Assembly: GCA_947501605.1 (NCBI GenBank)
Contig: CANMWZ010000032.1
Span: 1-48,972 of the forward strand
Direction of reading: 5' to 3'
Origin: Planctomycetota bacterium
GTDB taxonomy: Bacteria > Planctomycetota > UBA1135 > UBA2386
DNA: 48,972 bases
Positions 1 through 48,972 of this stretch are shown here, one piece after another. The stretch's first letter is position 1. Every line of letters begins with the position of its first letter. A program made the translations under genes and the position numbers. The notes below the pieces were generated by a model, which worked only from the letters and a program-made list of their open reading frames with translations, was not told the origin of the DNA and did not search any database.

Positions 1-671
1 TCGCGGTCGCGACGACCGAGCCGAGCGGCCAACCGATCGGCGTCGCGCTTCACCACGTCGAGCACGCTCGCGCGCGACGGATCGCGTTGCAGAGCATGGC
101 TGCGGAACAGCCGATCGAACACCAACCGCGGCACGATCTCCTTGGTCGCGGGGCGATCGGGCGCGGACCACGAGAGGTTGCCGCCGTAGACCGTCGAGTA
201 GCCCATGTCCTCCACTGGGTAGATCGGGTCGCAGCCAAGTTCGAGCGATGGCAACATCGTCCTCGAACCGAGGGCCGCAGCGGCGACCTGGTCCATCGAC
301 ACGCCGTTGTGCAGATCGCGCCCGCCGGTGCGGCGAATCTTGCAGCCGGTGAGCAGCGGCGCGACCTTCGCGTAATGACCATCGCCGTCGAAACTCTGGC
401 GATTGCAGAGTCCTGTGAGGATCGAGACCTCGTGACGACGATGCTGAAGCGGGGCCAACGAGTAGGACGGCAGCCAGCCGCCGTGACCGTCCGACTCGGG
501 CGTCCACGAACTCGGCAGCACGCCGTTCGGCATCACCAGGATCGCCATGCGCAGCGGCGGCGCGCGCATGGCCGCAGGCAGTCGTTCGTGAACGGCTTCC
601 AAGAAGGGCAGCGTCATTGCTGCCGACGCTCCGCGCAAGAACGCGCGGCGACCGAGGATCGGCAACCTCAT
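1..671 (-). CDS. DUF1552-family protein, 3' end runs off the window
   Basis: Manual translation from ATG at 671 gives MRLPILGRRAFLRGASAAMTLPFLEAV...LRMAILVMPNGV (Tat-like RR, then the LPFLE and PNG motifs). The start overlaps the stop of the upstream DUF1592-type gene (TGATG), the usual pairing. Confidence 0.85.
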   Translation of the reverse strand, partial: MRLPILGRRAFLRGASAAMTLPFLEAVHERLPAAMRAPPLRMAILVMPNGVLPSSWTPESDGHGGWLPSYSLAPLQHRRHEVSILTGLCNRQSFDGDGHYAKVAPLLTGCKIRRTGGRDLHNGVSMDQVAAAALGSRTMLPSLELGCDPIYPVEDMGYSTVYGGNLSWSAPDRPATKEIVPRLVFDRLFRSHALQRDPSRASVLDVVKRDADRLAARLGRRDR

Positions 672-2503
672 CACATTCCTCCCGGATCGCGCATCGTGAA
701 CAACGGCGAAGCGAGCATCGCCGAGAGCAGCGCCGAGAAGCGGAAGTCGCCGGCTTCGCACGCGGCAGCAATGCGGACCAGCTCAGGCTCGTCTCTCGCC
801 GTCATCGGTCGGCCGACTGCGAACACCAGCAGCTTGTTCGCAAACGTGCGGGCGAACTCGGCCTGGCGCTGCAGCAACGCATCCTTGAGGGCGATCGGCC
901 CATCGAGCTCCGTGCCATCCGGCAACGACGCGCGCGCATCGACCGGCTTGCCGTGCACTTCGTCGCGCCAGCGGCCGAGCACATCGAAGTTCTCGAGGGC
1001 GAAGCCCAGCGGGTCGATTTGCGCGTGGCACGAGGCGCACGAGCGGTCCTGCCGATGCCGTTCGAGCCGAGCCCGCAGTGTGAGCCCGTCGGGCTGATCG
1101 TCGTCAGCTGGCAGCACGCCGGCGTTGGCGGGCGGCGGCGGCGGCGAGGCGTCGAGCAACTGATCGAGGATCCACTTGCCGCGAAGTACCGGGCTCGTTC
1201 GCAGCGGATACGAGCTGACCATCAGCATCGCGCCGGTGCCAAGGATGCCGCCGCGACGGCGATCCGGCAGTTGCACGCGCACGAACCCGTCGCCTTGCAC
1301 ATCGGCGAGTCCGTAGTGCTTGGCCAGAGCCCCATCGACCCACGTGTGATCGCAATCGAGCAGCCACAGGATGCTGCCGTCCTCCCGCACGATCTCCGCA
1401 AACAGCAGTGCTGCCTCCTCGTAGAACGCCGGCCGCAGCGACTGGCTCCAGATCTGCGGATAGCGCCGGAAGTCCGCATTTGCCGTCAACACGTCGACAA
1501 AGCGCAGCCACTGCGCGGCAAACGTGTCGGCAAGCACCCGGCCCCTCGTCGCCGCCAGCAGACGGTGCGCGTGCGCCAACAACACCGCGGGCTCGCGCAG
1601 TTCAGAACTGCGCGCGGCGGCAAGCAGCGCCTCGTCCGGCATCGACGACGTCAGGAGATACGACAAGCGCGTCGCGAGTTCGAACGGCGACAAGCGCGCC
1701 GGCTCGGCACCGTCACCGAACTCGGCGCGGAACAAGAACGACGGCGAAGCGAGCACGGACCGGACAGCGATGGCACGAGCGTGTTCCTCACCGAGACCTG
1801 CGCGCCGCGCACCGTCGTGCAGATCGAGCCGCTCCTGCAGTTCGTCACCGGTAGCAGGTCGACGAAAGGCGCGCTCGAGGAACGGCGGCAGCGCTTCACG
1901 AAACGGCGTCGCGGTCGCAAACACCGCATGCGGCGGTTGCTGAACACGCATCGAGTCCGTCACAGTCGCGGCAATCGCGAGATAGCTCTCGAACAACATC
2001 GGCGTGACGCTGGCGACATCGCCAATCGTGTCGAAGCCGTAGGTCCGCGCATCCGGAGGCAACAACTCGCTCGCCTGGATCTCGACGCCGCACAAGTCGC
2101 GGATCGTGTACTCGAGCTGCGTGCGCGACAGACGACGGATCGTGGCGATCCGCGCGTCGACCGCCACGGGGATGCGCGCCGCGAGCACCGTCACGAGTTC
2201 GATGCGTTCTGCCACCGTCGGCAATTCGCCTGCATCGGGCGGCGGCATCGTGCGGGAACGGACGCGCTGCATGGCAAGCTGCAGCCGTGAGACCGCGGCT
2301 TCGTCGGGCACATTGCCCACGGCGAACAGCGGGGCGATCTCGAAAGCCGCCTCGGCATCCGCTCCTGCGTGGCACTCGACACAGTGGCTTTCGAGCAACA
2401 GCGGCAGCGCCGCGGGCACCGGGTTCTGTGCAGTACAGCGCAGCGCTGCCGTGGCGACCAGCAGCGCGCAGTGAGTTGGCGACGGAAGCACGAGGCCGCG
2501 CAT
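671..2503 (-). CDS. Planctomycete-type cytochrome c protein with DUF1587/1595/1592/1588/1585 domains
   Basis: N-terminal CVECH, RRLSRTQLEYTIRDL, SPSFLFR, RTSPVLRGKWIL and a second heme motif CASCH. Start set at ATG 2503; the ORF track extends it to 2590. Confidence 0.9.
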   Translation of the reverse strand: MRGLVLPSPTHCALLVATAALRCTAQNPVPAALPLLLESHCVECHAGADAEAAFEIAPLFAVGNVPDEAAVSRLQLAMQRVRSRTMPPPDAGELPTVAERIELVTVLAARIPVAVDARIATIRRLSRTQLEYTIRDLCGVEIQASELLPPDARTYGFDTIGDVASVTPMLFESYLAIAATVTDSMRVQQPPHAVFATATPFREALPPFLERAFRRPATGDELQERLDLHDGARRAGLGEEHARAIAVRSVLASPSFLFRAEFGDGAEPARLSPFELATRLSYLLTSSMPDEALLAAARSSELREPAVLLAHAHRLLAATRGRVLADTFAAQWLRFVDVLTANADFRRYPQIWSQSLRPAFYEEAALLFAEIVREDGSILWLLDCDHTWVDGALAKHYGLADVQGDGFVRVQLPDRRRGGILGTGAMLMVSSYPLRTSPVLRGKWILDQLLDASPPPPPANAGVLPADDDQPDGLTLRARLERHRQDRSCASCHAQIDPLGFALENFDVLGRWRDEVHGKPVDARASLPDGTELDGPIALKDALLQRQAEFARTFANKLLVFAVGRPMTARDEPELVRIAAACEAGDFRFSALLSAMLASPLFTMRDPGGM

Positions 2504-2723
2504 GCTACGACGCGCGGTGGCGACCGTCGCCTGCTGCTGCGCCGGACCGAGTCTCGGTGTGACGCACGCGCACATTGCTGTTGACCGCACCCGACATTCG
2601 CCCGGTCGGCGCCACCGACGAACTTGTGCGCGCCCCCCCTTTACCGCCTTGGATGACCAACGGTATACCGTCCCCCCGGTGCACCATTTTGGTCGCCTTC
2701 CCTTCCCTCATCCACGCAGAGAC

Positions 2724-4805
2724 ATGAAGAAATTCTCACTCGCAGCGTTGTGCCTGGCTGCCTTCGCCGGCAACGCCGTCGCCCAGCAGGTCGTCATGCC
2801 GTTGAACACGGCATTCTTTGCCCCTGGCATCAGTGGACTGACTTGGCGCACCACAGCGTTCAAGTTCCAGATGATGTATGCCAACTCGCTCATGACCTCA
2901 CAGGGCATGACCGGTCCGGTGCTCATCAACCGCGTCCGCTTCCGCGCCGAAGATGGCGAGGCCAACCTCGGCGGCCAAGTCTACAGCAACGTCAGCGTGC
3001 GCCTCTACGACACGCCGACGACGACGGTGACGGTGCAGTCGATCACCGCGACGGGCGTTCCGACCGTGACGAGCGTGCCGACGACCGGCATCGTCAACCT
3101 GGCCTTCGCCTCGGGCACGACCGATGCCACCCGCAGCTTCACGCTGGTCGGCACCAGCGGCGCCAACCTCGGCGTCAGCCGCTTCATCAGCACGAACTCG
3201 TCGACCTCGATCACGGTCAGCGCCGGCTTCCCGGTGGCCCCGCTCGCTGGCGACACGTTTGACGTCATCCGCGCCCCCATCACGTTCGTCAACACCGCGC
3301 AGACCTTCGCGGCCAACGTCGGCGCCAACACCGGCACAACCGAAGTCTTCCCGATCGTCCAAGTCGCGCCTGCTTCGGGCAGCTTCCCGAACGACTACGT
3401 CATCGATCTGCCGCTGACGACCAGTGCGTTCCTGTACGACCCGACCACGATGGGCAACCTCGTGATCGAAGTGTCGGTCGCCGCAGCCCCGGCGCCGAAC
3501 CCAACGGCACTGATCGTCTTCGGCACGTCGGCGGCCGCAACCGGCCTCGCTCGTCGCAACTCGGCGACGACGCCCACCGCAGTCGCTGGCGGGTTGTCGG
3601 ACTTCGGCTCGGTGATCAAGCTCGACTTCGTCGGGCCGGGTGGCCAGACGTCGTTCGACCCGGCCAAGGTCGTCAGCATCGGCGCTGCGTGCAACGCACA
3701 GTCCTCGAACATCCAGCAGTACTTCGGCAACGAAGTGTTCGACCTTGCGAACAGCAGCCTGATGTGGACGCCGGACAGCCTGGCTGCCCCGGTCAACTAC
3801 TCAGTCGCGGCTGGCGCAACGGCCGTCGACCTCAGCAAGGCAACGGGCCTGGCGAACACGGGTGACGACGCGCTTACGACCCACAACCTCGCCGCCAACG
3901 GCTGGCTTGCTCCGTTCGCCTACCCAGGTGGCTCGGCGGTCGACTTCCTGGGCTGCACCAACGGCTTCGTCTGGCTCGCCACGACGACCTCGGCTACGGC
4001 GAACCCGTCAGTCGCCAACTGGCTCGGCGGCGCCGCGTCGAACTTCCCCGCTCGCTTCGCGGCGTGCTGGCACGACTTCCTCGGCACCCGAAACCTGGCG
4101 ACGAACCCGCTCGCGGGCATGTACATCGCCACGGACACGACGGGCGGCCCGGGCAACGCCGTGACCTATGTCACGTGGCGCGAGACCGGCGAGTTCAACA
4201 CGGTGTCAGCTACCCCCGGCCACTCGATCAACACGCTCCAGCTCGCGTTCTTCGAGCTGACCGGCCAAGTCGAGATGCGCTTTGGCGCGATGAACCCGCT
4301 GACCACCGGTTGCACGACCGGCTTCACGCGCGGCACGCTCGGCCTCGGCGTCAACAGCACGGACTCCGGTTCGCGCAACCTGTCGAGTGAGCTGCCGACC
4401 GCGGCGACTGGCCCCAACGGCCCTCGCGGCGCCCTGCTGCTCGGCACGTCTTCGCGCCTGAGCTACAACCAGTCGACGACGTTCACGGCCGTCAACATCC
4501 CGGCGACCGCGGCCTTCGGCGCCTACATCTATGACTTCGCCGTCTTCGAGCCGGGTATCCAGGTCCCCGGCCTGCTCAACCCCGGCTGCCTGTTGACGCT
4601 GCAGTTGTCGCCGCAGCACGCGATCATCCAGTTCGATCTGCTGGGTGGCCCGGCGACGACGACGACGCCCGCCTTCGGCCCGGTGCCGAACGCGCCGTTC
4701 ATCTTCAACAACGTGCCGTTCTACGTGCAGTACGCCTGCATCGACGGCGGCACGAGCCTGTGGTACTCGAGCAACACGCTCAAGTTCACCCTCGGCAACA
4801 ACTGA
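2724..4805 (+). CDS. Large secreted Thr/Ala/Gly-rich beta-strand protein (693 aa), unknown function
   Basis: Signal peptide MKKFSLAALCLAAFAGNAVA-Q, strongly GC3-biased codons and a downstream terminator. Confidence 0.85.
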   Translation: MKKFSLAALCLAAFAGNAVAQQVVMPLNTAFFAPGISGLTWRTTAFKFQMMYANSLMTSQGMTGPVLINRVRFRAEDGEANLGGQVYSNVSVRLYDTPTTTVTVQSITATGVPTVTSVPTTGIVNLAFASGTTDATRSFTLVGTSGANLGVSRFISTNSSTSITVSAGFPVAPLAGDTFDVIRAPITFVNTAQTFAANVGANTGTTEVFPIVQVAPASGSFPNDYVIDLPLTTSAFLYDPTTMGNLVIEVSVAAAPAPNPTALIVFGTSAAATGLARRNSATTPTAVAGGLSDFGSVIKLDFVGPGGQTSFDPAKVVSIGAACNAQSSNIQQYFGNEVFDLANSSLMWTPDSLAAPVNYSVAAGATAVDLSKATGLANTGDDALTTHNLAANGWLAPFAYPGGSAVDFLGCTNGFVWLATTTSATANPSVANWLGGAASNFPARFAACWHDFLGTRNLATNPLAGMYIATDTTGGPGNAVTYVTWRETGEFNTVSATPGHSINTLQLAFFELTGQVEMRFGAMNPLTTGCTTGFTRGTLGLGVNSTDSGSRNLSSELPTAATGPNGPRGALLLGTSSRLSYNQSTTFTAVNIPATAAFGAYIYDFAVFEPGIQVPGLLNPGCLLTLQLSPQHAIIQFDLLGGPATTTTPAFGPVPNAPFIFNNVPFYVQYACIDGGTSLWYSSNTLKFTLGNN

Positions 4806-4822
4806 TCGCGAGGATCGACGAC

Positions 4823-4892
4823 GCTAGCGTGTGATCCCGTCACACGCTGGCTTCCAGAACGGCGAGCCCTGGTGGCTCGCTGTTTTTGTTTT
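4823..4892 (+). terminator. Hairpin (4823-4851) followed by an intrinsic terminator (4858-4892)
   Basis: gctagcgtgtga-tcccg-tcacacgctggc, then aacggcgagcc-ctggt-ggctcgctgtt followed by tttgtttt. Confidence 0.75.
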
Positions 4893-4946
4893 GGGCGGCC
4901 TGCGCTGCTGCCTCGCCCTCCACGCGACGCTACCTTTTGGCCCATC

Positions 4947-5189
4947 ATGACCGACCCCAAGATTCCAAGTCGCGTCCCCTACGTACTCGATTGCAAGCCC
5001 GGCACCTATGCGTGGTGCTCGTGCGGAATGAGCAAGAAGCAGCCGTACTGCGACGGCTCACACGCCGGCACGAGCTTCGTGCCAAAGATCGAGACGATCA
5101 CCGAGGCCAAGAAGGTCGCGTGGTGCGGCTGCAAGCACGCGAAGACCAAGCCGTTCTGCGACGGCTCGCACAGCAAGCTGCCGAAGTGA
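4947..5189 (+). CDS. CDGSH iron-sulfur protein with two CDGSH domains (MiNT/CISD3-like)
   Basis: WCSCGMSKKQPYCDGSH and WCGCKHAKTKPFCDGSH. Confidence 0.95.
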   Translation: MTDPKIPSRVPYVLDCKPGTYAWCSCGMSKKQPYCDGSHAGTSFVPKIETITEAKKVAWCGCKHAKTKPFCDGSHSKLPK

Positions 5190-5272
5190 TTGCTCATGCA
5201 GCAGACGGCGAGGTGTGAAGGGAGACAGGGCCAGCGAGCACGACCGCACCACCAGCAGCTAGAGCTCGACTC

Positions 5273-6592
5273 CTAGTCGCGCAACTTCACGCCATCGCGG
5301 CGCGCGAGCCACAGACTGCACACGAGGTCGGAGGTCACGTTCGGCACCGTGCGCGTCATGTCGACGAGACGATCGACGCCGAGAATCAGCGCCATCATCT
5401 CAGCCGGAACGCCGACCTGCACCAGCACGATCGCCAGCAGCGGCAGCGAGCCGCCCGGGACACCCGCCGCGCCGATCGCCGTCACCACCGCCATCGCCAG
5501 CACGATCAACTGCTGCTGCAGACCGAGTTCGACACCGGCGACCTGGGCCAAGAACAGCACGCTGACGCCCTCGAACAGCGCGGTACCGTTCATGTTCATC
5601 GTCGCGCCGAGCGGCATCACAAACCCCGCGATCTCGCGCGGCACGCCAAACTCTTCGACCGCGGTGCGGATCGTCGTCGGCAGCGTCGCGTTGGAACTGC
5701 TGGTCGAGAACGCAGTGACGAGCAATGTGCGACAGCCGGAGTAGAAGCGGCGCGGCGACAGACCGGCGAACACCTTGGCGAGCACGGTGATGACAACGAA
5801 CTGCCACAGCAGGAGGCCACCCATCGCCGTCGCGAGGTACCACGCGACCAGCTTCATCACGTCGAAGCCGAGCTTGCTGCTGGCAGTGAAGATCAGCCCC
5901 GCAACGCCGAACGGCGCCAACTGCATCGCCCAACCGAGCACCTTCACGCACAGCTCGTAGATCGTCTCCAGCACGTCGCGCAGCGTCTTGGTGCGCTCTT
6001 GCGGCAAGCGCGTCGAAGCCGCGCCGAGCAGCAGCGCAAAGCAGATCAACCCGAGCACCTGGCCGTTGTCGGCGGCGGCGGCGACGACGTTCTTCGGCAC
6101 GATCTCGACCAGCATGTCCATCATCGACTTCGACTGCGCACCCTGCGCAATCCGCGCTTGTGCGTCGCCCAGGTACTGTGCCTGAACGCGGGCGAGACCT
6201 TCGGCCGAGATCTGCTTGCCCGGCTGGATGATGCCGACGAGCAGCAGCGCGAGGCCGACTGCGCCCGCAGTGGTGGTCAAGAACCACGCCAGCGTGCGAC
6301 CGCCGAGACTGCCCAGACGTTGCACGCTGCCAAGCCCGGCGACTCCGAGGAACAGCGAGCAGAACACCACGGGCACGACGACCATGAACAGCAACCGCAA
6401 GAACAGCTGTCCGATCGGGTTCGCGACCGTGTCGGCAAACCAGAGCACATTGGTCCATGCGGCACTCGCCGGCTCGCCGAGCGGCGGCGCGTAGAGCCCG
6501 TTGAGCACCACGCCCGCAGTGGCGCCGAGCAGCATGCCGAGCAGGATGCGGGTCGGCAGCGACGAATGGCCTGCAGCAGCGGATGCGTCCAT
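5273..6592 (-). CDS. Dicarboxylate/amino acid:cation symporter (DAACS, GltP family)
   Basis: AFSTSSSNATLP, PLGATMNMNGTAL, GAAGVPGG and DMTRTVPNVTSD motifs, with many TM segments. Confidence 0.93.
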   Translation of the reverse strand: MDASAAAGHSSLPTRILLGMLLGATAGVVLNGLYAPPLGEPASAAWTNVLWFADTVANPIGQLFLRLLFMVVVPVVFCSLFLGVAGLGSVQRLGSLGGRTLAWFLTTTAGAVGLALLLVGIIQPGKQISAEGLARVQAQYLGDAQARIAQGAQSKSMMDMLVEIVPKNVVAAAADNGQVLGLICFALLLGAASTRLPQERTKTLRDVLETIYELCVKVLGWAMQLAPFGVAGLIFTASSKLGFDVMKLVAWYLATAMGGLLLWQFVVITVLAKVFAGLSPRRFYSGCRTLLVTAFSTSSSNATLPTTIRTAVEEFGVPREIAGFVMPLGATMNMNGTALFEGVSVLFLAQVAGVELGLQQQLIVLAMAVVTAIGAAGVPGGSLPLLAIVLVQVGVPAEMMALILGVDRLVDMTRTVPNVTSDLVCSLWLARRDGVKLRD

Positions 6593-6879
6593 CGACGCAT
6601 TGCGCCGGGAACGTGCGCGCAGCGCAAGCGCGCACTGCAAATGACCTGAGTGGTTTTCGACATGGCGGGCGCGCGGGCTCCGAGCCGCCGCGACCGCGGA
6701 CCAGGAGCGGACTCGGAGCTGGCGACTTCGCGGTGCGTCGGTGACGCAGAGATCGATCGAGAGGAGCCGACCCAGCGGCCGGCACCCTCGCCAACAGCGG
6801 CATCGCCCCCGAACCCGAGCCCGTTGGCAGACGCGCAAGAGAAGGGCACACTGCTGGCTTCTTGCTCCCTGGAGGTCCG

Positions 6880-7794
6880 ATGCGCCGCCTGTTTGCCGCC
6901 CTACTGCTTTCGCTCGTCGCCACGCCGCTCACCGCCCAACAACTCTGGCTGGCACAGAACGACAACACCACCTACGGCGGCTATGCCACCGGCTGGCCAG
7001 CTTCGGTGATCGGCTTCCGATTCACGGCGCCGAGCAACGCCGTGATCGCTGCAGCCCAGGTCTTCACCGGCAACGCCGCGCCGGCGCCGCACACGCTCGA
7101 ACTGCGTTCGCACGACGCCCTCACCGGCCTGCCCGGCACTCTGCTCGGAGCGCCAGGCACGTGGACAACGGAGCACGCGCGGTGCTGGCAGGGTCCGGCG
7201 TTGCCGCAGACCGTCGCGCTCACTGGTGGCCAGGACTACTGGCTCGTGTGGCGCGTCACCGGCATGTTCCACCAACACTCGATCTCGGCCGACGCGACGC
7301 CGGGCAACGTGCTGTCCGAAGTACGCATCAGCGACGGCACATCCTGGCACGGGCAGGCGACACTGGCGGCGAAGTTCCGACTGTTCACGCAGCACGCAGC
7401 TGGCGTCGCCGTCCCGTTCGGAAGCGCGAAGCCAGGCACCCACGGCAACCCGACGATCGGCGCGACCACGTGGCCCGCGATCGGCAGCAGGCTCGACCTC
7501 TGGCTCGACAACGCGGTTCGCCGGCAGCCGGCATTTCTGCTACTCGGCTCGCCGATCCCGACGGGGCTCACGATCCCTGGTATTGGCACGACCTGGACCA
7601 CGGCGGACGTGTCGTACTTCGTGCTGACCAGCACCCAATCGAGCCCGTTCGTCGGCGGCGCGACTGTGTCGCTGCCGGTGCCCAACGACACCGGCCTCAC
7701 CAACGTGCCGGTTGCGTTCCAGTGGGGCATCCTCGACCCGCTCGCCGCGGACGGCATCGCGCACACGGCGGCGGTCGAGATCGTGCTGCAGTAG
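6880..7794 (+). CDS. Secreted protein with the shared C-terminal domain
   Basis: GGAGG RBS and signal peptide MRRLFAALLLSLVATPLTA-Q. Confidence 0.85.
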   Translation: MRRLFAALLLSLVATPLTAQQLWLAQNDNTTYGGYATGWPASVIGFRFTAPSNAVIAAAQVFTGNAAPAPHTLELRSHDALTGLPGTLLGAPGTWTTEHARCWQGPALPQTVALTGGQDYWLVWRVTGMFHQHSISADATPGNVLSEVRISDGTSWHGQATLAAKFRLFTQHAAGVAVPFGSAKPGTHGNPTIGATTWPAIGSRLDLWLDNAVRRQPAFLLLGSPIPTGLTIPGIGTTWTTADVSYFVLTSTQSSPFVGGATVSLPVPNDTGLTNVPVAFQWGILDPLAADGIAHTAAVEIVLQ

Positions 7795-7819
7795 CGGCGG
7801 CGGGCGGCGCCGCGGCACG

Positions 7820-8737
7820 CTACTTCTTGCTGGCTCCGCGCGCTTGCTCGAGCATCGCCCGATTGCGTTCGCGCATGACCGCCGGGGTCTTGTCGTCTTC
7901 CAACGCGTCAAAGGCGCGCTGCGCCAGTTCGGCGTCGCCCGACTTGGCCGAGGACGCGAGGACCATCTGCCAGAAGTAGGGCGCCATGTCGGCCGACGGC
8001 AGTCGCCCCGCGCGCACCATCGCGACGAACTTCTCGCCGACACCATCGGCGCCCAATTCGCGGGCCTTCCCGCGCCACACCCGCACCTCGCCGTCGACGA
8101 GGAACTGCTCGACCCTGGTCTTGTCAGCATCGTCGAGCTCGACGGTCTTCATGCGCTCACGTGCTTGCTCGGTCGTCATCATCTGCAGATCAAGCTCGAG
8201 CAAGAACAGCTGGCGCTCGACCTTCTTGTCGCCTTTGCCAGCAGCAGCGCGCAGGCTCGCCAACTCGTCGAGCTGAGCCCGCGTGCGCGTCAGACTCTCG
8301 ATCTTGCGCTGCAAGTTGCGCACGGTGACTTCGCCCGCACCATCCAGGAAGCAAATGCTCGGGAAGCCGCCAAAGCCCTTCTCGCTGAGCAGCTTGGGAT
8401 AGGGCTCGTCGTCGACCCGCGAGGTGTTGTGCAAGAACAGCACAACCGTCTTGCTGAACTCCACGAACGCCGGGGTGGAGAGCAAACTGCTCTCCAGCAT
8501 GTCGCACGGGCCTCAATGGGCGTAGCTGCGCGTGAAGTAGGCGAAGATTGGCTTGTTGGTCGCCACCGCCTTGGCGCGCGCGGCGTCGTAGTCGAGCATC
8601 CAGTCGGCCTTCTGGAACACGGACTTGGCCAGCTTCTCTTTGCGCAGCTCGACAAACTGCTCCTGGGTCTTGTTCTGCCCCGACAGCAACACGGAGAGCA
8701 AGGCAAACACGGCAGCACTTCGGAACATGGGTCGCAT
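7820..8737 (-). CDS. Secreted thioredoxin-fold selenoprotein (UxxC, Sec at codon 75) with a helical C-terminal region
   Basis: ORFs 8513-8863 and 7820-8500 share one frame, separated by a TGA at 8513-8515, giving KPIFAYFTRSYAH-U-GPCDML. AGGAG RBS precedes ATG 8737, with a signal peptide, a downstream GFPSICFLD cis-Pro motif and a SECIS-like hairpin. Confidence 0.85.
8476..8496 (-). promoter_or_regulatory. Candidate bacterial SECIS element
   Basis: Perfect 9-bp stem UGGAGAGCA-GUU-UGCUCUCCA starting 16 nt after the UGA; the loop begins with G. Confidence 0.75.
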
Positions 8738-8844
8738 GGGATCTCCTGGGGGGCTTCTCTGGCCAGCGTGCGCTGACGGATCGACGATGGCAACTCTACG
8801 CTTCGCGAGCGATCGTGTGCCAACCCGTTGCCCTGATCGGCCAC

Positions 8845-9237
8845 ATGACCTTCCGCCCTTCACTGTTCGCGCTGCTTGCCACCACCGCTCTTGTCCTCGG
8901 CACGCTCGGGATCAACTACGACGCGCTGCCGGAACGCGTGGCGTCCGACTTCAGCACCGCCGGAAACGTCACCGGGCACTCCAGCAAGGTGGCGTTCGCG
9001 ATCGGCATCACGGGCATCGCTGTCTTCGACTTCCTCGTGTTTGCCGGCATCGGTTTTCTGATTCGGCGACTGCCGCTCAGCCTGATCAACGTGCCTCACC
9101 GCGAGTACTGGCTCTCGCCCGAACGGCGCGAGGCAACGCTCGCGACGGGGACCAACCAGATGCTCTGGTTCGGTGCGGCCACGCAGCTATTCATGGCGGG
9201 CATCACCTGGATCTGGACTGGCTCCAAGGGACCTTGA
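8845..9237 (+). CDS. DUF1648-like membrane protein
   Basis: YDALPERVASDFSTAGNVTG motif, INVPHREYWL and three hydrophobic segments. Confidence 0.75.
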   Translation: MTFRPSLFALLATTALVLGTLGINYDALPERVASDFSTAGNVTGHSSKVAFAIGITGIAVFDFLVFAGIGFLIRRLPLSLINVPHREYWLSPERREATLATGTNQMLWFGAATQLFMAGITWIWTGSKGP

Positions 9238-9281
9238 CCGGGCCTTGCCACGCAGCTTCCCGCGGCCCACCATCCGCCACC

Positions 9282-9803
9282 GTGAATCGCCTGCTACTTT
9301 CGACCGTGTCGTTTTTCATCCTGCTCTGGTCCTGCGCGCAGTCGCCGGATCCCGCCCCCGTCGCCACCGCCGACGGCCTGCCGGCTCTGACTCCGCTCCA
9401 AGGGGAATGCGACTTCTCCACACCGCTGGTGCCCGGCATTCCCGGCAGCCCGGGCCACCTGATCCGCTCGCCGCGCAATCCGAACGGCGACAGTGAGCTC
9501 TCGTATCTCATGCGCCAGATGGCAGATGACCTGGAAGCGGCGCGGAAGGCGGTGGCAGCGGGCACGCGACCAGCGCCGCTGCTGCCGATCCATCGCCGCA
9601 TCCGGTGCAGTTGGCCGACCAAGCTCGACGAACGCAACGCGCAGTTCGATGGCATGGCACAGAGCTATCTCGCCGCGGTGAAGACCTTCGACGAGACGCC
9701 GACACAAGGTGCCTACAACGCGATCGTGCAGGGCTGCGTCAGTTGCCACTCGGTATCGTGCCGTGGGCCGCTGGATCGCATCGATGAGCTGGTTTGGCGC
9801 TGA
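9282..9803 (+). CDS. Lipoprotein c-type cytochrome with a C-terminal CxxCH (class II, cytochrome c'-like placement)
   Basis: GTG start, lipobox-like ILLWSC, a helical body and CVSCH near the C-terminus. Confidence 0.7.
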   Translation: MNRLLLSTVSFFILLWSCAQSPDPAPVATADGLPALTPLQGECDFSTPLVPGIPGSPGHLIRSPRNPNGDSELSYLMRQMADDLEAARKAVAAGTRPAPLLPIHRRIRCSWPTKLDERNAQFDGMAQSYLAAVKTFDETPTQGAYNAIVQGCVSCHSVSCRGPLDRIDELVWR

Positions 9804-9818
9804 TCGCGCCCGCTGCCG

Positions 9819-11927
<2,109 letters not shown>

Positions 11928-11992
11928 CACCGTCGCTCCGGACGAGATGAGACGTTTGCGCACAGGCGTCCAGGCGAGTTACCCACGACCAC

Positions 11993-12021
11993 GGATCGGC
12001 ATTTGTGGGTCTTTGCCCTGA
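11993..12021 (-). promoter_or_regulatory. Sigma28-like promoter candidate (TCAGG-N16-GCCGATCC)
   Basis: Lies upstream of the hybrid kinase with the same spacing as two other sites in the window. Confidence 0.55.
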
Positions 12022-12181
12022 ATCAGGATCGTGTTGGCAGGAGCTCCCGACCGGCCGCCGCTGACGCCCATGGCATGGGTGGTTCACGGCGACATTCCAA
12101 CGATCACGCCGCGGACCGTGGGTCGCCTCCGTGAGCGCCTGCGTCCACTTGGTGCCTTGGCACTCGCCCTCTACCCTCCCG

Positions 12182-13180
12182 ATGGTGCTCCCCGTGTGCT
12201 TTCTGACCGGCGCCAGCGGCTTCGTTGGTGCCAACCTCGCCCCCATGCTCGCGCAACGGTGGCGCGTGCGCTGCCTCGTCAGGCCGGGGCAGCCACTGCC
12301 ACAGCTCGCTGGGATCGAACATGAACGCGTCGAGGGTTCGCTCGAAGACGACCGCGCGCTTGCACGCGGATCGACAGGCGCCGACATCGTCGTGCACCTT
12401 GCCGCAATCGTCTCCTTTCGCCGTGAAGACCGCCCAGCGATGCAGCGGGTCAACGTCGACGCCACGGCGCGCCTCTGTGCGCTTGCCCGCGAGCACGGCG
12501 TGCGCCGGCTGCTGCACATGTCGACCATCAGCGCCATTGGCTACAGCGATGAGCGGGTCGAACTGGACGAACGCACCCCCTACAACTTTGGCCCACTGCG
12601 CATCGGCTACTGCGACACCAAGTACGCGGCGGAGCAGAAAGTGCTCGCCGAAGTTGCGCGCGGGCTCGATGCAGTCGTGGTCAATCCGCCCTCGATGTAC
12701 GGCGCTGGTGACCGGCGGAAAGCCGGAGGCTCGCTGATGGAAGCGTTGCTGCGGGGAAAAATCTGGATCGCCCCGCCTGGCGGCCTCAACGTCGCCAACG
12801 TTGTCGATGTCTGCCACGGCTGCCTACAGGCACTCGATCGCGGCCGACGCGGCGAGCGCTACATCCTCGGAGGCGAGAACGTGACCGGCCGCGACCTCTT
12901 TGGCCGCATCGCTCGAATCGCCGGCAGTCGCGCACCCCGCCGGTGCCCGCCGCGTTGGCTGCTGCGCGCACTCGCGCGTGCACTTCGCGGCTTCGAAGCG
13001 ATCGCCGGCAGCCACCCGCCGCTGACGAGCGAGGTGCTGGCGCTGGCGCCGAGGTATCTGTGGTACTCGAGCCAAAAGGCGATCGAAGAGCTTGGCTACG
13101 CACCTGGGCCGGTTGACGTCGGCATCGAGGCGGCGCTGCGCGAACTGCGCCTGCAGCTCACCCCACTAGCAGACTGTTGA
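12182..13180 (+). CDS. NAD-dependent epimerase/dehydratase (dihydroflavonol reductase/HpnA-like extended SDR)
   Basis: TGASGFVG, YCDTK catalytic motif and GRRGERYILGGEN. Confidence 0.9.
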   Translation: MVLPVCFLTGASGFVGANLAPMLAQRWRVRCLVRPGQPLPQLAGIEHERVEGSLEDDRALARGSTGADIVVHLAAIVSFRREDRPAMQRVNVDATARLCALAREHGVRRLLHMSTISAIGYSDERVELDERTPYNFGPLRIGYCDTKYAAEQKVLAEVARGLDAVVVNPPSMYGAGDRRKAGGSLMEALLRGKIWIAPPGGLNVANVVDVCHGCLQALDRGRRGERYILGGENVTGRDLFGRIARIAGSRAPRRCPPRWLLRALARALRGFEAIAGSHPPLTSEVLALAPRYLWYSSQKAIEELGYAPGPVDVGIEAALRELRLQLTPLADC

Positions 13181-13489
13181 AGCACGGCTCCGTCGCCGAG
13201 GGCTCGGGAGCTAGTTCGAGATCAAGGCCCGCGAGCGGGGTCAAATCTGCAGATGCGACGCAGTTCGTGCGACGCAGACATCGGACCAGCTCCCGCGCCC
13301 GCAATGCAGGCAGCAGTCGACGAGGCCCGCAGCAGCCGCGGCGCCGGTGGGACACGATGTCTTGCGACACCGCATTTTCCGAACCCAGACCGTCACCGAG
13401 CGCGCACTCCTGGCATTGAACATGCCGGGTCCGGCGCCGTTGATTGGCGACGGCGCCGAGGCCCGCGACCTCGAAGAAGGAGAGTCCTC

Positions 13490-13918
13490 ATGCGCTGCTT
13501 CTCGTTCCTTGTTTTCGTCCTCGCATCGCTGCTCGGCAGCCACGCCATCGCCCAGGGTGGTTGCGAACACACCAAGGCTGTGGAGGTGCCGGCGAGCAGC
13601 TCGCTGGGCCCGGCGCGCGAGTGCGACGCCGGACTCGACATCCACATCGGCACCGCCCAGATCTTGGGTCGACGCCACAACTGCCCGCTGTTCGCGGTCT
13701 ACACGCCAACGCACCACAAGGCTGTCAGCACCGCGGACAACACGTACGCGTTCGACTACGGCAGCACCGCCGAAGTCCTGGTTTGGCTCGACTGCACGTC
13801 GCACTCCTTCCTGTTCTTCAAGCTCGACAGCACGTGCGACGTCACCGGGACGGTCAACACCTCGACGCTGAAGCTGATGAAAACCAAGGGATGCGTCGAG
13901 TCGAGCGTGATCTTCTGA
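13490..13918 (+). CDS. Small secreted Cys-rich protein
   Basis: AAGGAG RBS, signal peptide ending AIA-Q and six Cys in the mature part. Confidence 0.8.
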   Translation: MRCFSFLVFVLASLLGSHAIAQGGCEHTKAVEVPASSSLGPARECDAGLDIHIGTAQILGRRHNCPLFAVYTPTHHKAVSTADNTYAFDYGSTAEVLVWLDCTSHSFLFFKLDSTCDVTGTVNTSTLKLMKTKGCVESSVIF

Positions 13919-13950
13919 TCGAACCACCGAGCGCCGAACCGGACCAAGTC

Positions 13951-15525
13951 ATGCAACATCTCGATCCTGCTGGCGGCGCGCCGATGGTGGCACGCCGCGT
14001 CCTTGGTTGTTCGCTGCTGTTGCTGCTCGCGGCAACAGCAGCGGCGCTCCTGATTGTCGGCAACGACGCCAGCACGGGGGCGCACGTTGCGACCGCGGTC
14101 GGTCGCGCTGCAGACCTGCCTGCGATGCTGGCACCCAGTGGCGACGCGGCATCATCGCCGCTCGATGCCACGATTCGGCGCGAGGTCATTACCAATGGTG
14201 ACGCCCCACCGCGGACGTTCGCGCAGTTCGTCGACGCCCTCGTCGACCTCGGCCTCGAAACCGCGCGCCTCGCCGATGCCGGACAGCAGGACGACGCCAT
14301 CGCCAGCGACCACGAAGCCCGCGAACTGTTCAGGGCCATGTTGGCAGCGGTTGCCGACGCCGATGCGATGGCGCTGGCGGCAATGGCGGATCTGCCGTTC
14401 GACGATAGACCGCTCGCAACTGCCATGCTGCGGAGCGGCGCCGACGCGTCGGCCACTACAGCAGCACCCATCGTGGCACCCATGCAATCGCGCTTGCTGC
14501 GCGAGAACGTGTTGATGCTCACGCTCTCCTGTGGCCTTTCACGTCGGCACGAGCACATCGTCGATGGCCGACCTGATTCTGCGGCGCTGACTGCCGGTGC
14601 GTTGGCGACGCTGCAAGCGCTCCCGCATCTCGCCGAGCGACTTGGCGACGAGCTGCTGGTGGACCAGCCCTATCTCGGAGAGTCGCACGAACCCCAAGTG
14701 CTCGACATCGTGGCGCGCAGCAGCGACGGGACGTTCCCCGCCGCAACCAGCACTGCACTGCTGTCGACCCTATGGACCAACCTGCAGCACAGCGGAGCAC
14801 GTTCGTCCGAGCACCTCGCTGGGCTTGCACTCCTCTTGCTGGACGACGGCAACGCCAGTGAGCGCATGGCTGCGGCACGCCTGCTGATCCTGGACGAACG
14901 CTACCGAGAGGTCGTGCTCGATCACGTCCGACGAACCAAGCACGAGGGCCTGGCACGAACCCTGGCGATCGCTGCCGCCCAGGAACTGCCGCCGACTGAG
15001 GCGTTCGCGGTGCTGACGACAACCGCAGAGATCACCGGCGCCGACACGGGGTCATTCCTGACCTTGGCAGTCCGCGCACCAGGATTGCTGCAACAGGAGT
15101 ACGAGCAACGCCTCGGCAGTGACGTCAGTCCGATGCTGCGCGCGGCACTTGTCACTGGTGCCGGCTTCACACGGTCCCCCGAAGGCATCGAAGTTGCCAA
15201 ACTCGCGTTTGCGAGCGACCCTGACCCCGAAGTCCGAATGCGCGCCTTGTTTGTGCTAACCGGGACGGCCGCCGAGGCTCTCGGAGAGACCGCGATCGGC
15301 CAAGCTCTAGACGACCCCGCAATCGGCGGCGACCCCGAACGACTGGGCGCGGTCGTGTTGGCGCTCGAGAACTTGGCGCGCGCCGGCCTAGTCAATGCCG
15401 TGCATCGCCTCGGCGCGAGGCTGCGGGCGACTCCCGGACTTGCGGAGTCGACGCGCGAAGTGCTCGAGCGGCTCCTAGCCCAGACGCTCCCTGGCGGCGC
15501 CGCCCCAGTGCCGACTGGACACTAG
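13951..15525 (+). CDS. Membrane-anchored helical (HEAT-repeat-like) protein
   Basis: N-terminal hydrophobic anchor and HEAT-like motifs (DPDPEVRMRALFVL, DGNASERMAAARLL). Start may instead be 13984. Confidence 0.7.
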   Translation: MQHLDPAGGAPMVARRVLGCSLLLLLAATAAALLIVGNDASTGAHVATAVGRAADLPAMLAPSGDAASSPLDATIRREVITNGDAPPRTFAQFVDALVDLGLETARLADAGQQDDAIASDHEARELFRAMLAAVADADAMALAAMADLPFDDRPLATAMLRSGADASATTAAPIVAPMQSRLLRENVLMLTLSCGLSRRHEHIVDGRPDSAALTAGALATLQALPHLAERLGDELLVDQPYLGESHEPQVLDIVARSSDGTFPAATSTALLSTLWTNLQHSGARSSEHLAGLALLLLDDGNASERMAAARLLILDERYREVVLDHVRRTKHEGLARTLAIAAAQELPPTEAFAVLTTTAEITGADTGSFLTLAVRAPGLLQQEYEQRLGSDVSPMLRAALVTGAGFTRSPEGIEVAKLAFASDPDPEVRMRALFVLTGTAAEALGETAIGQALDDPAIGGDPERLGAVVLALENLARAGLVNAVHRLGARLRATPGLAESTREVLERLLAQTLPGGAAPVPTGH

Positions 15526-15544
15526 CTACCTGTGGCCCAGCAGT

Positions 15545-15648
15545 GCTGCAGGCAACTCGGGCTGCGGGCAACTCGGGCTGCGGGCAACTCGGGCTGCGGG
15601 CAACTCGGGCTGCGGGCAACTCGAAACTCGGGCCGCCAGCAACTCGGG
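15545..15648. repeat. 16-bp tandem repeat (GCTGCGGGCAACTCGG), about 5 copies plus a degenerate tail
   Basis: Units begin at 15545, 15561, 15577, 15593 and 15609, with further AACTCGGG remnants to about 15648. Confidence 0.92.
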
Positions 15649-15779
15649 GCGCTACCGAAGCCGTGTGGTATGGCAGCGCTCTGCCGCGGGCTAGCTCCGC
15701 AGGCCTCTGACTCAGCCGGGGCGGAGCCCCGACCGACAACCGATCCCGGGCTGGCGAATAGCGCCAACCCGACGGCGAC

Positions 15780-15944
15780 TCACTTCTTCTTCTCGATGTG
15801 CTTCGTGTGCTTGCGAAGCCGCTTGCTGTACTTCATCAGCTCGAGCTTGGTGGTGCCCGGCTTCTTCATCAGGGTGTAGTTGCGATCGCCAGTTTCCTCA
15901 CAGACGAGGAACACAATTTCTTTCTTCTTCTTGGGCTTGGCCAT
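15780..15944 (-). CDS. rpmG: 50S ribosomal protein L33
   Basis: MAKPKKKKEIVFLVCEETGDRNYTLMKK...KLELMKYSKRLRKHTKHIEKKK. Confidence 0.95.
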   Translation of the reverse strand: MAKPKKKKEIVFLVCEETGDRNYTLMKKPGTTKLELMKYSKRLRKHTKHIEKKK

Positions 15945-16334
15945 GGCTCTGCTCGGAAGTTGGGCCGGGCAAGGTAACGAGCCGCTGCCGCCGCGCAAGG
16001 CCGGACTATCGACATCTGGAGCAGAGTTGGCGATCGCCGCGGCGAGCCGATGGCGTTTGCAGCCACCGCCCGCAGCATCCCCGGTCGGCCGCAAGTCGTT
16101 GGCAGCAGCGAAGTCCAGCCAGCTGCGATCGGGGCACTTGCCCGGCTTTGGCGTCCGTTCTGGCCTGCACGCACGATCGGGTCATGGAGGCAGAAGGCCA
16201 GCACGCGACGCAGAGCGGAAGCTGCGGAGTGCGCCGAGAAGGCGCGACACGGCCCCGTGGCGCCAGGGCTGGCAGCCGCCGCGGACACCTACGGAAGCGG
16301 CTTCCAGCGCGTTGACTCCGCAGTTCGCACTACA

Positions 16335-16452
16335 AGCCGGCGAGTCCTGAGCATCGTGAACAAGACGCCCTGACGCCAGGCGGTGTCAGCTGGCAGGTTT
16401 CGGTGGCCACGTTGAAGATCGTCAACGCGGCCCACGGCGGGCAGGGCCGGCT
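16335..16452 (+). ncRNA. Candidate structured RNA (closing stem plus two internal hairpins), family unassigned
   Basis: AGCCGGC/GCCGGCT closing stem with TCCTG/CAGGG and TCGTG/CACGG, plus hairpins at 16370-16389 and 16405-16432. Confidence 0.4.
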
Positions 16453-16480
16453 ACGTGCCGTGCGAAGTTGGGAGTCCCCA

Positions 16481-17623
16481 CTAGTAGTCGAACACCAGCA
16501 CAGGCATCAGCCCGAGATCAGGCCCCCACGGCGAGGTGGTCGCAGCACCCGGGAAGAACACGGAGCTGCACTTGTTACCCACGCCCGAAGAATCGAGTTG
16601 CAGCACCACTCCATTGCTGAGCGACAGCGGCAGGAGCCCCGGCCGAGCCGGATCGAGGAAGGCCGCCTGCACGCCGATTCGGGGGGCACTCGGCGGAAGC
16701 GTCGCTGGCAAGGCAAAGGTCACGTCGAACCCGCCAGCCGCATCGGCGAGCCCAAACAAGGTGAGGTCGAGCGGTGACCACTGAAAACACCCAGCCAATG
16801 CCGGGTCGACGCCGCCGAGATCCGCGCCGAAGCCAAAGAACTCTGGGTCAAGCAGGCGCGTCTGTGGCGCAACCCCAACCCAAGCAAGCAGCAGGGAGCC
16901 TGGTCCATTGGGAGCCGCGGCGGGAGCCCCGGTCACCCGCAATCGCGCAGCGACCCCGCGCGTCGGTGCACTGGTCCCCGTCCAGCTGAGGTGCAGTGGT
17001 CCCGGCGCTGTCGTGCAGGCACCATCGCCGACCGTTACGGCGTAGCCGCGGTCGATGCCGCCATCCATCCACACAGCATCCACCCACTGCTCGGTCACGG
17101 CCAACGGCGCCGTCGTGGTTTCGAACTCGAGGCACAGCGTGCCGGCCTGCATCGGCAACGGCGTGGTAAACGGGATAACCAAGAACTCGGCGCCCGTTGG
17201 CGGCGCACCAGTAGGCAAGGTCGTCGCCGCCACTGCGAACGGAACCGGACCCGCTACGGTGATCGCCGTCAAAGGCAAGTTGAAGGCTCGCAGATTCCCC
17301 ATCGACTGTGGCAGCAGCCCAGTGAACCCCGCGCGCACCGTGATCGTCCGTTGCACTGCAGGGTAGGCCGGCTCGGCCAAGAACGAGGGCCGCCGCATGC
17401 GGATGCCCTGGATGGTCGACCCAAGCAACGCCGCAGGGAGCAGTGGCGGCGCGATCCACACTTGCAGCACGCCTTGGCTCCAGCGGAGGGGCATGGACAT
17501 CGCGGCATTCCCCGGGAGGTCCGTTGCGATCGCGGGCACCACGATTCGACTCTGGGCCGGCAGCGACACCGCGGCGACGACCGAACTGACGACGAGCACT
17601 GCGAAACGCAACTTGGGGCGCAT
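16481..17623 (-). CDS. Secreted protein resembling 2724-4805 (shared N- and C-terminal segments)
   Basis: Signal peptide MRPKLRFAVLVVSSVVAAVSLPA-Q and a VQAAFLD...LSNGVVL motif. Confidence 0.85.
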   Translation of the reverse strand: MRPKLRFAVLVVSSVVAAVSLPAQSRIVVPAIATDLPGNAAMSMPLRWSQGVLQVWIAPPLLPAALLGSTIQGIRMRRPSFLAEPAYPAVQRTITVRAGFTGLLPQSMGNLRAFNLPLTAITVAGPVPFAVAATTLPTGAPPTGAEFLVIPFTTPLPMQAGTLCLEFETTTAPLAVTEQWVDAVWMDGGIDRGYAVTVGDGACTTAPGPLHLSWTGTSAPTRGVAARLRVTGAPAAAPNGPGSLLLAWVGVAPQTRLLDPEFFGFGADLGGVDPALAGCFQWSPLDLTLFGLADAAGGFDVTFALPATLPPSAPRIGVQAAFLDPARPGLLPLSLSNGVVLQLDSSGVGNKCSSVFFPGAATTSPWGPDLGLMPVLVFDY

Positions 17624-17729
17624 GGAAACCTCGATGCAGAAGTTCCGATGTCATCGGCAGGATCGGCACTGCGACCCAAGCCGGCGGCAGACTTCGCGAA
17701 CACGGCGCGACCACGCACCAGCGCCCGCG

Positions 17730-17769
17730 AAAAAAAGACGGGGCCCGGCCCTCCCACAGGCCGGGCCCC
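17730..17769 (-). terminator. Intrinsic terminator
   Basis: 11-bp stem GGGGCCCGGCC/GGCCGGGCCCC followed by GTC and T7 on the minus strand. Confidence 0.85.
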
Positions 17770-17815
17770 AGAGGGGTCGTCCACGTAACTTGACTCCCTA
17801 CCTCCCTGTCCCACC
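17730..17815 (-). ncRNA. Candidate GGA-rich small RNA (CsrB/RsmZ-like) or attenuated leader
   Basis: About 85 nt between a promoter-like site and a terminator, with five GGA motifs. Confidence 0.45.
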
Positions 17816-17819
17816 GGTG

Positions 17820-17848
17820 GTATCGGCAAGACGGCCTAGGCCCCTTGA
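17820..17848 (-). promoter_or_regulatory. Sigma28-like promoter candidate (TCAAG-N16-GCCGATAC)
   Basis: Close match to FliA/SigD-type -35 and -10 boxes. Confidence 0.6.
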
Positions 17849-17899
17849 GCGCTACTTCAAGAACGGCCGCCGCACTCGCGCGCGTAGCATGCGCGCCCC

Positions 17900-18673
17900 G
17901 TGACCACACCAGCACCCGTAGCCATCGTCACCGGCAGTAGCCGCGGCATCGGCCTCAGCATCGCTCGCGCACTCGGCAGAAACGGCCATCGCATTGTGCT
18001 GGTGGCGCGCGATGCAACTTCGCTCGCAAGCGCACAACAGCACCTGGCGCAGAGTGGCATCGCGAGCGCCACTTGCGCGGTCGACCTGCGCGTCGATGGC
18101 GCCGCTGAGCTCGTTCTCGCGGCCGCGCAGGCCGCCTTTGGCGATCCTGATGTCCTCGTCAACAATGCTGGCACCGCGCCAACAGCGAAGTTCGAAGCGA
18201 CCACTGACGCGATGCTCGACGAGACCTTGGCGCTGCACGTGCACGCACCGCTAGCGCTGATCCGCGCCGTACTCCCTGGCATGAGACAGCGCGACCGTGG
18301 CTGCATCGTGCAACTCGCCTCGACGGCTGGCCTGCGTGCGTTCCCGTTCACCGCGGCCTACACCGCCGCCAAGCACGCGATGGTCGGGTTGACGCGTGCG
18401 CTTGCGACCGAATTGCTACGCACCAACATCCGCACCTTCGCCGTGTGCCCAGGCTTCGTCGATACCGACATCACGAGACAGGCTGCGAGAGGCATCGCCG
18501 CGCGCGGCAAGATCACGGCCGAGCAGGCGCTACAACGGATGGGCGAGCAAAACGAGATCCGCCGCATGCACTCGGTGGACGAAGTCGCCGCCGCCGTCGC
18601 GATGCTCGTCGCTGCGCGCCCCACCGGCTGCACGTACGTGCTGGATCGCGAGCCGCCCGCGTTCATCGACTGA
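17900..18673 (+). CDS. Short-chain dehydrogenase/reductase
   Basis: TGSSRGIG, NNAG, YTAAK and CPGFVDT. Confidence 0.93.
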   Translation: MTTPAPVAIVTGSSRGIGLSIARALGRNGHRIVLVARDATSLASAQQHLAQSGIASATCAVDLRVDGAAELVLAAAQAAFGDPDVLVNNAGTAPTAKFEATTDAMLDETLALHVHAPLALIRAVLPGMRQRDRGCIVQLASTAGLRAFPFTAAYTAAKHAMVGLTRALATELLRTNIRTFAVCPGFVDTDITRQAARGIAARGKITAEQALQRMGEQNEIRRMHSVDEVAAAVAMLVAARPTGCTYVLDREPPAFID

Positions 18674-18738
18674 GGCAACTGGCAGGGCGGCAGGGCGCCC
18701 TCGCTTGCTAGGATGCGTCACTCCCCGCCGACCCCCCC

Positions 18739-19536
18739 ATGAGCCAATACGACTTTCGCTTCGAGCGTGGCAGCGACGGCGTCGCGGTGCTGACCTTTGA
18801 TCGGCCCGAGACGCTGAACTCGCTGACCTTCAAGATCTATGCACAGCTCGAGCGGCTGTTCCTCGAGCTCGACGACGACGACTCGGTGAAGTCCGTGTTG
18901 CTCACCGGCCATGGCCGCGGCTTCTGCAGCGGCGGTAGCGTCGACGAGATCATCGCCCCCCTGCTCGAGTCCCGGCTCGACGAGACTCTGGCGTTCACGC
19001 GCATGACGGGTGCCGTCGTGCGCAACATGTGCAAGTTGCAGAAGCCGATCGTCGCTGCGATCAACGGCATTGCCGCCGGCGCCGGTGCAGTGTTGGCCCT
19101 CGCCAGCGACCTGCGCGTGATGGCCGACACCGCCAAGTTCGCCTTCCTGTTCACCAAGGTGGGTCTGACCGGTGCCGACATGGGTGCGGCGTGGCTGCTG
19201 CCTCGCGTAGTGGGCACAGGACGCGCAATGGAGTTGCTGATGCTCGGCGACAAGATCACCGCGGCCGAGGCCCTTCGCATCGGCCTCGCCAACCGCGTGG
19301 TGCCGTTCGACCAAGTCGTCACGGAAGGCCTGCAACTCGCGCGCAGACTCGCCGAGGGGCCGCTGCTCGCACTGGGCATGACCAAGAAAATGGTCTACCA
19401 AGAATGGTCGATGGACTTCGAAGCCGCGATCGAGCAAGAGGCACAGGCGCAGGCTCTGCTGCTGCGCGCTCACGACCATCTCGAGTTCTACCGGGCCTGG
19501 ACGGAGAAGCGCGACCCGCGCTTCCAGGGCCGATGA
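18739..19536 (+). CDS. Enoyl-CoA hydratase/isomerase family protein
   Basis: FCSGGSV, AAINGIAAGAG and FTKVGLTGADMG. Confidence 0.93.
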   Translation: MSQYDFRFERGSDGVAVLTFDRPETLNSLTFKIYAQLERLFLELDDDDSVKSVLLTGHGRGFCSGGSVDEIIAPLLESRLDETLAFTRMTGAVVRNMCKLQKPIVAAINGIAAGAGAVLALASDLRVMADTAKFAFLFTKVGLTGADMGAAWLLPRVVGTGRAMELLMLGDKITAAEALRIGLANRVVPFDQVVTEGLQLARRLAEGPLLALGMTKKMVYQEWSMDFEAAIEQEAQAQALLLRAHDHLEFYRAWTEKRDPRFQGR

Positions 19537-20714
19537 GCGCCGCGTCGAGCCAACTCTGGCTGCCGGACTCGGACCTCGCGGCTGAGGAAGCCGCGTTTGC
19601 GCAGCGCATCCGTGCGTTCGCCCACGAGAAGCTCGCGCCACATGCGCGCGCCATCGACGAGCAGCGCTTGTTCCGCCGCGAGATGGTCACCGACCTCGGC
19701 AAGGCCGGCATCCTCGGCGGCCCGCTGCCGGCGAGCATCGGCGGTGGCAACTGGACCCCGATGCAGCTCGCGATCGCTCACGAGGAACTCGGCGCCGTAT
19801 GCGGCAACGCGCGCGGTTTCTGCGCCGTGCAAACCGGGCTCGTCACACAGTGCCTCCACCGCTTTGGCAACCCGCAACAACAGCAACGCTGGCTGCCAGG
19901 GCTGATGTCGGGAGCCACGATCGGCTGCTTTGCCTTGACCGAGCCCGAGGCCGGCAGCGACGCCGCCTCACTGCGCCTGCGTGCAGAACGCCGCGGCGAC
20001 CGCTTCGTGCTGCACGGCCAAAAGCACTGGATCACCAACGGCGGTGTCGCGGACGTCGCCATCGTCTACGCCACGATCGACCCGGCGCTCTTGAAGCAAG
20101 GCATCACCGCGTTCTTGGTCGAGACCAATCGTCCCGGCTTGCGCCGCGAACCGATGCCAGGCATCGAACTGGGCCACCGAGGCAGCGACCACGCCGCGCT
20201 GACCTTCGACGGCGTTGAAGTCGAATCGAGCGCGATCCTCGGCGAGATCGGCAGCGGCTTCACCGTCGCCATGGGCGGCCTGCATGCAGGTCGCCTCTCG
20301 GTAGCTGCCGGCGCCGTTGGTATCCACCGTGCGGCACTCGCAGCAACCGTCGAGTTCACCACGCAACGCCAGCAGTTCGGCAAGCCACTGGCGTCGTTCC
20401 AGATGGTGCAAGAACGACTCGCCGACATGCTGACCTCGCTGGTGCAGAACCGCGGCCTCGTGCACCGTTGTGCGCGGCGACGGCAGGCCGGCACCGAGAC
20501 CACCGCCGACCTGGCAATGGCCAAGCTTGCGGCGACCGAGGCGGCCGCCGTTGCGTGTGACCAGGCGCTGCAACTGCACGGGGCGCGCGGCTACTCCTCG
20601 GCGCACGTGCCAGAGCGCCTTCTGCGCGACATCCAGGCCTTGCGCATCTACGAAGGCTCGTCGTTGATCCAGAAGACGATGCTGGCGCGCGCCTTGACCG
20701 GGTCGGCGAAGTGA
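19533..20714 (+). CDS. Acyl-CoA dehydrogenase
   Basis: FALTEPEAGSD, GQKHWITNG, RQQFGKPL, QLHGARGY and RIYEGSS; ATGA overlap with the preceding gene. Confidence 0.95.
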   Translation: MSAASSQLWLPDSDLAAEEAAFAQRIRAFAHEKLAPHARAIDEQRLFRREMVTDLGKAGILGGPLPASIGGGNWTPMQLAIAHEELGAVCGNARGFCAVQTGLVTQCLHRFGNPQQQQRWLPGLMSGATIGCFALTEPEAGSDAASLRLRAERRGDRFVLHGQKHWITNGGVADVAIVYATIDPALLKQGITAFLVETNRPGLRREPMPGIELGHRGSDHAALTFDGVEVESSAILGEIGSGFTVAMGGLHAGRLSVAAGAVGIHRAALAATVEFTTQRQQFGKPLASFQMVQERLADMLTSLVQNRGLVHRCARRRQAGTETTADLAMAKLAATEAAAVACDQALQLHGARGYSSAHVPERLLRDIQALRIYEGSSLIQKTMLARALTGSAK

Positions 20715-21030
20715 GAGCGGCGCGGCCGCGAGAACTCCCGTTCCGATCTCGTCGTCGGCCGGCCTGTTCCTGATCGAGAGCTTCGGCAACGACCCGCCGG
20801 CCAACTGGCTGGCGCGCGGGGGCGCGCCGTCGGCCGCGCCGGCTCCGGTCGCCGCACCCAGCACCGCGCCCGCCAGCGCCGATCGCCGGCGCTGCGCACC
20901 ACACGCAACCGACCAGCAGAGTCGGCGCGCGGTGGCGGGATCTTCGTCCTGCCGCTGCGGTCTCGCCACGGTTCCCCCTTGCCAGGGTGTCCACCACGGA
21001 CACCAACCCACGACCCGCAAGGAAACGATC

Positions 21031-21519
21031 ATGAAGACCGCGCTCTCGACCCTCCTGTTCGCCGCAATGACCCTCCCGCTGTGCGCCCAGCGCTACCAGC
21101 CCGCGGCCCTGCCCGTCGGCGACAGCTCGCACCCGAAGGACCACTTGGTCCAGCCGATGACGATCGACACTGCGGTGGCCGAGGAGCCCGTCGCGAGCGC
21201 GCCGCGGCAGTTGGCGCCCTTCGATATCCAGCTCGAAGTGCACCGCAACGAAGCGCTGAAGCTCCAAGTCGCCGTCGGCGACCGCGGCATGCCGTTCGTC
21301 GGTGTGATGCTGGCGTCGCTCTCGGACCAAGTCATCAAGATCGAAGGCCTACCGCCCCTGCTGTTCGTCGACGCCATCGTCGCTTCGGGCGTCGGCATCG
21401 GCACGCTGACCTTCAACATGGGACCGGGCGCGCTGCCCTTCCCCGTGTTCTTGCAAGGTGTCGTGCTGACGGATGAGTGGATCGGCGCCAGCAAGGTGCA
21501 CGAACTGCCGGCGAAGTGA
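21031..21519 (+). CDS. Small secreted protein consisting mostly of the shared C-terminal-type domain
   Basis: AAGGA RBS and signal peptide MKTALSTLLFAAMTLPLCA-Q. Confidence 0.8.
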   Translation: MKTALSTLLFAAMTLPLCAQRYQPAALPVGDSSHPKDHLVQPMTIDTAVAEEPVASAPRQLAPFDIQLEVHRNEALKLQVAVGDRGMPFVGVMLASLSDQVIKIEGLPPLLFVDAIVASGVGIGTLTFNMGPGALPFPVFLQGVVLTDEWIGASKVHELPAK

Positions 21520-21529
21520 ACGCCGGCCG

Positions 21530-22279
21530 TCAGCGGTTCTGCTGGCGCTGATTGCTGAAGGCGAGGATCACCTGACCGCGGTCCTCCCAGTCAGCGCTGG
21601 CGCGCGAACTGCCTGGGGTCGCTTCTTGCTGCTGGCCGAGCTCGAGGCGCACGAGGTGCGGCCGGATCTCGGGAAGGCCGAGCATCGCCTTCCGCAGCGT
21701 CCACAACCGGCGGTCGCAGAGTTCGAGCGACGTGACCGGTCGGCCGTCGGGCCCAGCACCGAGGATGACGTCCGGGGCTTCGATGATGATGCGGATGTCG
21801 CTCGTGAACGTGATCGATCCCTGCGCTGCCTTGACCAGCCAGTTGAACACGTCAGGCTTGATCGGGAACGGCCGCGCCGACTCGAAGAACGCCGACAGAG
21901 GCGCCTTCATCGTGATGGTGTCGTCGGTCTGCACGACGTCGAGCGATTGACCGGTGACCTCTTCGAACTCGCGAGGCAACGTATCGCGCAAGAACTCCTT
22001 CATCGCGCCATCCTGCGCGTTGATCAGCGGCGCCGGCATCAACGTCTCGCCGCCGCCCTTCTGCTTGTCGAAGATGCCCTCGTCCTTGGTCTTGCCCTCG
22101 CCGGAGATGTGGAAGGCGAACTGCACCGAGTCCTTCAGCTGCTTCATCTTGGTCAGGTCAGCCTGACCGAGCGCGTACAACACCACGAACAGAGCGAACA
22201 GCAGCGTCATCATGTCCGCGAACGACACCAGCCATCGCTCGTGGTTGACATGCTCTTCGTGTTTGTGCTTCTTCGCCAT
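21530..22279 (-). CDS. motB: MotB-family stator subunit with a divergent OmpA-like domain
   Basis: EEHVNHERWLVSFADMMTLLFALFVVLYA (conserved TM Asp). Confidence 0.9.
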   Translation of the reverse strand: MAKKHKHEEHVNHERWLVSFADMMTLLFALFVVLYALGQADLTKMKQLKDSVQFAFHISGEGKTKDEGIFDKQKGGGETLMPAPLINAQDGAMKEFLRDTLPREFEEVTGQSLDVVQTDDTITMKAPLSAFFESARPFPIKPDVFNWLVKAAQGSITFTSDIRIIIEAPDVILGAGPDGRPVTSLELCDRRLWTLRKAMLGLPEIRPHLVRLELGQQQEATPGSSRASADWEDRGQVILAFSNQRQQNR

Positions 22280-22304
22280 GGCGACCTCGCGCGAGTCTCC
22301 GCGA

Positions 22305-23081
22305 TCAGTGCTTCTTGTCCGCCGCGCCGCCACCGTGGCTGCCGAGGTAGGTCTTCAACTTGCTTCGCAACGCACCAGGGGCGACGCCTGATTGAATGCC
22401 GACGACGCCCTCGAGCACCATCTGCTTCAGCAACTGGTCGTGCTCGACGTGGCGCTTCAGTTTGAACGACATCGGCAGGCACACGATGTTGGCGAAGCCG
22501 ACGCCGTAGACCGTCGCGACGAAGGCGACAGCGATGCCGGGACCGATCAAGGCTGGCTGGTCGAGCACGCTCATCACGTGCATCAGACCGAGCACGGCAC
22601 CGAGCACGCCGACAGTCGGGGCCAGTGCTCCCCACGTCTCCCAGAACTTCATGCCTGCCTTCTGGTCTTCCTCGGCAATGTGCATGTCGATCTCGACCGT
22701 CTCACGAATCGCCTCCGCCGAGCTGCCGTCGATCGCGAGAGTGAGACACTTCACGAGGAACGGGTCGCCCTGCCCGCTGTTGGCGTAGGTCTCGAGCGCG
22801 AGAAGTCCCTCGCGACGAGCGAGATTGGCGAGTTCAAGAACCTTCTCCATCAACCCGTGAAAGTCGTACTTCGGCGGCAGGAACGTCCGCTTCAGTGCCT
22901 GGATGGCGAACCCGACGTCGCTGGGCAACGTCGCGACCATCGTCGCACCGAGCGAACCGACAATGACGATGAGGAAGGCCGTCAACTGCAGCAACGAACC
23001 GGGATGGCCGCCTTCGAGGACCATGCCGCCGATGACGCCGATGAAGGCGAAGGCCAATCCGAGCGGGGTGAAGATGTCCAT
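22305..23081 (-). CDS. motA: MotA-family stator subunit
   Basis: LEGGHPGSLLQLTAFLIV, ARREGLLALE, APTVGVLGAVLGL and AFVATVYG. Confidence 0.93.
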   Translation of the reverse strand: MDIFTPLGLAFAFIGVIGGMVLEGGHPGSLLQLTAFLIVIVGSLGATMVATLPSDVGFAIQALKRTFLPPKYDFHGLMEKVLELANLARREGLLALETYANSGQGDPFLVKCLTLAIDGSSAEAIRETVEIDMHIAEEDQKAGMKFWETWGALAPTVGVLGAVLGLMHVMSVLDQPALIGPGIAVAFVATVYGVGFANIVCLPMSFKLKRHVEHDQLLKQMVLEGVVGIQSGVAPGALRSKLKTYLGSHGGGAADKKH

Positions 23082-23215
23082 CGTTGCCTCGTACCAAGGT
23101 GCGGTTGCTCGACACCTTCGACACGTTCGCGGCGTGCGCTAGAGGCTGCGCGGAAGCAGCATTGGCAACGGTCGCGCACGCGCACCAACGGTGCGGGAGC
23201 GTCGACGCGCAGAAC

Positions 23216-24178
23216 TCAGCCCTGAGTCGGCCCGTTGGTGGACGAGCGCGAACGGATGCGCACGGCGCCACCGGTCAGATCTTCGTCAGCCTGAAACTCG
23301 TAGCCTGCTTGCTTCTGCGTGACGATGCGTTGGAACCGCCGAGTCGTCTGGCGATCGATCACGTCCGCAAGTTGCGACTGCGTGACGAGCCGCAACTGCA
23401 GCAGCGCGGCCCCGAGTCGCTGACGACCGTCGCCGTGCTGCTTCACGAGCGCCTCGACCTGCTGCGTTTGCGCGAGGCCCAATTCGACGAGGATCGAGCC
23501 AAGCAGTTCGTCCGCGGGGGAATTGGTGGAACTGGTGCCGACCATGCAGCCGTCGAGGAACTCGAAGCGGAGCTTTTCCTTCGCCATCGTGACGTGGAGC
23601 TGACCCGACTTGCGCGTCCGCCCGAGGAACTGGAACACCGAACGCATCGGCATGGTCTCAGTGCTGCCGTGCAGCATGCTCGCATCGGCCTTCGACGACG
23701 AAGTTGGCGCCGCTCCGGGCGTCGCCGGAGGCGTCGAGGTCGGCGTCGTCCCGCCGCGGCCACCCGTGACGACCGGCGCGCTGGACGCGGCTGGCTTCTG
23801 GGCAGTTGGAGCCTCGGGAGCCGGCCGGGCTACGCGACCGGCGGGCACCTTGTTGGCAGTGCCGGCGACGACCGGCGAGACCGGGACCAACCTCGGGGCA
23901 ATGCGTTCGGACACGCGCTCCGTAGGCCGTGCTGGTGCCGCCGCTGCCGGCGCATTGCCGCCGACTTTGCGCAGCACGTCACCGATGGCATCGGCCAAAT
24001 CGCGCATGCCGCGCTCGACACGAGCGAGCTGTTCCTTGCTACCGCCAATGTCGAGACCTCGCATCGTGACCTGCTCGAGCGTCTGCGCCATGGTCGCGGC
24101 AAGATCGATGAAGTCCGTACAGTAGCCGGAGACGAGAGGGCCGGCGGCCGACGCTGGAAAGGCCTGGAGGTCTTTCAT
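23216..24178 (-). CDS. DUF4388-domain protein with a Pro/Ala-rich linker
   Basis: LHGSTETMPMRSVFQFLGRTRKSGQLHV...LLGSILVELG...RLGAALLQL. Confidence 0.8.
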   Translation of the reverse strand: MKDLQAFPASAAGPLVSGYCTDFIDLAATMAQTLEQVTMRGLDIGGSKEQLARVERGMRDLADAIGDVLRKVGGNAPAAAAPARPTERVSERIAPRLVPVSPVVAGTANKVPAGRVARPAPEAPTAQKPAASSAPVVTGGRGGTTPTSTPPATPGAAPTSSSKADASMLHGSTETMPMRSVFQFLGRTRKSGQLHVTMAKEKLRFEFLDGCMVGTSSTNSPADELLGSILVELGLAQTQQVEALVKQHGDGRQRLGAALLQLRLVTQSQLADVIDRQTTRRFQRIVTQKQAGYEFQADEDLTGGAVRIRSRSSTNGPTQG

Positions 24179-24393
24179 GGTCCCAAGATCGGCTGCGCGG
24201 GGGCTCGTTCCGCAGTCGAACCGCGGACTCGAACCAGGGCCGGCGCCCACCGCGGCACCTTCTTCGCGGGAGTACGCGCGTCGATGCTGCCAAGCTGCGA
24301 CGGACAGCTACCGGCTCCAGGACCAGCATGTTCACAGGCCATCCCACCAACGACGCCCTGCCGCCGCGGCCGACTGAGGGCGACGGCCACCAT
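24175..24393 (-). CDS. Possible small upstream ORF (72 aa)
   Basis: GAGAGAGG RBS-like site before the ATG; its stop overlaps the DUF4388 start (ATGA). No recognisable family. Confidence 0.25.
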   Translation of the reverse strand: MVAVALSRPRRQGVVGGMACEHAGPGAGSCPSQLGSIDARTPAKKVPRWAPALVRVRGSTAERAPAQPILGP

Positions 24394-24826
24394 CGACCTC
24401 TCTCTGGTTCGCCCGGTTCTGCCGGGAGCCGCATTCGCTGGCAAAAAGTGACCTACACCGCGAACGCCCCTGGCACGCCCTTCAGGCCACCGCTCTGGTT
24501 CCCGAAGCCTGGGCGCAGCGGTCCCGCGGCGGCGACCGGCCTGGGGGCGAGCGCGGCCACTTCTTCGCCGCGGCCGAGCGAGCGATAGGCCGCGTGCTGG
24601 TCAACCACGCCGAGGCCCACCGCGCGCAGAAGCGCGGCGGCGGCGCTCCGTTATCTGGGGCGAAGGCGCCCGACGGTGGCAACGCTTCGCCGGCGGCAGC
24701 AGATGCAGGAACCGCGCACAGCGGACGCAACGGCACACACAATCCTCGACGCCGACGCGGGCGCCTCGATCCGACCGGAGCCCGCGACTACGCTGCGCCG
24801 CCTCTCGCCCGCTGAGGAGTCTGCCC

Positions 24827-26170
24827 GTGCCCGCCACTTCGACCTCGTACTGGAACCCCAAGACCGAGACGCTGCCGAAGGCGCAGCTCCGCGCTTTGCA
24901 ATTGACCAAGCTGCAGCGGCTCGTCGAACGCGCCTGGCAGACCTCACCCTTCCACCGCCGGCTCTACGATCAAGCCAAGGTCACGCCCGAGCAGATCAAG
25001 ACGCTGGACGACATCCGGCGGCTGCCGTTCATGACGCGCGAGGACTGGATGGCGAACCAAGCGGACAAGCCGCTGTTCGGCGATCTGATCACGCGACCGC
25101 CGCAGGACGCGATCCGCTACCACCTCACGTCGGGCACCTCGGGCCGCCAACCGCTGCGCGTGCTCGACAGCCGCAAGGACTGGTCGTGGATCGCAGACAT
25201 GTGGTGCTACGGCTTCTGGGGCTTTGGCATCCGGCCGAGCGACACGGTGTTCTTCGCGTTCAGCTACGGCTCGTTCATCGGCTTCTGGGGCGCGCACTAC
25301 TGCTGCGAGAAGATGGGCTGCCTCACGCTGGCGTCGGGCAACATGACGACCGAGCAACGCGTGAAGCAGATCGTCGAGATGGGTGCGACCGTCGTCTGCG
25401 CGACGCCAACCTACGCGCTGCGCATGGGCCAGACCGCCGAGAAGATGGGCATCGACCTGAAGCGGGACGGCAAGGTCCGCCGCGTGATCGTCAGCGGCGA
25501 ACCCGCCGGGTCGATCCCCGCGGTCAAGCGGATGATCGAGGAGATGTGGGGCGGGAAGTGCGGCGACACCGCCGGCATGACCGAGATCGGCACGATCATG
25601 ATCTTCGAGTGCGACCACCAACCGGGCGGCCCGCACATCATCGAGGACCACTTCATCGAAGAAGTGCTCGACCCCGACACCGGCGAGCCGGTTGGTTACG
25701 GCGAACGCGGCGAACGCGTCGTCACGTCGTTCGGCCGCGGCTTCATCCCGCTGATCCGCTACCGCACCAAAGACCTGGTCTGCAAAGTGCCGCACACGCG
25801 CTGCACCTGCGGGCGCACGGGCGACATCTACGAAGGCGGGATCCTGGGCCGCGTCGACGACATGAAGCTGATCCGCGGCACCAACGTGTATCCGCGCGCG
25901 GTCGAGGCGGTCGTTCGCGAGCATCACGAGGTCGAGGAGTTCCAGATCGTCATCACGCGCGTGGACAACGTGCAGGACGAGATCACCGTGAAGATCGAAC
26001 TCAAGCCCGACCAACAGGAGTGCTGGCCGCGACTGCAGGCGAAGCTCGGTAAGGACCTCGCCGATGCGCACGAAGGACTGCGCTTCAACCTCGACCTGTG
26101 CAAGCAGGGCGAGCTGCCGCGCTTCGAGTTGAAAGCCAAACGACTGCAGGACCTCCGGCCCCAATACTGA
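24827..26170 (+). CDS. Phenylacetate-CoA ligase (PaaK) family adenylate-forming enzyme
   Basis: HLTSGTSG, SGEP, AGMTE, PLIRYRTKD and GRVDDMKLIRGTNVYP. Confidence 0.9.
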   Translation: MPATSTSYWNPKTETLPKAQLRALQLTKLQRLVERAWQTSPFHRRLYDQAKVTPEQIKTLDDIRRLPFMTREDWMANQADKPLFGDLITRPPQDAIRYHLTSGTSGRQPLRVLDSRKDWSWIADMWCYGFWGFGIRPSDTVFFAFSYGSFIGFWGAHYCCEKMGCLTLASGNMTTEQRVKQIVEMGATVVCATPTYALRMGQTAEKMGIDLKRDGKVRRVIVSGEPAGSIPAVKRMIEEMWGGKCGDTAGMTEIGTIMIFECDHQPGGPHIIEDHFIEEVLDPDTGEPVGYGERGERVVTSFGRGFIPLIRYRTKDLVCKVPHTRCTCGRTGDIYEGGILGRVDDMKLIRGTNVYPRAVEAVVREHHEVEEFQIVITRVDNVQDEITVKIELKPDQQECWPRLQAKLGKDLADAHEGLRFNLDLCKQGELPRFELKAKRLQDLRPQY

Positions 26171-26181
26171 GCGAGGACGAC

Positions 26182-26388
26182 ATGACGAACCACGACAAGG
26201 ACCTGCTCGGCAACCCGCTCTCGAAGGACGACAAGGAGCTGCTCGAGCTGTATGCGCGATTGAAGGCGCTGGCTGTGCGCACGGACCTGCCGCCGGTGGT
26301 CACGGCCAATGCCAAACAAGCGATGGTCATGCTGTGGAATGCGTGCAACGACCTCGCGCTGATCGCGGAAGAACCGGGCTGCGATTGA
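26182..26388 (+). CDS. Small helical hypothetical protein (68 aa)
   Basis: GAGGA RBS 11 nt after the ligase stop and typical codon usage; MTNHDKDLLGNPLSKDDKELLELYARLK... Confidence 0.8.
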   Translation: MTNHDKDLLGNPLSKDDKELLELYARLKALAVRTDLPPVVTANAKQAMVMLWNACNDLALIAEEPGCD

Positions 26389-26457
26389 GGTACGTCACCA
26401 CGTTGGAGTCGGCTTCTGGGAGACTTCCACCGCCCCACTCGTCCGGCCCCGATTCCC

Positions 26458-28467
26458 ATGGCCAAACAGAACCCGCTCGCCCTCCTCACCCTGCTCGCGG
26501 TCGCGGCCGTCGTCGCGTTCTGGCTCGCGAGCAGCGCAGGGGACGAACCGGTGCCGGCCGCACAGCCGGTTCGCGAACAGGGCGATGCCCGCACCGCCGA
26601 CCACGCCGGCGGCGAAGTCGCAACCGCCCCGCCCCAGACCAAGCGCGAAGTGATCGAAGCCCAACCGACCACCACGACCGAGCCCGCCCCGGCCTACGCG
26701 TTCTCGCTGACTGTGCGCCTGATCGACGAACTCGGCCTGCCCGTCGAAGATGGCAACGTGCGCTACGCGCCGATCGGCTGCACGCGCAACGTCGAGTCCG
26801 AGTCGACCGATGTCGACGGTCGCGTCACGCTGCGTTGGGGCGGCCGCGAGCCGTCGGTACGCATGGCGATCGCAGCGCCGGACTGCGCGCCGCGCGAAGT
26901 GGTCGTCACCGCCGCCACCGGCCGCGAACTGGTCCTGCTGTCGCCGCGCTACGGCGGCGGCCAGCGCATCCGTTTGGTCAGCTCCGGCGGCGGCGATGGC
27001 GGTTCGTTCCAAATGACCATCGATAACGAGAGCGAGACTGCAGCCGTCGGCCTCACCAATGTCGACCGGACCGTGCCACGCGACCGCCGGCTCCACGCGC
27101 ACTCGACGTTTGCGGACCTCTTGCTCGACGAAGTCGCGGCGGAGCAGGCAGTGCACGTGCTGAGCGGGCTGAGGCTGGTCGGCAGTTCGTACGCCTCGAT
27201 CAGCTCGTTCCGCGTCACCTTCTCACCGAGCGTGGAGCAAGGCCCCGATGCCAACCAGTTCGGCACCGTCCGCGGCACCGTCTTCGGCGAGGACGGCAAC
27301 CCCGTCGCCAACCAAGTGGTCTGCATCGGCCCATCGCTGGATCGCTCGACGCAGCAGACGCGGAGCGGCGACGACGGCACCTTCACGTTCGAGAACCAGC
27401 CCATCGGTCCCGCCGAGATCCGCGCCGGCGGCGGGCCGCAGGGACTCGGTCGCACGACCGTGCTCGTCGTGGCTCGCGGCACGACTTCCGCCAACGTCAA
27501 TCTGCGCCGCGAACAGTGCATCGAAGGCACCGCGCTCGGCGAGAACGGCAAACCCCTCGAGGATTGGTTCGTCGAGTACGAGGCGTTGGACGGCAGCTGG
27601 GTCGATCGCACGCGGACCCGCGACGGCGGCAAGTTCCTGCTCGCCAACCTGCCCGGCGGTCCCGGTCGCTTGCTGCTGCGCGAGGAAGCGCATCGGGTGC
27701 CCACGGCGGTGGTCCCGAGCGTGTTGCCCGACAGCGGTCCGGTCGCCTTCGATCTCGCCTCGGACCGGTGGCCGAACGGCGGCATCGTCGTGCGCGTGCC
27801 CGAAGGAAATCCGCTCGCTACCGCTGCGACCTCGCCAGAGCAGCCGACGCCGGCTCGCGCGCCAGACAAAGCGCCGGAGTCGCCGGCAACGCCGATCGTG
27901 CTCACGTTCGGCGACTCGAACGGTGGAGCCGGCAACTCCACGCTGCACCTCGACGCCAACAGTTTCCGCCTCGCGGACATCGTGCGCGAACGCGTGAATT
28001 CCGGCCCCTCGTCGACGAGCACCAACCCAACGGGAATTGCCGTCTACGCCTGGCAGCAAGAGTCGCGGCTCGGCTTCACGATCCCGCGCGGCGAAGACGG
28101 TGCGTTCGCCTGCGGCCGCCTGCCGCCCGGCTACTACCGCATCGAGTTCCACGACGTCGGCTCCGGCTGGGTCGACCTCGGCACGCATTGGATCGACGGC
28201 AAGGGCGCGCTCGACCTCGGCACCGTCACGCGCCCACCCACGGGTCGGTTGGTTCTGGAGAACCGCAAGCCCGAAATGAACGTGGAGCTCTACCACCAGC
28301 GCGCCTGTGGCGACGTGCGCGCCGCGCGCGACCTGGCCGAGCGCACGGACGTCGCGCTGCCCGCCGGTTCGTGGCGCGTGCTCTGGCGCGTCGGCGAGGA
28401 TGAGATCCAGAGCCGCGCGTTCGTGCTGCAGGCTGGGACGACGACCGTCGTCGACCTCGCGAACTGA
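26458..28467 (+). CDS. Membrane-anchored protein with repeated carboxypeptidase-regulatory-like (CnaB-type) domains
   Basis: N-terminal TM, then GTVRGTVFGEDGNPVANQ, IEGTALGENGKPL and LPPGYYRI. Confidence 0.8.
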   Translation: MAKQNPLALLTLLAVAAVVAFWLASSAGDEPVPAAQPVREQGDARTADHAGGEVATAPPQTKREVIEAQPTTTTEPAPAYAFSLTVRLIDELGLPVEDGNVRYAPIGCTRNVESESTDVDGRVTLRWGGREPSVRMAIAAPDCAPREVVVTAATGRELVLLSPRYGGGQRIRLVSSGGGDGGSFQMTIDNESETAAVGLTNVDRTVPRDRRLHAHSTFADLLLDEVAAEQAVHVLSGLRLVGSSYASISSFRVTFSPSVEQGPDANQFGTVRGTVFGEDGNPVANQVVCIGPSLDRSTQQTRSGDDGTFTFENQPIGPAEIRAGGGPQGLGRTTVLVVARGTTSANVNLRREQCIEGTALGENGKPLEDWFVEYEALDGSWVDRTRTRDGGKFLLANLPGGPGRLLLREEAHRVPTAVVPSVLPDSGPVAFDLASDRWPNGGIVVRVPEGNPLATAATSPEQPTPARAPDKAPESPATPIVLTFGDSNGGAGNSTLHLDANSFRLADIVRERVNSGPSSTSTNPTGIAVYAWQQESRLGFTIPRGEDGAFACGRLPPGYYRIEFHDVGSGWVDLGTHWIDGKGALDLGTVTRPPTGRLVLENRKPEMNVELYHQRACGDVRAARDLAERTDVALPAGSWRVLWRVGEDEIQSRAFVLQAGTTTVVDLAN

Positions 28468-28482
28468 GCTGCCAAGCAAGCT

Positions 28483-28628
28483 GGGTAGCAAAGAAAGCGG
28501 CCTCCGCCAGCCCATGCTGCTGACGGAGGCCTACGCATCCCAGAGGGGTCTATCACTACGAGTCTATCGCCGCGGCCCTCGGTGCATCTCCCGAGTCCGA
28601 AGGTCACGAACGACAGCCTCTACTACCC
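28483..28628 (-). ncRNA. Candidate structured RNA (146 nt), family unassigned
   Basis: Ends pair (GGGUAGUAGAG/CUUUGCUACCC) around a 13-bp hairpin and a GAGGG/CCCUC arm; G-U pairs favour the minus strand. Confidence 0.45.
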
Positions 28629-28967
28629 ATGCAGAGTATCGAAGTTGCAGAAGGACGCCATTCCCTCGCCGGCGTCGCGCAAGGATCGATTGCGGTCGTC
28701 GTGAAGGTGCGAGCTTCGGCGCGCCGCACTTCGTGCCTGGAGACGCCAGCCGACGAGCGCCGCCGATGAACTTCGCCATCGGCGCGTAGGAAGGGCTGCG
28801 GCCAGCCGAATCGAACCCAGCGCGTCGACGGTTCCCCGACAAGCCCGAGCGCCCCGTATCGCTCGGTTTCGCTCACGGCGCCGTGGCGAAGCCCTGCTTC
28901 CTCGACAGCACCCCCGTGAGGGGCAGCGGGAAGTGACCCGCTTGCAGCGCTACGCTGCATCGCCTCC

Positions 28968-29465
28968 ATGGTCACGTTGTTCGTGCTCGTGCCGGCGGGG
29001 CACTCGGTTCTAGAAGTGCTGCCGCCCGACGGGCTCCTCGAACCGCGACTGGAAGTTCGCTCCTACCCAAGGGCCGACAATCGCGCCCACCTCTTGAGCC
29101 TCGTGCGCGCGGGCCGCGATCGCACCGCAACGGGATGGCGCGGCGGCCTCGCCATCAGCATCGCTGCCGGTTCGCTCCTCGGACTCACGACCGCGACGAT
29201 TCTCGCTGCCAGTTTCGACATGTTTGGCGGCCTCGTTGGCTTGGCGATCGGCTTCGGCTCTGCCGTCGGCGCGTTTCTTGGTGGCTTCACCGCGGCGATG
29301 ACCGGTACCGAACGAGCCCGCAGCGAAGTGAAGCTCCTCGCCGACTCGGTTCGCACAGGCGACGTGCTGGCACAGCTCGGGCCGTTCCATCGCGACGACC
29401 CGCGGCTTCTCGCCGTGCGCCTTCGCTGCGACGAGCTCCACTTCGCCCGTACGCAGTGCGAATGA
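28968..29465 (+). CDS. Hypothetical membrane protein with a glycine-rich TM hairpin
   Basis: GGLAISIAAGSLLG...GGLVGLAIGFGSAVGAFLGG. Confidence 0.65.
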   Translation: MVTLFVLVPAGHSVLEVLPPDGLLEPRLEVRSYPRADNRAHLLSLVRAGRDRTATGWRGGLAISIAAGSLLGLTTATILAASFDMFGGLVGLAIGFGSAVGAFLGGFTAAMTGTERARSEVKLLADSVRTGDVLAQLGPFHRDDPRLLAVRLRCDELHFARTQCE

Positions 29466-29629
29466 CGCACCCTGTTGACCATCCCGTGAAGTAGCGGTCC
29501 CGAGGTCCACGCCAGCGCCCTCGTCCGGTTTCAGGATCCGCCGCGACAGCCAGCTGTGATACCGCTTTCGCACCGAGCCGCCGCTCGACGGCATGGGCGC
29601 CGCAAGCGCTGCACGGCTCAGCCCGCACG

Positions 29630-30538
29630 GTGCGCGGTGGCATCGTCGGTCGCGGGGAGCATGAGCATCGCCGCTGTTGTGCGCTCGTCTCGTCAAGGCA
29701 CGCCGCCTGCGCAGCCGATCCGTCCCGCGTGCCAGGAACCCTCCGCGATCGCCCACCACCAACGCAGTACCGCAGCGCAGCACCGCCGCCGCGGCTGCCA
29801 GCACTGCCATCGCGCGAAGAGCCGGAGGCCGAGAGCTGCTGGCGCTGGTTCGCACTGGGCTCCGTGCTGGCGTGGATCGGCAGTGCTGTGCTGCCTGGCT
29901 ACTTCACGTGGTTCCTGTGCTCGCTGCCGCACGAAATGGGGCACGCGACGGTTGGCTGCCTGCTCGGTCGACCTTCGGCGCCAGCGATTTCGCTCGCGGG
30001 TCACGCCTGGACCGGCATCGCGGATCGGCAGTGGCTCCTCGTTGTCTTCGTCGCCTTGGCAACTGCGACGGCCGCGGCCCTCGCTTGGCGAGCGCGACGA
30101 ACGGGGCTTGCCTTGCTCTGTGCAATCGCAGCGATCGGGCTGCCGACGATCGCCTTCACCGGGCTCACCGAAGTCCTGATCGCCGTCGGCGGGCACGGCG
30201 GCGAGTTGCTGTTCGCGGGCTATTGCTACGCCCTCGTGTTCACCGGTGGCAAGACCGGCACGCCCCAAGAACGCACCGCATGTGCGTTCGCGGGCTGCTT
30301 GGTGCAAGCCGTCAACGTGAAGATGTGCTTCTTGTTGATGACCAGCGCCAGTGCCCGCAACGACTACGGCAGCAACGGCTCGCTGGGCATGAAGAACGAC
30401 TACCTGGTGCTCGCCGAGGACCTGCTGCATTGCCGGTTGCAGTCGGTCGCGAGCGGCATGCTCCTCTCGGCTATCGCGCTGCCGCTGATCGGACTCGGTG
30501 TCGGCCGTTGGCGAGCGAACCGCCACGTCAACGACTGA
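29630..30538 (+). CDS. M50-like membrane metallopeptidase (start uncertain)
   Basis: LPHEMGHA (HExxH) in a hydrophobic context, a later KNDY motif and multiple TMs. Confidence 0.7.
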   Translation: MRGGIVGRGEHEHRRCCALVSSRHAACAADPSRVPGTLRDRPPPTQYRSAAPPPRLPALPSREEPEAESCWRWFALGSVLAWIGSAVLPGYFTWFLCSLPHEMGHATVGCLLGRPSAPAISLAGHAWTGIADRQWLLVVFVALATATAAALAWRARRTGLALLCAIAAIGLPTIAFTGLTEVLIAVGGHGGELLFAGYCYALVFTGGKTGTPQERTACAFAGCLVQAVNVKMCFLLMTSASARNDYGSNGSLGMKNDYLVLAEDLLHCRLQSVASGMLLSAIALPLIGLGVGRWRANRHVND

Positions 30539-30572
30539 TCGCGACCATCGGGCAGGACGCCGCCGGCGACTC

Positions 30573-30601
30573 TCAAGCGGACGGTCGCGAGGCGTCGATC
30601 A
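30573..30601 (+). promoter_or_regulatory. Sigma28-like promoter candidate (TCAAG-N16-GTCGATCA)
   Basis: Lies upstream of the uORF and histidine kinase with the same 16-nt spacing. Confidence 0.55.
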
Positions 30602-30618
30602 GATCGAGGAACCGAGCC

Positions 30619-30687
30619 ATGCCGTCCGCCCTCACTGCCATCGGCATCACCGACCTCACCTCGGCGATGCGCGCCGAGAACCGTTGA
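30619..30687 (+). CDS. Short upstream ORF (22 aa) coupled to the kinase start
   Basis: GAGGA RBS, MPSALTAIGITDLTSAMRAENR, TGATG overlap. Confidence 0.4.
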   Translation: MPSALTAIGITDLTSAMRAENR

Positions 30688-32510
30688 TGCATCGGCCCAC
30701 CAGCTTTCGCGGCCGATTGGTGCTTGGTTCGGCACTGCAAGTGACGGTCTTCGTCGGGGTCGCCGTACTAATGCTCGCCGTCCTCATCGAGCGCTTCACG
30801 CAGGAGCAAGCCGAGAAGACCATCGCCGATGCGCGCGCCAGCTTCGGGATCCAGATGGAGGTTCATCTGCGCTCCTGGCGCCGCGAAACCCGAGAGTTCG
30901 CCAGTTCGCCGCGATTGCTCGCGCTGACCGCCGACGCCAATGCCGACCCCGATGCACTCGCCGATTCGCTGCGGTCTATCGAGGCGCCACTCGTTGCGAT
31001 CGTCAACGCGACGGGCACCGTGCTGGCCAGTCGCGGCATCCTCGCCAAAGGCACGGACGTCGGTAGTCAACGAGGCTTCCACGAGGCGCTCGTGGCCGGC
31101 GTTCAGGACCACGTCTGGATCACTCCGCAGGGCCCGGCCATCGTCGCGGTGACACCCCTCATCCGCGGCGAAGAACTGCTGGGCGCCTTGGTCCGTGGCG
31201 AGATGATCGACTCCAATTTCGCCCAGCGCATCAGCGGCATCGCCAGCACCGACGTGATCTTGCTGCACGACGGCGTTGTTCTCGGCAGGCGCTGGCGCGA
31301 CCCACCGCGCGATCCGGTGGACCTGTCGCAGCTGCAATCCTTGCGGGCCGAGCTGCTCCCGGCTCAGGGCACGACGCTGGAACTCGAAGTCGACGGCGAG
31401 CCGCGCTTTGGGCTAGCACTGCGGCTGCATGACGAGCTCGGGCTCGTGTTTCTGTCGCACGATCTCAAGGCCATCGAGTCCCTGCATGGCACCGCCATTG
31501 GCTGGCTCCTCGCGGCCGGCGGGATCCTCGCGATCCTCGGGGTCCTCGCTGCACGGCACTTGGCCACTCGGCTCTGCCGCCCGCTGGCGACGCTCTCGTC
31601 CGCGTCGGATCGGATGGGCAAGGGCGAACTCTCGACCCGCGTCGATGCCACGGGCATGGACCAGGAACTCGGCACCCTCGCCCAGTCGTTCAACACGATG
31701 GCGCAGACAGTGCAGGCCCTGCTGGTCGAAGTAACCGACAAGGCGACTCACGCCGAAGCCGCCAACCGCGCCAAGGACGGCTTCATGACCTCGATGAGTC
31801 ACGAACTGCGAACGCCGCTGACCGGGATCCAATCGACCGCCGAGTTGCTCCGAGAATATGGTGAGGATTCGTCACCGGCCGAGCGCGCCGAGTTCTTGTC
31901 AACGATCCTGCGCGAGGCGGAACGTCTCGGCCAGCGCATCAGCGACGCCCTCGACTTTGCCAATCTAGTCGGCGACAAGACCTCCTGGACCTTGGGGCGC
32001 GTCGAACTCCTGGCCGTGTGCGAGCAGGCGTGTCGCCGTCTCGACAGCTTGCTGACGCTCAAGTCCGTGCACTTCTCGATCCACTGCGACAGCCGCGCGT
32101 GCCTGCAGGGAGACCGCGAGCGCTTGACCCAAGCCGTCTACCATCTGGTGCACAACGCCTGGAAGTGGAGCCCGCCAGAGGGCGAGATCGAGATCCGTGT
32201 CCGCAGCACGCACAGCGACTACGTGATCGAAGTAGCGGACCGCGGCCCAGGCATCCCCAAAGTCGACCAGAAGCGGATCTTTGACTCGTTCACGCAGGGC
32301 GGCAACTTGCTGGTCGACAAGCCTTCGGGCATCGGCATCGGCCTCAAGATCGCTGCCGAGGTCGCGACGGTGCACGGCGGCGCAATCGAGTACAGCGATC
32401 GGCCGGGTGGCGGGGCCTGCTTCCACTTGTTGCTGCGAACCGTCGATCGCGCGATCGATGAACTGGCTGCGCCTTCACGGCCAACAGCGCTCATGCCGCA
32501 ACTGCAGTGA
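30687..32510 (+). CDS. Membrane sensor histidine kinase (periplasmic sensor-HAMP-HisKA-HATPase)
   Basis: SHELRTPLT, LVHNAWK, DRGPGIP and GIGIGL. Confidence 0.93.
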   Translation: MHRPTSFRGRLVLGSALQVTVFVGVAVLMLAVLIERFTQEQAEKTIADARASFGIQMEVHLRSWRRETREFASSPRLLALTADANADPDALADSLRSIEAPLVAIVNATGTVLASRGILAKGTDVGSQRGFHEALVAGVQDHVWITPQGPAIVAVTPLIRGEELLGALVRGEMIDSNFAQRISGIASTDVILLHDGVVLGRRWRDPPRDPVDLSQLQSLRAELLPAQGTTLELEVDGEPRFGLALRLHDELGLVFLSHDLKAIESLHGTAIGWLLAAGGILAILGVLAARHLATRLCRPLATLSSASDRMGKGELSTRVDATGMDQELGTLAQSFNTMAQTVQALLVEVTDKATHAEAANRAKDGFMTSMSHELRTPLTGIQSTAELLREYGEDSSPAERAEFLSTILREAERLGQRISDALDFANLVGDKTSWTLGRVELLAVCEQACRRLDSLLTLKSVHFSIHCDSRACLQGDRERLTQAVYHLVHNAWKWSPPEGEIEIRVRSTHSDYVIEVADRGPGIPKVDQKRIFDSFTQGGNLLVDKPSGIGIGLKIAAEVATVHGGAIEYSDRPGGGACFHLLLRTVDRAIDELAAPSRPTALMPQLQ

Positions 32511-32534
32511 GCACCGACTCCGACGGCACCAACG

Positions 32535-33260
32535 TCACTGGACCGCCACCACGTCGCCGCGCGTCACGACGAACCGCTTGAAGTCGAGCGAACGGATCCA
32601 GCCACCAACACCTGGCTGCATGAACAGTGCCTTGCCGGTCTGCGCGAACGCTGCTGCGTCTTCCCACTTCAGCAGGTGCACCCAGCGGCCATCGGGCGCG
32701 ATCCACAACGAATGCGCTCGCAGCCCCTTGCCCTTCTCGAACTCGGACTCGGCGGCGTCGAACTTGGCAACGTTGGCCTCGCGCGTGACCGTCGGCTTGG
32801 TCCGAAACACGACGACCTCCAAGTGCCCGCACTTGTCGTTGCTGTAGACATGTTCGCGCAGTTGACGAAAGTGCAGGCGCCCTTCGCGATTGACATCGGC
32901 GGAGCCGGTGAAGGTCTTGCGCTCAGGGCTGCCCTCGAGCGTCAACGACGCCTCTTCGGCGTCTTCGATCGACTTCCACACCGTGGCGCGCGCCGTCTTG
33001 CCCGGCTCATCGACGTCATCCAGACGTAGCGTCCATTCGTGACCGGCGCGGGCGGCGAGCAGGCGATCGACGCCAGCACAGGCCGTCACCAAGTTCTCGG
33101 GCTTCGCTCCATTCATGAGGTAATCGACGGCGAAGTCGAGCACCGGAGCGTCGGCGCGCACCTCTACCGGAGCGTGCCACGATGTCGCGGCTGCCGAGAT
33201 CGCGACGACAATCGGCACCAGAGCGCACAGCATCGTGCGCACGAACGAGCGCTGCATCAT
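32535..33260 (-). CDS. Exported protein with two dimeric alpha-beta barrel (ABM-like) domains
   Basis: Signal-like N-terminus and repeats ending TVWKSIEDAEEA and HLLKWEDAAAF. Confidence 0.6.
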   Translation of the reverse strand: MMQRSFVRTMLCALVPIVVAISAAATSWHAPVEVRADAPVLDFAVDYLMNGAKPENLVTACAGVDRLLAARAGHEWTLRLDDVDEPGKTARATVWKSIEDAEEASLTLEGSPERKTFTGSADVNREGRLHFRQLREHVYSNDKCGHLEVVVFRTKPTVTREANVAKFDAAESEFEKGKGLRAHSLWIAPDGRWVHLLKWEDAAAFAQTGKALFMQPGVGGWIRSLDFKRFVVTRGDVVAVQ

Positions 33261-33330
33261 GCGGCACAGCATCGCCGCTCCCGGCGCCGGTGCAATGTGC
33301 CTCTCAGCCGTGCACGCCGTCAGCCAAGTC

Positions 33331-34767
33331 TCACTTGCGCACCGCGACCACCGGCTCGGGCACAGTGACGCCGCCGCCAAGAGCCTTGAAGATTGCGACC
33401 ATACTGCTCGCGATCGACGACTCGCTGGTGACCAAGTCGTCCTCGACCGTGGCCACCGTTCGCTCCGAATCGATGACCGCTTGGAAGTCCGAGAGGCCAG
33501 CGCGGTACTGCGTCTGCGCCAACTCGACCGCACGGCGGGCCTGCTGCGCCGCGCGCTGCAGCGACGCGCGCCGCGACTGCTGGCGAACGAACTGGGTCAT
33601 CGCGTTCTCCGTCTCCTCGAGGGCCAGCAATACGGTCTGCTCCCAGGCGACTTGAGCCGCCTCGGCATTGGCCTCGAGCGCCGCCACTCGCTGCCGCAGG
33701 CGACCGCCGTCGAACAGGTTCCAGCGCATCGACGGCCCGAAGGCGAGCACGTCGCTGTCGGCATCGAAGAAGTCCTTGGCACTGTTCGACGCGAGACCGA
33801 GCGTACCGGTCAACGAGAACCGCGGGTACCGCTCGGCTTCGCCAACGCCGATGCGCGCGACCTCGGCGGCAAAGCGCCGCTCGGCCCGCCGCACGTCAGG
33901 ACGCCGCCGCAGCAGGTCGGTCGGAACGCCGACCGCAACCTTCGCCGGCACGACCGGGAGCCTGCCCGGTTCACGCAGCGACATCGGCAGGTCGCCAGGC
34001 GCGCGACCGAGCAACACCGCGAGCCGGTTCTGGGCCGCGATCGCTTCGGCTTCCAGCATCGGCAGGCGTGAGCGCGTGGTCTCGACGTTGGTCGAGGCCT
34101 GAGCGACGTCGCGTTCGACGACGAGACCGGCGGCCGAACGCGCTTGCACCAGTCCGAGCGTTCGCTCTTGCAGACTGAGGTTTGACTGCGCGATCTGCAG
34201 GCGCCGCTGGGCCGCGCGCAGATCGACGTAGGTCGAAACGACCTCGGCGGCGACCGAGAGCGCCGCACCTTGCAGTTCGGCTTCGCTGGCTTCCAGGTCG
34301 CGTTCGGCGGCCTCGATCGAACGCCGCACGCGGCCCCACAGATCGAGTTCCCACGCCGCGTCGACGCTGGCCGAGTGGATGTTGGTCCGCGGGATGAACG
34401 CACCAAACGGCGTGTTCCTGCTCTCTTCGCGATGCTCATAGCCAGCGCGCGCGTCGAGTGCAGGCCACTGATCGGCGGCTGCGACCCCGCGCAGCGCCCG
34501 CACCGCCGACAGTCGCGCAAACGTGCCGCGCAGGTCGAGGTTCTGCGCCAGCGCACGCTCGACGAGTTCGAGCAACACCGGGTCTTCGAACGTACGCCAC
34601 CACTCGGCCTCGATCGGGGCGCCGTCGGCAAGCCCGGCGTCGAGCGCCTGCTGCCACGCTGCGGGCAGGGTGACCTCCGGTTCTCTGTAGTCGGGACCAA
34701 CCGCGGCGCAGGCAGCGAGCAACGCGACAGTCGACATGAGAGTGTTCTTCACGATCGCAGAGGGCAT
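33331..34767 (-). CDS. RND efflux outer-membrane lipoprotein (NodT/OprM family)
   Basis: LAAC lipobox, VGPDY, WELDLWGRVRR, LLRRRPDVRRAE and KALGGG. Confidence 0.95.
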   Translation of the reverse strand: MPSAIVKNTLMSTVALLAACAAVGPDYREPEVTLPAAWQQALDAGLADGAPIEAEWWRTFEDPVLLELVERALAQNLDLRGTFARLSAVRALRGVAAADQWPALDARAGYEHREESRNTPFGAFIPRTNIHSASVDAAWELDLWGRVRRSIEAAERDLEASEAELQGAALSVAAEVVSTYVDLRAAQRRLQIAQSNLSLQERTLGLVQARSAAGLVVERDVAQASTNVETTRSRLPMLEAEAIAAQNRLAVLLGRAPGDLPMSLREPGRLPVVPAKVAVGVPTDLLRRRPDVRRAERRFAAEVARIGVGEAERYPRFSLTGTLGLASNSAKDFFDADSDVLAFGPSMRWNLFDGGRLRQRVAALEANAEAAQVAWEQTVLLALEETENAMTQFVRQQSRRASLQRAAQQARRAVELAQTQYRAGLSDFQAVIDSERTVATVEDDLVTSESSIASSMVAIFKALGGGVTVPEPVVAVRK

Positions 34768-37700
34768 CAGGCGAACTCCATCGCGGTCGAAGGGGCCGTC
34801 TCGGACATGGACTGGTGCAGAGGCTCGTCACCTTCTTCGCGTTCGCTGTCGCGGTGGTCGGCGGCAATCCAGACGTAGAACGCCGGCACGACGAACAGCG
34901 TGAACAGCGTGCCCAGCGCCATGCCGGCGACCAGTACGATGCCGATGCTGTTGCGCGCCGCAGCACCTGGACCCTGCACGAAGACCAACGGCAAGTGACC
35001 AAAGATCGTCGCCGCCGTCGTCATCACGACGGGGCGCAAGCGCGTCGACGCGGCTTCGCGCAGAGCCGCGAGCTTGTCGAGCCCTTGCCGCTGCAGGGTG
35101 TTGGCAAACTCGACGATGAGGATGCCGTTCTTCGCGATGAGGCCGACCAGAGTGATCAGGCCGACCTGCGAGTAGACGTTGATCGTCGACGTCGTCGCCG
35201 GCAACTGCCATTCGAGGAACGGAAACAGCAAGGCTCCGGTGATCGCTAGCGGCACCGAACCAACCAGCACGATCAGGGGATCGCGGAAGCTGCGGAACTG
35301 CGCCGCCAGCACGAGATACACCAGCACGATGGCGAAGCCGAGGGTGGTGACCAGCGACGATGCCTCGCGACGGATCTGCCGCGACTCGCCGGCGTAGTCG
35401 ATCGTCACCGCACTGCCGGCGACCTTTCGCGCCGCGGCTTCGAGGATCGACAGCCCCTCTTCTTTGGTGACGCCCGGCAACATGCCGGCCATGACCTTCG
35501 CGGCATTGCGCTGCTGGAAGCGGTTCAGCGTGCGCGGCGCCGCACCGGCCTCGATCGTCACGAACGACGACACCGGCACGAGATCGCCAGCAGGCGTCTT
35601 GATCTTCAGATCGAGCAGCGGGCCGACAGTCGCGCGGTCCTGCTGACTCACCTGCGGGATGACCTTGTAGCTGCGGTCGTAGTAGTTGAAGCGATTGACG
35701 TAGCCACCGCCGAGCAACGAACCAAGCTCGCGACCGACGCTGGCGAGGTCCATGCCGAGGTCGGCGACGCGATCGCGGTCGACGGCGACGCGCGCCTCGG
35801 GCCGATCGATCTTGAGGTCGGTATCGACATACATGAACTTGCGGCTCTCGTAGCCGGCGCCAACGACCGCCATCGTCGCGCCGATCAGTTCATCGAGTGG
35901 ACCCGAACTCTGCAGGATCAACTCCACGTCATGCATGCCGGACGTCGGCAGCGGCGGATCGAGCCGCGGAAACACGCGCAACCCCGGCACCTGCGAGGCT
36001 CGACCGAACAACTCGCCGACAGTCTCCAACGTCGATCGGGAGCGCTCGGTCCAGTCCTTGTGCACCACACCGCCAAACCCGCCCCAACTGGCGACGAGGG
36101 ACCACATGAACTTGGCTTCTGGGATCTGCTTGACCTGAGCGACGATCTCGCGCGAGGCCGCGTCGACGGCTTCGAGCGTCGCGTCGGGCGACGCATCGAA
36201 GAACATGCTGATGTGACTCTGATCCTCCACGGGCGCCAGTTCGCGCTTGGAGCCTTCGTAGAGCGGCCAGGCTGCAACTGCGACCAGAACGGAGGCCGCG
36301 ACGATGGCCCAGCGGATCGCCAACGCGCCGTCGAGAAGGCGCACGTAGAGGCCGCGAACCCAGGCGAAGCCGCGGTCGACCTGCTGCGTCAGCCACGCTT
36401 CCTTGCCGTGCGCTCGCACCATGCGCGAACTCATCACCGGCGACAGGGTCACGGCGACAAAGCCGGAGACCAGGACCGCGGCCGCGAGCGTGATTGCGAA
36501 CTCGAGGAACAGCGCGCCGGTCAGGCCACCCTGAAACCCGATCGGCGTGTAGACCGCCGCCAGCGTGATCGTCATCGCGATGATCGGGCCGAGTAGTTCG
36601 CGCGCGGCCTCGATCGCAGCTTGCGTACGCGACTTGCCCATGCGCACGTGGCGTTCGACGTTTTCGACCACGACGATCGCGTCATCAACCACGAGGCCGA
36701 CCGAGAGAACGATCGCGAGGATCGTCAGCAAGTTGAGCGAGAAGCCGAACGCCGCCATCACGACAACCGCGCCGATCAACGACACCGGCATCGCCACGAG
36801 CGGCACCAGCGCGGTGCGGATCGAGCCCAAGAACAAGAAGACCACGAAGCCGACGATGAGGATCGTCTCCATCAGGGTCTTGCTGATCTCGGTCAGCGCG
36901 TCGCGCATGAACTTCGTGCCGTCGTAGGCGAGGTTCATCTCGAGGTCGGGCGGCAGCGACGGCCGGAGCCGAGCCATCTCGGCGAGCAGGTTGTCGCCGA
37001 CTTCGATCTCATTGGCGCCGACGAGCGGCCAGACGCCCAGGTAGACGCTCGGCTTCTCGTTGTACTTGGCCATCATGTCGGGCTCTTCCGAACCGAGCTC
37101 GACGCGCGCGATGTCGGCGATGCGCACGACGGCGCCGCCGCGATCGGTAACGATCAGATCCTCGAACTCCCGGACCGAGCGCAGGTCGGTGTCGGCGAGC
37201 AAGTTGATCTGCACGAGGTTGCCCTTCGTCTGACCAACGGCCGCCAGGTAGTTGTTGCGCTCGATCGCGGTGAACACGTCACCGGGCGCGAGATTGACGG
37301 CGGCGAGGCGATCCGGATCGATCCAGATGCGCATCGCGATCGCCCGACCACCTTCTTGGTTGCTGACGCGCTGCACGCCAGGGATCGTCGCGAGCTGCGG
37401 CTGCGCGTTGCGCGACAGCCAATCCGTCAACTCAGCCAGACTGCGCTGCGGCGACGTGAAGCTGAGGTAGAAGGTCGCGTACGGTCGATCGGCGCGTTGC
37501 ACGTCGACGATCGGCGGCTCCGCCTCGGCTGGCAGTTCGCTGCGCACTTGCTGCAGACGCGTCGTGACCTCGGCGAGCGCACGCGTGGTGTCGTAGCCCA
37601 GTTCGAGTCGAATGGTGACCTTGCTGACGCCGGCGCGACTCTCGGACTCGAGATGGTCGATACCGCCAATCGCAGACACGGTTCGCTCGATCGGCGTGGT

Positions 37701-37892
37701 CAAGAAGCCGCGCACAGTCTCGGCCGAGGCGCCGGTGTAGACCGTCGTGATGATGACCGAGGCACTGTCGATGCTCGGGTACTGCTGCACTGGCAGCATG
37801 CCGACGGTGCGCCAGCCCACGAGCAGCAACATCAGGTTGACGACAAGCGCCAGCACGGGGTGGCGTACGAAGGTGTCGGTTACGGCTTTCAT
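34767..37892 (-). CDS. RND efflux permease (AcrB/MdtC family)
   Basis: GLVVDDAIVVVENV, KNGILIVEFA and RLRPVVMT. Confidence 0.96.
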   Translation of the reverse strand: MKAVTDTFVRHPVLALVVNLMLLLVGWRTVGMLPVQQYPSIDSASVIITTVYTGASAETVRGFLTTPIERTVSAIGGIDHLESESRAGVSKVTIRLELGYDTTRALAEVTTRLQQVRSELPAEAEPPIVDVQRADRPYATFYLSFTSPQRSLAELTDWLSRNAQPQLATIPGVQRVSNQEGGRAIAMRIWIDPDRLAAVNLAPGDVFTAIERNNYLAAVGQTKGNLVQINLLADTDLRSVREFEDLIVTDRGGAVVRIADIARVELGSEEPDMMAKYNEKPSVYLGVWPLVGANEIEVGDNLLAEMARLRPSLPPDLEMNLAYDGTKFMRDALTEISKTLMETILIVGFVVFLFLGSIRTALVPLVAMPVSLIGAVVVMAAFGFSLNLLTILAIVLSVGLVVDDAIVVVENVERHVRMGKSRTQAAIEAARELLGPIIAMTITLAAVYTPIGFQGGLTGALFLEFAITLAAAVLVSGFVAVTLSPVMSSRMVRAHGKEAWLTQQVDRGFAWVRGLYVRLLDGALAIRWAIVAASVLVAVAAWPLYEGSKRELAPVEDQSHISMFFDASPDATLEAVDAASREIVAQVKQIPEAKFMWSLVASWGGFGGVVHKDWTERSRSTLETVGELFGRASQVPGLRVFPRLDPPLPTSGMHDVELILQSSGPLDELIGATMAVVGAGYESRKFMYVDTDLKIDRPEARVAVDRDRVADLGMDLASVGRELGSLLGGGYVNRFNYYDRSYKVIPQVSQQDRATVGPLLDLKIKTPAGDLVPVSSFVTIEAGAAPRTLNRFQQRNAAKVMAGMLPGVTKEEGLSILEAAARKVAGSAVTIDYAGESRQIRREASSLVTTLGFAIVLVYLVLAAQFRSFRDPLIVLVGSVPLAITGALLFPFLEWQLPATTSTINVYSQVGLITLVGLIAKNGILIVEFANTLQRQGLDKLAALREAASTRLRPVVMTTAATIFGHLPLVFVQGPGAAARNSIGIVLVAGMALGTLFTLFVVPAFYVWIAADHRDSEREEGDEPLHQSMSETAPSTAMEFA

Positions 37893-37899
37893 CGGCGCC

Positions 37900-39084
37900 T
37901 CACTTCTGCTGCTGGGCTGCGTTGGCAGCGGTGTCATTCACGAGGACGCCTTCGAACAACTTGAAGGAGCCCGAAGCGGCGATGCGTTCACCGGCCGCGA
38001 CGCCCGCGCGGATCACGACTTCATCGCCAAGGACGATGCCGGACTCCACGCGACGCGTGCGCGCCCGCAGCAGGCCACCGTCGGCCTTCTCCAGCACGAA
38101 CACCGAGTCACCCCCGGGACTGCGACGCAGCGCACTGACCGAAACGACGACCACGTCGTGCGGCAGTTCGACCGGAACGCGCACGCGCAGCGACGAACCA
38201 GGCTGGGGTTGTGGTTGCCCGGTCAGCAAGGCACGGATCGTCGTGCTGCGCGTCTGTGACTCGACGCGCGCGTCGATCGCGACAAGGGACGCCTTGGCCA
38301 CGCGAGCGCCGAACGCGACCTCGATCTCGGCACCGATCGCCAGCAACGACGCCGTCTCCTGTGTCACCGAGAAATCGACGTGGATCGAATCGTCGAGGCC
38401 TTGCAGCGTGGTGATCATCGTGCCGGGATCGAGATACTGACCGACGTGGAGGTCGACCATGCCGACGCGCGCCGGAAACGGCGCCCGCACGATCTTGCGG
38501 TCGATGAGGGCCTTGGTGCGCGCGACGTTGGCGGTGGCCTTGTCGCGCTCGGCGCGCGCGCGGTCGACATCCGCTGCGGATGCACCCTGACTCTTCTCCG
38601 CCTGCTCCATGCGCGCCAGCATCGAGTCCGCGAGCCGGGCCTCGGCCTCTAGCGCGGCAAGCTCCGCCTGTTCGACGCTGACATCGAGTTCGACCAGGGC
38701 ATCGCCGGCGGCAACCACCTTGCCCGTTTCGAGGCGAACGACGCGCACCGTGCCCGACACTTCGTTGCGCAGCGAGATCGAACGCAGGGCGCGCGCCGTG
38801 CCGATGGCGGTCGTGGTGCGCGCGTACTGACGCGTGCTCGCGGTTGCGCCCTCGACGGTTTCGGAGTGCTCGGGCTGCTGCCGTGCCGCGGCCTCGGCGG
38901 CAGCGACCTTGCCGGCCTTGACCAGGATCAGGCCGTAGCCGACCGCGGCGAGGGCGGCGAAAAGGCTGACGGTCGCGAGGAGCCGCCGACCGTGGCGCGG
39001 GGGCGGCGGCGGGGGCAGGACAGGCGAAGCCGGGATTAGACCGGTCGGTTTTTCCCCGATCGGCAGAGCGGAAGTTGGGGTCAT
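37900..39084 (-). CDS. RND periplasmic adaptor (MFP)
   Basis: EVSGTVRVVRLETGKVVAAGDALVEL and VRAPFPARVG. Start uncertain. Confidence 0.92.
   Translation of the reverse strand: MTPTSALPIGEKPTGLIPASPVLPPPPPPRHGRRLLATVSLFAALAAVGYGLILVKAGKVAAAEAAARQQPEHSETVEGATASTRQYARTTTAIGTARALRSISLRNEVSGTVRVVRLETGKVVAAGDALVELDVSVEQAELAALEAEARLADSMLARMEQAEKSQGASAADVDRARAERDKATANVARTKALIDRKIVRAPFPARVGMVDLHVGQYLDPGTMITTLQGLDDSIHVDFSVTQETASLLAIGAEIEVAFGARVAKASLVAIDARVESQTRSTTIRALLTGQPQPQPGSSLRVRVPVELPHDVVVVSVSALRRSPGGDSVFVLEKADGGLLRARTRRVESGIVLGDEVVIRAGVAAGERIAASGSFKLFEGVLVNDTAANAAQQQK
39037..39051. promoter_or_regulatory. Second TetR operator-like site
   Basis: TAGACCGGTCGGTTT, which shares its core with the 39750-39768 site. 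Confidence 0.6.
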
Positions 39085-39115
39085 GGCGATTTTGGCGGCA
39101 AAAGGGCGGCGCGCT

Positions 39116-39733
39116 TCAGCTGCTTTGGGCGCCCGGGTGGCGCAGCAGCGTGTCGAAGACGAAGGTTTGGAAGTCGTCGAGGGCGGCGATGTTGCGGTCG
39201 ATCTGCATCCGGATCGCAGCACCTTCCCAGAGCATGATGAGCACGTTGGCGAGGTGGTCGGCGTCGTGCTTGCGGTCGATCTCATGCAGGTTCTGCCCCT
39301 CGCGCAGGACCTGCGCCAGCATCGCCGACCACTGTTGGTAGGCACACTTGACGGCGGCGTGGACGGACTCGCTGAGGCTGCCGGTTTCGAGGGCCAGCTT
39401 GGGGATCAGGCACTCGGCGTTGGCACCCGAGGCGGCGCAGTCCGCGCGGGCCTGCTCGAACATCGTCCGCAGGCGCTGCAGCGGCGAAAGGCGCCGGTCC
39501 CCCAGCAACGGTCGCATCTCGTCCAGGTGCTGATCGCGGGCCCGCTCGATCACCGCGACACCAAACTCCTCCTTGGAGCTGAAGTGGTGGTAGAAAGAGC
39601 CTTTAGGGACGCCAGCCTGCTGCAGAACCTCGGTCAAACCGCAACCGTTGAAGCCCTTCCTGCCAAACAGCTCGGTGCCGGCGACGAGCAGACGTTCGCG
39701 GGTATCGAGGTCGCGGGTGGCTTCGGGGGACAT
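39116..39733 (-). CDS. TetR-family regulator (NemR-like)
   Basis: KGFNGCGLTEVLQQAGVPKGSFYHHFSSKEEFG, ECLIPKLALE and LWEGA. Confidence 0.92.
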   Translation of the reverse strand: MSPEATRDLDTRERLLVAGTELFGRKGFNGCGLTEVLQQAGVPKGSFYHHFSSKEEFGVAVIERARDQHLDEMRPLLGDRRLSPLQRLRTMFEQARADCAASGANAECLIPKLALETGSLSESVHAAVKCAYQQWSAMLAQVLREGQNLHEIDRKHDADHLANVLIMLWEGAAIRMQIDRNIAALDDFQTFVFDTLLRHPGAQSS

Positions 39734-39749
39734 GCGGGGCTTGGTCAGA

Positions 39750-39792
39750 AAACCGACCGGTCGGTCTATAGCGGGCTGACTGAACTTTGCAA
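39750..39792 (-). promoter_or_regulatory. Sigma70-like promoter overlapped by a palindromic TetR operator
   Basis: TTGCAA-N16-TATAGA, with the perfect 14-bp palindrome ACCGACCGGTCGGT at 39752-39765. Confidence 0.7.
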
Positions 39793-39862
39793 GCGGCCCC
39801 ACGATCTACCGACACCGCCCAGCCTAGGCTTCGCCGTCGCCTTAGATCTTGCGCCAGCCGTC

Positions 39863-41026
39863 GTGAAACCCCGCCCCTTCCTGCTCACCACCGCCATCCT
39901 CGGCGGCGCGGTTCTCTATCTCGCACTGCGCTCCGAAGCGGCAGGCGTGCCGAGCCGCAGCGACACCGAGCCAGCCGCCGAACGGAGTCTCGAACCGAGC
40001 CCGGCGACCGGCCCCGCGGGCGCCCCACCAACCGCCTCGCCACCGAGTTCGACCCAAGACGTGCCCCCAACGCGCACGACGTGGGTCGAGCCCGCAGTGA
40101 TGAGCGTCGACTTCCGCCTTCGGGGCCGCGTCGAGGTTGGAGCAGAACGCCGCGCGAGCATCCAGGTCTGGTTGATCGAGTTCGGCGAGGACCCCGACTT
40201 CGGACCGTTCGATCATTCGCCGCAGCAGCGATTCCTCGACGACCTCGACGATGTGAAGTTCGACTTGGCTCGGCTGAAGCCGCGCCTCGTCGGCCCGGTC
40301 GAATTGGTGGCGACCGCGACGCCGGACAGCGACGGCACGTTCGCGATCACGTTGCCGCGCAACGTCAACACGTCGTTCGCCCGCCTCGTGGCACTCGACC
40401 AGGAACTGGGCGAATGCACGCCGCTCTGCACACTCACCTTCCCCGAGACCGTGCTGACGTTCCCGCCACCGAGCGATCTCGACGTGGTCGTCACGCACGA
40501 CCTCGGCGGCGCGAACCTCACGGTCGAAGCCGTCGACGTGATGCGCCGTTATCGCAAAGCCCACAGCGCCCCGCTCGAGAACGGCATCGCGCGCTTTGCC
40601 GCCCTGCCGCGAAGCCATTGGGTGTTCTGCGTCCGCAGCGACGACCCGCCGCTCTACTGCGCGACCAAGCCGATCGACACGAGCAACCATCGCTTCGCCC
40701 TCCACCTCGACGTGCGCACGCGGGCCGCGGCCTGCACGTCGGACCTGCACGACGAAGAACGCGGCGGCACGATCTCGCCGCTGGTCGAGGCCAGTGTCTC
40801 AGGCGGCCGGATGCCGGGCACCGAGCGGCTGCGGCTCGGCATCCGCTGCCCGCGTTGCGCGCTGCTCAGCAAGGGCACCTACGACTTCGATCGAGAGACC
40901 CCGAAGTACTCGTTCGGGTCCTTCCCGGTGCCGCAACTCGTGCAGAAGGACGGCGACGTCGTCCACGTGTGGGACGAGGACGGTGTGACGCAGTTCGCGC
41001 CGAGCGCGTGGATCGAAGTGCGCTGA
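39863..41026 (+). CDS. Hypothetical membrane-anchored protein
   Basis: GTG start, N-terminal TM, Pro-rich linker and beta-rich body. Confidence 0.7.
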   Translation: MKPRPFLLTTAILGGAVLYLALRSEAAGVPSRSDTEPAAERSLEPSPATGPAGAPPTASPPSSTQDVPPTRTTWVEPAVMSVDFRLRGRVEVGAERRASIQVWLIEFGEDPDFGPFDHSPQQRFLDDLDDVKFDLARLKPRLVGPVELVATATPDSDGTFAITLPRNVNTSFARLVALDQELGECTPLCTLTFPETVLTFPPPSDLDVVVTHDLGGANLTVEAVDVMRRYRKAHSAPLENGIARFAALPRSHWVFCVRSDDPPLYCATKPIDTSNHRFALHLDVRTRAAACTSDLHDEERGGTISPLVEASVSGGRMPGTERLRLGIRCPRCALLSKGTYDFDRETPKYSFGSFPVPQLVQKDGDVVHVWDEDGVTQFAPSAWIEVR

Positions 41027-41039
41027 CGACGAGGCTCGG

Positions 41040-41834
41040 TCAGTGCGCGTCGTGGCGAAGTTCGCAGGTCTCGTAGACCGGGCCTTCGGTGCAGGTCTTC
41101 GAGTAGGGCCAGCCCTTGAAGCGCTCGCCCTGCACCGCGACCGAGCAGCCGTTGCACACGCCGTAGCCGCACGCCATGTAGGTCTCGAGCGACAAGAAGC
41201 AGCGCAGCGAGCGGCGTTCGCAGACCTTCGCCACGGCCTCCATCATCGGGTCGGGGCCGCAGCAGAACACGACCGCGCCCTTCTCGATCTCGCCGCGATC
41301 GAGCTGCGCTTCGAGCAGCGCCGTGACGCGACCGTGGAGGCCGAAGCTGCCGTCGTCGGTCGACATCGACATGCGCGCGAGGCCTTCGAAGTCCTCCATG
41401 CCGGCGAGCGAGGGCCGATTGCGGCCGCCGAACAACAACCGCAGCGGCGACTTCGCGGCGGCCTTGCGTTCGCGCGCCAGCAACAAGAACGGGGCGAGCC
41501 CGACGCCGCCGGCGACGCACACGGGATCGTCGAACTCAGCCGAGAACGGCTGACCGAGCGGCCCGGTGAGATGCACGCGTTCGCCAGGCTTCTGGTCGAC
41601 CAACGCGCGCGTGCCCGGCCCCACGGCCTTGATCAGGAAGCTGCCGCGGCTGCCGTCCGCCGCGCGGTCGTAGAGCGAGAACGGACGCGGCAGCATCACC
41701 GGCCAGCGATGCTCGGTTCGCAGCATGTAGAACTGGCCCGGCCGCGTCACCGGAACGGGACCGTCGACCTCCAGGGCGTAGCTGTCGCCGCCGAGGTCGC
41801 GCACGGCTGCGACGGTGTGGAGCCTTGTCTGCAT
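41040..41834 (-). CDS. pyrK: Dihydroorotate dehydrogenase electron-transfer subunit
   Basis: RPFSL, AGGVGLAP, CGPDPM and MACGYGVCNGC...CTEGPV. Confidence 0.9.
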   Translation of the reverse strand: MQTRLHTVAAVRDLGGDSYALEVDGPVPVTRPGQFYMLRTEHRWPVMLPRPFSLYDRAADGSRGSFLIKAVGPGTRALVDQKPGERVHLTGPLGQPFSAEFDDPVCVAGGVGLAPFLLLARERKAAAKSPLRLLFGGRNRPSLAGMEDFEGLARMSMSTDDGSFGLHGRVTALLEAQLDRGEIEKGAVVFCCGPDPMMEAVAKVCERRSLRCFLSLETYMACGYGVCNGCSVAVQGERFKGWPYSKTCTEGPVYETCELRHDAH

Positions 41835-41915
41835 TGCGGATTGGGTAACGGGCGGAGGGGAGAAGGGCAAGTGCCGCTTGCGCCGGTCCGACGTGAGCGG
41901 CACTGTCCCGCGACC

Positions 41916-42734
41916 ATGCTGGAGACGATTGGCTTCGGCGCGATTGCGGCGCTCGTGCTGTTGCTGCTCGACCTCGGACTGCGACGGCTCACGCGCCATC
42001 CCGACACCGGCACCGCAGCGCAGCGCCTCTTGCTCGCCGCGCGCGTCGCCGCCGTGTTCCTGCTGGCCTCGACGCTCGCTTCGGCGTGCCGAACGGGCGC
42101 GTCGCTGCCCGACGACATCCTCTGGGCCGCGGTGTTCGGCATCGGTGGGCTCGCGGCCTTCGAACTCGCACTCGACCTCTCCCTGCGCCCGTTCCGCGGG
42201 GTGCGCGCAGCGGCGCGCGCAGGCAACCTCACCGCCGCAACCGCAGTCGCGGCGCACACCGTCGCCATCGGCATCCTGGTCGCGAACGTGTTCGGCGGCC
42301 GGTCCATGGCCGACCTCGGCCTCGCCGCAGCCTCGTTCGCGATCGGTCAGGTCTCGCTCGTACTGCTGCTCGCGCTGTTCCGCGCCCTCACCAGCTACGA
42401 CGATCGGCAGCAGGTGCTCGACGGCAACCTCGCCGCCGCGCTCGCGCACGGCGGGCTCGCGATCGCCTTGGCCCTCGTCATCGCCCACGCGACCGACGGC
42501 GACTACCAAGGGCCGTGGCCCGCGGTTCGCGACTACGGCATCGCACTCGGCGAAGGGCTCCTCGTGTATCCGCTGCGGCAGTTCTTGGTGCAGTGCGTCA
42601 TCCTGCGCGCGCGCCCATCGCTGTTCGGCGGCGCCCTCGACATCGCAATCGGCCAGCAGCGCGACGTCGGCGCCGGCGCCCTCGAAGGCGGCACCTACCT
42701 CGCCGTAGCCCTGTTCGTCACGCGCCTCGCATGA
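41916..42734 (+). CDS. DUF350 membrane protein (two repeats)
   Basis: GNLTAA, YDDRQQVLDGNLAAAL and QRDVGAGALEG. Confidence 0.85.
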   Translation: MLETIGFGAIAALVLLLLDLGLRRLTRHPDTGTAAQRLLLAARVAAVFLLASTLASACRTGASLPDDILWAAVFGIGGLAAFELALDLSLRPFRGVRAAARAGNLTAATAVAAHTVAIGILVANVFGGRSMADLGLAAASFAIGQVSLVLLLALFRALTSYDDRQQVLDGNLAAALAHGGLAIALALVIAHATDGDYQGPWPAVRDYGIALGEGLLVYPLRQFLVQCVILRARPSLFGGALDIAIGQQRDVGAGALEGGTYLAVALFVTRLA

Positions 42735-43981
42735 CCGACTATCACGCATTCGCGACCTCGCTACAGGCGGAGACGCCGCTGGCGGATCCGTGGTACGAGG
42801 GCGATGAACGCTTCGAAGTCGAGCCGCGCGTAGTGCCTGCCGCAGTGCATGCCGAGCTGTGCGCAGCCGCGGCCGCGATCGCCGCCGCGCACGACGAAGC
42901 GGCGAAGCTCGTGCTCGCCGAGCCCGAACTCGCGACGGCGTTCTTGGGCCTCACCCCCTACCAACTGTGCATGTGGCAGTGCAGCGCACCCGACTGGCAC
43001 GGCATCGCGCGCGCCGACGTGTTCGCAACCGACACCGGCATGCAGGTGTGCGAACTCAACAGCGACACGCCGAGCGGCGAGGCCGAAGCCGTGCTGCTGA
43101 GCGCGCGCGCAAAGGCCACGCGGTCTGACGTCCTCGATCCGAACGCGATGCTGGCGCGCCGCTTTCTGGCGATGATCGAGACCTGCGCCGCTCGCATCGG
43201 CCAGCGCGCGCCCCTCACCGTCGGCATCCTCTATCCGACGGAGATTACCGAAGACCTGTCGATGGTCGCGCTCTACCAGGAGTGGCTCGTCGCGCGCGGC
43301 CACCGCGTCGAACTCGGCTCGCCGTTCAACGTCACCCTCGCAGGCGACGGCCGCGCCGCCGTGCTCGGCGTTCCGTGTGACGTGGTCGTGCGGCACTACA
43401 AGACCGATTGGTTCGGCGAACGCTTGCCCGTCCGCGACGACCAAGAACCGTTCGCCGATCGCATGCCGCTGCACGCCCCGCTGGTCGCACTCGCCACCGC
43501 CGCCGTCGAACGCCGCACCGCCGTGGTCAACCCGTTCGGCTCCGTGCTGACGCAGAACAAGCGCACGATGGCGCTCTTGTGGGAACTGCGCGATCGCTTG
43601 TCGCAAGCGGCCCAGCATGCGATCGCCCGATGGCTGCCGTTCACCACGCGCCTCGAACTCGTCCGCGACGAGTTGTGGCAACAACGCGAGCAGTGGGTGC
43701 TCAAGTCCGACTACGGCTGTGAAGGCGCCGAAGTGGTGCTCGGCCCGCACGTCGACCAAGCCACTTGGGAAGGCGCCCTCGCGCACGCGATCACGCGCCG
43801 CTGGGTGGCGCAGCGCTACTTCGCACCGCAGCAGGACGCGAACGGTCTCGTCTGCAACCACGGCGTCTACCTCGTCGGCGGCGCCCCGGCCGGACTGCTG
43901 CTGCGACTGCATCGGCCCGGGCTGACCGACGATCGCGCCCGCATCGCGCCCGCGCTGGTCGCACGCACGGAGGCAGGTTGA
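42731..43981 (+). CDS. Glutathionylspermidine synthase-like ATP-grasp protein (synthetase domain only)
   Basis: ARADVF, CELNSDTPSG, QNKRTMALLW, WVLKSDYGCEG and VAQRYF; no CHAP amidase domain. Confidence 0.85.
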   Translation: MTDYHAFATSLQAETPLADPWYEGDERFEVEPRVVPAAVHAELCAAAAAIAAAHDEAAKLVLAEPELATAFLGLTPYQLCMWQCSAPDWHGIARADVFATDTGMQVCELNSDTPSGEAEAVLLSARAKATRSDVLDPNAMLARRFLAMIETCAARIGQRAPLTVGILYPTEITEDLSMVALYQEWLVARGHRVELGSPFNVTLAGDGRAAVLGVPCDVVVRHYKTDWFGERLPVRDDQEPFADRMPLHAPLVALATAAVERRTAVVNPFGSVLTQNKRTMALLWELRDRLSQAAQHAIARWLPFTTRLELVRDELWQQREQWVLKSDYGCEGAEVVLGPHVDQATWEGALAHAITRRWVAQRYFAPQQDANGLVCNHGVYLVGGAPAGLLLRLHRPGLTDDRARIAPALVARTEAG

Positions 43982-45303
43982 TGAACCCCGAACGCGATGC
44001 GACGCCGTTCGCAGTGCAAGTGGTCTACGACCAGGACGAGGTGCTCGGCGCGCGCTGGTGGCAGGAGGATGTGGCGGCGATCACGCTGGGCGCCAGTGGG
44101 GCGAGCGAACTGAGCAACGTCGACCAGTCGCGCCGCACGGCTCTCAAGCTCTTGGTGGTCCTCGGCGGCGGTGCGGTCCTCCTCGGTGGCGCCTTCTCGC
44201 AGTGTTCGTCATCGTCGTCGAAGACGACACGCGCATCGTCCCTCGAGTGGCAACGCAAGTTCGGCCTCGCCTACGGCGCTACGGGGGTCGCGTTCGATTG
44301 GCCCGATGCAATCGCCACCGACGTCGCCAACGGCCGCATCGATGCGGCCAAGCTCGACAAGCTCGCCGAAGAACTGTCGCCGCGCGACCGCGCCTCCGTG
44401 CCGGCCTATGTGCCGACGCTGTTGCAAGCCTGCGCCGCGGCCGGGACCAGCGAACTCACGCGCGATCTGAAGTGCATCCGTTCGCCGGCGATGCTGACGG
44501 CGTTCGCGCGCGGCGAGGCCATGCGCGAACTCTTCGCGGCGGAACCCGAGGCGCACAAGGTGGCCCTGATCGTCGACCTTCCGGGCCCAGAGAGCGTGGC
44601 CTTTGCTGCCGCGGTCCAACCCAAAGCGACCGCGGTGTTCACGTTCGACAACTGGCCGCACCCGCACGGTGTAGTGCCCGCACACCTCACCCTCGGCGCG
44701 CTGCTCTACCACCGTCCGCAGTTTCGCGCCGAACGTGAGAGCAAGGTGCGACCGCCGCAGTTCGTGCTCGATCGCAATCGACTGCTGCCCTATCGCAACG
44801 AACCGGATCGCTTCGACAACCGCTACATCGCCAGATTGCCCGACGCTGCGTTCTTGAAGCGGCAGGGCATCGAACGCGTGCTCTACGTAGCCCCCGAAGG
44901 CGCACCCGAAGTCGAGCCCGACGACTGCAACGAGACGTTCGTGGCCTACCGACAGGCCGCCCTCGACGTCCGCCTCATGGGCCTCGGCGACTTCCAACTG
45001 GCCACGGCCTCGCTGGCACCAGGATCGAAGCCGACCACCGAGCCGCGCCCGCGTTACTACTGGGGTGGCAGCCCGCTGTACCACGGCTGGTTCTGGATGC
45101 AGCACGGCCTGCTGAGCAGCGGCCGCGGTCTCGGCGCGACCGCACCGACGCAGCGCATGTTCGGTGCGGATTACCGGCCATCGCCGCGCGACCTATCGCG
45201 CAGCGACTTGGCCCGCGTTGGCATCGGCGAGTTCCGCTCTGGCGGCGCCAGCAGCAGTGGCTCGCGCGGCCGCTCGCGCTTCTTTGGAGGCTTTGGTGGC
45301 TAG
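43981..45303 (+). CDS. Hypothetical membrane/exported protein with a Gly/Ser-rich tail ending FGGFGG
   Basis: TGATG coupling; SRRTALKLL followed by a hydrophobic segment and Cys. Confidence 0.8.
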   Translation: MNPERDATPFAVQVVYDQDEVLGARWWQEDVAAITLGASGASELSNVDQSRRTALKLLVVLGGGAVLLGGAFSQCSSSSSKTTRASSLEWQRKFGLAYGATGVAFDWPDAIATDVANGRIDAAKLDKLAEELSPRDRASVPAYVPTLLQACAAAGTSELTRDLKCIRSPAMLTAFARGEAMRELFAAEPEAHKVALIVDLPGPESVAFAAAVQPKATAVFTFDNWPHPHGVVPAHLTLGALLYHRPQFRAERESKVRPPQFVLDRNRLLPYRNEPDRFDNRYIARLPDAAFLKRQGIERVLYVAPEGAPEVEPDDCNETFVAYRQAALDVRLMGLGDFQLATASLAPGSKPTTEPRPRYYWGGSPLYHGWFWMQHGLLSSGRGLGATAPTQRMFGADYRPSPRDLSRSDLARVGIGEFRSGGASSSGSRGRSRFFGGFGG

Positions 45304-45859
45304 TTCCAGCGGCACCTTCTTTGGCATCCAGGTCGCGATTCGCACCAGCCGCAATGATCCGTGGCGCGCGCGCCTCTGTGATCTGATCCGCGACCACATG
45401 CGCGACATGTCGTGGCAGGACCACCGCGGCTTCTATGGCGCACTCACTAACCTGCTGCTCGAAGCGACGGATCGCGCGACGCTCGGCACCTGGGACCTCG
45501 TGCCGGACGGCGGTGCCGAGTACGACGACTGGATCAGCGGCATCGAAGACGATGTCTCGACCCCGTGGGTGCCGGACCCATCCGGCGCCGCGATGGATCA
45601 CGTCCTGGTCTCGGTGATGTTCCTGCTGCAGAAGCACGGACCGAGCGCGCAACTCTGCGGCGAACGCCTGGACCTGTCGGAGTCGACGTGGACCGCGCGC
45701 GGCACCTATCGCTATCTGTTCGAGACGATCCCGATGCTCGACCACCGCAGCATCCTCGGCGATGCCGCCTTTGTCACACCTGGCGGTGCGGGACTCGGAC
45801 TGTCGCTGACCGAACTGCGCGGCGACGGCTATCAGTACCTGGACACGATCCGGAAGTGA
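45296..45859 (+). CDS. Hypothetical protein (weak DUF1517-like appearance)
   Basis: GGAGG RBS, with a GTG start overlapping the previous stop. Confidence 0.7.
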   Translation: MASSSGTFFGIQVAIRTSRNDPWRARLCDLIRDHMRDMSWQDHRGFYGALTNLLLEATDRATLGTWDLVPDGGAEYDDWISGIEDDVSTPWVPDPSGAAMDHVLVSVMFLLQKHGPSAQLCGERLDLSESTWTARGTYRYLFETIPMLDHRSILGDAAFVTPGGAGLGLSLTELRGDGYQYLDTIRK

Positions 45860-45875
45860 TCGCCGAAGAGCCTGC

Positions 45876-47438
45876 TCAGGAGCTGCACGACAGCGCCGAG
45901 CAGCCGGGCTTGTCCTTGGCCCAGTCCGGTCGCTTCTGCGCCAGGTCCTCGTGTTCTGGCTGTTCGTCGAAGGGTCGCTCCATCACGGTCAGCAGACGCT
46001 GCACCTTGCTGAGGTCGCCCGCGTGCGCCGCATCGATGGCCTCTTGGGCGAGCCAGTTGCGCAGCACGAACTTGGGGTTGGCGCGTTGCATGAGGGTCAC
46101 GTTCGCGGCCACGTCGCCCCGCTCACTGCGCGCGCGCCGCCACCATTGTTGCACCCACAAATGCCCCGCTTCGACATGCTGCCGCGGCGCCTCGCCGTAG
46201 AAGGTCGCGAGGATACTCGCCGGCATGGTGGCAGGCTCGTCGTCGCGCAGCAGCAACGGCCCGAGTGCGCGAAAGAACAGCGTCATGTCCGTCGGCGCGG
46301 CGCCGAGCCACGCAAACAGCCGCTGCACCAGCTCGCCATCGCCCGCCGCCGCATCGAAGCGGATGCCGAGCTTCTGCTCGAAGTGACCGCGCGCCGCCTC
46401 GGCATAGGCCGACTGAAAGCCCTCGATCGCGGCCTCGCCAACGTCCTCGTCGCCTTCAAACAACGGCAGCATCGCGTCCGCGAGGCGGGCGACGTTCCAC
46501 GCCCCGACGCCTGGTTGGTTGCCGAATGCATAGCGATGGTGCGTCGCATCGGTGGTGTTGGGCGTCCACGACAAGTCGAAGTCGTCGATCCATCCATACG
46601 GCCCGTAGTCGATCGTGAGCCCGAGCAGCGACATGTTGTCGGTGTTCATCACGCCGTGCACGAACCCGACCGCCTGCCAGTGCGCGATCAGCTTGGCCGT
46701 GCGCACGGACACTTCCTGCAGCATCGCCTCGTAGGCCTCGCGACGCGGCGCGCCGAGGTGGGCGAAGAAGTGCTGAAGGGCAAACGCTGCGAGCGTTCGC
46801 AGTAGCTCGCTGTCGCCACGCGAGGTCGGCAGCTCGAAGTTGCCAAAGCGCAAGAACGACGGCGCGACGCGGCAGACGATGGCCCCTGGTTCGTGCTTCG
46901 GATTGCCGTCATAGAACATGTCGCGCACGACGAGGTCGCCGGTCGCCACCAACGACAGCGCCCGCGTGGTCGGCACGCCGAGGGCATGCATCGCCTCGCT
47001 GCACAAGAACTCGCGGATCGAGGACCGCAACACCGCGCGCCCATCGCCGCGACGCGAGTAGGCCGTAGGACCAGCACCCTTCCACTGCAGCTCGTGCACG
47101 CGACCGTCCGGGCCCACGAGTTCACCGAGCGTGATCGCGCGCCCGTCGCCGAGTTGCCCGGCCCAGTTGCCAAACTGGTGCCCGCCGTAGTTGGCGGCAT
47201 AGGGCGCCATGCCAGGCCATTGCGCGTTGCCGCCGAGCACCGACGCGGTCTCGGCATCGGCCATGGCTTCGTCGATGCCGAGTTCGCGCGCGAGCGGCCG
47301 CGACCATGCCAGCAGACGCGGCGCGGCGACCGGGGTGGGCTCGACGCGGGACCACAAAGCGCCGTGCACTTGGCGGGAGACCGGGCGACTGTCGGTGTCG
47401 CCGGGCAAGTGGTCGAGAAAGCGGCGGAGGAAGCGCAC
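45876..47438 (-). CDS. selO: Protein adenylyltransferase SelO (YdiU family)
   Basis: YGGHQFGNWAGQLGDGRA, KGAGPTAYSRRGDGRAVLRSSIRE, HGVMNTDN and C-terminal CSALSCSS. Confidence 0.96.
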   Translation of the reverse strand: MRFLRRFLDHLPGDTDSRPVSRQVHGALWSRVEPTPVAAPRLLAWSRPLARELGIDEAMADAETASVLGGNAQWPGMAPYAANYGGHQFGNWAGQLGDGRAITLGELVGPDGRVHELQWKGAGPTAYSRRGDGRAVLRSSIREFLCSEAMHALGVPTTRALSLVATGDLVVRDMFYDGNPKHEPGAIVCRVAPSFLRFGNFELPTSRGDSELLRTLAAFALQHFFAHLGAPRREAYEAMLQEVSVRTAKLIAHWQAVGFVHGVMNTDNMSLLGLTIDYGPYGWIDDFDLSWTPNTTDATHHRYAFGNQPGVGAWNVARLADAMLPLFEGDEDVGEAAIEGFQSAYAEAARGHFEQKLGIRFDAAAGDGELVQRLFAWLGAAPTDMTLFFRALGPLLLRDDEPATMPASILATFYGEAPRQHVEAGHLWVQQWWRRARSERGDVAANVTLMQRANPKFVLRNWLAQEAIDAAHAGDLSKVQRLLTVMERPFDEQPEHEDLAQKRPDWAKDKPGCSALSCSS

Positions 47439-47498
47439 AGGAGAACGCGGCGAGCATGGGCCGGGCGCACACCCCGCGCAACCCGCGTGATCCTCGAA

Positions 47499-48635
47499 TC
47501 AGCGGCGCTTCGCCGCGGCATCGAGCGCGAAGAACTCGATGCGACGCGTGCGCGCCCCACCGGTGCCGACCCAGTGGCACGACCAAAAGCCAAGGCCACT
47601 GGCGAAGGTCCCTGCCGCCGCGACCGGGCTCTCGCCATAGGTGGGCAAGACGACCTCGACGCGAGAACCGTCGTCGAGCCGGAACGCAGCGAGCTGCGAG
47701 GGCTCCTTGCGCATGGCGACGAGCACGACCTCCACTTCGGCACCGCCTTGGCGCAACGTTCCGCAACCCAGCGGATGCGAGTCCTCGCCGAACTCGAGCT
47801 TGGCCGTCGCGTCGTCGTCGAGCGTGTAGCGCACGAGTGTGGTCTCCTCGAAGTCGCCCTCGACGACGAACTTCGCGCTCGGCGAGGCAAACAGGTCGAC
47901 GAAGTGGCCGCCGCGCAGGTCTCCATCGATCGCCTTCGATTGGCGCGACTCGACATCGAAGGCGAGCAGGTTCCACATCTTCGCGTCGATGCGCTGCGCG
48001 TGCAGGATGCGCAGCCCGGTTACTGCGAACGCATCGCCGCGCGAGGCGTAACACGGCAGCCGCGCGACCTCGTTGTGGGTTGCGAGTTCGAAGACCACCG
48101 CATAGGTGTCGGCTTCCTGGTTCTTCGACGCGACGCGACACGCGACGAACCGCCCGTCGGCAGCGAAGCGGATCGCGGGGTACTGCAGGTGGATCGACAC
48201 CTCGAGCGGCGGATCGAAGCGCTGCGCGCCGGTCTTGAGATCGAGCACGCCAGCCTTGCTGTCCACGGTCCACCACGCGACGAGGTGCTCGTGCTGCTGC
48301 ACGCCGAGCACCGTGCGGCGTTCATGCACGAGGTGCTCGCTGCGGTTGCCGTTCTGGTCGACGTGGACGAGGCGACCGTCGCGTAGACCGAGGGTGTAGG
48401 AGTGGTCGTTGCCGAGAGAGACGGAGGCGACGTCACCGCGATCGGACAGGTCTTCGGTGGTTTGGGTGCGGGCGTCGACGCGGATCGCCGTGGCGTTGGC
48501 GACGATCGCGACGAACTGGTCGTCGGGGGAGGTGGCGACGTGCTGGGTCGCGACTGGATGGACGGCGAAGGGTTCCTGCTCGCGCTGGGGCTGCGGGAGT
48601 TGGAGCAGGAGCAGAGTCGTGGCAATGGACAGCAT
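47499..48635 (-). CDS. Secreted beta-propeller-like (WD40-like) protein
   Basis: Signal-like N-terminus with repeats such as SPDDQFVA, FAADGRFVA and SPSAKFVV. Confidence 0.65.
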   Translation of the reverse strand: MLSIATTLLLLQLPQPQREQEPFAVHPVATQHVATSPDDQFVAIVANATAIRVDARTQTTEDLSDRGDVASVSLGNDHSYTLGLRDGRLVHVDQNGNRSEHLVHERRTVLGVQQHEHLVAWWTVDSKAGVLDLKTGAQRFDPPLEVSIHLQYPAIRFAADGRFVACRVASKNQEADTYAVVFELATHNEVARLPCYASRGDAFAVTGLRILHAQRIDAKMWNLLAFDVESRQSKAIDGDLRGGHFVDLFASPSAKFVVEGDFEETTLVRYTLDDDATAKLEFGEDSHPLGCGTLRQGGAEVEVVLVAMRKEPSQLAAFRLDDGSRVEVVLPTYGESPVAAAGTFASGLGFWSCHWVGTGGARTRRIEFFALDAAAKRR

Positions 48636-48777
48636 GGGGTGCGTGCGCAGGCGCATCGCGCTTGCACGGCGGAGCGCATGCTACCTGGACTTGGAGCGGG
48701 CTCGAAAGCACCCGGCACAAGGACGCATTGACGACCGTCGCGCAGGCCCCTAGCTTCGTTCGCGAACAAGGGATGCC

Positions 48778-48972
48778 ATGAAGATCACTCGACTGCTCGC
48801 TGTCATTTTTCTCGCAGGGGTGTCTGTCGGCCAGGGTTGGGTAGAACGCACCCAGCTCGTTCGACCGGCCGCGCGGATCGGCCACGGGATGTGCTGGGAT
48901 CCGGTGCGTGGGTATGTGCTGATGGCTGGGGGAATTCCTTCTTCTACAAGCCTGGGCTCCACCGCTGTCAAC
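48778..48972 (+). CDS. Secreted kelch-repeat-like protein, 5' part only
   Basis: MKITRLLAVIFLAGVSVGQGW...PAARIGHGMCWDPVRGYVLMAGG; runs off the window. Confidence 0.7.
   Translation, partial: MKITRLLAVIFLAGVSVGQGWVERTQLVRPAARIGHGMCWDPVRGYVLMAGGIPSSTSLGSTAVN

Follow-up and report, generated by a model that had tools for sequence, protein, structure and literature searches.

A likely selenocysteine-containing, exported thioredoxin-fold protein family of Planctomycetota

UxxC proteins of the thioredoxin fold are the commonest class of bacterial selenoprotein, and both this class and the recoding mechanism that it uses are already known. Among the 119 families in Table 1 of a 2026 review (PMC13188914), the UxxC entries are Sec-Trx PF00085, PF13098 (‘thiol:disulfide interchange protein’), cd02966 (‘thiol-disulfide isomerase-like’), SaoT and HUIPC. 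Fig. 2 of the same review gives a consensus for the bacterial SECIS (bSECIS) with a loop of 3–9 nt, a stem of 4–16 bp, a G in the first two loop positions, a spacing of 16–37 nt and an MFE of −7.5 or lower. DsbH of Chlamydia pneumoniae (structure 2ju5; model NF043050), described in PMC5193440 as a reducing dithiol oxidoreductase, is an exported Thioredoxin_7-type protein. The Trx7/PDZ (NF041199) and VPGUxxT (NF041382 and NF041383) families are Thioredoxin_7-like and contain selenocysteine (Sec). In YbbN/CnoX (3qou, 3qdn) a helical domain comes after the thioredoxin domain; this protein is cytoplasmic and lacks Sec.

Here we describe a gene from a planctomycete contig of 48,972 nt, which as a whole is called the window below; planctomycete-type domains are present in it. 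We put at roughly 0.78 the probability that this is a hairpin-aided Sec gene for a likely exported DsbH-like enzyme, probably one that reduces disulfides of the cell envelope. The features of the gene are as follows.

7820..8737, minus strand: single gene, 305 aa with Sec75, from the read-through frame and the unbroken Cys or Ser orthologues that sister species carry at this locus
8743..8747, minus strand: Shine-Dalgarno-like AGGAG seen in the sequence, 5 nt upstream of the ATG at 8737
8728, minus strand: alternative start ATG
8678..8737, minus strand: predicted Sec-type signal peptide, residues 1–20, with a basic n-region, a hydrophobic h-region and no lipobox Cys
8258..8614, minus strand: thioredoxin-fold domain, about residues 42–160, with Pfam Thioredoxin_7 at 45–132 and a cis-proline-type loop, G-F-P126
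8513..8515, minus strand: in-frame TGA assigned to Sec75, first position of U-G-P-C, from homologue codons and the contigs of runs X9, X10 and X11
8504..8506, minus strand: Cys78, predicted resolving cysteine, a Cys in 97/97 TGA members and 13/23 non-TGA members
8476..8496, minus strand: predicted bacterial SECIS with a stem of 8–9 bp and a GU loop, −14.2 kcal/mol, 25 nt from the UGA to the loop G
7823..8257, minus strand: all-helical C-terminal domain, about residues 161–305, of helical hairpins, with no clear structural match
7820-7822, minus strand: stop codon TAG, from the sequence

The frame from 8737 to 7820 contains one TGA, at codon 75; the residues around it read KPIFAYFTRSYAH-U75-GPC78, and the motif context is Y-F-T-R-S-Y-A-H-U-G-P-C. 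An initial annotation of the window had proposed that two same-frame ORFs are split here by a single TGA and that the usual gene callers would break the gene at it. Both points are borne out, since default calling returns 8513-8863 (116 aa) and 7820-8500 (226 aa) where the read-through product has 305 aa. GC3 is nearly equal on the two sides of the TGA (0.88 before, 0.86 after). The same TGA stands in the assembled contigs, as distinct from raw reads, of three of four runs (X9 and X10, DNA; X11, an RNA library that may come from the source sample), the fourth, X12, having no coverage of the TGA; the X11 contigs are uninformative on transcription level or strand.

The gene stands alone, with a convergent gene for a secreted protein on one side and a divergent gene on the other; a search around it gave neither a sigma-70 promoter nor an intrinsic terminator. 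Clustering of the flanks of 40 loci gave no neighbour conserved beyond the genus and no hint of a substrate; two large flank clusters were dismissed as apparent antisense readings of the gene's own sequence. Beside the gene, at about 9300-9803 of the window (plus strand), lies a small putative lipoprotein, conserved within the genus, whose C-terminal part has a C-V-S-C-H heme-binding motif and which has no Pfam match.

The hairpin agrees with the bSECIS consensus in all four respects, having a loop of 3–5 nt, 8–9 bp, a GU and a distance of about 25 nt, at −14.2 kcal/mol. As in the E. coli fdhF-type SECIS, it lies inside the ORF with an apical G-U 25 nt from the UGA; it differs from that type in stem sequence, and the family lacks a conserved bulged lower helix. 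The initial annotation had described a 9-bp hairpin beginning 16 nt past the TGA. Its position and stem hold for this gene, where the loop is GUU, but the form found across the family is rather a stem of 8 bp capped by the 5-nt loop N-G-U-N-N, in which offsets +19..26 pair with +32..39 and the loop lies between.

Taken as a single sequence, the 66-nt region does not fold beyond chance (z = −1.67; 14/200 shuffles fold as well), and a genome scan for TGA plus hairpin returned 36 comparable cases among 4084 coding-like TGAs, mostly chance, while missing selD. The hairpin does exceed chance when judged against synonymous codon choice and across homologues. Of 5000 synonymous recodings of this gene only 8 have the full stem and GU loop and 48 reach equal stability. 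At least 7 of the 8 stem pairs are held in 85 of 97 homologues with TGA but in just 2 of the 23 without it. The loop carries GU in 81 of the 97 and in none of the 23; the codons that supply it are GGT, CGT and AGT, whose shares among their synonyms in the rest of these genes are 15%, 11% and 6%. Where a Leu codon and a Ser codon face each other with their third bases, the pair is G-C in 60 members, C-G in 26, a G-G or C-C mismatch in 6 and something else in 5. Changes on both sides of the stem number 57, against 19 ± 3 in shuffles (more than in all 500 of 500), a count inflated by the relatedness of the genomes. Paired cells make up 92.5% of the stem alignment and 38–62% in slid registers. The hairpin is broken in the non-TGA orthologues at the same locus, two with TGC (L024, L027) and one with AGC (L023). 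It is under RNA-level selection only where the codon is TGA.

Matches to the protein occur in 55 of 61 related genomes. We examined 110 loci, 30 of them returned directly and 80 as regions covering most of the better matches that remained, with weak short matches left out; these gave 120 alignments spanning the site, the gene itself and its paralogue included, after 6 partial alignments were dropped. As the genomes are related, counts and P values overstate independence. At the site, 97 have TGA, 17 have a Cys codon and 6 have some other codon, TGG never occurring, and a Cys stands at +3 in every one of the 97 TGA members. The dipeptide inside their motif is PP in 43, GP in 32 and TP in 10. 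The frame runs on for 226–306 codons past the TGA in most of them; three shorter ones have 72, 126 and 156 codons, one of the three lying at a contig end, and a fourth has 218. Three sister species hold orthologues with the same neighbours and an unbroken frame carrying TGC or AGC (the L024, L027 and L023 just named). The homologues are single frames with TGA, Cys or Ser, and not pairs of separate half-proteins.

Sec is absent from 23 of the 120, and 10 of these also lack the Cys at +3; catalysis is therefore dispensable in some copies. A FastTree phylogeny of 115 members, built with the site masked and rooted at its midpoint, has weak deep support; on it Sec is inferred to be ancestral, and the site has changed at least 11 times. 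Tandem copies of the family occur at eight loci (L032, L037, L047, L067, L074, L077, L101 and L114), often a Sec copy paired with a Cys or redox-dead copy, and seven of the TGA copies at the loci examined belong to one genome (G024). Redox-dead members of about 500 aa (P0033 and P0034, and those at L077 and L114) have Y/F-A-x-C at the site and a helical domain that is apparently duplicated. The genome of the window (G000) itself encodes a Cys paralogue with C-G-T-S-I-R-C and no SECIS (L129; C3:26567-27361, minus strand), which belongs to a small clade sharing that motif.

This genome (4.65 Mb, 66% GC, 91% complete) has the Sec machinery. Its selA, selB and selD exceed curated cut-offs in profile searches, and its selC is a tRNA-Sec with a UCA anticodon, an 8-bp acceptor stem, a long variable arm and a GCCA end; selD carries its own in-frame TGA with a similar hairpin. 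The Sec-containing selD adjoins selA (C4:41310-43483, plus strand), while selB and selC are apart from them, on C2 and C1. The commonest stop codon is TGA, which terminates 921 of 1111 long coding-like frames, so a global reassignment of UGA is rejected, and among the tRNAs found the only one with UCA is tRNA-Sec. The locus combines one frame, alternation of TGA with Cys and Ser, a covarying hairpin linked to the TGA and a complete Sec machinery; judged from sequence, its UGA is almost certainly decoded as selenocysteine within one gene.

Other candidate in-frame TGAs were seen in the same genome. Three are in thioredoxin-fold genes, all on the minus strand: C18:32545 (W-U-G-P-C, TlpA/ResA-like with a helical tail), C1:343603 (W-U-G-P-C, with a TlpA-like C-terminal domain) and C19:54980 (F-U-P-A-C, a membrane-anchored thioredoxin). 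Another is in a secreted FG-GAP/VCBS-like repeat protein, the repeat type assigned by eye, with N-W-U-C (L147/L151; C5:35543-36880, plus strand) and an 8-bp hairpin with an AGUUC loop. That protein has 21 matches in 15 of 31 genomes, each with one TGA, and the TGA is at the same site with a hairpin in 12 of 12 loci examined; it has no NCBIfam match and no such entry in Table 1 of PMC13188914. A dicodon scan returned mostly adjacent genes.

The thioredoxin fold followed by a helical C-terminal domain, as the initial annotation had it, is supported by a confident predicted model (AlphaFold, with Sec as Cys and the signal peptide removed; pLDDT 96.6, pTM 0.89). In this model the motif opens the active-site helix, and the all-helical domain then follows; a UxxC at that place and a consensus-type SECIS within the ORF are common to bacterial UxxC selenoproteins of this fold. 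Pfam PF13899 (Thioredoxin_7) scores 33.8 bits against a cut-off of 27 and matches 59 of 60 members, and Pro126 is near invariant. The commonest cis-Pro-type loop among the 120 homologues is G-F-P (71), the loop of DsbH. The nearest solved folds are 3ira (Z 12.6) and DsbH 2ju5 (Z 12.4, rmsd 2.6 over 116 residues), with human PDI, ERp and UAS domains scoring almost as high as DsbH; in sequence, the best match is again 2ju5 (E 2.8e-11). The helical domain alone has no Foldseek match at E ≤ 0.001, and its best match among solved structures is BamD (Z 8.1, rmsd 7.6), which is no proof of a new fold.

The protein is very probably exported, as had been proposed. A hydrophobic 9-mer is found near the N-terminus in 115 of 120 homologues and in 6 of 115 downstream control windows, by a crude hydropathy test that may take in untranslated sequence. 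Cleavage is predicted before Gln21.

Compared with DsbH, the protein is likewise Thioredoxin_7-type and probably exported, but it has Sec where DsbH has its first Cys. It also has two additions, a pair of helices near the N-terminus and a helical domain of 145 residues at the C-terminus. The DsbH model (NF043050) is matched by 49 of 60 members at E ≤ 0.01, while its cut-off is not reached (26 bits against 190). The cross-matches to the other Sec-containing models are weak. Trx7/PDZ (NF041199) scores 15 bits against 300, and that family has CxxU where ours has UxxC, with PDZ in none of the 60 members; VPGUxxT (NF041383) scores 25 bits against 275, with VPGU there and S-Y-A-H-U-G-P-C here. TsoB reaches 22 bits against a cut-off of 805. 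The best E-value of the 60 members across NCBIfam 20.0 is 2.9e-10, to DsbH, and no model in it comes near its cut-off for the protein.

PF13098 gives 16 bits against a cut-off of 27, and 29 of 60 members match it at E ≤ 0.01. Table 1 of PMC13188914 has no entry with a PF13899 domain or with this architecture; its two generic UxxC entries, PF13098 (WP_011366075.1) and cd02966, may overlap with the family. From what PMC13326102 says of BSepDB, its permissive tblastn could sweep members into a generic family. Passages of the deep-Sep paper (PMC12013277) and of a Planctomycetes genome paper (PMC4807772) do not mention such a family, and a literature search found no description of it. The proposal that the family is uncatalogued accordingly stands for NCBIfam 20.0 and the review table, and, allowing for possible overlap with the two generic entries, we consider it probable overall.

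The protein is very likely a thiol-disulfide oxidoreductase. A thioredoxin fold by itself does not fix the redox direction; because of the likeness to DsbH and the GP and PP dipeptides, active-site dipeptides of this kind being a pointer to direction, we lean towards reduction over oxidation or isomerisation. SelB would bind the GU-loop hairpin and deliver Sec-tRNA(UCA), and the signal peptide would direct the product to the periplasm. There the selenolate of Sec75, at the N-terminus of the active-site helix, may attack a substrate disulfide (or an oxidised cysteine), leaving a mixed selenenylsulfide that Cys78 would resolve. Re-reduction could come from the DsbD-type membrane protein of the genome, and the helical domain is likely the substrate-binding part. 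A DsbD_TM protein is encoded elsewhere in the genome (L146; C9:78751-79389, plus strand, within an 809-codon frame); its layout is two repeated N-terminal C-D-E-N-x-C domains, a membrane domain and a C-terminal C-A-N-C domain.

The main rival accepts the selenoprotein and makes it chiefly a disulfide isomerase or a redox-regulated holdase, like YbbN/CnoX or PDI, whose selenol serves protection or proofreading and not net reduction. YbbN/CnoX resembles the protein in domain order and total length, and the top whole-model Foldseek matches are indeed YbbN-type Trx+TPR proteins (E 6.8e-5), yet the whole-model match is poor (TM 0.23, rmsd 21 Å), as is overall superposition on YbbN/CnoX 3qou and 3qdn (TM about 0.25, rmsd above 21 Å). 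TPR proteins such as BamD are the best matches of the helical domain (Z 8.1), but at an rmsd of 7.6 Å, in the range usual for helical proteins; a Pfam search of 60 members gave no TPR match. Several paralogues keep a full frame without Sec or without both redox residues, a point in its favour, whereas the 97 Sec members all retain the +3 Cys. We regard this rival as quite unlikely.

A DsbA-like periplasmic oxidase, or a peroxidase or reductase of small molecules, is very unlikely. Sec is often used in peroxide chemistry, the predicted location is exported, and no conserved partner gene hints at a protein substrate. Against this, the DsbA, peroxiredoxin and GPX families match none of the 60 members, and with its GP and PP dipeptides and F-P loop the family looks more like thioredoxin and DsbH than like DsbA, which has a CPHC motif and a V-P loop.

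It is hardly credible that the UGA is Trp, Cys or a regulated leaky stop, or that the locus holds separate half-proteins or a pseudogene: databases do keep the downstream half as a 226-aa protein, and none of the best 150 cluster representatives contains a U, but most frames in the genome stop at TGA, no UCA tRNA other than tRNA-Sec was found, the codon alternates with Cys and is never TGG, TGA and hairpin recur together across many families, and a split would part the catalytic residue from the fold.

With a 60-sequence profile at E ≤ 1e-30 the family is found in 79 of 301 Planctomycetota genomes sampled, mostly with one TGA, and in 649 clusters at 50% identity, a large and apparently uncatalogued addition to the bacterial selenoproteome. 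A word-index contig search gave only 3 loci, far fewer than the HMM searches. Among the best 150 of the 649 cluster representatives, 51 have CxxC and 64 no recognisable site, many of the latter being fragments that start after it. NCBI names the fragment ‘hypothetical protein’ and the non-Sec form ‘thioredoxin family protein’. Present annotation strips the family of its signal peptide and catalytic residue, so that databases mostly hold headless fragments. Outside the order, selA is present in 71 of 71 carrier genomes against 46 of 71 non-carriers (the first 71), the carriers being kin and so not independent samples. Look-alikes in the Atlas from Verrucomicrobiota and Bacteroidota are leads only; the distribution counts cover Planctomycetota.

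The 97 aligned SECIS examples, with their covariation at synonymous sites, could train predictors. The Sec, Cys and Ser versions at one locus in sister species, where the SECIS decays as the UGA is lost, make a clean natural experiment. More speculatively, and we think it rather unlikely, the family may be a periplasmic Sec chaperedoxin of Planctomycetota, a selenium-based redox and folding system of the envelope in uncultured members. Were that true, the system would be one confined to Sec-decoding genomes, with at least seven Sec copies in some, and on the tree it would have decayed about 11 times, losing the SECIS and leaving Cys, Ser or redox-dead forms. Decay of Sec is seen even between species of one genus at a shared syntenic locus, and the family would then offer a natural series in which to ask what makes a lineage retain or give up Sec.
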